Of a stretch of DNA of 64,000 bases, positions 1-64,000 are shown in pieces (positions within the stretch are counted from its first letter, which is position 1; each line of letters starts with the position of its first letter). The notes below the pieces were generated by a model. The model saw only the letters and a list, made by a program, of their open reading frames with translations, ran no database searches and was not told the origin of the DNA. The position numbers were made by a program, and so were the translations under genes. Origin of the DNA: Macrostomum lignano (lineage: Eukaryota); NCBI GenBank assembly GCA_002269645.1, contig NIVC01002820.1, positions 62,001-126,000 of the forward strand. The letters run 5' to 3'.

Positions 1-1060
1 GTTCTCCCTGGAGGGGAAAGTGACCTTGAAGCGTTGTTAAAGATTGAGGGAGCGCGGCTCAGTGTCCGAAAGGACAGCCGCACTCCCGCTCTTCTTCAGA
101 ATTTTAAGGCACAGGTCAGAGTGCGGCAGAAACTTGCGCTTCGTCATCGCTCTTTGCGGCTTGAAGCTAACGCCAGCCTCGATGAGCCGGCGGGTGGTTT
201 TAGCAGCCTCCCGGCGGAATAAGATGTGCAAGGGTGGGAGGCAGAGGAAGGCGTTGAGGCCGTCAAAAGGAGCAGAGAGCGGGCCTTTCATGATCATGCG
301 ACACACGTCCCTGCACCTTTTTAGGGCTTTGTGGCAGGTTTTAATCTGCAAGGCGCAGGTCCAGGGCAGGCCGGCGTAAGTAACGGCCGGCCGGACTATT
401 GCGGTATAGATCCACCAGAGCCGCTTCGGGGTTGGGCCCCATGTGGTGCCGACGGCTCTGCGCGACTGCGCAAGAATCGCGAGGGCTTTTTTGGTTTTGG
501 CCTGAACGTGGGTGGACCAGCTCAGCCTGTGGTCCAGCGTAACGCCGAGACACTTGGTTTGCTTACAGGATGGGATTTCCTCCCCGTAAAGCTTTAGTGG
601 GCGAATACGCCAATTAACTCTGCTGGTGAACATGATCGCGACAGTTTTGATCTCGGAGAGCCTGATACCACACCTGTCCGCCTATTATTCAGCAGAGCAA
701 ATAAAGTTTTGTAGAAGATCATAGGCTTATAGGCTTTCAGGTAATGGCCCGGATGTCACGGCTGTGACATCATCAGCATAACCGACCTTAAGGATGGGGT
801 CAAGATGGCTGTCCTGAAGGAGCTCATCGATGACCATGTTCCAGAGAGCTGGAGAGAGAACACCGCCTTGGGGGCTGCCTTTGCAGACGGTTACCGTCCG
901 TTGGTGCGCGGTGGCAGTACGGTGGCTGATCAAAGATCCACCGGGTAAGGTGCGAGTGGTTTCCCCTCTTGCACGTAAAGCTCTGTCGAAAGCCTCGAAG
1001 AGAACGTTGTCGAAGGCTCCAAGAAGACAGGAGGAAGACAGCAAAAGCGTTACCTAGAAC
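1..1060 (-). mobile_element. Decayed, 5'-truncated non-LTR retrotransposon (RT and thumb region; R1/LOA/I-group-like), running off the left window edge
   Basis: Minus-strand ORF 727-1044 has RT motifs GAFDNV, KGSPQGGVLSPALWNMVID and GYADDV. ORF 37-633 continues with KTVAIMFT, KCLGVTLDHRLSWSTHV and WIYTAIVRPAVTYA. Stops and frameshifts lie between the pieces. Clade assignment is by resemblance only. Confidence 0.88.
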
Positions 1061-3190
1061 GGCTTCGTTTTGTGTCTCACAAGGGGCTTTGACCTCTAGC
1101 TCTCTAGCCCGCCTATTTTTGTTTTATTCCTTACCTATACGAGTAATTGGTTGCATGTAAAAAATTATTTTTATTCGCAATACCATCAAAGGACCAACTA
1201 AAAAAGTTAACCGTTGTAAAACATTTTATTTCCAATTTCACACACAAATTGACGATTTTGGACGTACTTTGACGAAAGTGAATCAGAGTTTATAGAAGTT
1301 GCGTCAACAGATTGTCGACATGAATTGGAGTTTGACGAAAATGAAATGAATTTTTTCTCAGCGCCAAAAACATAGCCTTTCTTCCTCATAGAAATTTGCG
1401 CTTGCTGTCGAGACTGAAAAGGAGTGTATCTAAAATGAATGTAGACATACATGTACACGTATAAATCGAGCTAGAAGTGTCGAAGTTGAACTTCCGATTG
1501 TCTAAAGTGAGTTGGAATTTGAATGAAATTGAGGGTAAAATCAAGAACGTCCTTGCCCAATATATTGCCCAGGGAGGGCAGTACAGTTTGATTTCATGCT
1601 GTATGCACTCCTAAAGACCACTATAAAACAATTAATCTGAAACTGAGAGACAGCAAACCGGACGTGTTGGTACAAGACAGCTACGTACGAAAGTTGAATT
1701 CGGATTAAAGTTGTGACGAAACTGATTTAGTGGCCATAGTACGCTCGTACAAATGATTAGTCGGAATTCATGCACATAAAAGGCTTTATTCACTAGAAAT
1801 TTATAATTTCTAGTAATTTTTTTAAACCAATTGACACATACATTCAAAGCGACCTTTTCGAATTCTGCCAATATTTGCAAGTAATGTCCTATGTGTTGTT
1901 TAGTAGTCCTTGTGCACTCCTCTGCTTTCCTCTGTTCCTCCTCCGGCTATTCCGCTAATAATAACTGTACAGTACGTGTGTATTCAAGTTTATTTCTAGT
2001 GAGTCGGGCCATAGTTCATGGTATTGTTCCAATCGTATCTGATATATGCTACCGGTGCCCGTGCTGCCATAATCAGAAGTTGGCCGATGTTTTAACGACA
2101 TTGCTAGCAAATTGAATGCTACTTCGATATTAAACAACGGCGGAATTTGATATTTGAGAGCTGCCAATCGCCCGATACATGTAGCTGGGCAAATGAAAAT
2201 TACCCGTAAAGCTCGCATGGAACAATACTTATATAATATATAATTGATGGTTCGTACACATGGCTTTATTCGGGATATTATTAACAACTGACACAAATCA
2301 TCTTTTTAAACTAACAAACATGGACAATTCGGAGCAGACAATTCCAGCTCAGAGTGTCGAGAGTGTTAAAACAACAAACCAAATTTATCAATTCAACACT
2401 GCACGAAGCGGTGTCGAAGACTTTTTCCTGCATGTGTTTGGGACCGAGAATTGCTATGAGGAAGTAATCAGAAATGAACTAGACACAAGAGAGGGAAGAG
2501 ACAGCTAGCTAGCTAGAGTGTACACACATTGTAATTTACGTCTGTAGCTTGCGACAGAAGAGGTGGAGGAAGACAGTCAGGGAAGAGGGAATTGGGAGGC
2601 TAGATAGGAAAGACTGCACAAAGTAGGCATATACATGTACCAATGTCCTCTGCTGCTTACGCGGACGAGCGTGTCAATTGGTTTTCTACTGAATACAGTT
2701 TAGCATATAAAAACATGCATGTATATTAATACGTAATATGTATTCGTATTCGACGTTCCATATTTGTCCAAAAGCATATTCAGGTTCAGAGTAGTGTACG
2801 ATGCCCCAGTACAGTAGGCTATAAGTGTTGTCAAGCGTTTTTTCACATTTTACCTGTGCCTCCCTGTACTCAAATTTATTGTACATGGTAATGGTACGAG
2901 TGTACACTGTCACCAAATTCGCGTCATATGTCTACCCCCACCAGTCTAAAAGCACTTAGGAACAATAATTGCCGACACTGTTGCTGTTTAGAAAATTTCT
3001 TCTGCGCGGTATCGCGTGGGCCATGCGTTTGGCCTTCTTATATAATAAATAGGCTACCATGCTACCTAAAAGGAAGCCCAACCAGCGACAACTGAATAGA
3101 CAACGCACAAAATGTAGGACCTCGTAACTATAATTGACTAATCGACAGTAAGTTTCTGTATAGTGTGAAAATTTTCTTGTACGTTGAATC

Positions 3191-5684
3191 ATGTCAGGAA
3201 AAAAAGAAACTTCTCACGGTTCTGACATCGGTGAGCATGAGTTTATGGCTTCTATTGAAGCAGAAAATGTCCAACTAATAGAACAAGCGCTTGCTGCAGG
3301 TATGAGGGTTGATCGACCAATACTTTATGACGGTGAACTTGCGACTCCAATGCACCTGGCTTGCGTGGTGGGAAACGAACAAATAGCTCAAATGCTCTTC
3401 GGCACGCCTGTATGTGACGTGAATTGCCAATTAAGTACCGGGGAGACGCCACTGTACGTCGCATCGCAGCGTGGCGACCAGAACCTGGTGGACGCCCTTA
3501 TCAAAGCACGCGCGAATGTTGGTCTTTCGGAAATCGATGGCAATACGCCTCTGTACGCTGCTTCGGAGAACGGCCACCATCGTGTGGTGAGGTCGCTGAT
3601 TAAGGCGGGTGCGGACGTTGATCTTCAAGGGTGCGACGGATGCACATCACTCTATATTGCATCACAGAATGGTCATAACCCAGTTGTGAAGATGCTTATA
3701 GAAGCTCAAGCCGATTTGAACCTTCAGAGTTTCGAGGGAGCTACACCATTGTACATCGCCTCGCAGTTTGGAGAGCATGAAGTTGTGGACTCGCTAATCA
3801 GGGCGCAGGCGGATGTTGACATTCTTGAAATCAGTGGCTGCTCACCGCTGTACATCTCCTCCCGACAAGGTCATTCGAAGGTGGTCGATTTTCTCATCAA
3901 GGCACAGGCCGACGTTCATCATGAACTAAGAAGTGGAGTATCATCACTTATGGCTGCCGCGCTTCAGGCCACAATAAGGTCGTAGACTCGCTAATTAAGG
4001 GAGGAGCTGTTATCGACCTTCAGCTCATAGAGGGCGCATCTGCTCTGCATGCTGCATCTGAGACAGGTCATGTTAGAGTGGCTGACTCACTAATCCGGGC
4101 AGATGCCAAAGTCGATCTTCAAAATGATCATGGAGCAACAGCTATCTATGTTGCCGCCCAGAACGGACATTTCGAAGTGGTTGACAGGCTCATTAAGGCT
4201 AAAGCAGATGTCAACTTACAAAAGCACGATAAAATGTCACCACTTTGCATTGCATCAATCCAAGGTCATTTTCGTGTAGTCCAACAGCTGCTACGATGCC
4301 CAAAAACTAACGTCGATATCCAAGCAGCGAAAGGCACTTCAGCACTATTTGCTGCATCCCAGTACGGTCACCACCGCGTAGTTAAAATGCTTGTAAATGC
4401 ACAGATAGATGTTAATCAGCCGGACGATTATAAGTGCACACCTCTTCACATCGCTTCTCAAAACGGTCACCATCTGGTGGTGAAATTTCTTATCAGAGCT
4501 CAAGCCGAAGTTGACGCTACAGACAAAGATGGAGCGTCGCCGCTCTATTACGCATCACAAAACGGCCACGAAAGAGTGGTGAGCTTGCTGATCAAAGCAC
4601 AAGCTGACGTCAATCTTTCGACAAACTCAGGCGGCTCATCTCTGAGCATTGAATCAGAGCAAAATCACTTCAAAGTGGTGCAACTTCTTATCAAAGCTCA
4701 GTCAGACGTTAATCTTCAGCGAGAAACAGGCTCGTCACCACTATACCTGGCCTGTCAGAATGGACATCATCAGATTGCCAGTTCACTTTTAAAGGCTGAG
4801 GCTGACGTAGATCTTCCAAACAGCGTTGGGGCTTCCCCGTTATACATCGCTTCACAAGACGGGCACCATGCAGCTGTGAGCTTACTCATTAAAGCAGGAG
4901 CTCACGTCAATACGCAATGCGACGATGGAATGTCGCCGCTATATGTTGCATCCCTGAATAATCATCTGCCCGTAGTTAAGTCGCTCATCAAAGCTCACGC
5001 AAACGTCAACATTAGAGAAGACGTCTTCGGTACAACGCCACTATACATTGCCTGTCAAAATGGTCATTACCAAATAGCTGAGACACTGATCAAAGCAAAA
5101 GCCGATATTGACTGCCAAGGAGAAAACGGAATGACACCCCTGTACATTGCAGCTTTGAGTGATCATATTCAAATAGTAGATTTGCTAATTAAGGCGCAAG
5201 CTGTTGTAGACTTGAGCAGTTCAGATAGCTGCACTCCTCTATTTGCCGCATGCTTTCAAGGTCACAGCAAAGTAGTCAGCCTTCTGGTTCGTGCGATGGC
5301 CGATGTCAATATTGTAAAAAGTGACGGCTGCACACCAGTCTTCATTGCTGCACAAAGTGGTCACAACCAGGTGGTGGATTTACTAATCAAGGCTCAAGCC
5401 GACCTGAACTGCCGTTGTATTGAAGGTTGCACGCCGATATTTGCTGCATCGTTAAATGGGCATCATAAAGTTGTGGATTCGCTTATTCAAGCACAAGCCG
5501 ACGTCAGCATTCCGCGAATGGACGGCCTGACGCCACTAAAGGCAGCGTCTCTGTTGAAGCACCATCAAGTGGTGACGCTGCTCACTTTAGCTGAATATCA
5601 CTTCGAGGAACTTGAGCTTTATTGGACGGAAGTAGAGCTGGACGATGACTCTGGATCCAGCGCGATGGATGCTAATGATCAAGA
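3191..5684 (+). CDS. Exon 1 of the ANK-cGLR gene: 23 tandem ankyrin repeats plus an acidic linker (ORFs 3191-3985 and 4078-5688, joined across a 1-nt frameshift)
   Basis: Repeated 33-aa GxTPLYIASQNGHxxVVxxLIKAxADVN consensus; 23 units counted. Restoring one G (CAG GGC CAC AAT AAG GTC GTA GAC) gives a canonical repeat, LQGHNKVVDSLIKGGAVID, that bridges the two ORFs. Confidence 0.93.
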
Positions 5685-7990
5685 GTGAGTGTCTCAGATC
5701 AAGTTTTTTATTATAAAAGTGCAAATACTTAAGTTCTCTTTAGTTTAATTTAAATGCTGAATCGTACGCATCGAATGCCAAATCTGTTCCCTAAATCTGT
5801 ATTTTAAGTAAATTTCTCAGTAGTATTGTCCCATTGTGGTATTAATGTAGTGCTTATGAGCCTACCGAATTTCTCAGTAGAAAAAATCTTTCCTTTGTTG
5901 CGCAACCGCTAGATTCATTAAATATTAAGGAAACGAAAGGGAACAAAACTAAAATTTTCTGGAATTTCAGAGTCCCCTCGACCGAAACTGAGCTGGGCGA
6001 GCAGTTGCACGCTGCCCTTCAGGCAGCTGCGGCTGACGTCCTTCAGGAGATTCTAAGAAATCGAATCGCGTACGAAGATATTTTTGTGGTTGGAAGCTTC
6101 TCCGAAGGATGGGGTAACAGTCTGACGAGTCTCGATGGGAAAACTGATATCGAGTCCGACATTGACGTGATGGAATTGGTTCGGGGCAGACTCTACCATC
6201 TCAAGCATCATTGCAGCTGTAAAGAAAGGAATTTGCATCCAGTTGAATACACAAATGGACACATTCTCTGCTCCGGATTCGGTAATGAAAATTTGGTTTT
6301 AGTCTATGCGATTGATCCAGTATACTGTACTAAAATGATATTTTTATCTATCTAGCTATGTGATCGATTTTTAAAAAAAATGCTAATGTTTTACTTTTTC
6401 TAAATCTTATTTTCAGCCACAAACCCAGCCAAGCCATTCCGGGGCTCCTCGCTGAAGCCGGCAGTGGATATAGTTGCAGCCTGCCGTCTCTATTGCTACC
6501 CTCCCATCGCGCCCCTTCTTCCGTCCCGGCGATCAGCTTCCAACATTGCTCACTCGATACTGCAGTCACTCGAGAGCGAATTGACAAACTCGCCTTGTCA
6601 CGTGGTGCATGCTGCACCACCGAAGAAATCGGGTAAGCAACTTCGCGTTAGCACAACCTTCCTTGAGAAGCGGCTACTCCGAAGTCTCAGCACGTTGCAG
6701 GGACAGCTATTCGTGACGCTCAAGTATCTGGTTAAAAAAGTCATCTGCCGTCGAGTGCAAGGCGTGAAGGCGTATCACGTGAAAACCATCACGTTTCGAA
6801 TGCTGGAGGAGACACCTTCTGACCAATGGAAGCCGGAAAATCTCGTGAGTCAAATCAGACGCTCATTGCAAATCTTGTCAAGCAGCGTCAAGAGCAGCTG
6901 CAGCGAAGATGAAGCTGCAACTAAGCCAGAAGACAAAATCATGAACCACTTCTTTCTGTGCGATGCTGCTCTGTACCTAAAAGGTGCAGACAAAAGCAGT
7001 TCTCAAGAAATATCTAGAGTGCTTCAATACGTTATGAAAAGACTTCCGGAGTTATTAATTAAATTTATCCATACATTGAGGCCCCTTACTAATACCGGAA
7101 CATTTCACTTCCATCCGTTTCTAATTCTGCCTCGAATGAAAGCAAATAAAGTTCGAATGTCTGCCGCCGTAGAATATCATGAGATTTACGATTTGGTGAG
7201 GGAGTCGCTTGTCCGCCTATCTCAGCGTGACTGCTGCAGTCCAGAGCTCAAGCAGTCGCTCTTGCAGCACATTAGCCAGCTTCCAGATTGTGCCCGCACG
7301 GCTCGAGAAACTCTTAAAGCACTAGCGTTTCTGAAGTTCAGAGACCGGGATGCAGCATTGAAGGTGCTTGCAGACTGCAGAGGGCACACAGTGAGCGAAG
7401 GCATCTCATGGCGGTCTGAAAGGTCCGCTGCTGAAGCTACAAAGGACTTGATGTGGCACTACCTGTGGAGCAACGACTCAGCCTGGAAATTCTGCTTTGA
7501 GTTTGATCAGCGTCCCGAGCTTGAGTTCCTGCCGGCAGTTTTATCCGACTGCTTCCCGCTGCGGTTGCAGAACTACGTCACTTATCACTATGTAAACTTT
7601 GACGCCTTCCTGCACAGTCTCCGATTGGAGTTAACGCCCCAAGATGAGGATGCTCATCGCTGGGTCAACACCGTTGCCCTTAGAGTTGGTGCGGACATCC
7701 AGGAGTTAGTCGTGGGTGCCAGTTTCTGCCGTGAACCCAAGCTGCTGATCGAGCCCTGGCGCGATTTGCAGGCGGCTCTCGCCGTAATTCCCAGACGTCT
7801 GGCTGACGAGGTGGCGCAGCGGTTGAAGGTACTGAAACACTCGTGTGAAAAATCAAAGCTTCTTCCCTCAACGAGAAGTCATTTTACTCATAAAATTCTC
7901 ATCCATTCATTGCAGGTGTTTGACAGAGGAGAGCAGGAAATGAGCAGCGATTCTGCTGATGCAACAGTGATGCATGTGCATGTACTTTAA
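3191..7990 (+). CDS. Ankyrin-repeat / Mab-21 (cGAS-like receptor, cGLR) nucleotidyltransferase fusion; exons 3191-5684, 5971-6281, 6417-7990; ~1459 aa once one G is restored at 3967-3968
   Basis: Intron 5685-5970 (GA|GTGAGT...TTTCAG|A) is phase 2 at both ends. Intron 6282-6416 (G|GTAATG...TGCTAAT...TTTCAG|CC) is phase 1 at both ends. The exon sum (2495+311+1574=4380 nt) is divisible by 3 and reads ...ANDQ-E-VPSTETEL... and ...CSGF-A-TNPAKPF...PAVDIV without stops. Confidence 0.85.
5971..7990 (+). CDS. Exons 2-3 of the ANK-cGLR gene: Mab-21/cGAS-type NTase fold plus a helical C-terminal extension
   Basis: VVGSFSEG (GS at 6092-6097), SDIDVM (Asp codons at 6158 and 6164), third acidic residue in PAVDIV (6467). 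Mab-21 C-lobe motifs: CHVV, LRVSTTFLEKRLL, LKYLVKK, AYHVKTITF (YHVKT also occurs in human cGAS), QWKPENL, MNHFFL. Confidence 0.88.
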
Positions 7991-9133
7991 AAAAGTTTGG
8001 TAAAAAAATTTGCTGCTTACCTACCGCTTGTTGAGTTTCGTTTGTAGTTCAAATTAGAATATTACTGGCATAATACGAGCTATTTTTATGCAGGTCAACA
8101 AGTCTGTATTATTTAAAAGATCTGTGGTTTTTGGTTGATTTTTGTGATAATTCAGTGCGCTAAATCCCAAAATGGTCTTCATTTTGCTTAATAAAGTCAA
8201 GTTTTATGGCAAATTTGATTTCAAGCTGAAGTTTGAAACGCTTTTTCGCTGATATTTCAAGCGCAAACAGGTCTTTAAAAAGAAACACGTGATTATAGTA
8301 TGAAAAAGTGCGTCTGTTTATAAATTACCGGTTCAGTGCACACAACCTCAAGCGAATTCGAAATGGTAGAGACTCTGATGGCTGCATTTGGCAGGCTTGT
8401 CTGCAATGTGAACAATAAGATTTTTAATTCCTATCTGGCGAGATTTCCTGAGAGTCTGGGCGCATGAGTGACTAACAACAGACCCAGCTTTTCACCTTAA
8501 GGCATCATAACGATAGAGGCCGAGAAAACAATTACACTGCCATAAGCCGACAATAAGTTGACAAAAATTATTTGATCTAAGATACACTGTAGATAGATTC
8601 AGAGTTCTATCTAAAGATGTGCTTGCGTTTGAAATACCCGTGGAAACAATAAAAATTCATCCAAATAAAATGTTTTATAACAAGATCTATAAGTATAAAA
8701 AACCTTCAGACCATGTATTGCTCTTAACGTGTGATATTTTTTTATCTGTGGATTTATTGGCAAAGTCTTATTGTTTTTTGTTTCCAAAATACAGAGTTTT
8801 TATAGGCGGTGTAAGCTGTACATGCACAGTCTCCAATATTAATCAATATAGTTATTTAAATTAACATGTGAACCTTCAGTCATGGAGTTATTTATGCATG
8901 ATTTTCAACAAGAATAAACTTAACAATGCTAATAAATTTCGCTTCAAATACTCGTAGTGACAAAGTAAATCAATCTCTCCCAAAAATCTATGTGACCAAT
9001 TAGTCTATGGGGCGAATCACGACTAAGACTTATATAGCTGCGATTAACCAGCTAGCCATCATTCCCAAATTCTTAATGCAGCACTCACATAACGCAGTAC
9101 TGCAAAGCAAAACAGTTGCTGCTCACACATAAC

Positions 9134-12100
9134 ATGACCTCAATATTATTGCCCTTCTCGCCTCGAGTCTCCGTCTTCGACTGGGACTACGAAGCCGACT
9201 CCAGCGACCGCATCGGCGTTGTTTACGCAGCCCTCGTTGAGCAGCGCCAGTTGGTGGTTAAAAAGTTTTGCCGAGTAGCCGTTGAACAGTCAGTGCCTAC
9301 TGGAGGAGTTCAGGTGGATGAGTTCCGAGCTGTGCGGCTTGTGTACATCAGGCAGATAGAGAACGCAATAATTACCAGTGAGTTGTGTGCTATTTTTTGA
9401 CGTATAAATAATGCGGAAGTTATACGCTTGTCCTAGCAAGGTGTAACACTGCCGAGAACTTGTAAAAGCTATTAGATAGACCTTGACTTACTTGACTTAG
9501 CTGCAGGGCTGTCCCTGAAGGGGACTCAGCGGGAAGGCGCAAACGCCCATTCCGCTAATCCCTGAACGGCCGACGCGTCGTTATGGACGAAGGGTTGGCG
9601 CCGCCCAGGGAGGTACCCCAGTGTCGCCGGCAGCTATGGTGCTCTCTGAAAGGGAGAGTTCAGCTCTGCGGGTGGCCAATAGATAGACCAGTTTGAACTT
9701 CTTTTCTTGGCTGTTGAAGTGTAGAGTACCATTGCCATTTTATTACCTTTTTGTATAAAAGCACTGAGAACGTATCCTCATTCACCGAATCGATATTAAT
9801 TACGTGTACTCCTAAATTGAAGGCGTCGTGCACAGCTGGCTGTCGCACTGCGGCCATTTCTTACTCAACTGCCGATTCAATGCTGGCGGCGCGTTCCGCT
9901 CTGGCCTGTTGGTATTCGACGCCCAGCTGACGCTCCTGAGAACTTTGCACTTTGGCCTGACCATCCTGCCCTGCTATTGCTATACCGATAAAATTTTCTA
10001 TTTGCCCAGCGAGTCTGATAACTGCATCCGGCGTCTGTCGGTGCCGGAGTTGCAGCTTGTATCGATGCTAGATTGCAGCGACGCTGGCGAGAGATACGTG
10101 CCGCAGGAGGCCAAGTCGCCTTTTCAGGTTAGTACTTTGATTTGCAATGGCATTTAATTTGTTCTTACGACAGAGTTTGCTTTGTTTGAAACCAAATTTG
10201 AAGCACGTAAAACTTTGCCGCCGACAATTGGATAAAGTTCGTAACAGAAGTAAGCAAACGCACAAGGTTCGGAAGGCTGCCAATTGCGGATGTATCATGA
10301 CGCACGTCCAACTTAAGTAAGATTAGCCACTTGGGTATCAGGGCAGCAATGGCAGGGCACCTTTACCTAAATCTGTTGCAAGAGACCATAATATTACACT
10401 CGCAAAAGAGTTGTAGGCACCCTGGCGCAGCGCTTTCAGCGACAATTTTGCTCAATTCCGATGGCTCATGAGCACATGCGTGTACGGCGACAATTGCGCG
10501 ATACTGTACACAGGCACGCAGTACACACGCTCACACAAAGTGTACAGCCCCATAGGCATCATTGATGCACCCTAATTCACTGTGTAGCATATACTCAGTG
10601 AAGTACTTATGGTTGTCTCGGGGCTGTCTCGCTGTCCCGCTCAGTGATTTGGGCTCTCCGTCTTCTCACTCGGAAGCCTTCTTAACTCTCTCAGTAGCGT
10701 AGGTAGTGCTGCCACCAGTTCCTTCAGGTCTCGGCCTTCGGTGAGGTGAGCTTCGCGTCGGAACGAAATAAACAAGTCAACGAACTCAGCACAGAGTGCA
10801 GATTTGCAGATTAATGAACAAGGCGTCCTAGTCAGCAGATCCCCGCCGGGCTCAGGGGTGGCTGGAAGGCAGTGTTAGCCTCCCTTAGGCTTGGGCGTCT
10901 AAGTTTTAGTCAGGCCAATTGGTGATAGCTTAAATGGGCAACTGAACGAAGTCTGGAAAACTTGACAAGAAGAAGATTCCGAAGACGAATAGTCAGAATC
11001 TCAGGAACTCGGCTACAAATACTGATAACTGAAAACTCCTTGACGGAAACAAGGGGGAGAGGGGTCCTATTTATAGCGCGGGATTCACCTCTGTCCCATT
11101 GCACAAGATCTTGTGACTCGTTCTATTTTTAGAACTGACGTCACTCATGGCCTCCGGGCACAGTCCCAATGCGCTCAAGACCTCGTGACTCGTTCTATTT
11201 TTAGAACTGACGTCACTTGGGGTCTCCGGGCAGAAGTACACGCGGCTGTGACTCAGTTGCTATTTTTAGCAACATGAATCACTCCTCTCCTTAGAGAAGG
11301 GAGGGGACCGAAAGCACGTGACTCTCCAGTAAACAGGACCAGCGAGTGCAGTAAACTTTAAGACTCCAAAACGAGAAATCTGTCATGTGACTGGCTCACA
11401 TGACAGGGGAAAACGAGACTGACGAAACAGCGACAGCCCACAGGAGAGAAGCTGAGGGCTGGGAAACGAAGGGGCAAAACGAGGGAAGGGAGCAGCAACA
11501 GACAGACAAAAGGAGGGAGGCGGGAAGCTGACCAGCGGCAGACAGCAACCCAGGGCGAGGGCGAAGGCAAGGGCGACTGCTGACAAAGTGCGACGCCTAA
11601 CACCAACTAGCGGATCACTACACTCAGCAACATTGAAAAGTCGCCACTCTATGCGCCAGTGAGCAATTTCTCTTGGACTAGTATGAAGTAAAAGGTACGA
11701 GAAAACTCAGGGGTAGCTTTAATCCGTCCAACCCTTGCACACCGCTCCCCCGACTTTCATTCCTCAACTCAAGTCTGCCGCGGTGTACCTGAGTTGCGTC
11801 ACTCGCAAAGAATGAGAGACTTCACCTGCACTCTCAAAAGTGGGGACCACAGACGGAATCTTTTGTGATGGCGACTTTTCGATTTTGCTGAGTATACGAG
11901 GTGTGGCCAAAAAGTAACGAGAATTGCTGCTTAAATCTGAAAATACAAACTTCTACTAAAATTAATCGATGTCTTCTTGAAGCTCAGCTTCTCAGCTTTT
12001 ATAGAAAGCAGTATTGTGTCGAAATGTTTTGGTTTTCATGATTTTTTAATTATTTTTCATTATAGCTGTCACACTGCCGTGTCAAAAAATAAACAATGAG

Positions 12101-14326
12101 CAACTAATCAACATCAAGTTTTAGGTGAAACTCGGCAAGAAGCCATCGGAATGCCTCCAGCTGCTTTGTGCTTTAACATAGAGATGATGCTATGTCTCAG
12201 GCAAGAGTGTATTAGTGGCACAAGCGATTCCGGGGATGGACGGGAGAGCGTCAAAGATGGTGACAAAGTTCCTCAATGACGATCAGAAGCAGCTGCGATT
12301 GGTCATCGGGACATTGAGACAGTTTTTGGCCAAAAGACTGGTCGCAGAGTTGCGCCATCCACCTTATTCACCGGATATGGCGCCGTGTGATTCCTGGCTC
12401 TTTCCCTAGGTGAAGCAGGTTCTCAAAGGATCCAGATTTGAAGACTTGGATGCCATCAAGGAGAGTGTGACAGGGGTGCTGAGGGGCATCATGAAGGAGG
12501 ACTTCCAGGGCTGCATCAGGAGCTGGCACCAGCAATTGAGGCAATGTGTTGAAAGTGGCGGCAATTACTTTGAAGGGTGCAGTTGACTGAATTTGCATTT
12601 ATTTGTTCAGAAAGTTTTTGTAGCTAAATTCTCGTTACTTTTTGGCCACACCTCGTACATGGATGTGCTAAGTAGGCATGTACTGATAATAATGACTGAA
12701 ATTCATCCGAAATGTTCACTAAGTCCAATTCAAGTTGCTGCAATTGAGATTAAAAATTGTCACACTTTAGTTAAGAAAAAGCTACATTTATGTACAACTC
12801 GACCATATGGAATCTTTAAACACTATTAAAGCAGATTGCAGATCAAATCTAAAACTCACTTGTTCGAAAAACCTCCCAGGTATCGGTCAGTGAGACGCGC
12901 ATCCTGCTGTGCTCATTCTACACCATCTCCCGCCGAGTAGTGCTGAACGCCTACAGCAAGGAGCCGTTCCAGCTGCAGGCGGAGATGCGGCTGGACTTCT
13001 CGCCAATGCGCTACGTGGACTCTGGCGCCGAGATCATCTGGTTCGAGGGTGGGCCGCAGCAGCACCGAGTCAAGATTCGATATGTCACCATCGATCAGGG
13101 TTTTTTCGTTGGTAAGTTAAATTTAAATTACTTGATGATGGTGATTTACAAATGATCCCAGATCGCAGATTTGAAAATGATTAAGCGGCATGTAAAAAAT
13201 GAAATTATAAAAGTGTAGTGAGTCACTAGTATTACTGTTTGGTGTCTCACTCTAGTCAGCAGTTCCCGTTCCCTCGCTCTGAGCTGTCGCCTGCCGCTGG
13301 GGCACAGCTCCCATCTTTTGCTCTCTGTTCCTGTTCCCGCCCCGTTTTTCCCCGTGTTCTGTTTGCAGTGCTGGGCAGCTTGGCCCAGCCTGCTCTTGGT
13401 TCGCGCTCTGTGGCTGTCACCAGTGCTTTGTTAGTGGACTGTCTGTTTTCCCGTCTCAACGTCACTAGTGGCTTCACTAGTGGGCCTTTTCCCCTTTTTC
13501 ATGGGAACTAGTCTGATGACAAGCTCTGGCTCCCTCCGCAGTCCAAAGTACAGTAATTTCAAGAAGGCTTCCGCTTAAAGCAGACGGAGAGCTCAAAACA
13601 CTGTGCTAGCGCAGCCTGAGAAGCACAAGTACTTCAAAAGGACGCTATTGTGACACTGTACTCGGCACATTAACTCTGGACAATGTCAAACCCTAACTTT
13701 TTTTATGCTATATGCAATATGCGATTTGCTACTATATACACATGTACCTGTTTAAAGTGCCGAATCCTAAAAGCGTCTAACCCTACTAATATTTTTAAGC
13801 CGACCAGGAGGACTCCCTCAGTCTACTCGTACCCAGTCGCTTCACGGTGCCATGGCTGGGCTCAGTCTGGCTGTTTGCAAACAGACGAGGCCAACTTCAG
13901 GTGCTGGAGTGCCCGCATTTTAGCGGCGGCGGCTCGGTGGCCTACTTTGGCGGATTCGGACGCGCCGACTGTCAGCTGTGCACCAGTGTAGAGCTGCACA
14001 GGGAGAGCCGGTCGCTGTTCTCGATGGAGATGATTAGAGAGCTCGTTGGTCGCTATGAGGCTGATGAAACTGGCGACTGTCCCGTGTTTATTATTTACCA
14101 CACTTCGGGCACTGCAAAGATTGCTAAGACCAATTCAGGCGCAGATGCTAGCGCCGACTACGGCGAGCCTGTTGTCGATCCTGTGGCAAATTTAGCACCG
14201 AATCCTAGCAGATACAGCACCCTTTCGGCTAGCAGTCGCGTCACCGATCCTGTAGATGGCGCTATATCATCCTGCTCTAGTCCTGGCGGAAAATACACTA
14301 TCAACTCTCAGCGCGATAGTCTGTAG
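9134..14326 (+). CDS. Uncharacterised 4-exon gene, ~435 aa; exons 9134-9377, 9823-10127, 12880-13111, 13800-14326
   Basis: ATG at 9134. Donors A|GTGAGT, CAG|GTTAGT and G|GTAAGT; acceptors GAAG|, CCCAG| and CTAAT...TTTTAAG|. Phases 1/0/1 match at both ends of each intron. Total 1308 nt = 436 codons, stop-free. No family recognised. Confidence 0.68.
9482..9680. other. GC-rich, hairpin-rich intronic island with a (CTTGACTTA)2 terminal repeat; possible SINE or retroelement 3' remnant
   Basis: CTTGACTTA twice at 9482-9499; hairpins GTCCC-TGAAG-GGGAC (9511-9525) and GGCG-CAAA-CGCC inside a longer stem (9529-9555); abrupt GC rise inside an AT-rich intron. Confidence 0.3.
10708..11405 (-). mobile_element. 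Putative LTR-like remnant (U3-like repeats, TATA, PBS-like stub) in intron 2 of the unknown gene
   Basis: On the minus strand it starts TGTCA, carries ~72-bp repeats with TGACGTCA sites, then CTATAAATAG (plus strand 11067-11076), and ends before TGGTGGCAGC (10717-10708), which resembles a tRNA-Leu primer-binding site. No canonical CA end and no TSD found. Confidence 0.42.
11406..11612 (-). repeat. Diverged dispersed repeat, copy A (copy B at ~13236-13470 on +)
   Basis: The reverse complement shares ordered blocks with 13236-13470: TTGGTG..TC(G/T)CACT..GTCAGCAGT..CCCTCGC.CTG..GCTGTC..TGCCGCTGG..CTTTTG..CTGTT..GTTTTCCC. Confidence 0.55.
11621..11894. mobile_element. MITE (~274 bp) with ~26-bp terminal inverted repeats, flanked by TA
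   Basis: Left end CACTCAGCAACATTGAAAAGTCGCCA; reverse complement of the right end TACTCAGCAAAATCGAAAAGTCGCCA. TA at 11619-11620 and 11895-11896. No coding capacity. Confidence 0.75.
11897..12655 (+). mobile_element. Internally deleted mariner (Tc1/mariner, DD34D-type) transposon, 759 bp
   Basis: Perfect 29-bp TIRs CGAGGTGTGGCCAAAAAGTAACGAGAATT with TA on both sides. Transposase relics: N-terminal EQLINIKF*VKLGKKPSECLQLL...DDAMSQARVY*WHKRF and C-terminal LRHPPYSPDMAPCDSWLFP*VKQVLKGSRFED...GNYFEG. Confidence 0.93.
13236..13470 (+). repeat. Diverged dispersed repeat, copy B (inverted relative to 11406-11612)
   Basis: Block-wise similarity to the reverse complement of 11406-11612; pyrimidine-rich on this strand. 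Confidence 0.55.
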
Positions 14327-15409
14327 CTGGATCGATATTTAAGCTACGCAATTATATACATGTAGACCGCACGTGTATTTTCATGCCCATATGGAAGCTT
14401 ATCTTGAAAAATTACGAAAATCAGATTCCATTCCGATGCATGTGTACTACCAGTATTTGAAATGGATTGATGATTCTATTGCCATTGGCGGAACTTGATC
14501 TGCGTGATGAATGTACCTAAATGATTATTTACATGTACCAATTAATCCAAAACTGCTCATGGAGTTTGATTGTTACATGTATAGCTCAAAGTATATTGTT
14601 GAATAAATTCAGAATGTTAACCATAGTTTATGATATCATAAACAAAAAAATGTTGTGCTTACACTAAGTACATTCACATGTGTGCACAATTTTCTCTGTT
14701 GGGAACCGATATGGTGCTGTAAAATACAAAATCTGTGTAAAAGGCGTGTAAGTATGTTGCCGCATATTGTACGTGTATTTGCAGATGCACATTTACTTGC
14801 TACTGCAACACCAATTGAACTTACCAGCTAGCTTTCAAGCCATATTGTAGACAAGTGCAACTTAATTTTACGGCTACGGCCTACCCTGCGAATTCTCACC
14901 GAACCTAGCTGTCACTCATCAGCGATCCAGCTTCATTTTTATGCATATATACCCGATGTATGCATATACATGGATACATATACACATATATACACAGAAT
15001 GCCATATATACATGTTGGCGCGGGGTTGACTTACTTGTGAAATGTTATTGTCTTTACTGTCAGTAGACTACGTAAATGTATCCTTTTTTTGTATAACTTC
15101 TGTGTATATTCTAGAATCGGTTTTTATATGTCGGCAAGTGATAAATTTCCAGCCAATCAATAATGTTGCCCATGCAGCTTCCACGTAACTTTCAGCCAAT
15201 CTGTCGCTGCTAACATTTATAACGTTTTGATCTACGAGTATTATTAATAACACATTTTTTCGTCGCTACTCTGAAAAACGTGGCCAACTCAGCAATTGAG
15301 CGCAAGCTGAATACATCGCTTTCTTGGACTACATGCATTCTGTTCTGTTCGTTCTTGAGTACCAAGGTCTGCTACGCTGCGCTAGATTTACTTCGTCATA
15401 CATCATGTC

Positions 15410-16130
15410 AGATGTTCCTGTCCTCGTCCGTTGAAGGCGCCCAGCGCCAGATCAACAGGCTGGTCGAGGTGGCATCGAGCGTTGGTCTGATCGTCAACAC
15501 GGTAAAGACCGAGGTGCTGACTGTGCCGGCCGACATCCCAGCAGACACCTGACGTGCCGCGGCGCATAAGGGCAGACGACCAAGCTCGCACGCTGCCAGC
15601 GGTTCACCTACTTCGGCGGTCTGGTGCCCCACGTGAAAGAGGACCTCCGGCGGCGCAGAGGACTTGCCTGGGCCGCCTTTCGTTCGACCCGAGCCGTCCT
15701 CCGGCCCCCAGTCCGAAGCGCATACCCGACCGCGAGAGGGCTCGGCTAGCTGTGGCAGGCGGTGGTCGAAACCGTCCTGCTATACAACGCCGAGACGTGG
15801 GCGCTGACGGCTACGCTTGAGCGGCAGCTGGACTCGGCGCACTCAGGGCTGCTCCGTGCGGCCTTTCGAGTGACGAGAGCGTCGGGACCGAGGTCCTGTA
15901 CGATTGGGCCAAGATGCAGCGCCCGTCCACCATCCTACGCCGGCGGCGACTTCAACTGGCGGGCCACGTAATCCTGCTCACCTTACAGGGTCCGTTCAGG
16001 CGGGGTCAGGCCCGAACCCGTCGATACGTGGACTGCCTGCTGTGCGACGCTGGGGCGCCCGATACTGCCAACGGAGCGGACTTTGTTCGCTCCCAGGCTC
16101 TGCGGCGTGCCATCTGACGCGCCCTGCTCT
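15410..16130 (+). mobile_element. 5'-truncated, frameshifted RTE-type non-LTR retrotransposon (RT C-terminal half)
   Basis: Fragments across frames: LSSSVEGAQRQINRLVEVASSVGLIVNTVKTEVL, CQRFTYFGG, EDLRRRRGLAWAAF, VETVLLYNAETWALT, LRRRRLQLAGHV. This is the motif order typical of RTE-clade RT C-termini. Confidence 0.85.
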
Positions 16131-16620
16131 AACTGTGACCTCTGCTTGCAGGGCCGCGTATCAATTGATGTTGTTGTTATGCCAGATGTGCAGATATTTT
16201 AAATCTAGTTATTTCACACTTGAACAGCATCATTAATTTATTAGTATGATATTTTTATCATTGAGAAATGTAGGAGAAATACAACCGATGCATAAAGTGA
16301 AATTTATAACCCTTAAAACCTTTTGATTTTTGTTTTAAAAATTCCAGTTCTAACAAGCTATTTTCAAAGTTCCTATCGTGCAATTCGTTTTTTCCAGGAA
16401 AGTATACGATCGAATGTGTCCGGTCCTTCATTTCAGTTTCTAGTTTTGTCCTAGGCTTATTTAATTTTTATTGGCCTTGTCTTGCTTTCAGTCCATCTAT
16501 CTAGTTTTTGATTTTAGGCCTATTGTAACGCAGGCGACACAGCTAGTCTACTCTTCCGTTAAATAGACGGTAAAACTTGATAGGCCATAGGGCGCCGGGC
16601 GGTAGGCCTATTGTCAGTAT

Positions 16621-16880
16621 CAGTGGCGGATCTAGAGTTTCATTTTGGGGGCGGATGCGGTCTAAGTTTGGGGCGCCAACACAAGTATAAGGGGCGCCAA
16701 TTTTTAAGCTAGGGGTGCAAAAACTGCGTATAGATGGGGGCGAAAAATCAAGCTTAGGGGCGCCAAAAATGCGTGTAGGGCCGTAGGGGCGAAAAGTCAA
16801 GCTTAGGGGCGCAAAAAAGGTGTTTGGGGCGAAAAATCTAGTTTAGGAGGCGCAAACTTAGGTTTTTGGGAGGCGCAATA
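16621..16880 (+). mobile_element. Probable single end of a non-autonomous DNA transposon with subterminal GGGGCG repeats
   Basis: Starts CAGTGGCGGATCTAG and is followed by about 8 spaced GGGGCG(C/A) motifs. No matching opposite terminus seen. Confidence 0.45.
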
Positions 16881-17409
16881 TGTTCTGTCAAGCAATATGA
16901 TCTAGGACCAAATGTTGTGGCAGCGACATGGATGTAGGGCTAAGGGGCAAACTCGTGTTATTCACTTGCTTTATGTCAATTTTTACTTGATAGTAATACT
17001 AGGTTAAATAGAATGCATTATGCACACAGCTTGACTAGTATATAGGTTGGCCCCTTTTTAAACTTTGGGCCTTTGGCCTTTATTAGGCCTGCCCTAGCTA
17101 TAGGGCTTAGTCAATGAGACAAGTTGGACAACAACTAGTATATAGGCCCTAGTAGGCCTAGTGCATTGCACTGTGTAGTGCATATTATTTCTCTTATAAA
17201 TAGGGGCCTAATATGGCTAATAAGTGAATAAATTTCTATTTGTTTATTCTTTCTCTAGTAGTTTGGTTTAATATTTTAGTTTTACAATTATAAGTTTACA
17301 TGTATAGTTCATAGTACATTTCTGCTGCCCTACATTCACATTTTACTTAAAAGTTAGTAGAATCCATAGTTTATTCTACAATTTACTAGGCCTGCCCTAC
17401 TCTATTATA

Positions 17410-18110
17410 GATTCTATATTTTATTGTGCTATTCTATTCACATTCCACTATAGATTCTGCATTTTACTATGTTAGGCCTAGCCTATTCTATTCCAATTCT
17501 ACTATAGATTCTGCATTTTACTATGTTAGGCCTAGCTTATTCTATGTCAATTCTACTATAGATTCTGCATTTTACTATGTTAGGCCTAGCTTATTCTATC
17601 TCAATTCTACTATAGATTCTGCATTTTACTATGTTAGGCCTAGTCTATTCTATTCCAATTCTACTATAGATTCTGCATTTTACTATGTTAGGCCTAGCTT
17701 ATTCTATCTCAATTCTACTGTAGATTCTGCATTTTACTATGTTAGGCCTAGTCTATTCTATTCCAATTCTACTATAGATTCTGCATTTTACTATGTTAGG
17801 CCTAGTCTATTCTATTCCAATTCTACTATAGATTCTGCATTTTACTATGTTAGGCCTAGCTTATTCTATCTCAATTCTACTGTAGATTCTGCATTTTACT
17901 ATGTTAGGCCTAGCTTATTCTATCTCAATTCTACTGTAGATTCTGCATTTTACTATGTTAGGCCTAGCTTATTCTATCTCAATTCTACTGTAGATTCTGC
18001 ATTTTACTATGTTAGGCCTAGCTTATTCTATCTCAATTCTACTGTAGATTCTGCATTTTACTATGTTAGGCTTAGCCTATTCTATTCCAATTCTACTGTA
18101 GATTCTGCAA
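17410..18110. repeat. 54-bp minisatellite, ~12-13 copies
   Basis: Unit AATTCTACT(A/G)TAGATTCTGCATTTTACTATGTTAGGCCTAG(C/T)(T/C)TATTCTAT(CT/TC)C; produces the spurious 18-aa-periodic ORF 17426-18121. Confidence 0.95.
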
Positions 18111-18874
18111 CTTTGTACTAGTTATACAAATTTTTCTTTTGACTACAAATGCAACCTCTTGCAATTTACCAAAAGAAGATAAGTTTTTTAATAAAATTTA
18201 TGATTTTTTTGAAAGATTTATCAATTTTTACAATTTACCTTTGGTTTTCTATAATGTATATTAGTTAGGTTGGCAAGGTTAGCTAGTATGCCTAATTGTA
18301 GTTGTATATATATAAAAAGGCCTTTCTTTTAACAAAAAATTGTTAAGTAGGTAAAAAGCTAGTGGTTTTTTTATAACTCATAGTCTTAGTTTACTACTAG
18401 TTTGTTTAATATCAAAAATTTCTTGATGACAAATCTTAGCATTAGTAGGTAATAAAAAATTCTAAAGGCTTTTTGGGTAGATATTAGTAGGCCTACTATT
18501 ATACAGAAAATAAGACAGAACCTCCTAATCAAGTCTAATCAAGCCTAATCCTAATCAAGAATCCATTTATAATTGCAAATGATGATCTAATAGAGAAATA
18601 AATCTTTTTTCAGCTTGGTTATCAGATATATAGCCAATATGGGCATGTGGCACCTTCAAAAATATGTCCAACTTTTTAGTCTAGGCTAGAATGAGTAAAG
18701 GTTATGTCAATGTCTTATTATATTATCACTTAATATAATTTTCTGACAAATCTATTGGTTTTCTATAGGTTATTTCCAGTTAGCTTTCAATAGCTATTTT
18801 CAAGCTTGTCATGCTCAAACTACTTTTTATTTGACTAATATTTACAAATCGAATTCCAGTGTTCAACATCAACC

Positions 18875-21800
18875 ATGGATGATGCAGAGACAGAGAGAGT
18901 GCAAGTTTCCTTTGTGACTAAGGATTCTAAGTGAGTTTCATTCTGGTGTCTATCATAAAAATAAGTCTAACTGTACTGTACTAAAACAGAGTCGAAATGC
19001 TACTTGTTTACATGCTTTTAGATTTTCTGTTAGCAACTATCCGATCTATGTTCAACTGGACAGCGGCAGGGGGACCTCAGTGACATGGTTAAGAGTCTTC
19101 TGGCCTCAGATCATGGTGAGTCCTGATTGCACGGTGGTTTTTACTGCATTTCCAGTCTCCATCCCTCGTCAACAACTTCCCAGTCTCCGTCCCTCATCAA
19201 CTACTTCCCAGTCTCCGTCCCTCGTCAACAACTTCCCAGTCTCCGTCCCTCATCAACTACTTCCCAGTCTCCATCCCTCCAACTACTTCCCAGTCTCCAT
19301 CCCTCATCAACACTTTCCTGTCTCCGACCCTCATCAACACTTCCCAGTCTCCGTCCCTCATCAACTACTTCCCAGTCTCCGTCCCTCATCAACTACTTCC
19401 CAGTCTCCGTCCCTCATCAACTACTTCCCAGTCTCCATCCCTCATCAACACTTTCCAGTCTCCGACCCTCATCAACAACTTTCCAGTCTCCGTCCCTCAT
19501 CAACTACTTCCCAGTCTCCGTCCCTCATCAACACTTTCCAGTCTCCGACCCTCATCAACAATTTTCCAGTCTCCGTCCCTCATCAACAACTTTCCAGTCT
19601 CCGACCCTCATCAACTACTTCCCAGTCTCCGTCCCTCATCAACAACTTCCCAGTCTCCGTCCCTCATCAACTACTTCCCAGTCTCCGTCCCTCATCAACT
19701 ACTTCCCAGTCTCCATCCCTCATCAACACTTTCCAGTCTCCGACCCTCATCAACAACTTTCCAGTCTCCGTCCCTCATCAACTACTTCCCAGTCTCCGAC
19801 CCTCATCAACAACTTTCCAGTCTCCGTCCCTCATCAACTACTTCCCAGTCTGCGTCCCTCATCAACACTTTCCAGTCTCCGACCCTCATTAACACTTTCC
19901 AGTCTCCGACCCTCATCAACTACTTCCCAGTCTCCATCCCTCATCAACACTTTCCAGTCTCCGTCCCTCACCAACTTCTCCCCAGCCTCCACTCTCCATC
20001 CCTCATCAACACTTTCCAGTCTCCGACCCCCATCAACACTTTCCAGTCTCCGACCCTCATCAACAACTTCTCAATCTTCGTCCCTCATCAACTACTTCGC
20101 AATCTTCATCCCTCACCAAATTTTCCCGTCCCAATGCCTCATCAACAATTTCCTGTCGTCATTCTCGATCAAAACCACCCAGTTCCCATTCATTTGCTAG
20201 CAGTAATCCTCTCGGATCCCCTTCCTCTTGAATCTCGCAGCCTCCGAGGACGCAAACTCCGGTCCGACGCCAGCTGAGTTCGAATTTCTGGTGCAGGACG
20301 AGCTGCTGGTCGGCAGTCTTCGCCAGCTGGTCGAGGACCGCGGCCTGGCCATGGACGCCGTTCTTCGCGCCGAATATTTCCCCCGGCGCTCTGCTCCGGC
20401 GCCGTATGCCGAGCTGGCGCTGGGCAATCTGGTCAGCTGCGTGCGCGCCCGCGGCCGGCACCTCCTAGTCGGTTGCTATGACTACAGCGTAGCCATTGGC
20501 GACATTGACGGTGGCACCGAGCTCAGCCTGAAGCTGCCCGACGCTCACGAGAAAGAAGTGAAAGCCGTCGATTGGCTGACTACGACGACCGATGGTCAAG
20601 GCGACGCCGACAGTAGCTGCGAGTTTGTGTCGGCCGGGCACGACCAGGACTGCCGGATCTGGCGCTGGGAGGCCGGCGCTGCTCGCTGCCTGGCCGTGTG
20701 CAAGGGCCACGCATCCTCCGTGCTCTGCGCGGCCGGCAGTCCCGGCCCGGCGTTCGGCCATTTCGCATCCGGCAGCTTCGACGGCCAGGTGAAACTTTGG
20801 CGCTCCAGCGACGAGGGCACGGCGGCTGAGACAGGTGCGCTTTTGTGTGAACTTCTCTTTGCTTTGAGGTCTGCCCACCACCTGGATTATCTGATCCCAG
20901 TTGCTGTACCCCCCTCGGATCTTCAGTTGCTGGGCCACCTGTCATACTCTCGGATCCTCAGCTGCTGAGCCAGCCTTCCAGATCCTCAGCTGCTGGGCCA
21001 GCCTCTCAGATCCTCAGTTGCCGGGCCAGCCTCCCAGATCCTCAGCCTCAGTTGCCGGGCCAGCCTCCCAGATCCTCAGCCTCAGTTGCCGGGCCAGCCT
21101 CCCAGATCCTCAGCCTCAGTTGCCGGGCCAGCCTCCCAGATCCTCAGCCTCAGTTGCCGGGCCAGCCTCCCAGATCCTCAGCCTCAGTTGCCGGGCCAGC
21201 CTCCCAGATCCTCAGCCTCAGTTGCCGGGCCAGCCTCCCAGATCCTCAGCCTCAGTTGCCGGGCCAGCCTCCCAGATCCTCAGCCTCAGTTGCCGGGCCA
21301 GCCTCCCAGATCCTCAGCCTCAGTTGCCGGGCCAGCCTCCCAGATCCTCAGCATCAGTTGCCGGGCCAGCCTCCCAGATCCTCAGCCTCAGTTGCCGGGC
21401 CAGCCTCCCAGATTCTCAGTTGCTGGGCCAGCCTCCCAGATCCTCAGTTGCTGGACCAGCCTCCCAGAGTGTCAGTTGCTGGGCCAGCCTCCCAGATCCT
21501 CAGTTGCTGGGCCAGCCTCCCAGAGTGTCAGTTGCTGGGCCAGCCTCCCAGAGTGTCAGTTGCTGGACCAGCCTCCCAGATCCTGAGTTGCTGGGCCAGC
21601 CTCCCAGAGTGTCAGTTGCTGGGCCAGCCTCCCAGATCCTCAGTTGCTGGGCCAGCCTCCCAGAGTGTCAGTTGCTGGGCCAGCCTCCCAGAGTGTCAGT
21701 TGCTGGACCAGCCTCCCAGATCCTGAGTTGCTGGGCCAGCCTCCCAGAGTGTCAGTTGCTGGACCAGCCTCCCAGATCCTCAGTTGCTGGGATATTATTA

Positions 21801-22390
21801 GCGCTCACTAACAGTCGCTCTCCTCTCACCGACCAGGCGGCATCAGCCACCAGAGCAAGCACTCCGTCCCCAGCCGAGTGCCGTTGCGCACCCTGGCTGG
21901 GCATCGCGACGCTGTCCACGCCGTGGCCTACGCCGGCGCCAATCAGCTGTTCTCCGGCGGAGCCGACTGCAGCACCCGCCTGTGGGACGTGGAGGTTGGC
22001 GCCGAGTCCGCCCTGCTTAGGGCGCCGAGCGCGGTGCTCAGCCTGCACAGCCGGCCGGACGGCCGCGCCCTGCTAGCCGGTTGCGCGGGTCCGCAGCCCC
22101 GACTGTACGATCCCAGGAGCTCCGGGGACACCCTGATCGCGTGCTTCAACGCCCACGACACCTGGGTGTGCGGGGTGCGCTGGTGCCCCCAGCCCGGCAG
22201 TCAGCTGTTCGCCAGCTGCGGCTGCGACACCGTCGTTAAACTTTGGGACCTGCGCTGCACGAAAGCGCCGCTGTACGAACTGAGGGACCACAGCGGCATC
22301 GTCACCAGCGTTGACTGGTCGGAGACCGGCCACGTAGTGTCCGGCAGCGCGGACTGCACAGTGAAGATCTTCAAAGCTGATTTGGTCTGA
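18875..22390 (+). CDS. WDR12: Ribosome biogenesis protein WDR12/Ytm1 (NLE/UBL domain + WD40); exons 18875-18930, 19022-19115, 20241-20834, 21837-22390; ~432 aa; 1-nt deletion in the G5 run at ~19069-19073
   Basis: VQVSFVTK; DLSDMVKSLL (after restoring one G); EFEFLVQDELL...LRAEY; LLVGCYD; CKGHASSV; FASGSFDGQVKLW; RVPLRTLAGH; RLYDPRS; VVKLWDLRCTKAPLYEL; VTSVDWSETG..VSGSAD. These follow the motif order of human WDR12. Intron phases 2/1/1 are consistent. Confidence 0.92.
19148..20170. repeat. ~27-28-bp C-rich minisatellite filling WDR12 intron 2
   Basis: Unit TT(C/T)CCAGTCTCC(G/A)(T/A)CCCTCATCAAC(TA/AA/A)C, ~35 copies, decaying at the 3' end; lies between donor 19116 and acceptor 20240. Confidence 0.95.
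20905..21790. repeat. 28/34-bp minisatellite filling WDR12 intron 3
   Basis: 34-bp unit GCCGGGCCAGCCTCCCAGATCCTCAGCCTCAGTT, followed by 28-bp units GCTGG(G/A)CCAGCCTCCCAGA(TCC/GTG)TCAGTT; lies between donor 20835 and acceptor 21836. Confidence 0.95.
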
Positions 22391-22680
22391 CCAGTCGTGT
22401 TTTATTTGAAAGTTTTCCGCACTGACGAAGGTTTTCCTGTCCTCCCTCCGGTTCAGTTTTTTTGCAATCCGTTTTTTATCTTCGCCTTGTTCTCTGTGCA
22501 TTTCAGTCGCTAGATATACTACTACTGTTAGCGAGTTGTCAGTAGTATAGTAAGAAAATACAAGCTGTCTACCTTTTTGGCCGTTATTGGGCCTTTTTGG
22601 ATTGAAAAACAGAAATATTGGCGAATCGGTTCTATTGAACTTTTTTACTTCTGGTTTGCTGTAGTCACTTTACAGCCTTA

Positions 22681-25600
22681 ATCGGTACTGAAGCCAATTT
22701 CCAAGAAATTCAACTGCTCCAGTTTCTAGGAATCAGTACTGAAGCCTATTTCCAAGAAATTCAACTGCTCCAGTTTCTAGGAATCTGTACTGAAGCCTAT
22801 TTCCAAGAAATTCAACTGCTCCAGTTTCTAGGAATCTGTACTGAAGCCTATTTCCAAGAAATTCAACTGCTCCAGTTTCTAGGAATCAGTACTGAAGCCA
22901 ATTTCCAAGAAATTCAACTGCTCCAGTTTCTAGGAATCAGTACTGAAGCCTATTTCCAAGAAATTCAACTGCTCCAGTTTCTAGGAATCTGTACTGAAGC
23001 CTATTTCCAAGAAATTCAACTGCTCCAGTTTCTAGGAATCAGTACTGAAGCCTATTTCCAAGAAATTCAACTGCTCCAGTTTCTAGGAATCAGTACTGAA
23101 GCCTATTTCCAAGAAATTCAACTGCTCCAGTTTCTAGGAATCAGTACTGAAGCCTATTTCCAAGAAATTCAACTGCTCCAGTTTCTAGGAATCTGTACTG
23201 AAGCCTATTTTCAAGAAATTCAACTGCTCCAGTTTCTAGGAATCAGTACCGAAGCTTATTTCCAAGAGATTCAACTGCTCCAGTTTCTAGGAATCAGTAC
23301 CGAAGCTTATTTCCAAGAAATTCAACTGCTCCAGTTTCTAGGAATCTGTACTGAAGCCTATTTTCAAGAAACTCAACTGCTCCAGTTTCTAGGAATCTGT
23401 ACTGAAGCCTATTTCCAAGAAATTCAACTGCTCCAGTTTCTAGGAATCAGTACTGAAGCCTATTTCCAAGAAATTCAACTGCTCCAGTTTCTAGGAATCA
23501 GTACTGAAGCCTATTTCCAAGAAATTCAACTGCTCCAGTTTCTAGGAATCAGTACTGAAGCCTATTTCCAAGAAATTCAACTGCTCCAGTTTCTAGGAAT
23601 CTGTACTGAAGCCTATTTTCAAGAAACTCAACTGCTTCAGTTTCTAGGAATCAGTACTGAAGCCTATTTCCAAGAAATTCAACTGCTCCAGTTTCTAGGA
23701 ATCAGTACTGAAGCCTATTTCCAAGAAATTCAACTGCTCCATTTTCTAGGAATCTGTACTGAAGCCTATTTCCAAGAAATTCCACTGCTCCAGTTTCTAG
23801 GAATCTGTACTGAAGCCTATTTCCAAGAAATTCAACTGCTCCAGTTTCTAGGAATCAGTACTGAAGCTTATTTCCAAGAAATTCAACTGCTCCAGTTTCT
23901 AGGAATCAGTACTGAAGCCTATTTCCAAGAAATTCAACTGCTCCAGTTTCTAGGAATCTGTACTGAAGCCTATTTCCAAGAAATTCAACTGCTCCAGTTT
24001 CTAGGAATCTGTACTGAAGCCTATTTCCAAGAAATTCAACTGCTCCAGTTTCTAGGAATCAGTACTGAAGCCTATTTCCAAGAAATTCAACTGCTCCAGT
24101 TTCTAGGAATCTGTACTGAAGCCTATTTCCAAGAAATTCAACTGCTCCAGTTTCTAGGAATCAGTACTGAAGCCTATTTCCAAGAAATTCAACTGCTCCA
24201 GTTTCTAGGAATCAGTACTGAAGCTTATTTCCAAGAAATTCCACTGCTCCAGTTTCTAGGAATCAGTACTGAAGCCTATTTCCAAGAAATTCAACTGCTC
24301 CAGTTTCTAGGAATCAGTACTGAAGCCTATTTCCAAGAAATTCAACTGCTCCAGTTTCTAGGAATCTGTACTGAAGCCTATTTTCAAGAAATTCAACTGC
24401 TCCAGTTTCTAGGAATCAGTACCGAAGCTTATTTCCAAGAGATTCAACTGCTCCAGTTTCTAGGAATCAGTACCGAAGCTTATTTCCAAGAAATTCAACT
24501 GCTCCAGTTTCTAGGAATCTGTACTGAAGCCTATTTTCAAGAAATTCAACTGCTCAGTTTCTAGGAATCAGTACTGAAGCCTATTTCAAGAAATTCAACT
24601 GCTCCAGTTTCTAGGAATCAGTACTGAAGCCTATTTCCAAGAAATTCAACTGCTCCAGTTTCTAGGAATCAGTACTGAAGCCTATTTCCAAGAAATTCAA
24701 CTGCTCCAGTTTCTAGGAATCAGTACTGAAGCCTATTTCCAAGAAATTCAACTGCTCCAGTTTCTAGGAATCTGTACTGAAGCCTATTTCCAAGAAATTC
24801 AACTGCTCCAGTTTCTAGGAATCAGTACTGAAGCCTATTTCCAAGAAATTCAACTGCTCCAGTTTCTAGGAATCTGTACTGAAGCCTATTTCAAGAAATT
24901 CAACTGCTCCAGTTTCTAGGAATCAGTACTGAAGCTATTTCCAAGAATTCAACTGCTCCAGTTTCTAGGAATCAGTACCGAAGCTTATTTCCAAGAAATT
25001 CAACTGCTCCAGTTTCTAGGAATCTGTACTGAAGCCTATTTTCAAGAAACTCAACTGCTTCAGTTTCTAGGAATCAGTACTGAAGCCTATTTCCAAGAAA
25101 TTCAACTGCTCCAGTTTCTAGGAATCAGTACTGAAGCCTATTTCCAAGAAATTCAACTGCTCCAGTTTCTAGGAATCTGTACTGAAGCCTATTTCCAAGA
25201 AATTCAACTGCTCCAGTTTCTAGGAATCTGTACTGAAGCCTATTTTCAAGAAATTCAACTGCTCCAGTTTCTAGGAATCTGTACTGAAGCCTATTTCAAG
25301 AAATTCAACTGCTCAGTTTCTAGGAATCTGTACTGAAGCCTATTTCCAAGAAATTCAACTGCTCCAGTTCTAGGAATCTGTACTGAAGCCTATTTCCAAG
25401 AAATTCAACTGCTCCAGTTTCTAGGAATCTGTACTGAAGCCTATTTTCAAGAAATTCAACTGCTCCAGTTTCTAGGAATCAGTACTGAAGCCTATTTCCA
25501 AGAAATTCAACTGCTCCAGTTTCTAGGAATCAGTACTGAAGCCTATTTCCAAGAAATTCAACTGCTCCAGTTTCTAGGAATCAGTACTGAAGCCTATTTC

Positions 25601-28600
25601 CAAGAAATTCAACTGCTCCAGTTTCTAGGAATCAGTACTGAAGCCTATTTTCAAGAAATTCAACTGCTCCAGTTTCTAGGAATCAGTACCGAAGCTTATT
25701 TCCAAGAAATTCAACTGCTCCAGTTTCTAGGAATCAGTACTGAAGCTTATTTCCAAGAAATTCAACTGCTCCAGTTTCTAGGAATCTGTACTGAAGCCTA
25801 TTTCCAAGAAATTCAACTGCTCAGTTTCTAGGAATCAGTACTGAAGCCTATTTCCAAGAAATTCAACTGCTCCAGTTTCTAGGAATCAGTACTGAAGCCT
25901 ATTTCCAAGAAATTCAACTGCTCCAGTTTCTAGGAATCAGTACTGAAGCTATTTCCAAGAAATTCAACTGCTCCAGTTTCTAGGAATCAGTACTGAAGCC
26001 TATTTCCAAGAAATTCAACTGCTCCAGTTTCTAGGAATCAGTACTGAAGCCTATTTCCAAGAAATTCAACTGCTCCAGTTTCTAGGAATCAGTACTGAAG
26101 CCTATTTCCAAGAAATTCAACTGCTCCAGTTTCTAGGAATCTGTACTGAAGCCTATTTCAAGAAATTCAACTGCTCCAGTTTCTAGGAATCTGTACTGAA
26201 GCCTATTTCAAGAAATTCAACTGCTCCAGTTTCTAGGAATCAGTACTGAAGCCTATTTCAAGAAATTCAACTGCTCCAGTTTCTAGGAATCTGTACTGAA
26301 GCCTATTTCCAAGAAATTCAACTGCTCAGTTTCTAGGAATCAGTACTGAAGCCTATTTCCAAGAAATTCAACTGCTCCAGTTTCTAGGAATCAGTACTGA
26401 AGCCTATTTCCAAGAAATTCAACTGCTCCAGTTTCTAGGAATCAGTACTGAAGCCTATTTCCAAGAAATTCAACTGCTCCAGTTTCTAGGAATCTGTACT
26501 GAAGCCTATTTCAAGAAATTCAACTGCTCCAGTTTCTAGGAATCTGTACTGAAGCCTATTTCCAAGAAATTCAACTGCTCCAGTTTCTAGGAATCAGTAC
26601 TGAAGCCTATTTCAAGAAATTCAACTGCTCCAGTTTCTAGGAATCTGTACTGAAGCCTATTTCAAGAAATTCAACTGCTCCAGTTTCTAGGAATCAGTAC
26701 CGAAGCTTATTTCCAAGAAATTCAACTGCTCCAGTTTCTAGGAATCTGTACTGAAGCCTATTTCCAAGAAATTCAACTGCTCCAGTTTCTAGGAATCAGT
26801 ACTGAAGCCTATTTCCAAGAAATTCAACTGCTCCAGTTTCTAGGAATCTGTACTGAAGCCTATTTCCAAGAAATTCAACTGCTCCAGTTTCTAGGAATCT
26901 GTACTGAAGCCTATTTCCAAGAAATTCAACTGCTCCAGTTTCTAGGAATCTGTACTGAAGCCTATTTCCAAGAAATTCAACTGCTCCAGTTTCTAGGAAT
27001 CTGTACTGAAGCCTATTTTCAAGAAATTCAACTGCTCCAGTTTCTAGGAATCAGTACTGAAGCCTATTTCCAAGAAATTCAACTGCTCCAGTTTCTAGGA
27101 ATCAGTACTGAAGCCTATTTCCAAGAAATTCAACTGCTCCAGTTTCTAGGAATCAGTACTGAAGCCTATTTCAAGAAATTCAACTGCTCCAGTTTCTAGG
27201 AATCAGTACTGAAGCCTATTTCCAAGAAATTCAACTGCTCCAGTTTCTAGGAATCAGTACTGAAGCCTATTTCAAGAAATTCAACTGCTCCAGTTTCTAG
27301 GAATCAGTACTGAAGCCTATTTCCAAGAAATTCAACTGCTCCAGTTTCTAGGAATCAGTACTGAAGCCTATTTCCAAGAAATTCAACTGCTCCAGTTTCT
27401 AGGAATCTGTACTGAAGCCTATTTCAAGAAATTCAACTGCTCCAGTTTCTAGGAATCAGTACTGAAGCCTATTTCCAAGAAATTCAACTGCTCCAGTTTC
27501 TAGGAATCAGTACTGAAGCCTATTTCCAAGAAATTCAACTGCTCCAGTTTCTAGGAATCAGTACTGAAGCCTATTTCCAAGAAATTCAACTGCTCCAGTT
27601 TCTAGGAATCAGTACTGAAGCCTATTTCCAAGAAATTCAACTGCTCCAGTTTCTAGGAATCAGTACTGAAGCCTATTTCCAAGAAATTCAACTGCTCCAG
27701 TTTCTAGGAATCAGTACTGAAGCCTATTTCCAAGAAATTCAACTGCTCCAGTTTCTAGGAATCAGTACTGAAGCCTATTTCCAAGAAATTCAACTGCTCC
27801 AGTTTCTAGGAATCAGTACTGAAGCCTATTTCCAAGAAATTCAACTGCTCCAGTTTCTAGGAATCAGTACTGAAGCCTATTTCCAAGAAATTCAACTGCT
27901 CCAGTTTCTAGGAATCAGTACTGAAGCCTATTTCAAGAAATTCAACTGCTCCAGTTTCTAGGAATCTGTACTGAAGCCTATTTCCAAGAAATTCAACTGC
28001 TCCAGTTTCTAGGAATCAGTACTGAAGCCTATTTCCAAGAAATTCAACTGCTCCAGTTTCTAGGAATCAGTACTGAAGCCTATTTCCAAGAAATTCAACT
28101 GCTCCAGTTTCTAGGAATCAGTACTGAAGCCTATTTCAAGAAATTCAACTGCTCCAGTTTCTAGGAATCTGTACTGAAGCCTATTTCCAAGAAATTCAAC
28201 TGCTCCAGTTTCTAGGAATCAGTACTGAAGCCTATTTCCAAGAAATTCAACTGCTCCAGTTTCTAGGAATCTGTACTGAAGCCTATTTCAAGAAATTCAA
28301 CTGCTCCAGTTTCTAGGAATCAGTACTGAAGCCTATTTCAAGAAATTCAACTGCTCCAGTTTCTAGGAATCAGTACTGAAGCCTATTTCCAAGAAATTCA
28401 ACTGCTCCAGTTTCTAGGAATCAGTACTGAAGCCTATTTCCAAGAAATTCAACTGCTCCAGTTTCTAGGAATCAGTACTGAAGCCTATTTCCAAGAAATT
28501 CAACTGCTCCAGTTTCTAGGAATCAGTACTGAAGCCTATTTCCAAGAAATTCAACTGCTCCAGTTTCTAGGAATCAGTACTGAAGCCTATTTCCAAGAAA

Positions 28601-31600
28601 TTCAACTGCTCCAGTTTCTAGGAATCAGTACTGAAGCCTATTTCAAGAAATTCAACTGCTCCAGTTTCTAGGAATCAGTACTGAAGCCTATTTCAAGAAA
28701 TTCAACTGCTCCAGTTTCTAGGAATCAGTACTGAAGCCTATTTCCAAGAAATTCAACTGCTCCAGTTTCTAGGAATCAGTACTGAAGCCTATTTCCAAGA
28801 AATTCAACTGCTCCAGTTTCTAGGAATCAGTACTGAAGCCTATTTCAAGAAATTCAACTGCTCCAGTTTCTAGGAATCAGTACTGAAGCCTATTTCCAAG
28901 AAATTCAACTGCTCCAGTTTCTAGGAATCAGTACTGAAGCCTATTTCCAAGAAATTCAACTGCTCCAGTTTCTAGGAATCAGTACTGAAGCCTATTTCCA
29001 AGAAATTCAACTGCTCCAGTTTCTAGGAATCAGTACTGAAGCCTATTTCCAAGAAATTCAACTGCTCCAGTTTCTAGGAATCAGTACTGAAGCCTATTTC
29101 CAAGAAATTCAACTGCTCCAGTTTCTAGGAATCAGTACTGAAGCCTATTTCCAAGAAATTCAACTGCTCCAGTTTCTAGGAATCAGTACTGAAGCCTATT
29201 TCCAAGAAATTCAACTGCTCCAGTTTCTAGGAATCAGTACTGAAGCCTATTTCCAAGAAATTCAACTGCTCCAGTTTCTAGGAATCAGTACTGAAGCCTA
29301 TTTCCAAGAAATTCAACTGCTCCAGTTTCTAGGAATCAGTACTGAAGCCTATTTCCAAGAAATTCAACTGCTCCAGTTTCTAGGAATCAGTACTGAAGCC
29401 TATTTCCAAGAAATTCAACTGCTCCAGTTTCTAGGAATCAGTACTGAAGCCTATTTCCAAGAAATTCAACTGCTCCAGTTTCTAGGAATCTGTACTGAAG
29501 CCTATTTCCAAGAAATTCAACTGCTCCAGTTTCTAGGAATCAGTACTGAAGCCTATTTCCAAGAAATTCAACTGCTCCAGTTTCTAGGAATCAGTACTGA
29601 AGCCTATTTCCAAGAAATTCAACTGCTCCAGTTTCTAGGAATCAGTACTGAAGCCTATTTCCAAGAAATTCAACTGCTCCAGTTTCTAGGAATCAGTACT
29701 GAAGCCTATTTCCAAGAAATTCAACTGCTCCAGTTTCTAGGAATCAGTACTGAAGCCTATTTCCAAGAAATTCAACTGCTCCAGTTTCTAGGAATCAGTA
29801 CTGAAGCCTATTTCCAAGAAATTCAACTGCTCCAGTTTCTAGGAATCAGTACTGAAGCCTATTTCCAAGAAATTCAACTGCTCCAGTTTCTAGGAATCAG
29901 TACTGAAGCCTATTTCAAGAAATTCAACTGCTCCAGTTTCTAGGAATCAGTACTGAAGCCTATTTCCAAGAAATTCAACTGCTCCAGTTTCTAGGAATCA
30001 GTACTGAAGCCTATTTCCAAGAAATTCAACTGCTCCAGTTTCTAGGAATCAGTACTGAAGCCTATTTCAAGAAATTCAACTGCTCCAGTTTCTAGGAATC
30101 AGTACTGAAGCCTATTTCCAAGAAATTCAACTGCTCCAGTTTCTAGGAATCAGTACTGAAGCCTATTTCCAAGAAATTCAACTGCTCCAGTTTCTAGGAA
30201 TCAGTACTGAAGCCTATTTCCAAGAAATTCAACTGCTCCAGTTTCTAGGAATCAGTACTGAAGCCTATTTCCAAGAAATTCAACTGCTCCAGTTTCTAGG
30301 AATCTGTACTGAAGCCTATTTCAAGAAATTCAACTGCTCCAGTTTCTAGGAATCAGTACTGAAGCCTATTTCCAAGAAATTCAACTGCTCCAGTTTCTAG
30401 GAATCAGTACTGAAGCCTATTTCAAGAAATTCAACTGCTCCAGTTTCTAGGAATCAGTACTGAAGCCTATTTCCAAGAAATTCAACTGCTCCAGTTTCTA
30501 GGAATCAGTACTGAAGCCTATTTCCAAGAAATTCAACTGCTCCAGTTTCTAGGAATCAGTACTGAAGCCTATTTCCAAGAAATTCAACTGCTCCAGTTTC
30601 TAGGAATCAGTACTGAAGCCTATTTCCAAGAAATTCAACTGCTCCAGTTTCTAGGAATCAGTACTGAAGCCTATTTCCAAGAAATTCAACTGCTCCAGTT
30701 TCTAGGAATCAGTACTGAAGCCTATTTCCAAGAAATTCAACTGCTCCAGTTTCTAGGAATCAGTACTGAAGCCTATTTCCAAGAAATTCAACTGCTCCAG
30801 TTTCTAGGAATCAGTACTGAAGCCTATTTCCAAGAAATTCAACTGCTCCAGTTTCTAGGAATCAGTACTGAAGCCTATTTCCAAGAAATTCAACTGCTCC
30901 AGTTTCTAGGAATCAGTACTGAAGCCTATTTCCAAGAAATTCAACTGCTCCAGTTTCTAGGAATCAGTACTGAAGCCTATTTCCAAGAAATTCAACTGCT
31001 CCAGTTTCTAGGAATCTGTACTGAAGCCTATTTCCAAGAAATTCAACTGCTCCAGTTTCTAGGAATCAGTACTGAAGCCTATTTCCAAGAAATTCAACTG
31101 CTCCAGTTTCTAGGAATCAGTACTGAAGCCTATTTCCAAGAAATTCAACTGCTCCAGTTTCTAGGAATCTGTACTGAAGCCTATTTCCAAGAAATTCAAC
31201 TGCTCCAGTTTCTAGGAATCAGTACTGAAGCCTATTTCCAAGAAATTCAACTGCTCCAGTTTCTAGGAATCAGTACTGAAGCCTATTTCCAAGAAATTCA
31301 ACTGCTCCAGTTTCTAGGAATCAGTACTGAAGCCTATTTCCAAGAAATTCAACTGCTCCAGTTTCTAGGAATCAGTACTGAAGCCTATTTCCAAGAAATT
31401 CAACTGCTCCAGTTTCTAGGAATCAGTACTGAAGCCTATTTCCAAGAAATTCAACTGCTCCAGTTTCTAGGAATCAGTACTGAAGCCTATTTCCAAGAAA
31501 TTCAACTGCTCCAGTTTCTAGGAATCAGTACTGAAGCCTATTTCCAAGAAATTCAACTGCTCCAGTTTCTAGGAATCAGTACTGAAGCCTATTTCCAAGA

Positions 31601-34600
31601 AATTCAACTGCTCCAGTTTCTAGGAATCAGTACTGAAGCCTATTTCCAAGAAATTCAACTGCTCCAGTTTCTAGGAATCAGTACTGAAGCCTATTTCCAA
31701 GAAATTCAACTGCTCCAGTTTCTAGGAATCAGTACTGAAGCCTATTTCAAGAAATTCAACTGCTCCAGTTTCTAGGAATCAGTACTGAAGCCTATTTCCA
31801 AGAAATTCAACTGCTCCAGTTTCTAGGAATCAGTACTGAAGCCTATTTCCAAGAAATTCAACTGCTCCAGTTTCTAGGAATCAGTACTGAAGCCTATTTC
31901 CAAGAAATTCAACTGCTCCAGTTTCTAGGAATCAGTACTGAAGCCTATTTCCAAGAAATTCAACTGCTCCAGTTTCTAGGAATCAGTACTGAAGCCTATT
32001 TCCAAGAAATTCAACTGCTCCAGTTTCTAGGAATCAGTACTGAAGCCTATTTCCAAGAAATTCAACTGCTCCAGTTTCTAGGAATCAGTACTGAAGCCTA
32101 TTTCCAAGAAATTCAACTGCTCCAGTTTCTAGGAATCAGTACTGAAGCCTATTTCCAAGAAATTCAACTGCTCCAGTTTCTAGGAATCAGTACTGAAGCC
32201 TATTTCCAAGAAATTCAACTGCTCCAGTTTCTAGGAATCAGTACTGAAGCCTATTTCCAAGAAATTCAACTGCTCCAGTTTCTAGGAATCTGTACTGAAG
32301 CCTATTTCCAAGAAATTCAACTGCTCCAGTTTCTAGGAATCAGTACTGAAGCCTATTTCCAAGAAATTCAACTGCTCCAGTTTCTAGGAATCAGTACTGA
32401 AGCCTATTTCCAAGAAATTCAACTGCTCCAGTTTCTAGGAATCAGTACTGAAGCCTATTTCCAAGAAATTCAACTGCTCCAGTTTCTAGGAATCAGTACT
32501 GAAGCCTATTTCCAAGAAATTCAACTGCTCCAGTTTCTAGGAATCAGTACTGAAGCCTATTTCCAAGAAATTCAACTGCTCCAGTTTCTAGGAATCAGTA
32601 CTGAAGCCTATTTCAAGAAATTCAACTGCTCCAGTTTCTAGGAATCAGTACTGAAGCCTATTTCCAAGAAATTCAACTGCTCCAGTTTCTAGGAATCAGT
32701 ACTGAAGCCTATTTCCAAGAAATTCAACTGCTCCAGTTTCTAGGAATCAGTACTGAAGCCTATTTCCAAGAAATTCAACTGCTCCAGTTTCTAGGAATCA
32801 GTACTGAAGCCTATTTCCAAGAAATTCAACTGCTCCAGTTTCTAGGAATCAGTACTGAAGCCTATTTCCAAGAAATTCAACTGCTCCAGTTTCTAGGAAT
32901 CAGTACTGAAGCCTATTTCCAAGAAATTCAACTGCTCCAGTTTCTAGGAATCAGTACTGAAGCCTATTTCCAAGAAATTCAACTGCTCCAGTTTCTAGGA
33001 ATCAGTACTGAAGCCTATTTCCAAGAAATTCAACTGCTCCAGTTTCTAGGAATCAGTACTGAAGCCTATTTCCAAGAAATTCAACTGCTCCAGTTTCTAG
33101 GAATCAGTACTGAAGCCTATTTCCAAGAAATTCAACTGCTCCAGTTTCTAGGAATCAGTACTGAAGCCTATTTCCAAGAAATTCAACTGCTCCAGTTTCT
33201 AGGAATCAGTACTGAAGCCTATTTCCAAGAAATTCAACTGCTCCAGTTTCTAGGAATCAGTACTGAAGCCTATTTCCAAGAAATTCAACTGCTCCAGTTT
33301 CTAGGAATCAGTACTGAAGCCTATTTCCAAGAAATTCAACTGCTCCAGTTTCTAGGAATCAGTACTGAAGCCTATTTCCAAGAAATTCAACTGCTCCAGT
33401 TTCTAGGAATCAGTACTGAAGCCTATTTCCAAGAAATTCAACTGCTCCAGTTTCTAGGAATCTGTACTGAAGCCTATTTCCAAGAAATTCAACTGCTCCA
33501 GTTTCTAGGAATCAGTACTGAAGCCTATTTCCAAGAAATTCAACTGCTCCAGTTTCTAGGAATCAGTACTGAAGCCTATTTCAAGAAATTCAACTGCTCC
33601 AGTTTCTAGGAATCAGTACTGAAGCCTATTTCCAAGAAATTCAACTGCTCCAGTTTCTAGGAATCAGTACTGAAGCCTATTTCCAAGAAATTCAACTGCT
33701 CCAGTTTCTAGGAATCAGTACTGAAGCCTATTTCCAAGAAATTCAACTGCTCCAGTTTCTAGGAATCAGTACTGAAGCCTATTTCCAAGAAATTCAACTG
33801 CTCCAGTTTCTAGGAATCAGTACTGAAGCCTATTTCCAAGAAATTCAACTGCTCCAGTTTCTAGGAATCAGTACTGAAGCCTATTTCCAAGAAATTCAAC
33901 TGCTCCAGTTTCTAGGAATCAGTACTGAAGCCTATTTCCAAGAAATTCAACTGCTCCAGTTTCTAGGAATCAGTACTGAAGCCTATTTCCAAGAAATTCA
34001 ACTGCTCCAGTTTCTAGGAATCAGTACTGAAGCCTATTTCCAAGAAATTCAACTGCTCCAGTTTCTAGGAATCAGTACTGAAGCCTATTTCCAAGAAATT
34101 CAACTGCTCCAGTTTCTAGGAATCAGTACTGAAGCCTATTTCCAAGAAATTCAACTGCTCCAGTTTCTAGGAATCAGTACTGAAGCCTATTTCCAAGAAA
34201 TTCAACTGCTCCAGTTTCTAGGAATCAGTACTGAAGCCTATTTCCAAGAAATTCAACTGCTCCAGTTTCTAGGAATCAGTACTGAAGCCTATTTCCAAGA
34301 AATTCAACTGCTCCAGTTTCTAGGAATCAGTACTGAAGCCTATTTCCAAGAAATTCAACTGCTCCAGTTTCTAGGAATCAGTACTGAAGCCTATTTCCAA
34401 GAAATTCAACTGCTCCAGTTTCTAGGAATCAGTACTGAAGCCTATTTCCAAGAAATTCAACTGCTCCAGTTTCTAGGAATCAGTACTGAAGCCTATTTCC
34501 AAGAAATTCAACTGCTCCAGTTTCTAGGAATCAGTACTGAAGCCTATTTCCAAGAAATTCAACTGCTCCAGTTTCTAGGAATCAGTACTGAAGCCTATTT

Positions 34601-37600
34601 CCAAGAAATTCAACTGCTCCAGTTTCTAGGAATCAGTACTGAAGCCTATTTCCAAGAAATTCAACTGCTCCAGTTTCTAGGAATCAGTACTGAAGCCTAT
34701 TTCCAAGAAATTCAACTGCTCCAGTTTCTAGGAATCAGTACTGAAGCCTATTTCCAAGAAATTCAACTGCTCCAGTTTCTAGGAATCAGTACTGAAGCCT
34801 ATTTCCAAGAAATTCAACTGCTCCAGTTTCTAGGAATCAGTACTGAAGCCTATTTCCAAGAAATTCAACTGCTCCAGTTTCTAGGAATCAGTACTGAAGC
34901 CTATTTCCAAGAAATTCAACTGCTCCAGTTTCTAGGAATCAGTACTGAAGCCTATTTCCAAGAAATTCAACTGCTCCAGTTTCTAGGAATCAGTACTGAA
35001 GCCTATTTCCAAGAAATTCAACTGCTCCAGTTTCTAGGAATCAGTACTGAAGCCTATTTCCAAGAAATTCAACTGCTCCAGTTTCTAGGAATCAGTACTG
35101 AAGCCTATTTCCAAGAAATTCAACTGCTCCAGTTTCTAGGAATCAGTACTGAAGCCTATTTCCAAGAAATTCAACTGCTCCAGTTTCTAGGAATCAGTAC
35201 TGAAGCCTATTTCCAAGAAATTCAACTGCTCCAGTTTCTAGGAATCAGTACTGAAGCCTATTTCCAAGAAATTCAACTGCTCCAGTTTCTAGGAATCAGT
35301 ACTGAAGCCTATTTCCAAGAAATTCAACTGCTCCAGTTTCTAGGAATCAGTACTGAAGCCTATTTCCAAGAAATTCAACTGCTCCAGTTTCTAGGAATCA
35401 GTACTGAAGCCTATTTCCAAGAAATTCAACTGCTCCAGTTTCTAGGAATCAGTACTGAAGCCTATTTCCAAGAAATTCAACTGCTCCAGTTTCTAGGAAT
35501 CAGTACTGAAGCCTATTTCCAAGAAATTCAACTGCTCCAGTTTCTAGGAATCAGTACTGAAGCCTATTTCCAAGAAATTCAACTGCTCCAGTTTCTAGGA
35601 ATCAGTACTGAAGCCTATTTCCAAGAAATTCAACTGCTCCAGTTTCTAGGAATCAGTACTGAAGCCTATTTCCAAGAAATTCAACTGCTCCAGTTTCTAG
35701 GAATCAGTACTGAAGCCTATTTCAAGAAATTCAACTGCTCCAGTTTCTAGGAATCAGTACTGAAGCCTATTTCCAAGAAATTCAACTGCTCCAGTTTCTA
35801 GGAATCAGTACTGAAGCCTATTTCCAAGAAATTCAACTGCTCCAGTTTCTAGGAATCAGTACTGAAGCCTATTTCCAAGAAATTCAACTGCTCCAGTTTC
35901 TAGGAATCAGTACTGAAGCCTATTTCCAAGAAATTCAACTGCTCCAGTTTCTAGGAATCAGTACTGAAGCCTATTTCCAAGAAATTCAACTGCTCCAGTT
36001 TCTAGGAATCAGTACTGAAGCCTATTTCCAAGAAATTCAACTGCTCCAGTTTCTAGGAATCAGTACTGAAGCCTATTTCCAAGAAATTCAACTGCTCCAG
36101 TTTCTAGGAATCAGTACTGAAGCCTATTTCCAAGAAATTCAACTGCTCCAGTTTCTAGGAATCAGTACTGAAGCCTATTTCCAAGAAATTCAACTGCTCC
36201 AGTTTCTAGGAATCAGTACTGAAGCCTATTTCCAAGAAATTCAACTGCTCCAGTTTCTAGGAATCAGTACTGAAGCCTATTTCCAAGAAATTCAACTGCT
36301 CCAGTTTCTAGGAATCAGTACTGAAGCCTATTTCCAAGAAATTCAACTGCTCCAGTTTCTAGGAATCAGTACTGAAGCCTATTTCCAAGAAATTCAACTG
36401 CTCCAGTTTCTAGGAATCAGTACTGAAGCCTATTTCCAAGAAATTCAACTGCTCCAGTTTCTAGGAATCAGTACTGAAGCCTATTTCCAAGAAATTCAAC
36501 TGCTCCAGTTTCTAGGAATCAGTACTGAAGCCTATTTCCAAGAAATTCAACTGCTCCAGTTTCTAGGAATCAGTACTGAAGCCTATTTCCAAGAAATTCA
36601 ACTGCTCCAGTTTCTAGGAATCAGTACTGAAGCCTATTTCCAAGAAATTCAACTGCTCCAGTTTCTAGGAATCAGTACTGAAGCCTATTTCCAAGAAATT
36701 CAACTGCTCCAGTTTCTAGGAATCAGTACTGAAGCCTATTTCCAAGAAATTCAACTGCTCCAGTTTCTAGGAATCAGTACTGAAGCCTATTTCCAAGAAA
36801 TTCAACTGCTCCAGTTTCTAGGAATCAGTACTGAAGCCTATTTCCAAGAAATTCAACTGCTCCAGTTTCTAGGAATCAGTACTGAAGCCTATTTCCAAGA
36901 AATTCAACTGCTCCAGTTTCTAGGAATCAGTACTGAAGCCTATTTCCAAGAAATTCAACTGCTCCAGTTTCTAGGAATCAGTACTGAAGCCTATTTCCAA
37001 GAAATTCAACTGCTCCAGTTTCTAGGAATCAGTACTGAAGCCTATTTCCAAGAAATTCAACTGCTCCAGTTTCTAGGAATCAGTACTGAAGCCTATTTCC
37101 AAGAAATTCAACTGCTCCAGTTTCTAGGAATCAGTACTGAAGCCTATTTCCAAGAAATTCAACTGCTCCAGTTTCTAGGAATCAGTACTGAAGCCTATTT
37201 CCAAGAAATTCAACTGCTCCAGTTTCTAGGAATCAGTACTGAAGCCTATTTCCAAGAAATTCAACTGCTCCAGTTTCTAGGAATCAGTACTGAAGCCTAT
37301 TTCCAAGAAATTCAACTGCTCCAGTTTCTAGGAATCAGTACTGAAGCCTATTTCCAAGAAATTCAACTGCTCCAGTTTCTAGGAATCAGTACTGAAGCCT
37401 ATTTCCAAGAAATTCAACTGCTCCAGTTTCTAGGAATCAGTACTGAAGCCTATTTCCAAGAAATTCAACTGCTCCAGTTTCTAGGAATCAGTACTGAAGC
37501 CTATTTCCAAGAAATTCAACTGCTCCAGTTTCTAGGAATCAGTACTGAAGCCTATTTCCAAGAAATTCAACTGCTCCAGTTTCTAGGAATCAGTACTGAA

Positions 37601-40600
37601 GCCTATTTCCAAGAAATTCAACTGCTCCAGTTTCTAGGAATCAGTACTGAAGCCTATTTCCAAGAAATTCAACTGCTCCAGTTTCTAGGAATCAGTACTG
37701 AAGCCTATTTCCAAGAAATTCAACTGCTCCAGTTTCTAGGAATCAGTACTGAAGCCTATTTCCAAGAAATTCAACTGCTCCAGTTTCTAGGAATCAGTAC
37801 TGAAGCCTATTTCCAAGAAATTCAACTGCTCCAGTTTCTAGGAATCAGTACTGAAGCCTATTTCCAAGAAATTCAACTGCTCCAGTTTCTAGGAATCAGT
37901 ACTGAAGCCTATTTCCAAGAAATTCAACTGCTCCAGTTTCTAGGAATCAGTACTGAAGCCTATTTCCAAGAAATTCAACTGCTCCAGTTTCTAGGAATCA
38001 GTACTGAAGCCTATTTCCAAGAAATTCAACTGCTCCAGTTTCTAGGAATCAGTACTGAAGCCTATTTCCAAGAAATTCAACTGCTCCAGTTTCTAGGAAT
38101 CAGTACTGAAGCCTATTTCCAAGAAATTCAACTGCTCCAGTTTCTAGGAATCAGTACTGAAGCCTATTTCCAAGAAATTCAACTGCTCCAGTTTCTAGGA
38201 ATCAGTACTGAAGCCTATTTCCAAGAAATTCAACTGCTCCAGTTTCTAGGAATCAGTACTGAAGCCTATTTCCAAGAAATTCAACTGCTCCAGTTTCTAG
38301 GAATCAGTACTGAAGCCTATTTCCAAGAAATTCAACTGCTCCAGTTTCTAGGAATCAGTACTGAAGCCTATTTCCAAGAAATTCAACTGCTCCAGTTTCT
38401 AGGAATCAGTACTGAAGCCTATTTCCAAGAAATTCAACTGCTCCAGTTTCTAGGAATCAGTACTGAAGCCTATTTCCAAGAAATTCAACTGCTCCAGTTT
38501 CTAGGAATCAGTACTGAAGCCTATTTCCAAGAAATTCAACTGCTCCAGTTTCTAGGAATCAGTACTGAAGCCTATTTCCAAGAAATTCAACTGCTCCAGT
38601 TTCTAGGAATCAGTACTGAAGCCTATTTCCAAGAAATTCAACTGCTCCAGTTTCTAGGAATCAGTACTGAAGCCTATTTCCAAGAAATTCAACTGCTCCA
38701 GTTTCTAGGAATCAGTACTGAAGCCTATTTCCAAGAAATTCAACTGCTCCAGTTTCTAGGAATCAGTACTGAAGCCTATTTCCAAGAAATTCAACTGCTC
38801 CAGTTTCTAGGAATCAGTACTGAAGCCTATTTCCAAGAAATTCAACTGCTCCAGTTTCTAGGAATCAGTACTGAAGCCTATTTCCAAGAAATTCAACTGC
38901 TCCAGTTTCTAGGAATCAGTACTGAAGCCTATTTCCAAGAAATTCAACTGCTCCAGTTTCTAGGAATCAGTACTGAAGCCTATTTCCAAGAAATTCAACT
39001 GCTCCAGTTTCTAGGAATCAGTACTGAAGCCTATTTCCAAGAAATTCAACTGCTCCAGTTTCTAGGAATCAGTACTGAAGCCTATTTCCAAGAAATTCAA
39101 CTGCTCCAGTTTCTAGGAATCAGTACTGAAGCCTATTTCCAAGAAATTCAACTGCTCCAGTTTCTAGGAATCAGTACTGAAGCCTATTTCCAAGAAATTC
39201 AACTGCTCCAGTTTCTAGGAATCAGTACTGAAGCCTATTTCCAAGAAATTCAACTGCTCCAGTTTCTAGGAATCAGTACTGAAGCCTATTTCCAAGAAAT
39301 TCAACTGCTCCAGTTTCTAGGAATCAGTACTGAAGCCTATTTCCAAGAAATTCAACTGCTCCAGTTTCTAGGAATCAGTACTGAAGCCTATTTCCAAGAA
39401 ATTCAACTGCTCCAGTTTCTAGGAATCAGTACTGAAGCCTATTTCCAAGAAATTCAACTGCTCCAGTTTCTAGGAATCAGTACTGAAGCCTATTTCCAAG
39501 AAATTCAACTGCTCCAGTTTCTAGGAATCAGTACTGAAGCCTATTTCCAAGAAATTCAACTGCTCCAGTTTCTAGGAATCAGTACTGAAGCCTATTTCCA
39601 AGAAATTCAACTGCTCCAGTTTCTAGGAATCAGTACTGAAGCCTATTTCCAAGAAATTCAACTGCTCCAGTTTCTAGGAATCAGTACTGAAGCCTATTTC
39701 CAAGAAATTCAACTGCTCCAGTTTCTAGGAATCAGTACTGAAGCCTATTTCCAAGAAATTCAACTGCTCCAGTTTCTAGGAATCAGTACTGAAGCCTATT
39801 TCCAAGAAATTCAACTGCTCCAGTTTCTAGGAATCAGTACTGAAGCCTATTTCCAAGAAATTCAACTGCTCCAGTTTCTAGGAATCAGTACTGAAGCCTA
39901 TTTCCAAGAAATTCAACTGCTCCAGTTTCTAGGAATCAGTACTGAAGCCTATTTCCAAGAAATTCAACTGCTCCAGTTTCTAGGAATCAGTACTGAAGCC
40001 TATTTCCAAGAAATTCAACTGCTCCAGTTTCTAGGAATCAGTACTGAAGCCTATTTCCAAGAAATTCAACTGCTCCAGTTTCTAGGAATCAGTACTGAAG
40101 CCTATTTCCAAGAAATTCAACTGCTCCAGTTTCTAGGAATCAGTACTGAAGCCTATTTCCAAGAAATTCAACTGCTCCAGTTTCTAGGAATCAGTACTGA
40201 AGCCTATTTCCAAGAAATTCAACTGCTCCAGTTTCTAGGAATCAGTACTGAAGCCTATTTCCAAGAAATTCAACTGCTCCAGTTTCTAGGAATCAGTACT
40301 GAAGCCTATTTCCAAGAAATTCAACTGCTCCAGTTTCTAGGAATCAGTACTGAAGCCTATTTCCAAGAAATTCAACTGCTCCAGTTTCTAGGAATCAGTA
40401 CTGAAGCCTATTTCCAAGAAATTCAACTGCTCCAGTTTCTAGGAATCAGTACTGAAGCCTATTTCCAAGAAATTCAACTGCTCCAGTTTCTAGGAATCAG
40501 TACTGAAGCCTATTTCCAAGAAATTCAACTGCTCCAGTTTCTAGGAATCAGTACTGAAGCCTATTTCCAAGAAATTCAACTGCTCCAGTTTCTAGGAATC

Positions 40601-43600
40601 AGTACTGAAGCCTATTTCCAAGAAATTCAACTGCTCCAGTTTCTAGGAATCAGTACTGAAGCCTATTTCCAAGAAATTCAACTGCTCCAGTTTCTAGGAA
40701 TCAGTACTGAAGCCTATTTCCAAGAAATTCAACTGCTCCAGTTTCTAGGAATCAGTACTGAAGCCTATTTCCAAGAAATTCAACTGCTCCAGTTTCTAGG
40801 AATCAGTACTGAAGCCTATTTCCAAGAAATTCAACTGCTCCAGTTTCTAGGAATCAGTACTGAAGCCTATTTCCAAGAAATTCAACTGCTCCAGTTTCTA
40901 GGAATCAGTACTGAAGCCTATTTCCAAGAAATTCAACTGCTCCAGTTTCTAGGAATCAGTACTGAAGCCTATTTCCAAGAAATTCAACTGCTCCAGTTTC
41001 TAGGAATCAGTACTGAAGCCTATTTCCAAGAAATTCAACTGCTCCAGTTTCTAGGAATCAGTACTGAAGCCTATTTCCAAGAAATTCAACTGCTCCAGTT
41101 TCTAGGAATCAGTACTGAAGCCTATTTCCAAGAAATTCAACTGCTCCAGTTTCTAGGAATCAGTACTGAAGCCTATTTCCAAGAAATTCAACTGCTCCAG
41201 TTTCTAGGAATCAGTACTGAAGCCTATTTCCAAGAAATTCAACTGCTCCAGTTTCTAGGAATCAGTACTGAAGCCTATTTCCAAGAAATTCAACTGCTCC
41301 AGTTTCTAGGAATCAGTACTGAAGCCTATTTCCAAGAAATTCAACTGCTCCAGTTTCTAGGAATCAGTACTGAAGCCTATTTCCAAGAAATTCAACTGCT
41401 CCAGTTTCTAGGAATCAGTACTGAAGCCTATTTCCAAGAAATTCAACTGCTCCAGTTTCTAGGAATCAGTACTGAAGCCTATTTCCAAGAAATTCAACTG
41501 CTCCAGTTTCTAGGAATCAGTACTGAAGCCTATTTCCAAGAAATTCAACTGCTCCAGTTTCTAGGAATCAGTACTGAAGCCTATTTCCAAGAAATTCAAC
41601 TGCTCCAGTTTCTAGGAATCAGTACTGAAGCCTATTTCCAAGAAATTCAACTGCTCCAGTTTCTAGGAATCAGTACTGAAGCCTATTTCCAAGAAATTCA
41701 ACTGCTCCAGTTTCTAGGAATCAGTACTGAAGCCTATTTCCAAGAAATTCAACTGCTCCAGTTTCTAGGAATCAGTACTGAAGCCTATTTCCAAGAAATT
41801 CAACTGCTCCAGTTTCTAGGAATCAGTACTGAAGCCTATTTCCAAGAAATTCAACTGCTCCAGTTTCTAGGAATCAGTACTGAAGCCTATTTCCAAGAAA
41901 TTCAACTGCTCCAGTTTCTAGGAATCAGTACTGAAGCCTATTTCCAAGAAATTCAACTGCTCCAGTTTCTAGGAATCAGTACTGAAGCCTATTTCCAAGA
42001 AATTCAACTGCTCCAGTTTCTAGGAATCAGTACTGAAGCCTATTTCCAAGAAATTCAACTGCTCCAGTTTCTAGGAATCAGTACTGAAGCCTATTTCCAA
42101 GAAATTCAACTGCTCCAGTTTCTAGGAATCAGTACTGAAGCCTATTTCCAAGAAATTCAACTGCTCCAGTTTCTAGGAATCAGTACTGAAGCCTATTTCC
42201 AAGAAATTCAACTGCTCCAGTTTCTAGGAATCAGTACTGAAGCCTATTTCCAAGAAATTCAACTGCTCCAGTTTCTAGGAATCAGTACTGAAGCCTATTT
42301 CCAAGAAATTCAACTGCTCCAGTTTCTAGGAATCAGTACTGAAGCCTATTTCCAAGAAATTCAACTGCTCCAGTTTCTAGGAATCAGTACTGAAGCCTAT
42401 TTCCAAGAAATTCAACTGCTCCAGTTTCTAGGAATCAGTACTGAAGCCTATTTCCAAGAAATTCAACTGCTCCAGTTTCTAGGAATCAGTACTGAAGCCT
42501 ATTTCCAAGAAATTCAACTGCTCCAGTTTCTAGGAATCAGTACTGAAGCCTATTTCCAAGAAATTCAACTGCTCCAGTTTCTAGGAATCAGTACTGAAGC
42601 CTATTTCCAAGAAATTCAACTGCTCCAGTTTCTAGGAATCAGTACTGAAGCCTATTTCCAAGAAATTCAACTGCTCCAGTTTCTAGGAATCAGTACTGAA
42701 GCCTATTTCCAAGAAATTCAACTGCTCCAGTTTCTAGGAATCAGTACTGAAGCCTATTTCCAAGAAATTCAACTGCTCCAGTTTCTAGGAATCAGTACTG
42801 AAGCCTATTTCCAAGAAATTCAACTGCTCCAGTTTCTAGGAATCAGTACTGAAGCCTATTTCCAAGAAATTCAACTGCTCCAGTTTCTAGGAATCAGTAC
42901 TGAAGCCTATTTCCAAGAAATTCAACTGCTCCAGTTTCTAGGAATCAGTACTGAAGCCTATTTCCAAGAAATTCAACTGCTCCAGTTTCTAGGAATCAGT
43001 ACTGAAGCCTATTTCCAAGAAATTCAACTGCTCCAGTTTCTAGGAATCAGTACTGAAGCCTATTTCCAAGAAATTCAACTGCTCCAGTTTCTAGGAATCA
43101 GTACTGAAGCCTATTTCCAAGAAATTCAACTGCTCCAGTTTCTAGGAATCAGTACTGAAGCCTATTTCCAAGAAATTCAACTGCTCCAGTTTCTAGGAAT
43201 CAGTACTGAAGCCTATTTCCAAGAAATTCAACTGCTCCAGTTTCTAGGAATCAGTACTGAAGCCTATTTCCAAGAAATTCAACTGCTCCAGTTTCTAGGA
43301 ATCAGTACTGAAGCCTATTTCCAAGAAATTCAACTGCTCCAGTTTCTAGGAATCAGTACTGAAGCCTATTTCCAAGAAATTCAACTGCTCCAGTTTCTAG
43401 GAATCAGTACTGAAGCCTATTTCCAAGAAATTCAACTGCTCCAGTTTCTAGGAATCAGTACTGAAGCCTATTTCCAAGAAATTCAACTGCTCCAGTTTCT
43501 AGGAATCAGTACTGAAGCCTATTTCCAAGAAATTCAACTGCTCCAGTTTCTAGGAATCAGTACTGAAGCCTATTTCCAAGAAATTCAACTGCTCCAGTTT

Positions 43601-46600
43601 CTAGGAATCAGTACTGAAGCCTATTTCCAAGAAATTCAACTGCTCCAGTTTCTAGGAATCAGTACTGAAGCCTATTTCCAAGAAATTCAACTGCTCCAGT
43701 TTCTAGGAATCAGTACTGAAGCCTATTTCCAAGAAATTCAACTGCTCCAGTTTCTAGGAATCAGTACTGAAGCCTATTTCCAAGAAATTCAACTGCTCCA
43801 GTTTCTAGGAATCAGTACTGAAGCCTATTTCCAAGAAATTCAACTGCTCCAGTTTCTAGGAATCAGTACTGAAGCCTATTTCCAAGAAATTCAACTGCTC
43901 CAGTTTCTAGGAATCAGTACTGAAGCCTATTTCCAAGAAATTCAACTGCTCCAGTTTCTAGGAATCAGTACTGAAGCCTATTTCCAAGAAATTCAACTGC
44001 TCCAGTTTCTAGGAATCAGTACTGAAGCCTATTTCCAAGAAATTCAACTGCTCCAGTTTCTAGGAATCAGTACTGAAGCCTATTTCCAAGAAATTCAACT
44101 GCTCCAGTTTCTAGGAATCAGTACTGAAGCCTATTTCCAAGAAATTCAACTGCTCCAGTTTCTAGGAATCAGTACTGAAGCCTATTTCCAAGAAATTCAA
44201 CTGCTCCAGTTTCTAGGAATCAGTACTGAAGCCTATTTCCAAGAAATTCAACTGCTCCAGTTTCTAGGAATCAGTACTGAAGCCTATTTCCAAGAAATTC
44301 AACTGCTCCAGTTTCTAGGAATCAGTACTGAAGCCTATTTCCAAGAAATTCAACTGCTCCAGTTTCTAGGAATCAGTACTGAAGCCTATTTCCAAGAAAT
44401 TCAACTGCTCCAGTTTCTAGGAATCAGTACTGAAGCCTATTTCCAAGAAATTCAACTGCTCCAGTTTCTAGGAATCAGTACTGAAGCCTATTTCCAAGAA
44501 ATTCAACTGCTCCAGTTTCTAGGAATCAGTACTGAAGCCTATTTCCAAGAAATTCAACTGCTCCAGTTTCTAGGAATCAGTACTGAAGCCTATTTCCAAG
44601 AAATTCAACTGCTCCAGTTTCTAGGAATCAGTACTGAAGCCTATTTCCAAGAAATTCAACTGCTCCAGTTTCTAGGAATCAGTACTGAAGCCTATTTCCA
44701 AGAAATTCAACTGCTCCAGTTTCTAGGAATCAGTACTGAAGCCTATTTCCAAGAAATTCAACTGCTCCAGTTTCTAGGAATCAGTACTGAAGCCTATTTC
44801 CAAGAAATTCAACTGCTCCAGTTTCTAGGAATCAGTACTGAAGCCTATTTCCAAGAAATTCAACTGCTCCAGTTTCTAGGAATCAGTACTGAAGCCTATT
44901 TCCAAGAAATTCAACTGCTCCAGTTTCTAGGAATCAGTACTGAAGCCTATTTCCAAGAAATTCAACTGCTCCAGTTTCTAGGAATCAGTACTGAAGCCTA
45001 TTTCCAAGAAATTCAACTGCTCCAGTTTCTAGGAATCAGTACTGAAGCCTATTTCCAAGAAATTCAACTGCTCCAGTTTCTAGGAATCAGTACTGAAGCC
45101 TATTTCCAAGAAATTCAACTGCTCCAGTTTCTAGGAATCAGTACTGAAGCCTATTTCCAAGAAATTCAACTGCTCCAGTTTCTAGGAATCAGTACTGAAG
45201 CCTATTTCCAAGAAATTCAACTGCTCCAGTTTCTAGGAATCAGTACTGAAGCCTATTTCCAAGAAATTCAACTGCTCCAGTTTCTAGGAATCAGTACTGA
45301 AGCCTATTTCCAAGAAATTCAACTGCTCCAGTTTCTAGGAATCAGTACTGAAGCCTATTTCCAAGAAATTCAACTGCTCCAGTTTCTAGGAATCAGTACT
45401 GAAGCCTATTTCCAAGAAATTCAACTGCTCCAGTTTCTAGGAATCAGTACTGAAGCCTATTTCCAAGAAATTCAACTGCTCCAGTTTCTAGGAATCAGTA
45501 CTGAAGCCTATTTCCAAGAAATTCAACTGCTCCAGTTTCTAGGAATCAGTACTGAAGCCTATTTCCAAGAAATTCAACTGCTCCAGTTTCTAGGAATCAG
45601 TACTGAAGCCTATTTCCAAGAAATTCAACTGCTCCAGTTTCTAGGAATCAGTACTGAAGCCTATTTCCAAGAAATTCAACTGCTCCAGTTTCTAGGAATC
45701 AGTACTGAAGCCTATTTCCAAGAAATTCAACTGCTCCAGTTTCTAGGAATCAGTACTGAAGCCTATTTCCAAGAAATTCAACTGCTCCAGTTTCTAGGAA
45801 TCAGTACTGAAGCCTATTTCCAAGAAATTCAACTGCTCCAGTTTCTAGGAATCAGTACTGAAGCCTATTTCCAAGAAATTCAACTGCTCCAGTTTCTAGG
45901 AATCAGTACTGAAGCCTATTTCCAAGAAATTCAACTGCTCCAGTTTCTAGGAATCAGTACTGAAGCCTATTTCCAAGAAATTCAACTGCTCCAGTTTCTA
46001 GGAATCAGTACTGAAGCCTATTTCCAAGAAATTCAACTGCTCCAGTTTCTAGGAATCAGTACTGAAGCCTATTTCCAAGAAATTCAACTGCTCCAGTTTC
46101 TAGGAATCAGTACTGAAGCCTATTTCCAAGAAATTCAACTGCTCCAGTTTCTAGGAATCAGTACTGAAGCCTATTTCCAAGAAATTCAACTGCTCCAGTT
46201 TCTAGGAATCAGTACTGAAGCCTATTTCCAAGAAATTCAACTGCTCCAGTTTCTAGGAATCAGTACTGAAGCCTATTTCCAAGAAATTCAACTGCTCCAG
46301 TTTCTAGGAATCAGTACTGAAGCCTATTTCCAAGAAATTCAACTGCTCCAGTTTCTAGGAATCAGTACTGAAGCCTATTTCCAAGAAATTCAACTGCTCC
46401 AGTTTCTAGGAATCAGTACTGAAGCCTATTTCCAAGAAATTCAACTGCTCCAGTTTCTAGGAATCAGTACTGAAGCCTATTTCCAAGAAATTCAACTGCT
46501 CCAGTTTCTAGGAATCAGTACTGAAGCCTATTTCCAAGAAATTCAACTGCTCCAGTTTCTAGGAATCAGTACTGAAGCCTATTTCCAAGAAATTCAACTG

Positions 46601-49600
46601 CTCCAGTTTCTAGGAATCAGTACTGAAGCCTATTTCCAAGAAATTCAACTGCTCCAGTTTCTAGGAATCAGTACTGAAGCCTATTTCCAAGAAATTCAAC
46701 TGCTCCAGTTTCTAGGAATCAGTACTGAAGCCTATTTCCAAGAAATTCAACTGCTCCAGTTTCTAGGAATCAGTACTGAAGCCTATTTCCAAGAAATTCA
46801 ACTGCTCCAGTTTCTAGGAATCAGTACTGAAGCCTATTTCCAAGAAATTCAACTGCTCCAGTTTCTAGGAATCAGTACTGAAGCCTATTTCCAAGAAATT
46901 CAACTGCTCCAGTTTCTAGGAATCAGTACTGAAGCCTATTTCCAAGAAATTCAACTGCTCCAGTTTCTAGGAATCAGTACTGAAGCCTATTTCCAAGAAA
47001 TTCAACTGCTCCAGTTTCTAGGAATCAGTACTGAAGCCTATTTCCAAGAAATTCAACTGCTCCAGTTTCTAGGAATCAGTACTGAAGCCTATTTCCAAGA
47101 AATTCAACTGCTCCAGTTTCTAGGAATCAGTACTGAAGCCTATTTCCAAGAAATTCAACTGCTCCAGTTTCTAGGAATCAGTACTGAAGCCTATTTCCAA
47201 GAAATTCAACTGCTCCAGTTTCTAGGAATCAGTACTGAAGCCTATTTCCAAGAAATTCAACTGCTCCAGTTTCTAGGAATCAGTACTGAAGCCTATTTCC
47301 AAGAAATTCAACTGCTCCAGTTTCTAGGAATCAGTACTGAAGCCTATTTCCAAGAAATTCAACTGCTCCAGTTTCTAGGAATCAGTACTGAAGCCTATTT
47401 CCAAGAAATTCAACTGCTCCAGTTTCTAGGAATCAGTACTGAAGCCTATTTCCAAGAAATTCAACTGCTCCAGTTTCTAGGAATCAGTACTGAAGCCTAT
47501 TTCCAAGAAATTCAACTGCTCCAGTTTCTAGGAATCAGTACTGAAGCCTATTTCCAAGAAATTCAACTGCTCCAGTTTCTAGGAATCAGTACTGAAGCCT
47601 ATTTCCAAGAAATTCAACTGCTCCAGTTTCTAGGAATCAGTACTGAAGCCTATTTCCAAGAAATTCAACTGCTCCAGTTTCTAGGAATCAGTACTGAAGC
47701 CTATTTCCAAGAAATTCAACTGCTCCAGTTTCTAGGAATCAGTACTGAAGCCTATTTCCAAGAAATTCAACTGCTCCAGTTTCTAGGAATCAGTACTGAA
47801 GCCTATTTCCAAGAAATTCAACTGCTCCAGTTTCTAGGAATCAGTACTGAAGCCTATTTCCAAGAAATTCAACTGCTCCAGTTTCTAGGAATCAGTACTG
47901 AAGCCTATTTCCAAGAAATTCAACTGCTCCAGTTTCTAGGAATCAGTACTGAAGCCTATTTCCAAGAAATTCAACTGCTCCAGTTTCTAGGAATCAGTAC
48001 TGAAGCCTATTTCCAAGAAATTCAACTGCTCCAGTTTCTAGGAATCAGTACTGAAGCCTATTTCCAAGAAATTCAACTGCTCCAGTTTCTAGGAATCAGT
48101 ACTGAAGCCTATTTCCAAGAAATTCAACTGCTCCAGTTTCTAGGAATCAGTACTGAAGCCTATTTCCAAGAAATTCAACTGCTCCAGTTTCTAGGAATCA
48201 GTACTGAAGCCTATTTCCAAGAAATTCAACTGCTCCAGTTTCTAGGAATCAGTACTGAAGCCTATTTCCAAGAAATTCAACTGCTCCAGTTTCTAGGAAT
48301 CAGTACTGAAGCCTATTTCCAAGAAATTCAACTGCTCCAGTTTCTAGGAATCAGTACTGAAGCCTATTTCCAAGAAATTCAACTGCTCCAGTTTCTAGGA
48401 ATCAGTACTGAAGCCTATTTCCAAGAAATTCAACTGCTCCAGTTTCTAGGAATCAGTACTGAAGCCTATTTCCAAGAAATTCAACTGCTCCAGTTTCTAG
48501 GAATCAGTACTGAAGCCTATTTCCAAGAAATTCAACTGCTCCAGTTTCTAGGAATCAGTACTGAAGCCTATTTCCAAGAAATTCAACTGCTCCAGTTTCT
48601 AGGAATCAGTACTGAAGCCTATTTCCAAGAAATTCAACTGCTCCAGTTTCTAGGAATCAGTACTGAAGCCTATTTCCAAGAAATTCAACTGCTCCAGTTT
48701 CTAGGAATCAGTACTGAAGCCTATTTCCAAGAAATTCAACTGCTCCAGTTTCTAGGAATCAGTACTGAAGCCTATTTCCAAGAAATTCAACTGCTCCAGT
48801 TTCTAGGAATCAGTACTGAAGCCTATTTCCAAGAAATTCAACTGCTCCAGTTTCTAGGAATCAGTACTGAAGCCTATTTCCAAGAAATTCAACTGCTCCA
48901 GTTTCTAGGAATCAGTACTGAAGCCTATTTCCAAGAAATTCAACTGCTCCAGTTTCTAGGAATCAGTACTGAAGCCTATTTCCAAGAAATTCAACTGCTC
49001 CAGTTTCTAGGAATCAGTACTGAAGCCTATTTCCAAGAAATTCAACTGCTCCAGTTTCTAGGAATCAGTACTGAAGCCTATTTCCAAGAAATTCAACTGC
49101 TCCAGTTTCTAGGAATCAGTACTGAAGCCTATTTCCAAGAAATTCAACTGCTCCAGTTTCTAGGAATCAGTACTGAAGCCTATTTCCAAGAAATTCAACT
49201 GCTCCAGTTTCTAGGAATCAGTACTGAAGCCTATTTCCAAGAAATTCAACTGCTCCAGTTTCTAGGAATCAGTACTGAAGCCTATTTCCAAGAAATTCAA
49301 CTGCTCCAGTTTCTAGGAATCAGTACTGAAGCCTATTTCCAAGAAATTCAACTGCTCCAGTTTCTAGGAATCAGTACTGAAGCCTATTTCCAAGAAATTC
49401 AACTGCTCCAGTTTCTAGGAATCAGTACTGAAGCCTATTTCCAAGAAATTCAACTGCTCCAGTTTCTAGGAATCAGTACTGAAGCCTATTTCCAAGAAAT
49501 TCAACTGCTCCAGTTTCTAGGAATCAGTACTGAAGCCTATTTCCAAGAAATTCAACTGCTCCAGTTTCTAGGAATCAGTACTGAAGCCTATTTCCAAGAA

Positions 49601-52600
49601 ATTCAACTGCTCCAGTTTCTAGGAATCAGTACTGAAGCCTATTTCCAAGAAATTCAACTGCTCCAGTTTCTAGGAATCAGTACTGAAGCCTATTTCCAAG
49701 AAATTCAACTGCTCCAGTTTCTAGGAATCAGTACTGAAGCCTATTTCCAAGAAATTCAACTGCTCCAGTTTCTAGGAATCAGTACTGAAGCCTATTTCCA
49801 AGAAATTCAACTGCTCCAGTTTCTAGGAATCAGTACTGAAGCCTATTTCCAAGAAATTCAACTGCTCCAGTTTCTAGGAATCAGTACTGAAGCCTATTTC
49901 CAAGAAATTCAACTGCTCCAGTTTCTAGGAATCAGTACTGAAGCCTATTTCCAAGAAATTCAACTGCTCCAGTTTCTAGGAATCAGTACTGAAGCCTATT
50001 TCCAAGAAATTCAACTGCTCCAGTTTCTAGGAATCAGTACTGAAGCCTATTTCCAAGAAATTCAACTGCTCCAGTTTCTAGGAATCAGTACTGAAGCCTA
50101 TTTCCAAGAAATTCAACTGCTCCAGTTTCTAGGAATCAGTACTGAAGCCTATTTCCAAGAAATTCAACTGCTCCAGTTTCTAGGAATCAGTACTGAAGCC
50201 TATTTCCAAGAAATTCAACTGCTCCAGTTTCTAGGAATCAGTACTGAAGCCTATTTCCAAGAAATTCAACTGCTCCAGTTTCTAGGAATCAGTACTGAAG
50301 CCTATTTCCAAGAAATTCAACTGCTCCAGTTTCTAGGAATCAGTACTGAAGCCTATTTCCAAGAAATTCAACTGCTCCAGTTTCTAGGAATCAGTACTGA
50401 AGCCTATTTCCAAGAAATTCAACTGCTCCAGTTTCTAGGAATCAGTACTGAAGCCTATTTCCAAGAAATTCAACTGCTCCAGTTTCTAGGAATCAGTACT
50501 GAAGCCTATTTCCAAGAAATTCAACTGCTCCAGTTTCTAGGAATCAGTACTGAAGCCTATTTCCAAGAAATTCAACTGCTCCAGTTTCTAGGAATCAGTA
50601 CTGAAGCCTATTTCCAAGAAATTCAACTGCTCCAGTTTCTAGGAATCAGTACTGAAGCCTATTTCCAAGAAATTCAACTGCTCCAGTTTCTAGGAATCAG
50701 TACTGAAGCCTATTTCCAAGAAATTCAACTGCTCCAGTTTCTAGGAATCAGTACTGAAGCCTATTTCCAAGAAATTCAACTGCTCCAGTTTCTAGGAATC
50801 AGTACTGAAGCCTATTTCCAAGAAATTCAACTGCTCCAGTTTCTAGGAATCAGTACTGAAGCCTATTTCCAAGAAATTCAACTGCTCCAGTTTCTAGGAA
50901 TCAGTACTGAAGCCTATTTCCAAGAAATTCAACTGCTCCAGTTTCTAGGAATCAGTACTGAAGCCTATTTCCAAGAAATTCAACTGCTCCAGTTTCTAGG
51001 AATCAGTACTGAAGCCTATTTCCAAGAAATTCAACTGCTCCAGTTTCTAGGAATCAGTACTGAAGCCTATTTCCAAGAAATTCAACTGCTCCAGTTTCTA
51101 GGAATCAGTACTGAAGCCTATTTCCAAGAAATTCAACTGCTCCAGTTTCTAGGAATCAGTACTGAAGCCTATTTCCAAGAAATTCAACTGCTCCAGTTTC
51201 TAGGAATCAGTACTGAAGCCTATTTCCAAGAAATTCAACTGCTCCAGTTTCTAGGAATCAGTACTGAAGCCTATTTCCAAGAAATTCAACTGCTCCAGTT
51301 TCTAGGAATCAGTACTGAAGCCTATTTCCAAGAAATTCAACTGCTCCAGTTTCTAGGAATCAGTACTGAAGCCTATTTCCAAGAAATTCAACTGCTCCAG
51401 TTTCTAGGAATCAGTACTGAAGCCTATTTCCAAGAAATTCAACTGCTCCAGTTTCTAGGAATCAGTACTGAAGCCTATTTCCAAGAAATTCAACTGCTCC
51501 AGTTTCTAGGAATCAGTACTGAAGCCTATTTCCAAGAAATTCAACTGCTCCAGTTTCTAGGAATCAGTACTGAAGCCTATTTCCAAGAAATTCAACTGCT
51601 CCAGTTTCTAGGAATCAGTACTGAAGCCTATTTCCAAGAAATTCAACTGCTCCAGTTTCTAGGAATCAGTACTGAAGCCTATTTCCAAGAAATTCAACTG
51701 CTCCAGTTTCTAGGAATCAGTACTGAAGCCTATTTCCAAGAAATTCAACTGCTCCAGTTTCTAGGAATCAGTACTGAAGCCTATTTCCAAGAAATTCAAC
51801 TGCTCCAGTTTCTAGGAATCAGTACTGAAGCCTATTTCCAAGAAATTCAACTGCTCCAGTTTCTAGGAATCAGTACTGAAGCCTATTTCCAAGAAATTCA
51901 ACTGCTCCAGTTTCTAGGAATCAGTACTGAAGCCTATTTCCAAGAAATTCAACTGCTCCAGTTTCTAGGAATCAGTACTGAAGCCTATTTCCAAGAAATT
52001 CAACTGCTCCAGTTTCTAGGAATCAGTACTGAAGCCTATTTCCAAGAAATTCAACTGCTCCAGTTTCTAGGAATCAGTACTGAAGCCTATTTCCAAGAAA
52101 TTCAACTGCTCCAGTTTCTAGGAATCAGTACTGAAGCCTATTTCCAAGAAATTCAACTGCTCCAGTTTCTAGGAATCAGTACTGAAGCCTATTTCCAAGA
52201 AATTCAACTGCTCCAGTTTCTAGGAATCAGTACTGAAGCCTATTTCCAAGAAATTCAACTGCTCCAGTTTCTAGGAATCAGTACTGAAGCCTATTTCCAA
52301 GAAATTCAACTGCTCCAGTTTCTAGGAATCAGTACTGAAGCCTATTTCCAAGAAATTCAACTGCTCCAGTTTCTAGGAATCAGTACTGAAGCCTATTTCC
52401 AAGAAATTCAACTGCTCCAGTTTCTAGGAATCAGTACTGAAGCCTATTTCCAAGAAATTCAACTGCTCCAGTTTCTAGGAATCAGTACTGAAGCCTATTT
52501 CCAAGAAATTCAACTGCTCCAGTTTCTAGGAATCAGTACTGAAGCCTATTTCCAAGAAATTCAACTGCTCCAGTTTCTAGGAATCAGTACTGAAGCCTAT

Positions 52601-55600
52601 TTCCAAGAAATTCAACTGCTCCAGTTTCTAGGAATCAGTACTGAAGCCTATTTCCAAGAAATTCAACTGCTCCAGTTTCTAGGAATCAGTACTGAAGCCT
52701 ATTTCCAAGAAATTCAACTGCTCCAGTTTCTAGGAATCAGTACTGAAGCCTATTTCCAAGAAATTCAACTGCTCCAGTTTCTAGGAATCAGTACTGAAGC
52801 CTATTTCCAAGAAATTCAACTGCTCCAGTTTCTAGGAATCAGTACTGAAGCCTATTTCCAAGAAATTCAACTGCTCCAGTTTCTAGGAATCAGTACTGAA
52901 GCCTATTTCCAAGAAATTCAACTGCTCCAGTTTCTAGGAATCAGTACTGAAGCCTATTTCCAAGAAATTCAACTGCTCCAGTTTCTAGGAATCAGTACTG
53001 AAGCCTATTTCCAAGAAATTCAACTGCTCCAGTTTCTAGGAATCAGTACTGAAGCCTATTTCCAAGAAATTCAACTGCTCCAGTTTCTAGGAATCAGTAC
53101 TGAAGCCTATTTCCAAGAAATTCAACTGCTCCAGTTTCTAGGAATCAGTACTGAAGCCTATTTCCAAGAAATTCAACTGCTCCAGTTTCTAGGAATCAGT
53201 ACTGAAGCCTATTTCCAAGAAATTCAACTGCTCCAGTTTCTAGGAATCAGTACTGAAGCCTATTTCCAAGAAATTCAACTGCTCCAGTTTCTAGGAATCA
53301 GTACTGAAGCCTATTTCCAAGAAATTCAACTGCTCCAGTTTCTAGGAATCAGTACTGAAGCCTATTTCCAAGAAATTCAACTGCTCCAGTTTCTAGGAAT
53401 CAGTACTGAAGCCTATTTCCAAGAAATTCAACTGCTCCAGTTTCTAGGAATCAGTACTGAAGCCTATTTCCAAGAAATTCAACTGCTCCAGTTTCTAGGA
53501 ATCAGTACTGAAGCCTATTTCCAAGAAATTCAACTGCTCCAGTTTCTAGGAATCAGTACTGAAGCCTATTTCCAAGAAATTCAACTGCTCCAGTTTCTAG
53601 GAATCAGTACTGAAGCCTATTTCCAAGAAATTCAACTGCTCCAGTTTCTAGGAATCAGTACTGAAGCCTATTTCCAAGAAATTCAACTGCTCCAGTTTCT
53701 AGGAATCAGTACTGAAGCCTATTTCCAAGAAATTCAACTGCTCCAGTTTCTAGGAATCAGTACTGAAGCCTATTTCCAAGAAATTCAACTGCTCCAGTTT
53801 CTAGGAATCAGTACTGAAGCCTATTTCCAAGAAATTCAACTGCTCCAGTTTCTAGGAATCAGTACTGAAGCCTATTTCCAAGAAATTCAACTGCTCCAGT
53901 TTCTAGGAATCAGTACTGAAGCCTATTTCCAAGAAATTCAACTGCTCCAGTTTCTAGGAATCAGTACTGAAGCCTATTTCCAAGAAATTCAACTGCTCCA
54001 GTTTCTAGGAATCAGTACTGAAGCCTATTTCCAAGAAATTCAACTGCTCCAGTTTCTAGGAATCAGTACTGAAGCCTATTTCCAAGAAATTCAACTGCTC
54101 CAGTTTCTAGGAATCAGTACTGAAGCCTATTTCCAAGAAATTCAACTGCTCCAGTTTCTAGGAATCAGTACTGAAGCCTATTTCCAAGAAATTCAACTGC
54201 TCCAGTTTCTAGGAATCAGTACTGAAGCCTATTTCCAAGAAATTCAACTGCTCCAGTTTCTAGGAATCAGTACTGAAGCCTATTTCCAAGAAATTCAACT
54301 GCTCCAGTTTCTAGGAATCAGTACTGAAGCCTATTTCCAAGAAATTCAACTGCTCCAGTTTCTAGGAATCAGTACTGAAGCCTATTTCCAAGAAATTCAA
54401 CTGCTCCAGTTTCTAGGAATCAGTACTGAAGCCTATTTCCAAGAAATTCAACTGCTCCAGTTTCTAGGAATCAGTACTGAAGCCTATTTCCAAGAAATTC
54501 AACTGCTCCAGTTTCTAGGAATCAGTACTGAAGCCTATTTCCAAGAAATTCAACTGCTCCAGTTTCTAGGAATCAGTACTGAAGCCTATTTCCAAGAAAT
54601 TCAACTGCTCCAGTTTCTAGGAATCAGTACTGAAGCCTATTTCCAAGAAATTCAACTGCTCCAGTTTCTAGGAATCAGTACTGAAGCCTATTTCCAAGAA
54701 ATTCAACTGCTCCAGTTTCTAGGAATCAGTACTGAAGCCTATTTCCAAGAAATTCAACTGCTCCAGTTTCTAGGAATCAGTACTGAAGCCTATTTCCAAG
54801 AAATTCAACTGCTCCAGTTTCTAGGAATCTGTACTGAAGCCTATTTCCAAGAAATTCAACTGCTCCAGTTTCTAGGAATCAGTACTGAAGCCTATTTCCA
54901 AGAAATTCAACTGCTCCAGTTTCTAGGAATCAGTACTGAAGCCTATTTCCAAGAAATTCAACTGCTCCAGTTTCTAGGAATCAGTACTGAAGCCTATTTC
55001 AAGAAATTCAACTGCTCCAGTTTCTAGGAATCAGTACTGAAGCCTATTTCCAAGAAATTCAACTGCTCCAGTTTCTAGGAATCAGTACTGAAGCCTATTT
55101 CCAAGAAATTCAACTGCTCCAGTTTCTAGGAATCAGTACTGAAGCCTATTTCCAAGAAATTCAACTGCTCCAGTTTCTAGGAATCAGTACTGAAGCCTAT
55201 TTCCAAGAAATTCAACTGCTCCAGTTTCTAGGAATCAGTACTGAAGCCTATTTCCAAGAAATTCAACTGCTCCAGTTTCTAGGAATCAGTACTGAAGCCT
55301 ATTTCCAAGAAATTCAACTGCTCCAGTTTCTAGGAATCAGTACTGAAGCCTATTTCCAAGAAATTCAACTGCTCCAGTTTCTAGGAATCTGTACTGAAGC
55401 CTATTTCAAGAAATTCAACTGCTCCAGTTTCTAGGAATCTGTACTGAAGCCTATTTCCAAGAAATTCAACTGCTCCAGTTTCTAGGAATCTGTACTGAAG
55501 CCTATTTCAAGAAATTCAACTGCTCCAGTTTCTAGGAATCTGTACTGAAGCCTATTTCAAGAAATTCAACTGCTCCAGTTTCTAGGAATCTGTACTGAAG

Positions 55601-55814
55601 CCTATTTCAAGAAATTCAACTGCTCCAGTTTCTAGGAATCTGTACTGAAGCCTATTTCCAAGAAATTCAACTGCTCCAGTTTCTAGGAATCTGTACTGAA
55701 GCCTATTTCCAAGAAATTCAACTGCTCCAGTTTCTAGGAATCTGTACTGAAGCCTATTTCCAAGAAATTCAACTGCTCCAGTTTCTAGGAATCTGTACTG
55801 AAGCCTATTTCAAG
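22681..55814. repeat. 51-bp satellite array, ~33.1 kb, ~650 head-to-tail copies
   Basis: Unit GAATCAGTACTGAAGCCTATTTCCAAGAAATTCAACTGCTCCAGTTTCTAG. The 60-nt lines recur every 17 lines (1020 = 20 x 51). Invariant core at ~35750-54820, with variants towards both edges. Confidence 0.98.
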
Positions 55815-56429
55815 CTCCAAGACTCTTCAAGAGATCGGTACTAAAGCCTATTTTATAAGAATCGCACCTGTTCCAGTTACTCGTACTAATATTCACTATC
55901 GAAGCCAATTTTCTTATCCTATTTTCGCTTTTCAAGAATCATCGAGGAAAGGTAACGACTTCTACGCCCTTGCCCGATGTTGACTCAGTTTCGAAACCTC
56001 AGTTTCGACAAAAATCTTAGGCCGTCCGTCATGTTGCTGGGCCAGTACTTGCGTACTGTAGAAAAAGACGACTACTTGACATCGTCGAGGGTTTCTGTTC
56101 CATAGAAGAGCCGCACCCTTCATCCGGTTTTTTAAACATTTATTCGCGTTTTCGGTAAACATCGTGTTAAAATGTGTGATTGCACGTATTAGAATTCGAA
56201 TAGCACGTACAAGTTTTGCAAATACGTTCGTGTGTGCTTTTGTTGCTTTATGTCGTTCTGACGACCACACTAACGCCAAAGTATCTTGCTGGGTGCTAAA
56301 GAAGAAGCTTATAAAACTGATCTTGCGTGTAACCTGCTAACAGTCATATGCAGTCTATAAACTTACCGCGGCTTATACATGTATTTAGTTCTTAGTTAAG
56401 CTGAACTGCTTTTATACAGCGCCGGTGTC

Positions 56430-59400
56430 ATGGAGTCGTTGCTCAGAGCTCCAATTATGCTGCTGTCGTTGCTGCTTCTTCTAGGGGTCTGTGCAGCAAG
56501 GCCTCACAGAGCCGACAAGACGAACAACGTCCACTCGGCCGACTTGCTGCCGCGACAGCCGCTCGCCAACGCCGTCAAGGCTGGCAACAAATTTGAAAAT
56601 TTTGTCCGGCCAAAACAATCTCACACGGCAAATTCCGCGACTGCAACTGGCCGCACCCGGGTCTGCAACCACAGCGGCTGCCTCAAGCAAGTACGAGAGA
56701 TACGTGGCAGGCCGTTGACGTAGTCAGCCTGCGGCGAAATAGGGCCTGCATCACAATTAGATTTTAGAAGTATAGAGTACGTGTGGTAATAGTTGTGTGA
56801 ATTCTGTCGCGCAATAAGAGCCGTTCTTCCCCTGAAAGTCAGATCCGACTCCCTCTCTCTCTAGCGGTACCGGTTGAGCTATGAGGATTGAGGAGATAGC
56901 CGGGTGGTCCGATATGCATCTGAAGCTTAATCACTTCAGAACCTCTCACCGCTTCTAACCACTCTTAGCTCGTATTAAAATTTATTGGGCTCCTAATCTC
57001 AAACAGACAGTTGAGATCTCAACCGTGAGTGGCGCGACGCCCAGCAGCGTGGCCGAGACTGCGAGCGCTGCGGAACCGGAAGCCACAAGCGCCGCCAGTG
57101 TCGAGACGCCGAGCGTGAGTGTACCAGAAGCGACAGGCCCGACATTGAGCACGGAGTCAACACAGACAGTTGAGAGCTCGACCGTGAGTGGCGCGACGCC
57201 CAGCAGCGAGACCGAGACTGCGAGCACTGCGTCTGCGTCTACTGTTTCCACTGCGGAACCGGAAGTGACAAGCGCCGCTCGTTCGACCTTATCATCAACA
57301 ACATCAACATTGGCATCGTTTTCTCGAAGTTCGAACCTTGATATTGTTGGCGTTACTGAAAAGTTGGATTTAGTGACAAAGTTTACTGTTTCTGGTATAA
57401 TATTTTTAATTTTAAGTGAAATACGTTTGTCTTATTTTCATCTGAGAAGTTTATTTAAGGACTTCGATAAAAATTGCAGTGTCGCAGCCCACTCCCACTA
57501 GAGAATATATTTTCATGCCGAAAATCGATTTCGGGGCAAGTATAGTTGTTTTTAATTAGGGCTTTGACTGTTTTGTGAATTGTTGAGATTTTACTGTTGT
57601 CTTTTTTTCTTGCAGAACGTTCGTGAAATCGCAAGTGAGTCGGTAACATCCGTTCTTTCTATTTTTCTCTTTTTAGCAATATCTTTGTCTGATTTTTTTT
57701 CAGTTACGGGAGAGCCAGACCAGGTTGATTATCCCTACCTGACTATTAACGATTCTGACAGATTTTCTAGATTGACCTACACTCCATGGTCGGAGGTATG
57801 TGCTGCTGGGTGATATTATTGTCATGAATTCAAAACCACTGAGATTGACTTTTATCAATACTTCTGCCTTTTACTGATCCCCCAGTGCATGTGCGACCAC
57901 AGCTCCAACGAGATCTATCAGACCAGGAAAATCATCTGCGTGAGCGTCTTCAACGAGTTGCTGCCCACCAGGACCTGCATGGATCAGCTCACCGAGGATT
58001 TCGCTTCGTATATGCTGCAGAGCTGCAGCTACAGGGACAACTGCGACCCGCTTGGACAGTCCACTCTGCACTGGGTGCCTGGAAACTGCAGCAGAGCTCT
58101 GGGTCTGCGGATCATGACGCCGTCTTGTCGAATTGGCGATCGCCAGGTGCCACTGAGCTTCTGCCGCAGCCAGGATGAGGGCCCCGCCTGGAAGAGTGCT
58201 CAGTGCGACCGGTCTAGTTGGGCTGGGTTAGACGAACCCGAGTTCCCGAATTTACGAGTACATCGCGTATTTGGTAATGCAATGTTTTATAAATTGTTTC
58301 TTTGTTTTTAGCGCCAACACTTCCCGGATGTGAACCGTCCAGCACAGCCCTCTCCTTTCGGTACTATTGTTTTTTGTCTTTTCAAAGCGTTCTTCTTGCA
58401 GTGCAGCGGGAATTTAAAGTGCTACGTGAAGTTTTTACTCTCGTTTGAGTTCCGCCTGTCTTTTCTGGCTTAATTTGGTTGTCTGGCAATTGGCTTGAGT
58501 TATCTTTGCCATATTGGTATTGGCTGAGCGGTGAAGCCATTACACCCCCTCTTCTGGCCGGTGTGTCAATCTTGTTTATCTCTGCCTCTAAGCTGGCCGA
58601 TTGTCCCGTCTCCCAACCCAACCCAGGCAGGCTGTGGCCGGAGGTCGAGGATTATTTTAGGACGACTGAGGCTAAGATTTAGCATCAATTTTGAATTTTT
58701 GATGTTTACCTGTTTGGATACCGAATTATAAGCACTTTATTACCCCCTCAATAGCGGGTGCCATTAACTTAAGGGCAGCAGCATGGGTAAAAAATTAACT
58801 TTAAAAATACAACAAATGTCCAAATTTTGAGGGACTGATTTTTCCGGTGAGCGCTGTCTCTAGAGTTATTTTTTCTCGAAGTGCCAGACCGCCATTTGAG
58901 GCTTTGCTCCGCCATCCAGCGCGTCCCAGCGCCTGGCGTACTTGGTTACATACTCAATAATTCTGGGTTCAAAGATCCCGACCGAGCACAGTTACTGCAT
59001 TCCTGTTGTATTCAAGTAGGGCAGAATTTAGGAATATGTTAGATATGCTTTTGCACTACTGTCAGTAGTTTTAGCCAGGGAATTGTGGCAGGGTAGATCG
59101 CTTATTTTGGGCTTCCTTATAGTTGACGCTCAGGGAAAAGCACCTTGAAAGTTACGCTCGTAGTTTTAACGTGCAAACAAGACCAAGAAGAGAACTAGGT
59201 AAGAGGCGGGGAAAATTTAGGGAATACTTAAAATACGTAAAAAGGGAAGGTATTCAATGCCACTAACAGAGCAGTAAAAAGGTAGTCAATGCCAACTATT
59301 ATTGCACCAATTTAACTCTCTGTAACTATTGCATGTTTAGACTTTTCTTTTACATCTTTAGAGCAATAAAAAGTGATAATTTCGGTTTCCTGTGTTGTTC

Positions 59401-59613
59401 TTTGATCGCTAAACTACTAGGATTAGGGAAATCAGGAAGCCTGGTGCCTGGTGGCAGCAACCTACGAATATAATCCACTAAATATTAAAATAGACAAATC
59501 AGTAGCCTAAACCGCGAGGACACACTTTTCCTATGCCAATACTATTTGTTTTAGTCACGGAAGTGCCGGACACCGTCGATTACCTCAATTTCAACGACCC
59601 TCCATGGTCGGAG
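56430..59613 (+). CDS. Secreted Ser/Thr-rich (mucin-like) protein with ADAMTS-type thrombospondin-1-like repeats; exons ~56430-56690, 57007-57394, 57704-57795, 57886-58273, 59555-59613; true 3' end uncertain
   Basis: Signal-peptide-like MLLSLLLLLGVCAA; S/T/A/E-rich exon; YTPWSE|CMCDHSSNEIYQTRKIICVSVFNELLPTRTC and HWVPGNCSRALGLRIMTPSCRIGDRQVPLSFC resemble TSP1 (W..W..C..R...C). Splice phases 0/1/0/1 are consistent. Confidence 0.65.
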
Positions 59614-60299
59614 GTAAGTGCCACCCATAAGAAATACTATTGTCGAAAGTTTTATTGGGTTTAGTTTTTTAATTAATGGCTAACGAGGCAGAGGTGATTT
59701 TCTGAATCAGAAGGAAGCCCAGATCTGGCGCGTTTCTTTCGATATTCGAGCTATGCTTCCAAAAGCTAATGGTAAAACCACAAATGTGGGAGATATTAGA
59801 AGCAGGCGAGGGTAGAGGTGAGAAAAAGCAGCAAATCATAAGTAAGAAAGGAGAGAGAGAGAAGAGGCCCACAGGCAAATGGACAGAAGGGAGAGCGGAG
59901 GAAAGAGTGGAGGTAAGCAGAAGAGTCGTACTAAGAGTTTGCACTGGGAACGTACGGGGGTGCAACTCGGACGCATGTACTCGTACATATATGTGGTCTT
60001 GAAACTATCGCACAGACAGGATGCAACGAGTTTCCACACAAGTTTGCGTATTGAGCTCAGTCTCAAGATTGAATAGTTACTGCCAGGTTTAGCTGAAACT
60101 CGTATACCTTAGGTAAATAGATTAGACTTCGTTTTATTATCTTTTTGTAACTTAATTTTCAGAAAGTTCAAGATATCACAAGTGAGTCAGTCATTTTGCT
60201 CTGCTCTTTCTATTCATCAGCTCCAACAATTCATTGTCCGCTGTTTCTTTCAGTTACGGGAGAGCCAGACCAGGTTGATTATCCCTACCTGACTATTAA

Positions 60300-62648
60300 C
60301 AGTAGAACTACCAAGGGGGGGGGGGGGAAATTTCCCCCCCCCCTGACAATTTTTTTTGCTGCGCCGGAACGGAGCAACTCAGGCACACGAAATTCAAGAA
60401 CACGGGCTAACTTTTTGTTGCGCACCTTCTCAAACAAGAATCAAGTCGCCAGCCCTCCGGACCGTCGAGATATTCGACGATTCTGCCAGAAGGTCGGATT
60501 TTTCCCATAAGCGCTAGTGTATTCAGTACACCCCTGTGCGCCAATCAGCACTGCGCCTCAGTGCAGCCTTGCCAAGTCTCCAAATTTCATCAGCACGTCG
60601 ACCACATGTGTCTGCATCAGTTCTGACTTCGTTGGTCACTAGCCTTTACCCAGGTGGAGCTTCTGGACCCTCAACAGCTGTGGCACCAGGTGACTATGGA
60701 CACCCTGATGCGGATTTCTCTAGTTTCGCCGATCAAGCCTCGACAGTGGGCAAGAATCAGCCGCCAGACATTCTCAGCTAGTCTCTCAAGCATTCCGTCA
60801 TCATCCGACGCCGTCGGCTCCTTCAACAGATTACACCAGGTGACTATGGACAGCCTGATAAGAATTTCTCTAGTTTCGCTGATCAAGCCTCGACAGTGGG
60901 CAAAAATCAACTGCTGGACATCCTCAGCTAGTCATTCAAGCATTCAGCCATCACCCCGACGCCGTCGGCACCTTCAAAGGTGGCACCAGGTGACTATGAA
61001 GATCCTGTTGGAACTATATCAGATTTTTCTTATCAAGCTTCAATAATGGGCAAATCTCACTGCCGGACATTCTCAGCTAGTTTCTCGAGCCTTCAGTCAT
61101 CATCCCGACGCCGTCGGCACCTTCAACAGATTACACCAGGTGACTATGGACACCCTGATGCTGATTTCTCTAGTTTCGCCGATCAAGCCTCGACAGTGGG
61201 CAAGCCTCAACTTCTGAAAACCCTCAGCTAGTCTCTCGAGCCTTCCGTCACCACCCCGACGCCGTCGGCACCTTCAACAGATTACACCAGGTGACTATGG
61301 ACATCCTGTTGCAAATATGTCAGATTTTTCTTATCAAGCTTCAATAATGGGCAAACCTCAACCCACGGACATTGTTAGCTAGTTTCTCGAGCCTTCCGTC
61401 ACCACCCCGACGCCGTCGGCACCTTCAACAGGTGGCACCAGGTGAGTAAGGACACCTGAGCGTGATTTTTCATCATGCTCTTAACATTTCTGAAGCTCTC
61501 AAATTTTTTAAGCACGGACATTGCTATTGTTAAGCTTGAATTCATGTTGCTGTATATGTATATTATTATTACACATACTTTTATACATACGAGCTACATA
61601 CATACTTTATTTGACAAGCTGTTTAGTTTATTGAACTATAATATAAGAACCCAATAATAATATAAATATACAGCAACATGAGTTCAAGCTTAACTATAGC
61701 AATGTCCGTGCTTAAAAAATTTTGAGAGCTTCAAAATGTTAAGCGCATGATGAAAAATCACGCTCAGGTGTCCTTACTCACCTGGTGCCACCTGTTGAAG
61801 GTGCCGACGGCGTCGGGATGATGACTGAAGGCTCGAGAAACTAGCTGAGAATGTCCGGCAGTGGAGATTTGCCCATTATTGAAGCTTGATAAGAAAAATC
61901 TGATATAGTTCCAACAGGATCTTCATAGTCACCTGGTGCCACCTTTTGAAGGTGCCGACGGCGTCGGGGTGATGGCTGAATGCTTGAATGACTAGCTGAG
62001 GATGTTCAGCAGTTGATTTTTGCCCACTGTCGAGGCTTGATCAGCGAAACTAGAGAAATTCTTATCAGGCTGTCCATAGTCACCTGGTGTAATCTGTTGA
62101 AGGAGCCGACGGCGTCGGGATGATGACGGAATGCTTGAGAGACTAGCTGAGAATGTCTGGCGGCTGATTCTTGCCCACTGTCGAGGCTTGATCGGCGAAA
62201 CTAGAGAAATCCGCATCAGGGTGTCCATAGTCACCTGGTGCCACAGCTGTTGAGGGTCCAGAAGCTCCACCTGGGTGAAGGCTAGTGACCAACGAAGTCA
62301 GAACTGATGCAGACACATGTGGTCGACGTGCTGATGAAATTTGGAGACTTGGCAAGGCTGCACTGAGGCGCAGTGCTGATTGGCGCACAGGGGTGTACTG
62401 AATACACTAGCGCTTATGGGAAAAATCCGACCTTCTGGCAGAATCGCCGAATATCTCGACGGTCCGGAGGGCTGGCGACTTGATTCTTGTTTGAGAAGGT
62501 GCGCAACAAAAAGTTAGCCCGTGTTCTTGAATTTCGTGTGCCTGCGTTGCTCCGTTCCGGCGCAGCAAAAAAATTGTCAGGGGGGGGGAAATTTTTCCCC
62601 CCCTCTTGGTAGTTCGACGGGCGGAAAAATGGCTTGGTATTCCTACTG
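60300..62648. mobile_element. Foldback-type non-autonomous DNA transposon, 2349 bp, TTAA target-site duplication
   Basis: The empty site in the paralog (ACTA-TTAA-CGATTC) becomes ACTA-TTAA-[CAGTAG...CTACTG]-TTAA-CGATTC. Inverted arms ~60300-61570 and ~61653-62648 flank an ~80-bp AT-rich spacer. Confidence 0.9.
60684..61442 (+). repeat. ~150-bp tandem repeats within the foldback arms (5 units on the left; 3 inverted units at ~61780-62240)
   Basis: CACCAGGTGA recurs at 60684, 60834, 60984, 61134, 61285 and 61436. Each unit contains the hairpin CCGAC-GCC-GTCGG. Confidence 0.9.
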
Positions 62649-64000
62649 TTAACGATTCTGACAAATTTTCCAGATTGACCTACACTCCATGGTCGGAGGT
62701 ATGTGCTGCTAGGTGATATTATTTTCATGAAGTCAAAACCACTGAGATCAACTTTTATCAATAATTCTGCCTTTACCTATCCTAAAGTGCATGTGCGACC
62801 ACAGCTCCAACGAGAGCTATCAGACCAGGGAAATCATTTGTGTGAGTATCTTCAACGACTTGCTGCCCACCAGGACCTGCATGGATCAGCTCACCAAGGA
62901 TTTCGCTTCGGATATGCTGCAGAGCTGCAGCTACAGGGACAACTGCGACCCGCTTGGAGAGTCCACTCTGCACTGGGTGCCTGGAAACTGCAGCAGAGCT
63001 CTGGGTCTGCGGATCATGACGCGAGCTTCTGCCGCAGCCAGGATGAGGGCCCCGCCTGGAAGAGTGCTCAGTGCGACCGGTCTAGTTGGGTTTGAGGATC
63101 CCTGATACTGAAGTAAACTATTTTCTGCCCTAAAGTTTCTATCCGGCTTTGAATGCATTACCAACCCACTGAAAACGCTCAAGCAAGCAAAGTTGATCAT
63201 ACAACTCAAGTCTCAAGCCAATAGCAAACAGTAATGCAACATGGAAACATCTCCCAAACCGAAAGCCTGAATACTTGTAATGCTGTACAAACCCTGTAAA
63301 CCAAGCAAGAAGCTTTCTCGCTTCACCCTCTCGCCATCGCTCACTGTCGCGTTCTCGCGCACTTGCGTTAAGTAATTTCTGACCTGAATAGACAATTTCA
63401 GAAGATATCCAAACTACTCCCCTCCCCTCCATATACCATATCAAACTATTGGTTGGCCCTGACAACAGGAACTTTGAGCGAACCGAAATAATCGGAAACT
63501 TTTTACTCGAAGTGTGTTCTCCTGTGTTATACTTTCTTTTGTTCCATCAAAATCACTGTGATAAAAGAGCCAAATTACATTCGACTGTACCTAAATCACC
63601 CTGTGATCGCATCGTCAGTAAAAGTGAGTTGAATCTGCCGCCTTACGCCGCCTTAGTTATTTGGCTCTAATACTCGCAATAGAAATTATAGACAGAGTCA
63701 CTGTAGCAAGAATCCCAGATAAGAGACGTTACGTCACGGTTCGAAGCTCCAAAGCGCACAGGATATTACAGAAAAAAAAAATTATCTACCTTACTGGTTT
63801 ACCTTTAGGATTGATTGATCAGCCCGTTGACTTCATTTGGTCCATTGATTTGGTGAGAAGTTGGTCAATTTGACCAAAAATTCCAACGTTTCAGGTGACT
63901 GACCAACTTTGATTAGAATGGTTGGCTGGATTGACAAAATGTTGGCTAACTCTTGGTGGAAAAAATGTTGGCATTGTTTTTCAACTGTTGGCATTGCCGC

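Follow-up and report, generated by a model that had tools for sequence, protein, structure and literature searches.

The DNA between positions 3191 and 7990 (forward strand) of the 64-kb stretch of the Macrostomum lignano genome analysed here (the window) probably holds one paralogue of an M. lignano-specific expansion of ankyrin-repeat/cGAS-like receptor (cGLR) genes, encoding an enzyme joined to a regulatory array as previously proposed; we put this reading at about 60%. Once a one-base frame break is repaired, the predicted protein would consist of 23 ankyrin repeats, a nucleotidyltransferase (NTase) of the Mab-21/cGAS fold whose catalytic triad is complete, and a helical C-terminal domain. 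An ankyrin-array/cGAS-like receptor fusion with an intact triad had been proposed in an earlier note on this DNA, and it is backed here by fold search, profile–profile comparison, motif conservation and the exon structure of paralogues. The gene is one of dozens in M. lignano that combine an ankyrin array with a cGAS-like nucleotidyltransferase. No further copies of the family were found within the 64-kb window.

Gene structure and the ankyrin array

Based on open reading frames, Pfam matches and repeat counting, exon 1 (3191..5684, +) begins with ATG and encodes a 49-aa N-terminal cap, 23 ankyrin repeats starting near position 3338, and an acidic linker. The array is well supported, with a Pfam Ank_2 E value of 1.5e-167 for the window protein and a manual count of 23 units of 33–34 aa, the same number that the earlier note had given. 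The N-terminus encoded by this exon is similar to those of paralogues P0007, P0013 and P0019. The N-terminal ankyrin region spans 831 aa and is acidic (array pI 5.5). The paralogues inspected carry anything from a few repeats to well over 20.

Exon 1 ends in phase 2 at the donor GTGAGT (position 5685). Intron 1 (5685..5970, +; 286 nt, GTGAGT..CAG, GC 0.32) separates the ankyrin exon from the NTase, and its junction, '...DQE|VPSTETE', is found in the annotated homeologue P0002. Exon 2 (5971..6281, +) encodes the N-terminal helix and first strands of the cGLR NTase lobe, including the GS and D-I-D motifs and a conserved H-x4-C-x-C...G-H stretch. It is followed by intron 2 (6282..6416, +; 135 nt, GTAATG..CAG, GC 0.24), in phase 1 after '...CSGF', whose junction '...CSGF|ATNPAK' is found in P0001. 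This M. lignano protein is the same as the window protein over 598 aa, except for one residue and 29 aa that are spliced out. Both introns lie at equivalent positions (intron 2 exactly) in paralogue P0013, which comes from the RNA-seq-guided GenBank annotation (PMC5730564), and paralogue P0071 has an intron near the intron 2 site. With GT-AG ends, consistent phases and positions that recur in an RNA-annotated paralogue, the two phase-matched introns proposed earlier are well founded.

The first part of exon 3 (6417..7126, +) encodes the remainder of the cGLR core, with the third catalytic Asp and a Cys-to-Tyr substitution, and the Mab-21_C helical lobe containing YHVKT. The second part (7127..7828, +) encodes a family-specific C-terminal domain of ∼260 aa, mostly helical. 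Downstream lies a probable third intron (7829..7915, +; 87 nt, GTACTG..TTGCAG), which is spliced out in model P0001. It is in frame and stop-free, adding 29 aa if retained, and has a GC content of 0.37, compared to 0.51 in the exon; introns of P0071, deduced from exon coordinates, are 66–127 nt long. The last exon (7916..7990, +) ends with the stop codon TAA at 7988-7990, and the sequence contains AATAAA, a candidate polyadenylation signal, ∼200 nt past the stop (8190..8195, +). The single frame of ∼1459 aa envisaged at first does not hold, since the three exons total 4379 nt, which is not divisible by 3, and the probable third intron had been overlooked. Because 7829-7915 is absent from P0001, the repaired product is likely ∼1430 aa rather than 1459.

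The cGLR core, the C-terminal domain and their relatives

The catalytic motifs lie where they had been placed before, with GS at 6092-6097, D-I-D at 6158-6166 and the third Asp (PAVDIV) at 6467-6469, and YHVKT starts at 6773. G41-S42, D63-I-D65 and D121 (P0001 numbering) are conserved family-wide, D121 being invariant, and the family alignment shows that even paralogues with only 29% identity retain the catalytic residues.

Alignment with hhalign against Pfam-verified Mab-21 proteins gave 99.9% (E=6e-34, 298 columns), with the GS, SDxD and third Asp positions in register. The family profile also matches proteins that score above the Pfam Mab-21 and Mab-21_C cut-offs, with E values of 1e-14 to 1e-19. 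In an hmmsearch against PDB sequences, cGAS was recovered with E=3e-6 and MAB21L1 with E=0.69. An AlphaFold2 (AF2) model (pLDDT 80.8, pTM 0.79; strands at 37-40 and 63-77) was compared with known structures using Foldseek, and the best 50 rows contained only cGAS and the bivalve receptor Cv-cGLR1 (E 7e-8 to 6e-6, 350–400 aligned columns), in line with the NTase fold that the earlier note had expected. Pfam itself bore out only part of that expectation. Ank_2 was found in the window protein, while Mab-21_C (PF20266), at 22.6 bits, fell short of its cut-off of 24.1, and PF03281, the model for the Mab-21 NTase, had no match. When 16 family members were scanned, Mab-21_C was detected in 16/16 (best E=1.4e-7) and PF03281 in 0/16. 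We attribute the sub-threshold scores to divergence past the reach of single-sequence HMMs, given the positive profile–profile and fold comparisons.

Every named close relative is a paralogue from M. lignano. Most of them have long N-terminal arrays, and those nearest to the window gene are 50–60% identical. An exhaustive profile search yielded 1406 hits, compared to 37 for a word-indexed protein search, and gave 89 representatives at E<=1e-30. By our count, ∼28 of the 39 best matches with a complete domain start have 240–2100 aa upstream of the cGLR domain. This architecture is already catalogued, both generally and for M. lignano: Li et al. (2023) list ANK-cGLR fusions that include M. lignano proteins (PMC9980059, Fig. 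1C/S2A, Tables S2, S3), and they cloned five family members, PAA86972.1, PAA45980.1, PAA57558.1, PAA93208.1 and PAA68676.1 (PMC9980059). The window gene resembles their ANK-cGLRs in species, family and predicted order of domains (N-terminal Ank_2, then cGLR). It shares the motif pattern GS..EGWxN..SDIDV with the cloned proteins, the printed parts of which are 30–38% identical to its cGLR domain. It differs in belonging to a subclade that Li et al. did not sample, in having one of the longer arrays (23 repeats), and in being frameshifted, in this assembly, with an invariant Cys replaced.

The nearest named relatives outside the flatworms are bivalve cGLRs, such as Mercenaria mercenaria XP_053407825 and Cv-cGLR1 (PDB 8gjw/8gjy; Foldseek E=2e-7 to 8gjw). 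These have homologous Mab-21 NTase and Mab-21_C lobes (hhalign E=6e-34), share the motifs GS..EG..SDxD and D-x-V-x-A..[WY]P, and, like the flatworm family, belong to large lineage-specific expansions. However, the sampled bivalve proteins carry C-terminal extensions (TPR in two, a trypsin-like domain in one), whereas the flatworm proteins have an N-terminal ankyrin array, a longer GS-to-DxD loop and a C-terminal domain of their own without a fold match. Vertebrate cGAS is alike in overall fold (TM ∼0.5, normalised to the target), in GS, the acidic pair and the third Asp, and in its SYHVKT, with which YHVKT of the window protein aligns. Identity is only ∼15%, though, and where cGAS has a disordered basic N-terminus the window protein has its acidic ankyrin region, together with an extra 260-aa tail. 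A regular-expression search of the window protein for the Zn-thumb motif (H-x5-CC-x6-C) found none. This, along with the low identity, argues against orthology to vertebrate cGAS. The likeness to NLR/STAND receptors extends only to the principle of coupling an extended array of variable repeats to a signalling module, an analogy rather than homology. A Pfam scan of both halves of the protein returned ankyrin families and Mab-21_C only, with no NACHT/NB-ARC ATPase or other oligomerisation module, and we reject membership of that class.

The C-terminal domain is conserved across paralogues and confidently modelled (AF2 pLDDT 82). A PDB fold search with it gave no match (best E=0.5, with a vague TPR/helical-repeat resemblance), and no Pfam family was assigned. 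It is the sole feature of the locus for which no description was found, as judged from the searched portions of the Li et al. text and supplements (PMC9980059).

State of the window copy

Three-frame translation locates a one-base frame break within ankyrin repeat 7 (3967..3968, +), where the sequence reads CAG|GCC instead of the expected CAG GGC CAC (Q-G-H). GG occurs where a run of GGG is expected, and a premature TAG at 3983-3985 ends the first ORF. Adding one G at 3967/3968 produces a single 4380-nt frame. An intron can be rejected as the cause of the break, because the flanking repeats keep exact 33-aa register once one base is added. The closest match to the N-terminal 428 aa across the frameshift is 46% identical at most, and hence no annotated model spans the site. 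Looking up the exact products of ORF 3191-3985, ORF 6464-7990 and P0001 in public assemblies returned no record. The N-terminal helix of the window copy also lacks a 12-aa stretch present in the other alignment members that cover the region.

The frameshift may make this copy non-functional. The copy may be a null allele or a decaying duplicate, or the missing base may be a homopolymer assembly error. The first of these options is a serious competitor, which we place somewhat below even odds: a real 1-nt deletion would stop translation after 6.5 ankyrin repeats, no NTase would be made, and function would be carried by the near-identical homeologue and other paralogues. Besides the frame break, this pseudogene reading draws on the Cys-to-Tyr change (C129Y, TAT 6491-6493) at a position invariant in the family alignment, a G-to-A transition that is atypical of indel-type assembly error. 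In P0001, however, which derives from the same locus in another assembly, the invariant position holds Cys. Of the seven ankyrin-region differences from homeologue P0002, three take the window copy away from the repeat consensus, and among GenBank transcript-based proteins none matches the locus, an absence that counts against the main reading. The DV1 assembly of M. lignano contains 180 Mb of duplicated blocks at an identity of at least 95% (PMC5730564), so redundant copies are common, which also favours a pseudogene. On the other hand, the rest of the 4.4-kb coding sequence is open, its splice sites are intact and its catalytic residues are retained. Moreover, GG versus GGG is a homopolymer difference, the commonest type of long-read assembly error.

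Proposed sensing and signalling, and the flatworm family

Characterised cGLRs condense NTPs into oligonucleotide second messengers. If the main reading is correct, the M. lignano enzyme would be kept inactive until activated and would then build an oligonucleotide second messenger, cyclic or linear, from NTPs. The ankyrin array, possibly together with the C-terminal domain, would regulate the enzyme or recognise its ligand, either taking the place of the nucleic-acid groove or gating it. Domain architecture suggests that protein ligands sensed by the array could gate the enzyme. Counting against the main reading are the frame break, the C129Y change, the missing 12 aa of the N-terminal helix, the sub-threshold Pfam scores, the fact that no member has a demonstrated product, ligand or downstream receptor, the five cloned members not being labelled active, and the lack of cGAS/cGLR and STING in planarians and four cestodes.

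Alternatively, the cGLR core may sense nucleic acid, with the ankyrin array serving in localisation, scaffolding or autoinhibition rather than in recognition of a protein ligand. We consider this possible but rather unlikely. In the window copy, the core is basic (pI 9.0, against 5.5 for the ankyrin array), so nucleic-acid binding is conceivable. Li et al. link more positive predicted charge to nucleic-acid-sensing cGLRs, and the cGLR ligands identified so far are all dsDNA or dsRNA (PMC9980059). Core pI spans 6.2–9.0 across the family (median 8.0), however; the members are thus not basic throughout, and charge is uninformative as a clue to nucleic-acid sensing. The absence of a cGAS-type Zn-thumb motif counts against nucleic-acid sensing. 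Furthermore, none of the five cloned M. lignano constructs carries the label given to the 15 selected active enzymes, despite the addition of poly I:C and ISD45 dsDNA, as indicated, to the screen reactions (PMC9980059). As far as the printed sequences go, the four constructs with a start that can be placed begin downstream of the ankyrin array (PMC9980059).

A more specific proposal, that the family with its array and C-terminal domain is a diversified set of sensors for protein or other non-nucleic-acid ligands acting through either of these parts, and that the signal is read by a receptor other than canonical STING, strikes us as improbable in that full form. Elsewhere in the phylum, as far as it has been sampled, cGAS/cGLR and STING have been lost. 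Planarians, and the four cestodes covered from Table S5 of Li et al., are without cGAS/cGLR and STING, and Macrostomum is not among the species given in that table (PMC9980059). Our literature search found nothing on STING in Macrostomum, and no later functional work on ANK-cGLRs.

A structural or binding role for the NTase fold has been proposed for MAB21L1/2. That the window protein is likewise a non-enzymatic Mab-21-like protein, making no second messenger, is very improbable. In its favour, the Pfam NTase model finds no match, the GS-DxD loop is ∼8–10 residues longer than in the compared bivalve cGLRs, and no family member has a demonstrated activity. Against it, the conservation of the catalytic motifs in distant paralogues points to selection for catalysis, and cGAS is matched far better than MAB21L1. 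Moreover, Mab21L1/2/3 have no predicted functional active site according to Li et al. (PMC9980059).

The locus by itself adds little, as the architecture and this species' family are already published and the copy may be broken. The family is of wider interest. Most cGLRs in the 2023 screen seemed to have no activity in vitro, the likely reason being that the ligands that activate them have yet to be identified (PMC9980059), and cGLRs fused to ankyrin repeats stand out as candidates for sensing ligands other than nucleic acids. The ANK-cGLR expansion of M. lignano is unusually large, in a phylum otherwise mostly without cGLRs. Since transgenesis is established in this species (PMC5730564), M. 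lignano is a practical organism in which to test the role of the repeat array.

Gene structure and paralogous loci

A mechanical ORF list breaks the gene at 3191-7990 (+) into four plus-strand pieces, 3191-3985, 4078-5688, 6005-6355 and 6464-7990. The earlier note joined them through two introns, and both hold up. Joining 5684 to 5971 (+; intron 1, GTGAGT..CAG) and 6281 to 6417 (+; intron 2, GTAATG..CAG) uses consensus splice sites and keeps the frame across each junction. An intron between ORFs 3191-3985 and 4078-5688 was ruled out, because ankyrin repeat 7 is divided between them without interruption, its two halves being read in different frames. At the break, the DNA reads CTT CAG|GCC ACA, compared to the repeat consensus CAG GGC CAC (Q-G-H). 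The three exons total 4379 nt, and inserting one G at 3967/3968 yields a single frame of 4380 nt. This restored frame holds exactly 23 ankyrin repeats of 33–34 aa each (Pfam Ank_2, E=1.5e-167), the number originally claimed. As assembled, translation ends at TAG 3983-3985, after 264 aa.

A third intron, missed in the earlier note, is probable at 7829-7915 (+). This segment is 87 nt long and in frame, has GTACTG..TTGCAG ends, and corresponds to a 29-aa gap in P0001, a 598-aa model of the same locus from another assembly. Its GC content is 0.37, versus 0.51 for exon and 0.24–0.32 for the other introns. With this segment spliced out, the product would be about 1430 aa. The proposal of one intact 1459-aa frame thus fails on the exon total, the early TAG and this probable extra intron.

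The 628-aa C-terminal part matched 37 proteins in the protein collection, and all those with a named organism come from Macrostomum lignano; no GenBank protein for the window locus was among the 37. Apart from the 29-aa gap, P0001 differs from the window model at one residue, and this near-identity indicates that the window is from M. lignano. The homeologue model P0002, where read in frame, is a near-identical copy whose ankyrin-to-NTase junction matches the prediction exactly.

We also compared two GenBank paralogues at the locus level. P0013 has the same plan as the window gene: a single exon encodes the ankyrin repeats, the first intron lies ∼10 aa ahead of the 'QLH' helix, and the second exon closes with '...SGF', followed by a phase-1 intron and a terminal exon. 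P0071 contains extra introns but shares the intron that follows its counterpart of 'SGF'. The paralogues inspected differ in array length, some having a few repeats and others well over 20. Two other models, P0057 (1346 aa, with two matched stretches in the profile search) and P0003 (997 aa), contain two cGAS-like receptor (cGLR) domains in tandem; these could be real multi-cGLR fusions, with a parallel in OAS2/3, or merged neighbouring genes. As the Mlig_3_7 GenBank annotation derives from a genome-guided RNA-seq transcriptome (PMC5730564), the fused architecture is transcript-supported for the paralogues.

Identity of the enzyme domain

Taken singly, the window protein gives weak support for cGAS-like identity. 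Of the Pfam models called for in the earlier note, Ank matched decisively, Mab-21_C fell below its cut-off (22.6 versus 24.1 bits), and the Mab-21 NTase model did not match this protein. In phmmer, cGAS was reached at E of about 0.06 only.

Support at the level of the family is strong. Built from an alignment of 16 sequences, the family profile gave 1406 matches at E≤1e-3 in an exhaustive search of 1.84 billion representatives. All eight distant matches that were scanned score above the Pfam thresholds of Mab-21 as well as Mab-21_C; one of the distant matches bears the name of a Mercenaria clam protein. Aligned to distant Mab-21 proteins with hhalign, the flatworm family scored 99.9% probability (E=6e-34, 298 columns), with GS paired to GS, SDIDV to SDxD, and AVDxVxA..YP to DxVxA..WP. 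An AlphaFold2 model built with the family alignment had a pLDDT of 80.8 and a pTM of 0.79. The Foldseek comparison proposed earlier bore out the prediction: all 50 best-ranked rows against the PDB were cGAS or oyster Cv-cGLR1 (E 7e-8 to 6e-6, 350–400 aligned columns). Even family members with as little as 29% identity keep GS, D-x-D and the third Asp, the last of these without exception. Profile alignment, fold search and motif conservation, with the exon structure shared by paralogues, support the identification as an ankyrin/cGAS-like fusion and show that its catalytic motifs are real.

Unlike cGAS, the window protein is without a Zn-thumb motif, which we looked for. A nearly invariant H-x4-C-x-C...G-H stretch lies between NTase-lobe strands two and three (6197-6262, +), and further nearly invariant Cys/His residues occur in the cGLR core at C129 and C164-H165 (P0001 numbering). 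These residues could form a metal site.

Following the cGLR core is a conserved, mostly helical domain of ∼260 aa (7127-7987, +), absent from the earlier note. Modelled alone with AlphaFold2, it gave a confident structure, at a pLDDT of 82. We found no Pfam family for it and no fold match in the PDB (best E=0.5).

State of the window copy and its surroundings

The window copy is possibly defective. In addition to the frameshift, it encodes Tyr (TAT, 6491-6493) at C129, a Cys invariant in all family members, P0001 included. It also lacks 12 aa of the N-terminal helix, 'SALxxSGFxxSR' (5996-6010, +), which are present in the other alignment members covering the region. At this point P0002 has a different 13-aa sequence, with no match to the paralogue consensus. 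These three differences allow two readings, an assembly error or a real null copy. The difference between GG and GGG at 3967/3968 is a typical homopolymer error of long-read assemblies, and this favours the first. In favour of a null copy, blocks duplicated at ≥95% identity add up to 180 Mb in the M. lignano DV1 assembly (PMC5730564). The N-terminal ankyrin region is covered by none of the proteins in the collection, and look-ups of the exact product returned no record.

A degraded reverse-transcriptase fragment (37-1044, –; RVT_1 E=1.8e-10) lies some 2 kb upstream, split over two ORFs and with '...YADD' visible, and probably represents a truncated non-LTR retrotransposon. Downstream lies a WD40-repeat gene (20228-22390, +) with exons at 20228-20968 (E=2.5e-11) and 21878-22390 (E=1.2e-25), between which sits a GC-rich (0.63) 28/68-bp minisatellite at 20956-21783. 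Other minisatellites occupy 17430-18109 (54 bp × 12.6 copies, 95% matches) and 19149-20157 (28/111 bp × about 35 copies, 88% matches). A 33-kb satellite array spans 22680-55811, with about 650 copies of a 51-bp unit (99% matches), a uniform GC content of 0.39 and a GC skew of –0.2. Tandem repeats of 151/300 bp form two blocks, 60684-61468 and 61764-62257. The consensus of the second resembles the reverse complement of the first, and the pair may represent an inverted repeat or what is left of a transposon.

Published relatives and the role of the ankyrin array

In their cGLR survey, Li et al. 2023 report that TPR or ankyrin modules are joined to some cGLRs (Fig. 1C, S2A), give Ank_2 domains for M. 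lignano accessions (PAA...) in Table S2, and include M. lignano entries 89–93 among the cloned constructs of Table S3 (PMC9980059). This architecture was therefore already catalogued for the lineage, which answers a question raised in the earlier note, and the window gene is a further member of a published kind of ankyrin-cGLR fusion, in what may be a defective copy. Five M. lignano family members were cloned in that work, and none of the five carries the label marking the 15 selected active enzymes (PMC9980059). Where indicated, the screen reactions also contained poly I:C and ISD45 dsDNA. For the four constructs whose printed start can be placed, this start lies past the ankyrin array. Where Table S3 prints their sequence, the five are 30–38% identical to the window cGLR domain. 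Our literature search found no later functional work on ankyrin-cGLR fusions.

A complete cGLR active site, conserved family-wide, is joined here to a long repeat array. On the model of characterised cGLRs (PMC9980059), the enzyme would be inactive at rest, would be turned on by a ligand, and would then produce a nucleotide second messenger. The ankyrin array may plausibly be the ligand sensor, for which the pointers are indirect. Within the 23 repeats, the most variable positions are 2, 10–11 and 30–33, which we take to coincide with the canonical ankyrin binding surface. Ankyrin proteins in general vary in this way, so the pattern does not point to sensing in particular. The window cGLR core has a basic pI of 9.0 and the array an acidic one of 5.5, compatible with either the retention of nucleic-acid binding or autoinhibition through charge. 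Over the family, core pI spans 6.2–9.0, and hence a basic core is not a family trait.

As to a downstream receptor, planarians are without recognisable cGAS and STING (PMC13563047), and the four legible cestode entries of Table S5, a table that does not extend to M. lignano, each give zero cGLRs and zero STINGs (PMC9980059). The interest of the window gene rests with its family, which is greatly expanded in a model flatworm open to transgenesis and has an unclassified C-terminal domain, and with the questions of which ligand and which receptor that family serves.
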